A DNA stretch of 21,405 nucleotides from Caldisericaceae bacterium. Its GTDB lineage: Bacteria > Caldisericota > Caldisericia > Caldisericales > Caldisericaceae. The notes beneath the pieces were generated by a model that was given only the letters and a program-made list of their open reading frames with translations, did not search any database and was not told the DNA's origin. Within the stretch, counting starts at the first letter, position 1. Each line of letters begins with the position of its first letter. The translations under genes were made by a program, and so were the position numbers. Positions 1 through 21,405 of the stretch are shown piece after piece. The stretch covers positions 1 to 21,405 of the forward strand of contig JBMFRX010000019.1 in the NCBI GenBank assembly GCA_049967855.1, given 5' to 3'.

Positions 1-2
1 AT

Positions 3-1328
3 AAGCCCTTTGCCGCATTTGTGATGAAGATAAATTCCACAAGCTTCTCAGTAGATAATTTGCCCAGGCAATTTGCGAATAAATCCGTGTATCCTGTTGG
101 CGTAAACGGCAATGTATTTGTTCCGCTGAGGGATGTTATCAACGAAGCTGGCGGAGATATTTCTTGGAGCGGCAAAGACCGCTCGGTGACGTTCTCCATA
201 AACGGAGTGAAACTCTCTTTTGTAGTTGGAAGCAAATCTTATTCGTTTAATGGAGCAACTGTCGATTTTCCTGCAAACGGCTCTGCGAAGCCTTTTATTG
301 TTAAAGGATCTACGCTTTTTCCACTTGATGTGTTAACTTCCAATTTTGGAGAATCTGCAAGCGCAAATTCGTCAGACAGCTTAAAATTCAATATTTATAA
401 ACAGCTTGTTCAGACGTCAGATGCAACGGGAAGGAAGTTCTATGTACCAAAGAGAATCAACAAAATAGTTTCTCTCTATCCTATGTCAACGCAGTTGTTG
501 TTTCCTCTTAATGCAGAAGATGCTCTTGTTGCAAGCCCTAAAGGTGCAGTGATAAATTTCGACAATTTTGCAAAGGTTTTTCCAAAGGCAAAAGAGCTTC
601 CAAGCGCTTCTGATTTTAAAAACCCAAATGTTGAAACAATTCTATCGTTTGCGCCCGACCTTGTTATAACTACATATTCCACACCAGTGAATAAGCTTGA
701 AGATGCTGGTATCCCTGTTGCCTTGCTCAACCAGGAGTCATTCCAGGGAATGCTAAACTCAATTCAGTTTCTCGGGAACATACTCAATAGAACAAGCGAG
801 GCCTTCAAAGCCCTCGTTTATATAAACCAGGAGATTTCCTCTATTCAAAGCAAGACTAAACCGATGGTTAACAAGCCAAGCGTCTATTTTGCAGGTTCAA
901 GTGTATTGCAAACTTTCGGAAAAGATATGATACAGAATTCTCTTGTGGCGCTTGCTGGAGGAACAAGCGTTTCCAGAGATGTTGTTGGAGGAAAGGTAAA
1001 TGTTTCTTATGAGCAAATTCTTGCGTGGAACCCTGATTTCATAGTTTTGGCGCCTTATTGCAACAGCAAGGTTAGCGATGTTCTGTCAAATCAGAGTTTG
1101 CAATCGGTGAAGGCAGTAAAAAATAAGAATGTAATAATGATGCCTGCCTTTATACTTTCCTACGATGTGCCTGCCCCAGAGTCAGTGCTTGGTGTTATGT
1201 GGATGGCTAATAAATTTTACCCTGGTTCACTGAATTTCAATATCGACGATGAGGCAAAAAGTTTTTACAAGAATATCTACTCATACAAATTGACTGAAAG
1301 CGACCTTGAAATAATTCTTGGGCAGTGA
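3..1328 (+). CDS. ABC transporter substrate-binding protein (class III, BtuF/FhuD/MolA-like) fused to an N-terminal copper amine oxidase-N (stalk) domain; probably 5'-truncated by the window
   Basis: The frame is open from position 3 with no stop before the GTG at 21. The N-terminal part has stalk-domain motifs (NGNVFVPLRDVINEAGGDISW; PFIVKGSTLFPL). The C-terminal part has periplasmic binding protein motifs (TDATGR..VPKRINKIVSL; NPNVETILSFAPDLVI; VSYEQILAWNPDFI; VKAVKNKNV). It is followed by an ATPase and a permease. Confidence 0.85.
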   Translation, partial: KPFAAFVMKINSTSFSVDNLPRQFANKSVYPVGVNGNVFVPLRDVINEAGGDISWSGKDRSVTFSINGVKLSFVVGSKSYSFNGATVDFPANGSAKPFIVKGSTLFPLDVLTSNFGESASANSSDSLKFNIYKQLVQTSDATGRKFYVPKRINKIVSLYPMSTQLLFPLNAEDALVASPKGAVINFDNFAKVFPKAKELPSASDFKNPNVETILSFAPDLVITTYSTPVNKLEDAGIPVALLNQESFQGMLNSIQFLGNILNRTSEAFKALVYINQEISSIQSKTKPMVNKPSVYFAGSSVLQTFGKDMIQNSLVALAGGTSVSRDVVGGKVNVSYEQILAWNPDFIVLAPYCNSKVSDVLSNQSLQSVKAVKNKNVIMMPAFILSYDVPAPESVLGVMWMANKFYPGSLNFNIDDEAKSFYKNIYSYKLTESDLEIILGQ

Positions 1329-1329
1329 A

Positions 1330-2097
1330 ATGATAAAGGTTAATGATTTAAAATTTGGCTACAATGGAAGCAACATCTTAGATGGGCTGTCTCTTGAGGT
1401 GAACGAAGGAGAGATATTTACCATACTTGGGCCAAATGGTAGCGGCAAAACAACCTTTCTCAAGTGCATAGAGAGAATACTTGTTCCCAAAAGCGGAACG
1501 ATAGCAATCTCTGGGAAAGACTTGAACGAATATTCTATAAAAGAGCTCGGTAAAGTGGTGTCTTCTGTTCCGCAACTGCACAGGCTTACGTTTCCTTTTA
1601 CTGTTCTTGATTTTGTACTGATGGGCAGAAATCCTTATCTTGATTTCTTCTCTTTGCCTAGCAAGGACGACCTTGAGATTGCGCTTGAAGCACTCAACGA
1701 CGTTGGAATTGCTCACCTCAGGGATTCCCCTTACACCAACATAAGCGGAGGCGAGTTGAGACTTACTCTCATAGCAAGAGTTCTTGCTCAGAGGACTCCT
1801 GTTGTCATTCTTGATGAGCCCACGGCTTTTCTTGATTTCAAAAATGAATACATCATCCTCAGCAAAATACGTGAGTTAAAGATGAAAAAGGGCCTCACCA
1901 TTGTATTAACACTCCACGACCCAAATCTTGCAATGCGTTTTTCCGACAGGGTAATGATGCTTTCTGATGGCAAGATTCTTTCAATAGGGACTCCGACGGA
2001 AGTGCTTACACAAGATAACATAAAGCTACTTTATGGCGTAGAAACGGAGAAAATGGAAAGTGAAGGTAACTCCTACTTCTTCCCAAAAGAATTCTAA
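1330..2097 (+). CDS. Type II ABC importer ATP-binding protein (FecE/BtuD/MolC-like)
   Basis: Walker A GPNGSGKTT, Q-loop VPQ, signature ISGGE, Walker B VVILDEPT, H-loop LHD. ATG at 1330 lies directly after the upstream stop. Confidence 0.92.
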   Translation: MIKVNDLKFGYNGSNILDGLSLEVNEGEIFTILGPNGSGKTTFLKCIERILVPKSGTIAISGKDLNEYSIKELGKVVSSVPQLHRLTFPFTVLDFVLMGRNPYLDFFSLPSKDDLEIALEALNDVGIAHLRDSPYTNISGGELRLTLIARVLAQRTPVVILDEPTAFLDFKNEYIILSKIRELKMKKGLTIVLTLHDPNLAMRFSDRVMMLSDGKILSIGTPTEVLTQDNIKLLYGVETEKMESEGNSYFFPKEF

Positions 2098-3106
2098 GAA
2101 GAGTTTTTCTTTTTACTCTATTATATTTTTGCTTGTGGGAGCGAATGTAGCCCTATTTGTTGTATCGTTGGGAGTTGGAAGGTACAGTATTGCACCGACA
2201 ACTGTAATTCGGGCATTACTCGCGAGACTTTTGAACCATAGCAATAGTGTTTCAAGTACCGTTGATACGGTAATCTTTGATATAAGGTTACCGCGGATTA
2301 TTGCCGCTTTGCTCATAGGAACCTCCCTTTCTGAAAGCGGAGCGGCATATCAGGGTATTTTCGACAATCCTCTCGTTTCGCCTTTTACCCTTGGCTTGTC
2401 TTCTGGAGCTGGCTTTGGTGCAGCACTTGCTATGCTTGCTGGGGCAAACGAGCTTTTTATCCAAATCTCTGCATTTATATTTGCTATAATTTCTGTAATC
2501 TTAAGCATAGCTATTGGAAAAACAAAAAATCAATCAAATTCAGTAACGCTTGTTCTTGCTGGATTTATCGTTAGCAGCCTTTTTACTTCCTTACTTTCGT
2601 TTCTGAAATACTATGCAGACCCATACACCAAACTGCCATCTATTGTCTTCTGGCTGATGGGTTCCTTGAGCGACATTTCATCAAGAACAGTAATGGTGAT
2701 TGCGCCAATAATGATTGCTCTAATTCTTGCACTTTACTTTTTGCGGTGGAAGCTTAACATACTTTCGCTTGGCGACGAGGAAGCGCTTATGCTCGGAGAG
2801 AATCCAAGAAGGCTCAGGTATTTTATTATTTTTATCTCTACGCTTCTAACTTCTCTGAGTGTTTCTATAAGTGGCGTAATAGGATGGGTGGGTTTGGTTG
2901 TTCCTCACATTGGAAGGATGCTTGTTGGACCTGACTACAGAAAGCTTCTTCCTGTAACAATCCTGTTAGGTTCGGCGTATTTGCTCCTGATAGATGATAT
3001 CTCAAGGACGATCACTGCATCGGAAATGCCTATTGGCATTCTCACGGCTCTTATTGGAACTCCAATCTTTATTTATATAATGTGGAAAGGCAAATACAGG
3101 TGGTAG
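2060..3106 (+). CDS. Type II ABC importer permease (FecCD/BtuC family, MolB/HI1471-like)
   Basis: Multi-TM protein with IRLPRII, QGIFDNPLVSP, KLPSIVFWLMGS, IGWVGLVVPHIGR and MPIGILTALIG motifs. The exact start is uncertain. Confidence 0.9.
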   Translation: MKVTPTSSQKNSKKSFSFYSIIFLLVGANVALFVVSLGVGRYSIAPTTVIRALLARLLNHSNSVSSTVDTVIFDIRLPRIIAALLIGTSLSESGAAYQGIFDNPLVSPFTLGLSSGAGFGAALAMLAGANELFIQISAFIFAIISVILSIAIGKTKNQSNSVTLVLAGFIVSSLFTSLLSFLKYYADPYTKLPSIVFWLMGSLSDISSRTVMVIAPIMIALILALYFLRWKLNILSLGDEEALMLGENPRRLRYFIIFISTLLTSLSVSISGVIGWVGLVVPHIGRMLVGPDYRKLLPVTILLGSAYLLLIDDISRTITASEMPIGILTALIGTPIFIYIMWKGKYRW

Positions 3107-3107
3107 T

Positions 3108-3135
3108 TTGTTTTTTTGTCCACTAACTGTATAAT
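3108..3135 (+). promoter_or_regulatory. Predicted sigma70-type promoter for the SDH protease
   Basis: TTGTTT (3108-3113), 16-bp spacer, TATAAT (3130-3135); AAGGAGG RBS downstream. Confidence 0.55.
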
Positions 3136-3160
3136 TGAGAAGAAAGGAGGCTATGATATT

Positions 3161-4030
3161 ATGGACAGTGCAAGTTTAGGAACGATTATCAGTACAATTT
3201 TTTGGATTCTTATTGCATTAGCTCTGATTACTCCTTCGTTGAGACAGAGAGCCCTTGAGAATTCGAGGATAGCGATTATAAGGGCAATTGAATTGAAACG
3301 TAAGTCACGCGTGATTGTGATTATACATCGACAGGAAACAATGAGCCTGCTTGGGATACCAATTGCTCGATACATCAGCATTGAAGACTCCGAGGCTGTA
3401 TTGCGCGCTATCAGGCTTACTCCGCCAGATATGCCTATAGATATTATTCTCCACACCCCAGGAGGTCTTGTTCTTGCAACTGAGCAAATTGCTTATGCAC
3501 TTGTTAAGCACAAATCTCCTGTAACTGTTTTTGTGCCTCATTATGCTATGAGTGGAGGAACGCTTCTTGCACTTGCCTCCGATGATATTGTGATGGATGA
3601 CAACGCAGTCCTTGGTCCTGTTGACCCTCAAATTGGCGATTATCCAGCTGTGTCAATAATCAAGGTTGCCGAAGAGAAGAATAAAGACCGCGTTAGCGAC
3701 GAAACTTTAATCCTTGCAGATATTTCAAGGAAGGCAATTGTTCAGGTGAAAGATTTTGTCAGAATGATTCTCACCGCAAACAACTACACTGAAGAGCAGG
3801 TTAGCTCTATTTCTGAAGCGCTCACAAGCGGTCAATGGACTCATGATTATCCCGTAAACTATGAACAGGCGAAGCAATTGGGACTGAAAGTCTCTTTAGA
3901 TATGCCAAAGGAGATTTATGAGCTTATGGACCTCTACCCGCAGAATCCTTCAATGCGCCCTTCAGTTCAGTATATTCCTTTGCCATACAAAAAACCGAAC
4001 ATTACTCCAGGTGCTCCTTCACGGAAATGA
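3161..4030 (+). CDS. SDH-family (Ser-Asp-His) Clp-fold membrane-anchored serine proteinase
   Basis: N-terminal TM helix; motifs IHRQE, LHTPGG, AMSGGTL (Ser), LGPVDPQ (Asp), WTHDYP (His). ATG at 3161 follows AAGGAGG. Confidence 0.9.
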   Translation: MDSASLGTIISTIFWILIALALITPSLRQRALENSRIAIIRAIELKRKSRVIVIIHRQETMSLLGIPIARYISIEDSEAVLRAIRLTPPDMPIDIILHTPGGLVLATEQIAYALVKHKSPVTVFVPHYAMSGGTLLALASDDIVMDDNAVLGPVDPQIGDYPAVSIIKVAEEKNKDRVSDETLILADISRKAIVQVKDFVRMILTANNYTEEQVSSISEALTSGQWTHDYPVNYEQAKQLGLKVSLDMPKEIYELMDLYPQNPSMRPSVQYIPLPYKKPNITPGAPSRK

Positions 4031-4320
4031 CAGATAGAGACGAAACCAGGAATTTAGGCACGACTGAACGGATAATAAGGGTCATATTAGGGATTGCGAT
4101 TTTTGCTTTTGGGCTTGAAGTTTCTAATATTGTTTCTCTTAAAGAGAGCAGTAGTGTTGCAAATGGTTCTTTTCTTTTTATTCTTGCAAGCTTTATAGAT
4201 CGTTTTAGAAACGTTGTTAGAGAAATTGCCTGGTTCCTGGGATTTGTACTGTTTTTTACTGGCTCAACAGGTTTTTGCCCAATTTACAAATTGGTGCAAC
4301 GCTCACGGTCTAAGAAATAA
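4027..4320 (+). CDS. DUF2892 / YgaP-like small membrane protein
   Basis: NLGTTERIIRVILG N-terminus and TG..GFCPIY C-terminus; ATGA overlap with the protease stop. Confidence 0.8.
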   Translation: MTDRDETRNLGTTERIIRVILGIAIFAFGLEVSNIVSLKESSSVANGSFLFILASFIDRFRNVVREIAWFLGFVLFFTGSTGFCPIYKLVQRSRSKK

Positions 4321-4864
4321 ATCTCTCTTTTACACGCTTGATGAACAGAACCCTTGTGACATTATGCTCAAGGGTTTTTTTGAATCCGAGTTTTTCAAAA
4401 GCTCTTATTGAGTTTTTATTGTTGTTGAAGATTTCAACATTTGCCTTTGAATAGCCCAGGCCCTTATAGGCTTCGATTACGTATTTTACTTCTGAATAAA
4501 TCGCAGCCTTTCCCCTTGCCTCTAAAAAGGTAAAGCAGTTGAAAAAGTATATCTCTTTGGCTTTCAGTGAGAAAAAAGCAAAATCCCTCGGGTTTACTGC
4601 AAAGAAACAGTAAGAAGCTGGTGATTTGTCAAGGTAAGAAATCACAAGCATATCCCCTGAGTAGAGAGCTATTTTTATACTGCGGGAAGAAATCAGTGAA
4701 TCTCTTTCCATTCTCTCAAGAAATTCGTACGGCAGGTCAAAATAATTGCTGATAATTCTGTGTTCAAAACTGCCGCGGGGTTTGTAGTCATTTACGTTAT
4801 TCAAAGGAAGTTCATAGTGTCCGATGGTGCAGTTTGAATAAACCATTCTAATCAATTTTTCCAT
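4310..4864 (-). CDS. GNAT-family N-acetyltransferase
   Basis: 184-aa ORF. The C-terminal half has CFTFLEARGKA (motif A-like) and N.NSIRAFEKLGF (motif B). Confidence 0.7.
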   Translation of the reverse strand: MEKLIRMVYSNCTIGHYELPLNNVNDYKPRGSFEHRIISNYFDLPYEFLERMERDSLISSRSIKIALYSGDMLVISYLDKSPASYCFFAVNPRDFAFFSLKAKEIYFFNCFTFLEARGKAAIYSEVKYVIEAYKGLGYSKANVEIFNNNKNSIRAFEKLGFKKTLEHNVTRVLFIKRVKERFIS

Positions 4865-4890
4865 TTCTCTGACGTTTATACCCTTTTTTA

Positions 4891-4898
4891 ATTATAAT
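4891..4898. promoter_or_regulatory. Palindromic ATTATAAT giving a TATAAT -10 element on both strands, between the divergent GNAT and zincin genes
   Basis: TATAAT on + at 4893-4898 and on - at 4896-4891, within a 41-bp divergent intergenic region. Confidence 0.5.
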
Positions 4899-4905
4899 GT
4901 TATCA

Positions 4906-5283
4906 ATGGATATTACAAGAGAAGAATTTGAAAAATTAGTTAAAGAGGTTGTATCTACTCTTCCCTACAAGTTTAGCTCTAAAATCGAAAATCTTGAGTT
5001 TATTGTAAGTGACTATCCCGATGTTGATATGCTCAAAAGGCAAGGCATCTACGGAATTGGGACCTTGTTAGGACTGTACGAAGGAGTCCCCATTGCAAAG
5101 CGTGGTCCTGGCTATCAGGCAATATTACCTGATAGGATAACGATTTTTATGTTTCCGATAATTGACTACTGCAATGTGAGCGGGGAGGATTTGAAGGAAA
5201 AGGTAAGAAAAGTCGTTCTCCATGAAATAGGTCATTTTTTTGGCCTTTCTGAGACCGAGTTGAGAGATTTAGGTATTGCCTAA
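4906..5283 (+). CDS. Zincin-like (Zincin_1 / DUF1025) minimal metallopeptidase
   Basis: Motifs EEFEKLV, LLGLYEGVP, LPDRITIF and zinc-binding HEIGHFFG. ATG 4906 is preferred over 4897, which overlaps the -10 box. Confidence 0.88.
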   Translation: MDITREEFEKLVKEVVSTLPYKFSSKIENLEFIVSDYPDVDMLKRQGIYGIGTLLGLYEGVPIAKRGPGYQAILPDRITIFMFPIIDYCNVSGEDLKEKVRKVVLHEIGHFFGLSETELRDLGIA

Positions 5284-5288
5284 AAGCT

Positions 5289-5316
5289 TTTGAAATTATT
5301 TTGAGAATAGTATAAT
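5289..5316 (+). promoter_or_regulatory. Predicted promoter of the pdh-like operon
   Basis: TATAAT at 5311-5316 with a weak -35 (TTTGAA/TTGAAA near 5289-5295); GAGGTG RBS before ATG 5341. Confidence 0.45.
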
Positions 5317-5340
5317 ATGTTGGCATGAATTGAGGTGGGA

Positions 5341-6750
5341 ATGAAAAGAGATATCGAGAGTCACCCTATTTTGTCTTTTGACAAAGGGAAGAAATTAAAC
5401 TTTATTTTTGAAGGAGAATCAGTCGAAGCTTACGAAGGAGAGACTGTTGGCGTTGCTCTCTACAGGAATGGGATAGATGTCTTTTCTGAAAGTCCAAAGC
5501 TTCATCATCCAAGAGGTATGTTTTGTGCCATAGGGAAGTGTTCCTCTTGTATGATGAGAGTTAATGGAGTCCCTAACGTCAGAACTTGCATTCTCAATGT
5601 CCGTGAAGGTATGGTAGTTGAACGGCAGGACGGACTTGGGCAAGCTCCCGACGCTCACGAACGATTTTTGGAACCAGAAACTGTCGAAACTGATGCTGTA
5701 GTTGTTGGCGCTGGCCCTGCTGGATTGAATGCGGCAATTTTGCTCAAAAGTTACGGTGTCAATGTGCTGCTTGTTGAGCAGAATCCGTTGTTAGGCGGGC
5801 AGTTGATAAAGCAAACGCACAAGTTCTTTGGCTCTGAAAAGGAAAGTGCTGGTTCTCGTGGCTTTGTAATTGCCAGGGAACTTATAGCCGAAGCGAAGAA
5901 ACTTGGTGTTGAGTCTATGACGAGCACAACAGCTTTTGGATACTATCCTGAGGATGGAATTCTTGGCTTGATGAAGGAAAATCAATTTGTGAGAGTGAAG
6001 CCCAGATTCCTTGTAGTTGCTGCTGGCGCAAGTGAAAAGATGCTTGCATTTCCTGGAAATGATATTCCAGGTGTCTTTGGGGCAGGGGCTGCACAGACAC
6101 TTATGAATGTTTTTGGTGTTGCTCCAGGACAGAACGTTCTTATGGTGGGGGCAGGAAACGTTGGTTTGATTGTTTCATATCAGCTTCTGCAAGCTGGAGT
6201 AAAGGTTGCAGGAGTTGTTGAGGCGATGGATTCAGTCGGTGGTTATTTTGTGCATGCTGCAAAGTTGAGGCGTTTTGGCGTGCCGATTCTTACTAACACT
6301 ACCATAAAAGAAGTTATCGGTTATGATCGCGTTGAAAAGGCAATCACTGTAAGTCTTGATAGCAATTTCAAGGAAATAGAAGACACTGAGAGAGAATGGA
6401 GTGTTGATACTGTCTGTCTTTCGACAGGGCTAATCCCTTCGGTTAACTTGCTTGGGCAGGCTGGGTGCGAATTGAAATATTCAGCTGCTCTTGGAGGTTT
6501 TGTCCCCCTAAGAGACAAGAACCTTAGAACTACAAAGAGCAATATTTTTGTGGCTGGCGATGTTGACGGCATAGAAGAGGCCTCAACTGCAATGCTTGAA
6601 GGGAAGATTGCTTCCTATGCAATCCTGAAGGATATGGGTTTTAACGTAGATTCACAGCTTCAAGAGGCTAAAGATGAAATTGCAGCTCTAAGAGCAGGTC
6701 CATTTGCCAGAAAAATTCTTAATGGCATTAGTGAGGTTGAACTGAAATGA
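5341..6750 (+). CDS. FAD/NAD(P)-dependent oxidoreductase with N-terminal 2Fe-2S domain; alpha subunit of a dye-linked L-proline dehydrogenase / sarcosine-oxidase-like complex (PdhA-like)
   Basis: Fer2_4 motif CAIGKCSSC..N.RTC; two Rossmann motifs VVVGAGPAG and MVGAGNVG; also LGGQLIKQTH and IFVAGD. Confidence 0.88.
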   Translation: MKRDIESHPILSFDKGKKLNFIFEGESVEAYEGETVGVALYRNGIDVFSESPKLHHPRGMFCAIGKCSSCMMRVNGVPNVRTCILNVREGMVVERQDGLGQAPDAHERFLEPETVETDAVVVGAGPAGLNAAILLKSYGVNVLLVEQNPLLGGQLIKQTHKFFGSEKESAGSRGFVIARELIAEAKKLGVESMTSTTAFGYYPEDGILGLMKENQFVRVKPRFLVVAAGASEKMLAFPGNDIPGVFGAGAAQTLMNVFGVAPGQNVLMVGAGNVGLIVSYQLLQAGVKVAGVVEAMDSVGGYFVHAAKLRRFGVPILTNTTIKEVIGYDRVEKAITVSLDSNFKEIEDTEREWSVDTVCLSTGLIPSVNLLGQAGCELKYSAALGGFVPLRDKNLRTTKSNIFVAGDVDGIEEASTAMLEGKIASYAILKDMGFNVDSQLQEAKDEIAALRAGPFARKILNGISEVELK

Positions 6751-7235
6751 AAGAATATCTAAAACGAGGTTTTCTTGAGAAGAGTGAACTTGCTTCCAAT
6801 TTTCCTCCAAGGCAAATCATTGAGAAGCATTCTGTTGCAATGACGGAGTGCGTGCAGGAAATTCCGTGCAATCCGTGTGTTACCGCCTGCCCTGTTGGCG
6901 CTATTTCAATGGCTGACATCAATTCAATTCCAAAGGTAAATTTTGAAACGTGTATTGGTTGTGGCAAATGCGTTGCCGTGTGTCCAGGCCTTGCTATGTT
7001 TATGATGAGAATTGATGAAAGAGGAGGAGAAGTCACCCTTCCTTATGAGATGCTGCCTGTGCCTGTAAAAGGAGAGACAGTGAATCTGCTCAACAGGTCT
7101 GGCGAGATTGTCTCAAAAGGAACTGTTTCAAGAGTAATTTCTGCAAATGGAAGCATAAAATCATCGATTGTAACAGTCAGGTTCAAAGACCCTGAACTTG
7201 TCTATGAGGTAAGGAATATCGAGGTAATACGATGA
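6747..7235 (+). CDS. 4Fe-4S dicluster ferredoxin subunit (PdhF/gamma-like)
   Basis: CVQEIPCNPCVTACP and CIGCGKCVAVCP; ATGA overlap with the alpha subunit. Confidence 0.88.
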   Translation: MKEYLKRGFLEKSELASNFPPRQIIEKHSVAMTECVQEIPCNPCVTACPVGAISMADINSIPKVNFETCIGCGKCVAVCPGLAMFMMRIDERGGEVTLPYEMLPVPVKGETVNLLNRSGEIVSKGTVSRVISANGSIKSSIVTVRFKDPELVYEVRNIEVIR

Positions 7236-7510
7236 ACGAAGAGAAAGTTATAATTTGCAGATGCGAAGACGTGACGTTAGCTGACATAAATAAGGCATTC
7301 AAAGATGGTTATACGGATATCGAATCAATCAGAAGATATTTAAAAATAGGCACAGGGCCCTGCCAGGGCAAAACTTGCATCCCACTTCTCCAGAAGATTC
7401 TTGCAGGGCTTAAAGGCAGCAAAGAGATTGAAAATATTACGTCAAGGCCACCAGAGTCCCCTGTTCCTTTCGGGGCTTTAATAGAAAGAGGCAAAGATGG
7501 AAAACTATGA
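7232..7510 (+). CDS. BFD-like 2Fe-2S protein (PdhX/delta-like)
   Basis: IICRCEDVT...GTGPCQGKTC...TSRPP motif; ATGA overlap. Confidence 0.88.
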   Translation: MNEEKVIICRCEDVTLADINKAFKDGYTDIESIRRYLKIGTGPCQGKTCIPLLQKILAGLKGSKEIENITSRPPESPVPFGALIERGKDGKL

Positions 7511-8630
7511 TGTGGTTATTGTCGGAGCAGGCATAAGCGGCCTTTCAACTGCTTACTATCTGGGAAAAGCAGGAGTAAAGAAAGTTTTGCTGCTCGACAA
7601 GTCTTACATTGGTGCAGGTTCGACTGGACGCTGCGGTACAGGCATAAGGCAGCAGTTCACAACGCGGGAACATATTGTACTGATGAGAGAGAGCGTAAAA
7701 TTGTGGCAGGAGTGGGAGGAAAGCCTTCCCTATCCAATTCATTTCAGGCAGGGCGGATATCTCTGGTTGCTGAGAAGCCAGGAAGAAGCTGAGCAATACA
7801 AAGAATATGTTAAATTACAGAACCTCCTTGGCGTTGGCAGTATGATTATCAGCGCTCTCGATGCAAAAGCCATTGTCCCTGAGCTGAACATTGAAGGAAT
7901 CTATGGGGCAAGCTGGTGCCCGACAGATGGAAATGCATATCCACAGGATGTGCTCATCGGGCTGGAAAAAGCAGTAAAGCAAATGGGTATAGAAATCAGA
8001 ACTTACGAAAGCGTTGAAGATATTAAGATTAAGAATAATGTTATAAGCGAAGTAGTGACAGATAAGCAAACCTATGGTGCAGGATTCGTGCTTAATGCAA
8101 GTGGAAACTTCTCAAAGTTGCTTGGGAGAATCGCTCACGTTGAGCTTCCTCTTGAAAACTTCAGGCACCAAATTGCAGTGAGCGAACCGCTCAAAATTTT
8201 CCTGAGCCCAATGGTAGTGAAAGGTGATTTGTATTTTACTCAGACTTATCGCGGGCGGATAATCGGTGGAACGGATATTGGCGGCAATCCAAGCGAGAGT
8301 CTTTTGTCAACGGTGTCATTTATCGAGCGGTATGCAGGCGAGCTTGTTTCTACAATGCCTTTGCTTTCATCTGTAAAATTTATGCGTCAATGGGCTGGAT
8401 TCTACGTAGTATCACCAGATCATCATCCGATCATAGGCCCGACAGGTGTTTCGAATTTCATTGTCGCAACTGGCTATTCTGGACATGGATTTATGCTTGG
8501 ACCGATTATCGGAAAGCTTATCGCAGGCTACATAAGGGACGGAAGTTTCTTCTTACCTGAGGCAAACAACCTGACGCTTGAGCGCTTCTCAACAGGAAAG
8601 TTGATTCAGGAGAGAGCCGTCATTGGCTGA
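7497..8630 (+). CDS. FAD-dependent amino/imino-acid dehydrogenase of the DAO family; beta subunit (PdhB/SoxB-like)
   Basis: VVIVGAGISG, GSTGRCGTGIRQQF, RQWAGFY.VSPDHHPIIG, GYSGHGFMLGP. Confidence 0.9.
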   Translation: MENYDVVIVGAGISGLSTAYYLGKAGVKKVLLLDKSYIGAGSTGRCGTGIRQQFTTREHIVLMRESVKLWQEWEESLPYPIHFRQGGYLWLLRSQEEAEQYKEYVKLQNLLGVGSMIISALDAKAIVPELNIEGIYGASWCPTDGNAYPQDVLIGLEKAVKQMGIEIRTYESVEDIKIKNNVISEVVTDKQTYGAGFVLNASGNFSKLLGRIAHVELPLENFRHQIAVSEPLKIFLSPMVVKGDLYFTQTYRGRIIGGTDIGGNPSESLLSTVSFIERYAGELVSTMPLLSSVKFMRQWAGFYVVSPDHHPIIGPTGVSNFIVATGYSGHGFMLGPIIGKLIAGYIRDGSFFLPEANNLTLERFSTGKLIQERAVIG

Positions 8631-8645
8631 ACCTAATTTTGTAAC

Positions 8646-9863
8646 TTAGCCTTCGGTATAAATTTCCTTTTCTTTTGGACTCTCTTTCCCAAAGATTGCA
8701 AAGAACAATGTCCCCGCAATGCCAAATGCAAACGCAGTCATAAAATTCACTTTTGGGCTGATGTTCCACAGGAATCCTGCAGAGAAAGCTGCCATTGACA
8801 CAATAACATCACGAATCAGATAGTAAGTGCCGAATGTTGATGCTTTTGCATCGTGCGGCGCAAGGTCGAGGATTAGGGATTTACGCGTAGGTTCTCCAAA
8901 TTCTTTTAATCCTCTTATGATAAAAGCAAAAACGAGCATTTCAAAAGTCCTTGAGTAGTAGATGAACAGGGGAAATATTGTAAAAAAGCAGAAAGTTATA
9001 ACAACAAATTGTTTTTTCCCGTACCTATCGGCAAGGAAAGCAATGGGGATGTACACAGTCATCGCTGTTAGCATTTCAATACCTGTAAGAACGCCAAATT
9101 GAAGGGCGCTAAAATGGAGATTGTTGACGACCCAAATTACGACAAATGCATAAGGGATCTGTTCTGCAAATCTTATGAGGATGTCAGAGACGAGCAACAA
9201 CCTGAGGTCTGGATTTATTCCAGAAAAAGATTCCTTTATGGTCATTCCTTTACCCTTGATTGCAGGGTCATCTGCCATATATTTTCTTATAAAGAAAATG
9301 GACATCAAGCCAAGTAGAAGCGCGCATGCAAATGCAATTTTAACTCCAATGACTTTTCCATACACTCCTATCAAGACTCCGCCAAGGATAGGTCCAAGCC
9401 CCATAGGGATTCTTCTTACAAGGGAATGCAGCGAGACGCCCATTGTTTGTTTTTCTTTCTTTACAGATTTTGAAACAAGGCTCATTATAGCGGGGAGCGA
9501 TATCGCAGTCCAGGAAATAAAAAATACTGCACCTACAAGCACTGCTTTCCATCCAGGGAAGATTATTACAATGAGATACCCTATCATTGCCATCACAATG
9601 AAAGCAATTAGTGATTTCTTGTAGCCGATTCTGTCGCTCAGGTAGCCTCCAGGAAAAGAATAAATGGCACTCAGGAGGTTGTCCATTCCGTTCAAGAGCG
9701 CAACAAACACCGACGAGCCGCCAAGGGCAACGATATAAAGAGGCAGGAATCTTTCTGCCATCTTTTCACCCAGGCCTAAGAATATCACCATAGTAAGCAT
9801 AGTGACCATTGTTCTATTTAAGCCCAGGAAGTCTGTTATATGCTTTATTGGGTTTCTTTTCAT
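8646..9863 (-). CDS. Major facilitator superfamily transporter
   Basis: 405 aa with about 12 hydrophobic segments; motif A-like GYLSDRIGYKK and FLADRYGKK in the two halves. Confidence 0.9.
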   Translation of the reverse strand: MKRNPIKHITDFLGLNRTMVTMLTMVIFLGLGEKMAERFLPLYIVALGGSSVFVALLNGMDNLLSAIYSFPGGYLSDRIGYKKSLIAFIVMAMIGYLIVIIFPGWKAVLVGAVFFISWTAISLPAIMSLVSKSVKKEKQTMGVSLHSLVRRIPMGLGPILGGVLIGVYGKVIGVKIAFACALLLGLMSIFFIRKYMADDPAIKGKGMTIKESFSGINPDLRLLLVSDILIRFAEQIPYAFVVIWVVNNLHFSALQFGVLTGIEMLTAMTVYIPIAFLADRYGKKQFVVITFCFFTIFPLFIYYSRTFEMLVFAFIIRGLKEFGEPTRKSLILDLAPHDAKASTFGTYYLIRDVIVSMAAFSAGFLWNISPKVNFMTAFAFGIAGTLFFAIFGKESPKEKEIYTEG

Positions 9864-9879
9864 TTGCTACTTTTCAGTC

Positions 9880-10320
9880 TCATTTAGCTTTTTCTTTTGC
9901 TAATTGCAATTTTAGGAACGCATAAAGCGCATCGTAAACTAAGAATTGATTTTCAAGATTTTCGTAATCGTTAGGTATCATCACGGAAAAACCAGAAGCA
10001 ATTGCCTCAAGTCCTGGCGCATAAGGATTTTCATCGAGCTTGCCTGTGTCTGCAGCGTTTACGACATCAGCAATTTTATGAAGCACAGGATCTTTCAATC
10101 CGTATTTCTCGATAATCGTTACAAAACTGCAATGCCCGTCTCTGTGCCCCAGTTCTACGCCCTCTGCGTCAAACGGAATCGCATCCATTTTCTCTGCCGT
10201 GTTTATTACCATTGTTGGTGCTACAAATAAGAACTCTGCATCTGAATCAATGAATCTTGAGATAAGCCATGGACAGGCAACCCTATCCACGTGAACGTGA
10301 GCTCTTGTAACCCATTTCAC
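9880..10320 (-). CDS. Stand-alone chromate-resistance ChrB C-terminal domain protein (ChrF-like)
   Basis: MKWVTR..VHVDRVACPWLI.RFID.DAEFLFV, AIPFD, H..GHCSF, IADVV.AAD, GLEAI, YDALY. GTG start after AAGGAGG. Confidence 0.85.
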   Translation of the reverse strand: MKWVTRAHVHVDRVACPWLISRFIDSDAEFLFVAPTMVINTAEKMDAIPFDAEGVELGHRDGHCSFVTIIEKYGLKDPVLHKIADVVNAADTGKLDENPYAPGLEAIASGFSVMIPNDYENLENQFLVYDALYAFLKLQLAKEKAK

Positions 10321-10349
10321 ATTTGCCTCCTTGCATCATGTGAATTATA

Positions 10350-11276
10350 TTAATTGTCTTCTCTTTTTTTGCGTTCTTTCGGATCAATATGGGCAGTAAC
10401 GTTGTAAGCTTGAGCTGCCTCTTTTACTTTGTCTTCGACGTTTGTTGCTATTTCATGAGCCTCATCAACTGAAAGATCATCATTCACCTCAACGTGAAGC
10501 GAGATGATTTTGTTTGTAAGATAATCGTGCACATATACATCGTGCAGGCCAATGACACCTGGAACAGAAAGAGCAGCTTCTCCGATTTTCTCAACCAACT
10601 CAGCATCTGGAGCTTCACCAATGAGAAGATTGGATGAAGAAAGAGTGAGTTCAACTGCCACCCATCCTATTAGCGCTGCAACGAAAAGTGCAAGTATTCC
10701 ATCTACAAAGTAAAGGTTGAACTTCATAAAAATAAGACCGATTGCTACAAGCGCTGAGGCAATTGCATCGCTTCTATGGTGCCAGGCATCTGCGATTAGT
10801 GCCCCTGAGTTAATCTTTTTGCCAAGAAAGATTGAAAAGCCTGCCATCCATTCTTTGAAACCAGCAGAGGCAAACATAAATATTACTGCAATGTAATTGA
10901 ATTCAACTTTTTGTGGGTGCAGTAGTCGGGTGACTGCGTCTCTCCCAACCTCGTAAGCTACGATGAACAGAAGGAAGGCGATTATAAGAGTTGCTATTAT
11001 TTCGATTCTGCCATGACCAAAAGGATGTTCCTTGTCGGGAGGCTTCTCTCCAAGCTTAAAGCCGACAATAACCACTGCAGATGTCAATACATCCGAAAGA
11101 GAATGAAATGCATCTGCAATGAGCGAAAGAGAATTAATTGCAAGCCCAAGAAGCAGCTTTCCAATGAATAGAGCAAAGTTTCCGAAAATACTCACCCACG
11201 CCTCAAGATAACCTATCGACTGTCTTGAGCGCTCTTTCTTAAAATAGTTTTTTAATAGCCAGGCATTGAAACCCAT
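10350..11276 (-). CDS. Cation diffusion facilitator (CzcD/FieF family) metal exporter
   Basis: SLIADAFHSLSD (TM2 HxxxD), PPDKEHPFGHGR, LIADAWHHRSD (TM5 HxxxD), and a C-terminal dimerisation domain (LHVEV, EAHEIA, AHIDP). Confidence 0.93.
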   Translation of the reverse strand: MGFNAWLLKNYFKKERSRQSIGYLEAWVSIFGNFALFIGKLLLGLAINSLSLIADAFHSLSDVLTSAVVIVGFKLGEKPPDKEHPFGHGRIEIIATLIIAFLLFIVAYEVGRDAVTRLLHPQKVEFNYIAVIFMFASAGFKEWMAGFSIFLGKKINSGALIADAWHHRSDAIASALVAIGLIFMKFNLYFVDGILALFVAALIGWVAVELTLSSSNLLIGEAPDAELVEKIGEAALSVPGVIGLHDVYVHDYLTNKIISLHVEVNDDLSVDEAHEIATNVEDKVKEAAQAYNVTAHIDPKERKKREDN

Positions 11277-11300
11277 TTTTAATCCTCCGTTTAAGTTTTT

Positions 11301-11363
11301 TGAAAGTCCTGCAGTTAGGTGTCTGCTGCTCTCTGAGCCCGGCGAATTCTGCCTGTTCTTTCA
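11301..11363 (-). ncRNA. NiCo (czcD) metal-sensing riboswitch, compact form
   Basis: RNA reads UGAAAG-AACA-GGC AGAAUUC GCC-GG-GCUC AGA GAGC-A-GCAG ACACCUAA CUGC-AGGA-CUUUCA. This forms a four-helix junction with the NiCo-like conserved blocks GAxCAGGC, GCCGGGC, GCAGCAG and CUGCAGGAC. It sits in the 5' UTR of a CDF gene, the canonical context. Confidence 0.85.
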
Positions 11364-11371
11364 GTATAAAG

Positions 11372-11399
11372 ATTATATCAGAATTTTGTCGTAAGGCAA
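11372..11399 (-). promoter_or_regulatory. Predicted promoter of the riboswitch-CDF operon
   Basis: Minus strand TTGCCT (11399-11394), 16-bp spacer, TGA-TATAAT (11377-11372); predicted start near 11365, just before P1. Confidence 0.7.
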
Positions 11400-11407
11400 A
11401 TGTATAT

Positions 11408-11433
11408 AAAAAGCCCGAGGAAGCCTCGGGCTT
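11408..11433 (-). terminator. Rho-independent terminator after the carbohydrate ABC permeases
   Basis: Perfect 10-bp inverted repeat AAGCCCGAGG-CTT-CCTCGGGCTT followed by TTTATAT on the minus strand. Confidence 0.85.
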
Positions 11434-11456
11434 AATTGCATATTTTTTGTAGCAGC

Positions 11457-12290
11457 TTATCCTTTGACAGCGCCCTTTGAAATTCCTTCAATGAACTGGT
11501 TCTGGAAGGCCAAGAATAGAACAAGGACAGGTACCGTAGCCATTGTGGCAGCTGCGGCAAGCAAATTCCAGTTGGTGCCTTCTGCGCCGATAAATGAGTA
11601 CATTGCAACCTCAAGCACCATATAGTTTGCGCTGGTGTTAACAATTAACGGCCACATAAAGGCATTCCAGCTGCCGAGGAATACAAAAATAGCCAGGGCA
11701 AGAAGCGTCGGTTTTATTATAGGCATTGCTATAGACCAATAGTATCTGCCAATTGTACAGCCGTCAATTTGAGAAGCCTCCCAAAGCTCGTCAGGTATCT
11801 GCCTGAAAGCCTGCCTTGAAAGGAAAATACCAAATACGCTTGCCCCGAACGGGATAATGAGTGCCTGGTATGAGTTGAGCCAGTTAATTCTCGCCAGTGT
11901 TACATAGTTTGGAATGAGAAGTAGCTCGCCTGGAATCATCATTAGTCCAAGAATAAACATAAACAATTTTGACTTGCCTGGGAATTTTATTTTTGCAAAT
12001 GCGAAACCTGCAAGTGAAGAGTTTATAAGCGATAATATTGTTGTGGCAAGCGCTACGAAGATTGTGTTTATTATGTACCTCCACCACGAAACACCCTGCG
12101 GGGGATTATGCCACATATCAACGTAATTCTTGAAATAAAAATCTGGAATTAATTTAGGTGGGTAATTGAAAAGGTTTTGCGGGCTTGCCAGAGATGTAAC
12201 TATCATCCAGTAAAATGGGAAAATCATAATAAGCAGTACGATTGTAAGAATCACGTAAGTCCAAAAGTAATTCCTTTTCTTTTCGTTCAT
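11457..12290 (-). CDS. Carbohydrate ABC transporter permease (CUT1, MalG/UgpE-like)
   Basis: FPFYWMIVTS, EAA-loop IPDELWEASQIDGC, WNAFMWPLI, FQNQFIEGI..GAVKG. Confidence 0.92.
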   Translation of the reverse strand: MNEKKRNYFWTYVILTIVLLIMIFPFYWMIVTSLASPQNLFNYPPKLIPDFYFKNYVDMWHNPPQGVSWWRYIINTIFVALATTILSLINSSLAGFAFAKIKFPGKSKLFMFILGLMMIPGELLLIPNYVTLARINWLNSYQALIIPFGASVFGIFLSRQAFRQIPDELWEASQIDGCTIGRYYWSIAMPIIKPTLLALAIFVFLGSWNAFMWPLIVNTSANYMVLEVAMYSFIGAEGTNWNLLAAAATMATVPVLVLFLAFQNQFIEGISKGAVKG

Positions 12291-13243
12291 GATACTTCTC
12301 CTTCCGCGCTTTCGCCAGAGTAAAAGACTTTTCTTCCTGTTGACCTGAACTGCAGGATAGTGATTATGAAAATTATAACGAACAGGACTACAGCGATTGC
12401 ACTTGCAAAACCAGTGTTCCAGTTTACAAATGCCTCATGGTAGAGCAAGTATGCAATCGTTTGCGTCATTCCGTAAGGGCCGCCATTTGTGAGCACCAGG
12501 ACTGGCGTGAACATCTTGAACGCACCTATGAGAGAGATGATGAAAATATAGAAAGTCGTAGGAGAAAGCAGCGGCCAGGTAATTTTCCAGAATACCTGTG
12601 ATTGATTAGCTCCATCGATTTCTGCTGCCTCTTGAAGCTCCTTTGAGACACTCGTAAGCCCTGCCATGAAAAGTATCGTTGAGTATCCAACATCGTGCCA
12701 GACAGTGTAGATAACGATTGCAAACAATGCACTTGGAAAGCCTAAAAGCCACTGAGAAGTCGGCAGGTGCAATAGTTTTAAGATTGAGTTGAGTAGACCG
12801 TAATCATTGTTGTTATAAATCCACATCCAGACGATTGATGTTGCAACAAGCGGGGTTACATAAGAAATGAAAATTCCAAGCCTGAAAAACCCCCTTAGTT
12901 TTATTGGTTTCATAAGAAGCGTTGCCAGGAAAAGAGACAAACTTAGCGACACAGGAACGCTTATTGCTACGTATTCTAATGTGACGAGAACTGCGTGCCA
13001 GAAGTCTTTTGCGTAAGGCATTTTAAAGATGAGGTTTACGTAGTTTTGAAGGCCTAAGAACGTTTTCTGTCCGAGCATACTCCAGTTAAATGTGGAAAGG
13101 TAGAAAACATACAATGTGGGGAAAATCGCAAATATCAAGAGAATCAGAAGAGCAGGTGCTATAAAACCGTAACCTGTCAAATATTCTTTGATTTTCCTTC
13201 GCTTTTTGCTTTGAATCAGGTTTTGCTGTAATCTTTCTTCCAT
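12287..13243 (-). CDS. Carbohydrate ABC transporter permease (CUT1, MalF/UgpA-like)
   Basis: GYGFIAPA, FLGLQNY, EAA-loop ELQEAAEIDGA, LTNGGP, GFASAIAVVLF. AAGGAG RBS. Confidence 0.92.
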   Translation of the reverse strand: MEERLQQNLIQSKKRRKIKEYLTGYGFIAPALLILLIFAIFPTLYVFYLSTFNWSMLGQKTFLGLQNYVNLIFKMPYAKDFWHAVLVTLEYVAISVPVSLSLSLFLATLLMKPIKLRGFFRLGIFISYVTPLVATSIVWMWIYNNNDYGLLNSILKLLHLPTSQWLLGFPSALFAIVIYTVWHDVGYSTILFMAGLTSVSKELQEAAEIDGANQSQVFWKITWPLLSPTTFYIFIISLIGAFKMFTPVLVLTNGGPYGMTQTIAYLLYHEAFVNWNTGFASAIAVVLFVIIFIITILQFRSTGRKVFYSGESAEGEVS

Positions 13244-13272
13244 TTCTACTCCTTTATTGAATTCTTTCTATC

Positions 13273-13300
13273 ATTTTATGCATTTTTCACTTGCAGTCAA
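13273..13300 (-). promoter_or_regulatory. Predicted promoter for the permease pair
   Basis: Minus strand TTGACT (13300-13295), 16-bp spacer, TAAAAT (13278-13273). Confidence 0.65.
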
Positions 13301-13307
13301 TACAATT

Positions 13308-14255
13308 TTAAGGCTTAGCTGTATGGGAAAGGTCCCACTTCCACAAAGTGAGAAGTTCGCTAATAATATTTGGATCTTTAGTTAGTATTGCAGTTTCTCT
13401 CTCGTTCTCGAGAGAAGGAGTCGTGAAGTTGTTGGAGCCAATGTATGCAAGAGTATCGTCGATTATAAAGACTTTTGCATGCACGTATGGATTTGGCAGG
13501 GCGTTGACTCCTGTTTGCAGTGCGTTCAAAGCTGTTTGTGCATAAGAACCTGGCATAATGATTTGCACATCAACTCCTTTTGACTTCTGGTCTTTCAATA
13601 TGTTGACTATCGATGGGTCTTCAACTTCTTGTTCCCATATTTTGATGCTCTTTGTAGCGCTCTTTAAGGCTGCTTCAATTTTTGCACGCGAATCAATAGG
13701 GCTTATAATAACCGACGGGTCGTTATTTTTGTATGACAATCTCTGCCAATCAGCGTTGAAGAGGCCCTCAAATTCCTGAGCTTTAGTGGCATCCTGCATA
13801 ATTATGCCAAAGTCCCTATCTTTTGTGAAGTCTGAATAGGTAAAATTGCCAGAAAGCACTATGACTTCGGAGCTGTCAATAATAATGTATTTTGCATGCG
13901 TGATAAAGAAGTCTGGGCTTGCCCATTTGCAGGTGATGCCGTATTTTGTAAGCATAGCTCTTGCATCCCAATTTTCTGTTTCTGCATTGTAAGGCGCTCT
14001 TTCAAGCATTATCTTTATATGTACTCCCTTTTTTGCCTGCGTAACAAGTGAAGGGAAAAAGTCAAAGTCGGTTAGTCCGTACATATTTATGTAGATTGAT
14101 TTTTTTGCTTTCATAAACTCGTTTATGAGTGTACCTGTGCTTGAAAAAGGCTGCACGATGAGCCTATTGCTATCGCTTTCCTGTGCAGTTGCAATGATTG
14201 GTGATAAAGTTGTAAGCACTAAAAGAACCAAAAGTATTGATATAACTTTTTTCAC
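13308..14255 (-). CDS. Secreted phospholipase D superfamily protein (two HKD motifs)
   Basis: Sec signal peptide MKKVISILLVLLVLTTLSPIIATA; HAKYIIID..LSGN and HAKVFIID..IGSNN..ENERE. GTGA overlap with the upstream gene, AGGAGG RBS. Confidence 0.88.
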   Translation of the reverse strand: MKKVISILLVLLVLTTLSPIIATAQESDSNRLIVQPFSSTGTLINEFMKAKKSIYINMYGLTDFDFFPSLVTQAKKGVHIKIMLERAPYNAETENWDARAMLTKYGITCKWASPDFFITHAKYIIIDSSEVIVLSGNFTYSDFTKDRDFGIIMQDATKAQEFEGLFNADWQRLSYKNNDPSVIISPIDSRAKIEAALKSATKSIKIWEQEVEDPSIVNILKDQKSKGVDVQIIMPGSYAQTALNALQTGVNALPNPYVHAKVFIIDDTLAYIGSNNFTTPSLENERETAILTKDPNIISELLTLWKWDLSHTAKP

Positions 14256-16531
14256 TGGTCACCTCCTAACGTTATTGTTACTTGTTTGCTGATGTTGTCC
14301 CAGGCCACCGTTGCTTTGAAACTCTCTGAAACGAAACGGATTGGGACATATGTCCTGCTCCCAATAATTTCTGGAACAACGCTCGGATTAGTTGAGTCAA
14401 TCTGGACTGAGTTGCCATCGACAAAAGCAGTAGATTTGCCTATGTAAAGAACTATCTCATGATTGTTTAGAGTTATCGTGACTTTCTTTTCTGAATCACT
14501 CCAGGCAACTTTTGCCCCGAGTGCATCTGATACGAACCTTATCGGCACGAGTGTGCGGCTGTTCTTTATAACTGGTGCTGCATCAGTTGCAACGTATTTG
14601 CCATTTACAAGCATTCCCGTTTGACCAACAGTCATTTTGACAACAGTAGGCGATGTCTGTGAAAGGGTGAAAATTCCTCCAGAGCTTGTGAGTGCTATCA
14701 TCAGGCCTGATTTATTTGCGTTGAAATCGGGAGTAAGGGAAACTTGAGTGATATACCTGTTTGAAATATTGTAGTATTGATTGCTGAAACTGCCGAAATT
14801 GTTGTTTGTTACATAGACATACCCCCATGCTCCAACAACTGCAGTACCGTCAGTTGCAAAATTGGGAGAGAAAGCGCATCCATCAGCCCAGGTTGTTCCT
14901 AAATCGTACACAGGTGAAAAGTGAGCGCCTCTGTCTCTGGATATGAATTCCCCAGAGGCAGTTCCTACAAGAATAGTGCCGTCAGATTGGTAACCTGGAG
15001 AAAGTGCAAGCCCTGTTATTGCAAGTCCAGAAAAGACGTTGTTTGCAATTTCCTTGAAGGAGTTTCCATTGTCAGACGAAAGGTATAAGCTACCACCAGA
15101 TGTGCCTGCTATTATTGTGTTGCCACTTGTTTTTAAACCGCTTATATTTGTGTCTATGCTCCATAAGTCTTTAACTTTGGATGCTGTCTTGAAATTGAGG
15201 TCAGTGATGTATAATCCATCATCCTTTGTACCGATTACAATAACTGGAGGATTTGCTTCCTCTATGAAACTTATAGAGTCATTTTTCAAGATATCTGCCT
15301 GAGTGAATGATTTTGCGTTGTCAACAGAATTCCAGATTCCTTCTCCGAACGTGCCAACGCTTATTGTTCCATTTGAAAGCTCTTTAACTTGTGATATTTG
15401 ATGGTCTGTCATATTGGAAGTATTGGTAAAGCTTTTGCAACCATCTTTTGAAATGTACAGCCCGTTCAGTACGGTGCCTAGATAAGCCGTGTGGTTGCTT
15501 GCGTAATTCTTTGAAAAGTCAATACACGACACGTTAACATTGGTGATTCCAGTGTTAGCAAGTGCAAAAGAGGAAAGGTTCGACGCTTTAATCACTCCGT
15601 ACTCGAAAGAAGCAATGAGTGCCGAGTTTGATTTTGTAAAATCAGGATAAAGAGAAAGAGATATGTTTGTTGAGTGGACACTTGAAGGAAGCTCCTCGAA
15701 GACAGAGCCTCTTTTTACTTCAAGGCCTCCATACGCTTCGAGTGCCACAATCGTGCCATCATCTGCTATTGCCAAATCCGATATGCCAGTACCTTTAAGT
15801 TCGTGAACGAAGTCTTTTCCGTTGTCAGAAATGAAAAGCCCGTCGTCGTAGGAAGAAGCAACAATTTGGTTTTTATACACAGCAATTGCTGAAATAGCTC
15901 CTTCACTCAAATTAGAAGCAAGAGTCTCGAAGCTCTTGTCTGTCAGATTGACTTTGTATATTGTCCCCATTTCGCAGCCTACGTAAGCTAAATTGCCGTC
16001 AACTGTAAACGTTGTTGGGAATAACTTGTCAAAAGTGTTAACTGTGCTCCACTGGGTATCCTGTGGTTTGATTTCAGAAAAGAAACCGTCGAAAGTAAGC
16101 GCAAAGAAATTCCCGCTTGCATCAGTATCGACCTTCGTAATGTAAGTGCTTGAAAGTCCTTTTTGAAAGCTTGTCCAGGTTTTCCCTGAGTCTTTTGAAA
16201 TGTAGAGCCCAGCTTTCGAGCCTGCAATCAGCGTGTTGTCGGTTGCGAAGTTTCTTGATAAAGCAATTGTCGTTGCTCCTTCTCCCCCTGTGTAATTGAG
16301 AATATTCCAGTTTTCCCCGCCATCGTTTGAAGAGTACAATCCCTCAGGCCCTGCGGCAAAAATGGTTTTGTCTGAAGAAAAGTTAGGAGAAAATTTGATT
16401 GTGTCAATCTCCCCGCCGTAAACGCCAATAGGTTTTTTCCATTGGTTTTGATTGTCACCTTTGGTTGGAGAAACGTTCAAAACAAGGGCGACAACAATGA
16501 GCAGAAGTAAGATAATTCTCTTTTTTCTCAT
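14252..16531 (-). CDS. Secreted Asp-box (BNR/VPS10/YCF48-like) beta-propeller protein with C-terminal copper amine oxidase-N (stalk) domain
   Basis: Signal peptide MRKKRIILLLL. Asp-box repeats SNDGGENW, SKDSGKTW, SKDGCKSF, SVDNAKSF, SSDNGNSF, SRDRGAHF. C-terminal APVIKNSRTLVPIRFVSDALGAKVAW and SRTYVPIRFVSESF. Start placed at 16531 after GGAGG. Confidence 0.85.
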   Translation of the reverse strand: MRKKRIILLLLIVVALVLNVSPTKGDNQNQWKKPIGVYGGEIDTIKFSPNFSSDKTIFAAGPEGLYSSNDGGENWNILNYTGGEGATTIALSRNFATDNTLIAGSKAGLYISKDSGKTWTSFQKGLSSTYITKVDTDASGNFFALTFDGFFSEIKPQDTQWSTVNTFDKLFPTTFTVDGNLAYVGCEMGTIYKVNLTDKSFETLASNLSEGAISAIAVYKNQIVASSYDDGLFISDNGKDFVHELKGTGISDLAIADDGTIVALEAYGGLEVKRGSVFEELPSSVHSTNISLSLYPDFTKSNSALIASFEYGVIKASNLSSFALANTGITNVNVSCIDFSKNYASNHTAYLGTVLNGLYISKDGCKSFTNTSNMTDHQISQVKELSNGTISVGTFGEGIWNSVDNAKSFTQADILKNDSISFIEEANPPVIVIGTKDDGLYITDLNFKTASKVKDLWSIDTNISGLKTSGNTIIAGTSGGSLYLSSDNGNSFKEIANNVFSGLAITGLALSPGYQSDGTILVGTASGEFISRDRGAHFSPVYDLGTTWADGCAFSPNFATDGTAVVGAWGYVYVTNNNFGSFSNQYYNISNRYITQVSLTPDFNANKSGLMIALTSSGGIFTLSQTSPTVVKMTVGQTGMLVNGKYVATDAAPVIKNSRTLVPIRFVSDALGAKVAWSDSEKKVTITLNNHEIVLYIGKSTAFVDGNSVQIDSTNPSVVPEIIGSRTYVPIRFVSESFKATVAWDNISKQVTITLGGDQ

Positions 16532-16560
16532 TTCATCCTCCATCTTTAGAATGCCATATT

Positions 16561-16588
16561 GTTATACAGTTTTTTCAACTTTTGTCAA
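16561..16588 (-). promoter_or_regulatory. Predicted promoter for the beta-propeller/PLD operon
   Basis: Minus strand TTGACA (16588-16583), 16-bp spacer, TATAAC (16566-16561). Confidence 0.65.
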
Positions 16589-16655
16589 CGAGTTTTTTAA
16601 TCTGTCTCAGAGCGAATGATTTTTTGAGTATTATTGGAAATCGTCTTTTTTATTA

Positions 16656-16683
16656 TTGCAAATGAATTCAAATTCTGTATAAT
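16656..16683 (+). promoter_or_regulatory. Predicted promoter of the rplS operon
   Basis: TTGCAA (16656-16661), 16-bp spacer, TATAAT (16678-16683), with an AT-rich upstream region. Confidence 0.7.
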
Positions 16684-16718
16684 ATCAAAGGTTAAATATT
16701 CATAAAGGAGTGGTTGAA

Positions 16719-17105
16719 ATGAACGAAATTAAGGAAATTGAACGTGAATATATGAAGAAAAGCGTCACAAAGTTTAATGTTGGCGATACTGTTGAAGTTC
16801 ACGTGAGAGTTAAAGAAGGCGACAAAGAAAGAGTACAGGTTTACGAAGGTACCGTAATTGCAAAGAATGGCGGAGGTATCTCTGAAAGTTTTACCGTAAG
16901 AAAGATTTCTTATGGCGTTGGAGTCGAAAGAGTCTTCCCTGTCCACTCTCCGCTTATTAAGAAGATTAGCGTTAAGAGAAGTGGTTCACCGCGAAGGGCA
17001 AAGCTCTATTACCTGAGAGAGAGGCTTGGAAAGGCTCAAGTTGTAAAGGAACTTAAAGAGAATAAAGTATCAGTCAAGGAAGAGCCAAAAGAGCAAGAAA
17101 ATTAA
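16719..17105 (+). CDS. rplS: 50S ribosomal protein L19
   Basis: [63 protein letters not shown] 16719 after AAGGAGTG. Confidence 0.98.
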
Positions 17106-17629
17106 TGAAAGAGTTAAAAAGCTGGATTTTAATTATTGTAATTGCGTTTCTTTTGTCATTTCTCATACGCACTTACGTAATCCAGCCTTATAGAGTTGAT
17201 ATGACATCGATGGTCAACACACTCCATCCTAATGACCTTGTGCTTGTTGATAAACTTTCGTACAGGTTTCATACTCCGCGACGAGGAGATATAATAGTTT
17301 TTCAGCCTCCTCTTGATACGAAAGACAAATATATCAAAAGGGTAATCGGGCTCCCTGGAGAAACAGTCGAAATCAAAAATGACGTTGTTTATATTGATGG
17401 TAAACCTCTCAATGAGCCGTATTTAGGTTCTCCAATGCTGGGAGATATGCCTCCTACAAAGATTCCTGAAGGCTCTGTTTTTGCGATGGGAGACAACAGG
17501 AGCGTCAGTCTTGATTCAAGGAGCTTTGGGCCAGTTAAGATTTCGAGCATAGTTGGTAAGGCCGTTGTTGTTTATTGGCCGCTCAACCATCTTGAAACCT
17601 TGTGTGCCTTCAGTGGTGAGCAACCGTAG
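17105..17629 (+). CDS. lepB: Signal peptidase I
   Basis: N-terminal TM, TSMVNTL (catalytic Ser), YIKRVIGLPG (catalytic Lys), MGDNRSVSLDSR; usual position after rplS. Confidence 0.95.
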   Translation: MKELKSWILIIVIAFLLSFLIRTYVIQPYRVDMTSMVNTLHPNDLVLVDKLSYRFHTPRRGDIIVFQPPLDTKDKYIKRVIGLPGETVEIKNDVVYIDGKPLNEPYLGSPMLGDMPPTKIPEGSVFAMGDNRSVSLDSRSFGPVKISSIVGKAVVVYWPLNHLETLCAFSGEQP

Positions 17630-18230
17630 ATTGACCATCGGTATAGACGAAGCAGGCCGAGGCCCTCTTGCAGGACCAGTTGTTGCTGCTGCAGTAATAA
17701 TCGACAAGAAAATTGAAGGAGTAAAAGATTCAAAAACCCTTTCCCCCGAGGCAAGGGATTTTTTGTTTGATTTGATAATTAAGAATGCAATTGCTTTTGG
17801 CATAGGAGTGAGCTCGCAGGCAGAGATTGATTCCATAAATATTCTGCAAGCAACATTCCTTTCAATGCGCAGAGCCGTGGATTCTCTCCATATGTGCTAC
17901 AGATTGAAGCACGGCAAAGATATTGCCAAGGCGATAGTACTTGTTGATGGCAACAAGACTATTCCAATGCTGGATAATGCACAGAAGGCTATCGTCGATG
18001 GCGATGCCAGTGTTTATGAGATTAGTGCGGCTTCTATCGTTGCAAAGGTCACAAGGGACAGAATTATGGAATCGCTTGCCAAAAAATATCCACAATATGG
18101 ATTTGAGCGGCACAAGGGATACGCTACAGCTGAACATAGGAAAGCAATCCTCAAGTATGGACCGTGCGAGATTCACAGAAAAACATTTCTGAGAAAGCTT
18201 TATGAAAACGAACAAAAACTCTTTGGGTAA
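17616..18230 (+). CDS. rnhB: Ribonuclease HII
   Basis: GIDEAGRGPLAGPVV, DSK, VDGN, AASIVAKVTRD, HKGY, HRKTF. The start is uncertain (GTG 17613/17616 or TTG 17631). Confidence 0.95.
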   Translation: MSNRRLTIGIDEAGRGPLAGPVVAAAVIIDKKIEGVKDSKTLSPEARDFLFDLIIKNAIAFGIGVSSQAEIDSINILQATFLSMRRAVDSLHMCYRLKHGKDIAKAIVLVDGNKTIPMLDNAQKAIVDGDASVYEISAASIVAKVTRDRIMESLAKKYPQYGFERHKGYATAEHRKAILKYGPCEIHRKTFLRKLYENEQKLFG

Positions 18231-18549
18231 ATGGGGCGAAGACATTGCAGTCAAATATCTTGCATCCCTGGGAATGAAGACTATCGGAAGAAACATAAGA
18301 ACGCCTTTTGGAGAAATTGACGTTGTTTGTAAAGATAGGAAGAAGTTGTATTTTGTAGAAGTAAAAACACGAACCAGTGAGAAATTCGGCTTGCCTTTAG
18401 AGGCAATCACGGGCCTGAAAAAAGAGCATATGGCAAATTCGGCTCTTTATTACTTGAAGGGAGAAGCTGTTGATTTTGAAATAGGAGTTGTTACAATATT
18501 AAAAGGAGAAAGTGATTATAAAATTGAATATATTAAAGACATTTTTTAA
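18202..18549 (+). CDS. yraN: YraN family (UPF0102) PD-(D/E)xK nuclease-like protein
   Basis: LGKWGEDIA..YL, GEIDVV, FVEVKTR; usual position after rnhB. Confidence 0.9.
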   Translation: MKTNKNSLGKWGEDIAVKYLASLGMKTIGRNIRTPFGEIDVVCKDRKKLYFVEVKTRTSEKFGLPLEAITGLKKEHMANSALYYLKGEAVDFEIGVVTILKGESDYKIEYIKDIF

Positions 18550-18551
18550 AT

Positions 18552-18626
18552 TGGCTGGGGCGGAAGGATTCGAACCTTCGAATGACGGATCCAAAGTCCG
18601 TTGCCTTACCACTTGGCTACGCCCCA
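18552..18626 (-). tRNA. tRNA-Gln (anticodon TTG)
   Basis: Minus strand TGGGGCG TA GCC AAGTGGTAA GGC A ACGGA CT-TTG-GA TCCGT CATTC GAAGG TTCGAAT CCTTC CGCCCCA G CCA: a 75-nt cloverleaf with encoded CCA. Confidence 0.97.
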
Positions 18627-18635
18627 ACGCTATAT

Positions 18636-18663
18636 ATTTTACAGAAATAGAAGGAGTTGTCAA
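18636..18663 (-). promoter_or_regulatory. Predicted promoter of tRNA-Gln, overlapping the rnj ribosome-binding site on the other strand
   Basis: Minus strand TTGACA (18663-18658), 16-bp spacer, TAAAAT (18641-18636). Confidence 0.7.
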
Positions 18664-18669
18664 TAGCAA

Positions 18670-20334
18670 ATGAATGAAGAACTGAAAATAATTCCACTTG
18701 GTGGAATAGGAGAAATTGGCAAGAACTCAACTTTGCTTGAGCTCGATAATGAGTTGATACTGATAGATTGTGGTTTTAAGTTTCCCCCTGCCGATATGCC
18801 AGGAGTAGACTTTGTTATTCCAGACTTTTCTTACATTGCCAAGAGGAAAGCAAATCTCAAGGCGGTGCTTCTCACACACGGGCACCTCGACCACATTGGA
18901 GCTTTAAGTTACCTTATTGAGGAGGCAAAACCGCAGTTCATAATTGGTTCTGACCTCACTTTGGGGCTTGTGAAGGAGTCCGTAAAGAATAAATCCTCGA
19001 TTGAATTCAGAGTGGTCAAGAGCGGGGATGTTTTCAATATTGGAAAGTTTTCTTTCCAGTTTGTGCGTATGACGCACAGTATTCCTGGTAGCTTTGGAAT
19101 CGCTGTAAAAACATCTCAAGGCAGCGTATTTTTTACAGGGGATTACAAAATCGATGCAACTCCAGTTGACGGAAAGCCGATGGACATTGTTCTTCTTGAG
19201 AATTTGAGAAAGGAAGGGCTTACTGCTCTTTTTTCTGACAGCACCAATGCTGATGAGCCAGGGCTAACGGGTTCGGAATCTATTGTTGGACAGAATCTCT
19301 TGAAGATTTTTGAGAAGGCTCCTGGAAGGATTATCGTATCAACATTCTCAACAAACATTCACAGAATCCAGCAGATAATTGATGTTTCTGAGAGAACCAA
19401 AAGGAAAGTTTTCTTTGACGGAAGAAGCCTTGTAGAATCAGTAAAGATTGCAAGCAAACTTGGTTATTTAAGGGTTCCCAAAGATATAGAAGCAAACATT
19501 GCGAATATCTCATCAATACCCAAGAAGGAAATGACGCTTATAACGACAGGTACGCAGGGAGAGCCAATGTCTGGAATGGTAAGAATTTCAAATGGGATGC
19601 ACAATGGAATCAGAATAGCCAAAGGAGACTCTGTCTTGATATCTGGTGACCCGATTCCTGGCAACGAAAGAGTTGTCTCAGACACAGTGAACAAACTTTT
19701 TAAACTTGGAGCAATTGTCTATTACAGGAAAACTGATGGAATACACGTTTCTGGGCACTGTTCCCAGGAGGATATCCGTTTCTTGATAAATTTACTGAAG
19801 CCTAAATACTTCATCCCTGTTCACGGGGAATTTAAACATCTTGTCTTTTCGAAGGGAATTGCTGAGCAAGAAGGTATTCCTTCAAACAACATCTTCCTCC
19901 TTGAAAACGGTATGGGTGTTGGAATCTCAAAAGGTAAAATGAGAAGGCTTCCACGGATTCAATCAGGCGAGGTTATCGTCGAGGGAAATATCAGGATTCC
20001 AATCAAGGAAGACAAGGAAATTGAGCATATAATTGAGAGAAAAGAGATGGCACATAAAGGGGTTGTTTTTGCAGTTGCGGTGGTCAACAGTCGTGGTGAG
20101 ATTATTCAGCCAATCCATATAGAGACTCGTGGGCTGGTACTTCCAAAAGGGACCGAGGGTGAGATTCTTAAAAAAACTAAGGAAAAAGTAGTTGAAACAA
20201 TTAGAAAAATGATTAAAATACATACGCAGGAAGAAATCGAATCGGCAGTTGAAGAAGTGATAAAGAAAATATTCAAGGATAGCGCCAAAAGGTCTCCGAC
20301 TGTGTTTACGGTTATAGTTAAAGAGAAGAAATAG
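18670..20334 (+). CDS. rnj: Ribonuclease J
   Basis: IIPLGGIGEIGKN, metallo-beta-lactamase motif THGHLDHIG, THSIP, FTGDYK, DSTNA, TGTQGEP, HVSGH, PVHGE. Confidence 0.96.
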   Translation: MNEELKIIPLGGIGEIGKNSTLLELDNELILIDCGFKFPPADMPGVDFVIPDFSYIAKRKANLKAVLLTHGHLDHIGALSYLIEEAKPQFIIGSDLTLGLVKESVKNKSSIEFRVVKSGDVFNIGKFSFQFVRMTHSIPGSFGIAVKTSQGSVFFTGDYKIDATPVDGKPMDIVLLENLRKEGLTALFSDSTNADEPGLTGSESIVGQNLLKIFEKAPGRIIVSTFSTNIHRIQQIIDVSERTKRKVFFDGRSLVESVKIASKLGYLRVPKDIEANIANISSIPKKEMTLITTGTQGEPMSGMVRISNGMHNGIRIAKGDSVLISGDPIPGNERVVSDTVNKLFKLGAIVYYRKTDGIHVSGHCSQEDIRFLINLLKPKYFIPVHGEFKHLVFSKGIAEQEGIPSNNIFLLENGMGVGISKGKMRRLPRIQSGEVIVEGNIRIPIKEDKEIEHIIERKEMAHKGVVFAVAVVNSRGEIIQPIHIETRGLVLPKGTEGEILKKTKEKVVETIRKMIKIHTQEEIESAVEEVIKKIFKDSAKRSPTVFTVIVKEKK

Positions 20335-20340
20335 ATTGAA

Positions 20341-20427
20341 GCGGGAGTGGCGGAATTGGCAGACGCGCTGGATTCAGGTTCCAGTGGGGTAATCCCAATG
20401 GGGGTTCAACTCCCCCCTCCCGCACCA
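20341..20427 (+). tRNA. tRNA-Leu (anticodon CAG)
   Basis: GCGGGAG TG GCGGAATTGGCAGACGC G CTGGA TT-CAG-GT TCCAG, long variable arm, GGGGG TTCAACT CCCCC CTCCCGC A CCA: an 87-nt class II tRNA. Confidence 0.95.
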
Positions 20428-21034
20428 TACTTGCCGAATTTGCCCTTAAAACCTTTTTATGCCTTGTTTTCTTTCCGTTGTTCCAATCAATTTCAATAGA
20501 ATCATCGTAAATTGCTATTCTCTGAATGACTATATTCCACAGTCTTTTTCGTTCTTCCCGGTTTGTATAAGGATAGATTTATTCAATCTGTTTAAAGTAT
20601 TGAGTAACATTTTGACTCTGCACAGTTTTTTTCTGTTGGTGTAATAGCTCAATCTTTTCCTTTTGTAATTGCTCAATCTTTTTCCTTATCTTATCCTTTG
20701 GTAAAGTCTCTATATCTAAATCTAAAACTTTTTCTATCTTTGAGTCTATCCGTTTTATTTCTTTTTCTATATTAACCTCTCTTGTCTGTTCAGATATCGA
20801 TGTATCAAAAATATGCCCGATATTTTCCAAGAGTAAACTTTCAAGAAAATCCTCATCTATTTTTCGATAACAGTGTATACCTTCAGTAACAAGTGGCACA
20901 CATTTATAAAAGTATTTTATTGTCTTATTTTTCCTAGCATAAAATGAATAGTTATGTTTGCAGTAAGGGCAGTAGATCAACTTCTGGAAAATAGCAATAT
21001 GCTTTGTTGGTCTCTGTCCTTTTTTGTATTTTTT
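20428..21034. mobile_element. Remnant of an integrative element inserted at the 3' end of tRNA-Leu
   Basis: An integrase remnant directly abuts the tRNA 3' end and the sequence is visibly more AT-rich after 20428. The right boundary is not determined. Confidence 0.65.
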
Positions 21035-21254
21035 CTGCACCGAAATTTTCACTAACAAATCTTATGGGCACTAGCGTCCTTCCCTTAATAATTTGTGGTG
21101 GAACATCCAAACTAACAGGTACTCCATCAACATATGCTGTGCTGTTACCAATCTGTATAGTCACTAAGACTTTGTCAGATTCACCACTAGTTCCAGGAAT
21201 GCAAAGCAATGAAACAAACAAAAGAACTAATACCAACGAAAAAACTTTTCTCAT
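20952..21254 (-). pseudogene. Truncated secreted stalk (copper amine oxidase-N) domain protein, broken at about 21033 where it joins the recombinase remnant
   Basis: AAGGAGG RBS, signal peptide, then VTIQIGNSTAYVDG..LDVPPQIIKGRTLVPIRFVSENFGAE. Similarity to the intact domain near 14300-14600 ends abruptly, and the remaining residues are the out-of-frame recombinase sequence. Confidence 0.75.
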
Positions 21255-21283
21255 TTCTAACCCTCCTTTTATTCCTTATTTTA

Positions 21284-21311
21284 ATTATATGAAATTGAAG
21301 TTCAAGCTCAA
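21284..21311 (-). promoter_or_regulatory. Predicted promoter of the truncated stalk-domain gene
   Basis: Minus strand TTGAGC (21311-21306), 16-bp spacer, TATAAT (21289-21284). Confidence 0.6.
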
Positions 21312-21405
21312 ATATCAAGGATTATTTACTACTCATTCTAAAACTATCAGAAATGCTTGTAGTATATATTAGAGGTGGCGAAGGGACAAGGCATTAAAGA
21401 GATTG

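Follow-up and report, generated by a model that had tools for sequence, protein, structure and literature searches.

The closest described relatives of the RNA considered here are the NiCo/czcD riboswitches (RF02683), known from a structure of the Eba copy (4RUM) and from the Eba, Lmo and Cce copies treated in PMC9389577. According to bioRxiv 2025.08.02.668262, whose position numbering for the metal sites is followed here, the selective metal sites are A9, G40-G42, G82 and G83, and P4 is closed by a sheared G81-A56 pair that is said to aid folding. In known copies the P4/P1 3′ strand forms a terminator, as described by the same source and as found in 15/15 of our controls, and the NiCo/czcD copies in the literature consulted act through terminators. 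The Lmo riboswitch is reported to bind metal, and Fe(II) has been argued to be the likely cellular ligand of the class (PMC9389577); selectivity for Fe versus Co/Ni has been called unsettled (PMC11672702). For control of translation, two other systems are informative. In the V. vulnificus add adenine riboswitch, a translational ON switch, the 3′ strand of P1 is described as pairing, in the ligand-free state, with the SD/AUG region (PMC5847336). In the E. coli thiM TPP riboswitch, the first eight codons are reported to be part of the repressing structure (PMC11571811), and thus involvement of the coding region has a precedent.

The locus lies on the minus strand of the window, that is, the whole stretch of 21,405 nt that was analysed. 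It contains a gene for a CDF metal exporter of 308 aa (10350..11276) with Cation_efflux and ZT_dimer domains, whose product matches TIGR01297 with 232 bits (cut-off 82), the best models below their cut-offs being MamM, MamB and FieF. Its start codon is preceded, 7 nt upstream, by the Shine-Dalgarno sequence GGAGG (11284..11288) and, further upstream, by a compact NiCo/czcD four-way junction (P1-P4, 11301..11363), recognised through an Rfam match, folding and homologues. A sigma70-type promoter (11372..11399; TTGCCT, 16 nt, extended -10 TG-n-TATAAT, 10/12 consensus) would place the transcript start at about 11365, the 5′ end of the aptamer, and homologues carry a comparable -35/-10 pair immediately upstream of theirs. 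Beyond the promoter, a terminator-like hairpin with a 10-pair stem and a T run (11411..11433) lies at the end of an upstream sugar ABC permease operon, from which, judging by its sequence, it would insulate the CDF promoter. A stand-alone gene for a ChrB C-terminal domain (9880..10320), 30 nt downstream of the CDF gene, is probably co-transcribed with it, and the MFS transporter gene that follows (8646..9863) is probably the third gene of the operon. The order CDF-ChrB_C-MFS recurs in L002, from a congener, and in L003, and in no others among the loci inspected. The host had been suspected to lie outside the Firmicutes, which agrees with the labels of the nearest named CDF relatives, Caldiserica/Caldisericota and next Dictyoglomota/Dictyoglomaceae. 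Near the contig end there is also a recombinase zinc-ribbon fragment (20579-21058, minus strand), possibly a mobile-element remnant.

The initial annotation had described the leader as a four-way junction with very short helices, and all four were recovered at the positions it gave on the minus strand: P1, UGAAAG 11363-11358 with CUUUCA 11306-11301, spanning 63 nt in total; P2, GGC 11353-11351 with GCC 11343-11341; P3, GCUC 11338-11335 with GAGC 11331-11328; and P4, GCAG 11326-11323 with CUGC 11314-11311. This junction is the minimum-free-energy fold of 11370-11270 (-17.4 kcal/mol; z = -0.66), a folding energy that by itself is not above chance, so that the z-score is uninformative. When the Rfam NiCo model was run, as had been suggested, on a 1.7-kb search space, it matched 11370-11302 over its full length (27.5 bits, E 0.0017), although the score stays below the gathering threshold of 37; the scan of the whole host genome with the same model missed the aptamer and was likewise silent on the controls. 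Two homologues exceed the Rfam cut-off (L077 with 37.6 bits and L230 with 43.1), 6 of the 14 aptamer-bearing loci scanned give any NiCo match at E <= 0.5, and the shortfall in score tracks the short P2 and P4.

The equivalents of the selective metal sites are intact at this locus (A9 at 11357, G40-G42 at 11340-11338, G82-G83 at 11309-11308), and all six bases are invariant in the 20 representative homologues, 8 of which were first found by a pattern containing them. At position 10 the base is A (11356), which the metal-binding Lmo copy also has. The equivalent of G81 is A (11310) here and in all 17 terminator-less representatives, a base that the metagenome search pattern demanded, while G is found in the three terminator-type representatives (L210, L223 and L230), in Eba, Lmo and Cce, and in 15/15 Clostridia-class controls. 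G81A removes the sheared G-A pair, and with this change the ligand may differ from that of the class. From its sequence and homologues, the aptamer is real, a compact NiCo/czcD four-way junction that shares with the class the core motifs, the six metal-binding bases, the location upstream of a CDF exporter and a predicted ON logic. It differs in its core of 53 nt (55-113 in the 15 NiCo controls), its 3-bp P2, the A at G81 and the lack of a terminator. With the Rfam cut-off not reached and G81 replaced, we file it as a variant working like NiCo/czcD, with putative metal binding. It had also been called minimal; compact it is, but the word overstates the case, as homologues measure about 60 nt and two of the 15 controls, the Clostridia-class L247 and L253, have cores of 55-56 nt, with U at position 10, terminators and scores above the Rfam cut-off. 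The aptamer class is thus already known, and compact copies of it are not rare.

The aptamer was found upstream of 26 of the 35 CDF orthologues examined, in three phylum-level groups, the remaining 9 being aptamer-less. By protein search, close orthologues occur in 6 of 93 genomes of the host's own phylum, and 4 of these have the aptamer. In the phylum of G041, 7/7 genomes carry such an orthologue, always with the aptamer, and in the Dictyoglomaceae-like phylum of G188 10 of 11 do, the aptamer being present in 3. No credible aptamer was seen in six further orthologues (38-41% identity, from another family of the host's class) or in 11 CDFs of greater distance, all of which were kept out of the 9 aptamer-less rows because they are too distant. 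A pattern scan of metagenomes gave 12 matches, all of them upstream of the same CDF gene. Among the 93 own-phylum genomes, our model R1 gave 4 strong matches, all at known loci, and among 101 relatives of G041 it gave 7 strong matches plus L200/L210. The weaker R1 matches that were inspected were rejected, both in the own phylum (6, and 2 more, lying in coding sequence or lacking the core) and among the G041 relatives (8). In a pattern scan of genome contigs, with 4 of 64 parts covered, a single match (L077) out of 119 had the 3′ core motif, and the others were taken as chance.

Removal of the near-identical L153, L154, L158, L159, L160 and L161 from the 26 leaves the 20 representatives used below. 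Among these, 95% of the cells of the junction are paired, and at 7 pairs both sides change; only 0-1 of 500 shuffles scored as high on four of five measures. The two-sided changes fall in P1, P3 and P4, whereas P2 shows only one-sided ones. As 13 of the 26 loci were first found by aptamer patterns, conservation of the core is inflated; the coding target described below was in no pattern. The protein tree requires 4 changes of aptamer state, at least 3 of them on well-supported branches. In the congener L002, P4 is largely unpaired and the predicted OFF bias amounts to 17 kcal/mol; that copy may be a decaying switch.

As the initial annotation had noted, no hairpin followed by a U tract stands between the aptamer and the start codon. 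More generally, an intrinsic terminator overlapping the aptamer is absent in 17 of the 20 representatives, this locus included. In the other three, the Dictyoglomaceae-like L210, L223 and L230, a hairpin with a trailing U run uses the 3′ strand of P1 as its 5′ arm; in the Clostridia-class controls, by contrast, the terminator uses the 3′ strand of P4. A candidate partner for the aptamer was found within the gene itself. The predicted anti-aptamer, UGCCUGGC (11258..11265, minus strand; +12..+19), comprises the third base of Asn4, Ala5, Trp6 and the first base of Leu7, and its (U)GCCUGGC is complementary to both P2 strands and to the metal-binding G40-G42. The invariant GCC-U-GGC (+13..+19) is palindromic and may therefore pair in two registers, with CAGGCR (register A) or with (AA)GCCGGGC (register B). 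At this locus the switching strand of register A would be CAGGCA (J1/2 and the 5′ strand of P2, 11350..11355), forming 6 bp with UGCCUG, and that of register B would be GCCGGGC (the 3′ strand of P2, G40-G42 and the first P3 pair, 11337..11343), forming 7 bp with GCCUGGC; register B reaches 9-13 bp in 18/20 homologues. The 3′ strand of P2 had indeed been proposed as the switching strand, a role that these models preserve with the coding region as its partner.

Several observations point to this target being kept for pairing. GCC-UGG is present in 26/26 aptamer-bearing and 0/9 aptamer-less orthologues, and the middle residue of the N-x-W motif varies freely in the latter. The third base of the Ala codon is C in 20/20 representatives, the sole invariant among 37 four-fold columns, while GCC makes up 14% of Ala codons, and of the 870 ORFs of this genome 12 carry GCCTG within their first 30 nt. 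At the sixth pair of register A, 11 representatives have A-U, 4 G-C and 2 G-U, and 3 are unpaired, which ranks it first among 39 comparable T/C columns. In register B 98.9% of cells pair, with one two-sided change, at this locus. Pairing between the NiCo copy and codons 2-10 reaches -12 kcal/mol in 20/20 representatives and in 0/15 of the Clostridia-class controls, the well-parsed remainder of 23 loci after 6 that were unparsed and 2 that were mis-parsed had been left out.

As Caldisericum and Dictyoglomus in culture are thermophilic, folding was also carried out at 60 °C, a temperature from which that of the host itself may differ; all folding energies ignore metal. By partition-function folding, the two registers together exceed a probability of 0.5 in 17/20 representatives at 37 °C and 19/20 at 60 °C. 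Enforcing the aptamer makes the region from the SD to +15 more than 1 kcal/mol cheaper to open in 14/20 (37 °C) and 18/20 (60 °C); here the cost would fall from 8.6 to 5.2 and from 5.4 to 1.8 at the two temperatures, respectively. An in silico synonymous change of GCC to GCA at this locus lowers the OFF bias from 6.6 to 3.5. In E. coli, the 30S footprint extends to 13 nt past the start codon, and structure within these 13 nt represses translation (PMC5435973). By this measure the ORF helix would reach into no more than the final 4-5 nt of the footprint, and it would also enclose the SD and the AUG.

From partition-function folding and codon conservation, the ligand-free RNA is predicted to adopt a fold that covers the ribosome site and cannot coexist with the aptamer. 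We lean, with some reserve, towards a metal-ON translational switch whose anti-aptamer is formed by codons 4-7 of the gene itself, an arrangement that appears to be retained in related genes of three bacterial groups. That the switch would turn translation on had already been suggested, and this is likely. In this model, the junction would fold first, during transcription. Without metal, the emerging +12..+19 would capture a P2 strand, initially through register A (CAGGCA:UGCCUG) and subsequently through register B (GCCGGGC:GCCUGGC), which would bury the metal-binding G40-G42 and so destroy the aptamer. The resulting OFF helix would close the SD and AUG in a long-range loop and overlap the 3′ edge of the 30S footprint, and the freed 3′ strand of P1 might additionally pair with the SD. 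Metal (judging from the class, a transition metal in divalent form; Co/Ni or, as the most plausible choice for an anaerobe, Fe(II)) would instead lock the junction, leave the region from the SD to +15 free and allow the exporter to be made, with Rho termination of untranslated mRNA as a possible secondary effect. The predicted switching strands would thus be those of P2, with a partner in the ORF, plus the 3′ strand of P1, unlike in the terminator-forming copies. In the add riboswitch, which has another aptamer and ligand, the partner is described as lying at the SD/start codon, not in codons 4-7 (PMC5847336). The thiM element is reported to be an OFF switch whose codons belong to a sequestering stem-loop downstream of the aptamer (PMC11571811), whereas the codons here have the ligand-binding core itself as their predicted partner.

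Some results do not favour a role of the coding region. Comparison of aptamer-bearing and aptamer-less genes for the presence of the target comes down to 3 independent pairs (sign test, p 0.25), and that for the covarying base to 2-3 concordant independent pairs (p 0.25-1), neither of which is significant. The demands of the protein could explain why Trp6 and most of Ala5 are kept. Two of the 9 aptamer-less genes (L224 and L005) keep register-B complementarity of -17 and -15 kcal/mol by means of a GCU codon. No intact register B is shorter than that of this locus (7 bp), where 9% of synonymous recodings pair equally well. When 60 or 90 nt of the ORF are co-folded, registers A and B fall to a total of about 0.6 and about 0.3 at 37 °C, with no fall at 60 °C, and L168, L170 and L171 show little pairing with the coding sequence at 37 °C. 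Moreover, the terminator-bearing L210, L223 and L230 also keep the target, where a translation helix looks redundant. Simultaneous formation of both registers as a pseudoknot was considered and ruled out by reasoning, since some homologues leave no linker.

Among other explanations, the most conventional is that pairing of the 3′ strand of P1 (CUUYC) with the SD constitutes the whole platform, the complementarity of the coding region being incidental or ancestral. This follows the logic reported for the add riboswitch (PMC5847336), and P1 is GGAAG/CUUCC-like in this CDF-leader family (CUUCC in most homologues), while Eba, Lmo, Cce and most controls have other P1 sequences. In its CUUCC form the strand is the stronger predicted anti-SD, and masking of the SD is predicted in many homologues, with a probability of 0.6-1.0 in 7/20 representatives at 37 °C, and it is the same strand that serves as a terminator arm in L210, L223 and L230. 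Here, however, CUUUCA is only a weak predicted anti-SD (-4.0 kcal/mol, P 0.24), as is its counterpart in the congener L002 (-1.9, P 0.02). In addition, before codons 4-6 emerge the aptamer fold is predicted to dominate even without metal, and the pairing leaves the invariant GCC codon unexplained. As a complete account of the switch we regard it as unlikely.

Slightly less probable still is that the same refolding acts on mRNA level, through Rho-dependent termination or decay, and not on initiation itself. Rho is above its family cut-off in 5/5 genomes tested, this one included, so that the measurable output could be mRNA level; E. coli translational riboswitches are reported to couple to Rho (PMC11571811), and two downstream genes are apparently co-transcribed. 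Against this, the helices predicted for the OFF state would themselves directly enclose the SD and AUG. A similarly doubtful proposal, which we place just below the preceding one, holds that the aptamer has changed its ligand or affinity (through G81A and the 3-bp P2), or that it is decaying and does not switch in this genome. The sub-threshold Rfam score, the replacement of G81, the loss of the aptamer at least 3-4 times within the CDF-leader family and the broken P4 of the congener speak for it, but the selective metal positions are invariant even with the search bias mentioned above, the aptamer helices covary, and the A at position 10 is shared with a copy that binds metal.

The initial annotation had instead placed the OFF state in a helix between AAUUCGCCG (11348-11340) and the SD-containing CGGAGGAUU (11289-11281). 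The 8 pairs out of 9 that it counted are indeed there, with -6.5 kcal/mol as an isolated duplex, but they do not exceed chance, since 15% of the dinucleotide-shuffled aptamers (295 of 2000) reach at least 8/9 against some SD-covering 9-mer. The expected conservation of this anti-SD in homologous leaders was not observed either, as the same register has 2-5 pairs out of 9 in the other 19 representatives and is absent where the P2 loop has 3 nt. Folding predicts the helix to dominate when the transcript ends at +12 (0.76 at 37 °C; 0.31 at 60 °C), and it can nest inside register A; once +21 has been transcribed its probability falls to 0.02-0.03, because register B uses the same bases. With codons 4-7 included, the SD is a partner of the P2 segment with a probability of 0.02 at this locus and no more than 0.09 in any of the other 19; that it is a conserved one is not supported. 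As the OFF state, this helix is thus very improbable, and it is predicted to be a passing intermediate in this genome only.

Returning to the preferred reading, in which codons 4-7 refold the aptamer, its wider form can be put forward only tentatively. According to it, an anti-aptamer lying within the codons of the regulated protein (GCC-U-GGC, codons 5-7) would invade either P2 strand and bury the metal-binding guanines, and thus selection would fix synonymous codons, which would be released where the aptamer was lost. The platform would, in addition, have changed on the same P1 strand within one exporter family, with a terminator plus the ORF helix in Dictyoglomaceae-like hosts (L210, L223 and L230, where control in two layers is possible) and, in Caldisericota-like hosts as well as in a third group, translation alone combined with a G81A aptamer. 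If true, the regulation would escape reporter fusions ending at the AUG, the switch would include the choice of N-terminal codons, and a change between control by terminator and control of translation would be recorded within one gene family. The translational platform can be tested cleanly by synonymous changes, and a natural aptamer of 60-65 nt, below the Rfam cut-off, is convenient for structure and sensor work. In the literature searched, no translational NiCo platform, ORF-embedded NiCo anti-aptamer or such hosts were found, although such hosts or platforms may already be recorded in the alignment of Furukawa et al. 2015 or in the supplement of PMC5473149. Searches for NiCo with Dictyoglomus and for Caldiserica with riboswitches found nothing, those on coding-region platforms found nothing on NiCo translation control among the papers listed, and the consulted part of PMC5473149 gives no platform detail.

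Some minor observations concern neighbouring loci. Shortly upstream of the NiCo aptamer of L157, on the strand opposite to the CDF gene, there is a match to the Moco/Wco riboswitch (746-871, plus strand; 47.9 bits). In the aptamer-less, Dictyoglomaceae-like L228 and L229, the stretch from promoter to SD holds a strong hairpin resembling a terminator (-18 and -17 kcal/mol, with a U run behind it) but no sensor that was recognised; the hairpin may be a relic or another control. Finally, in the aptamer-less CDF genes L005, L009 and L006-L008, about 10 nt or less separate a promoter-like sequence from the start codon and there is no SD, which suggests that their mRNAs are possibly leaderless.
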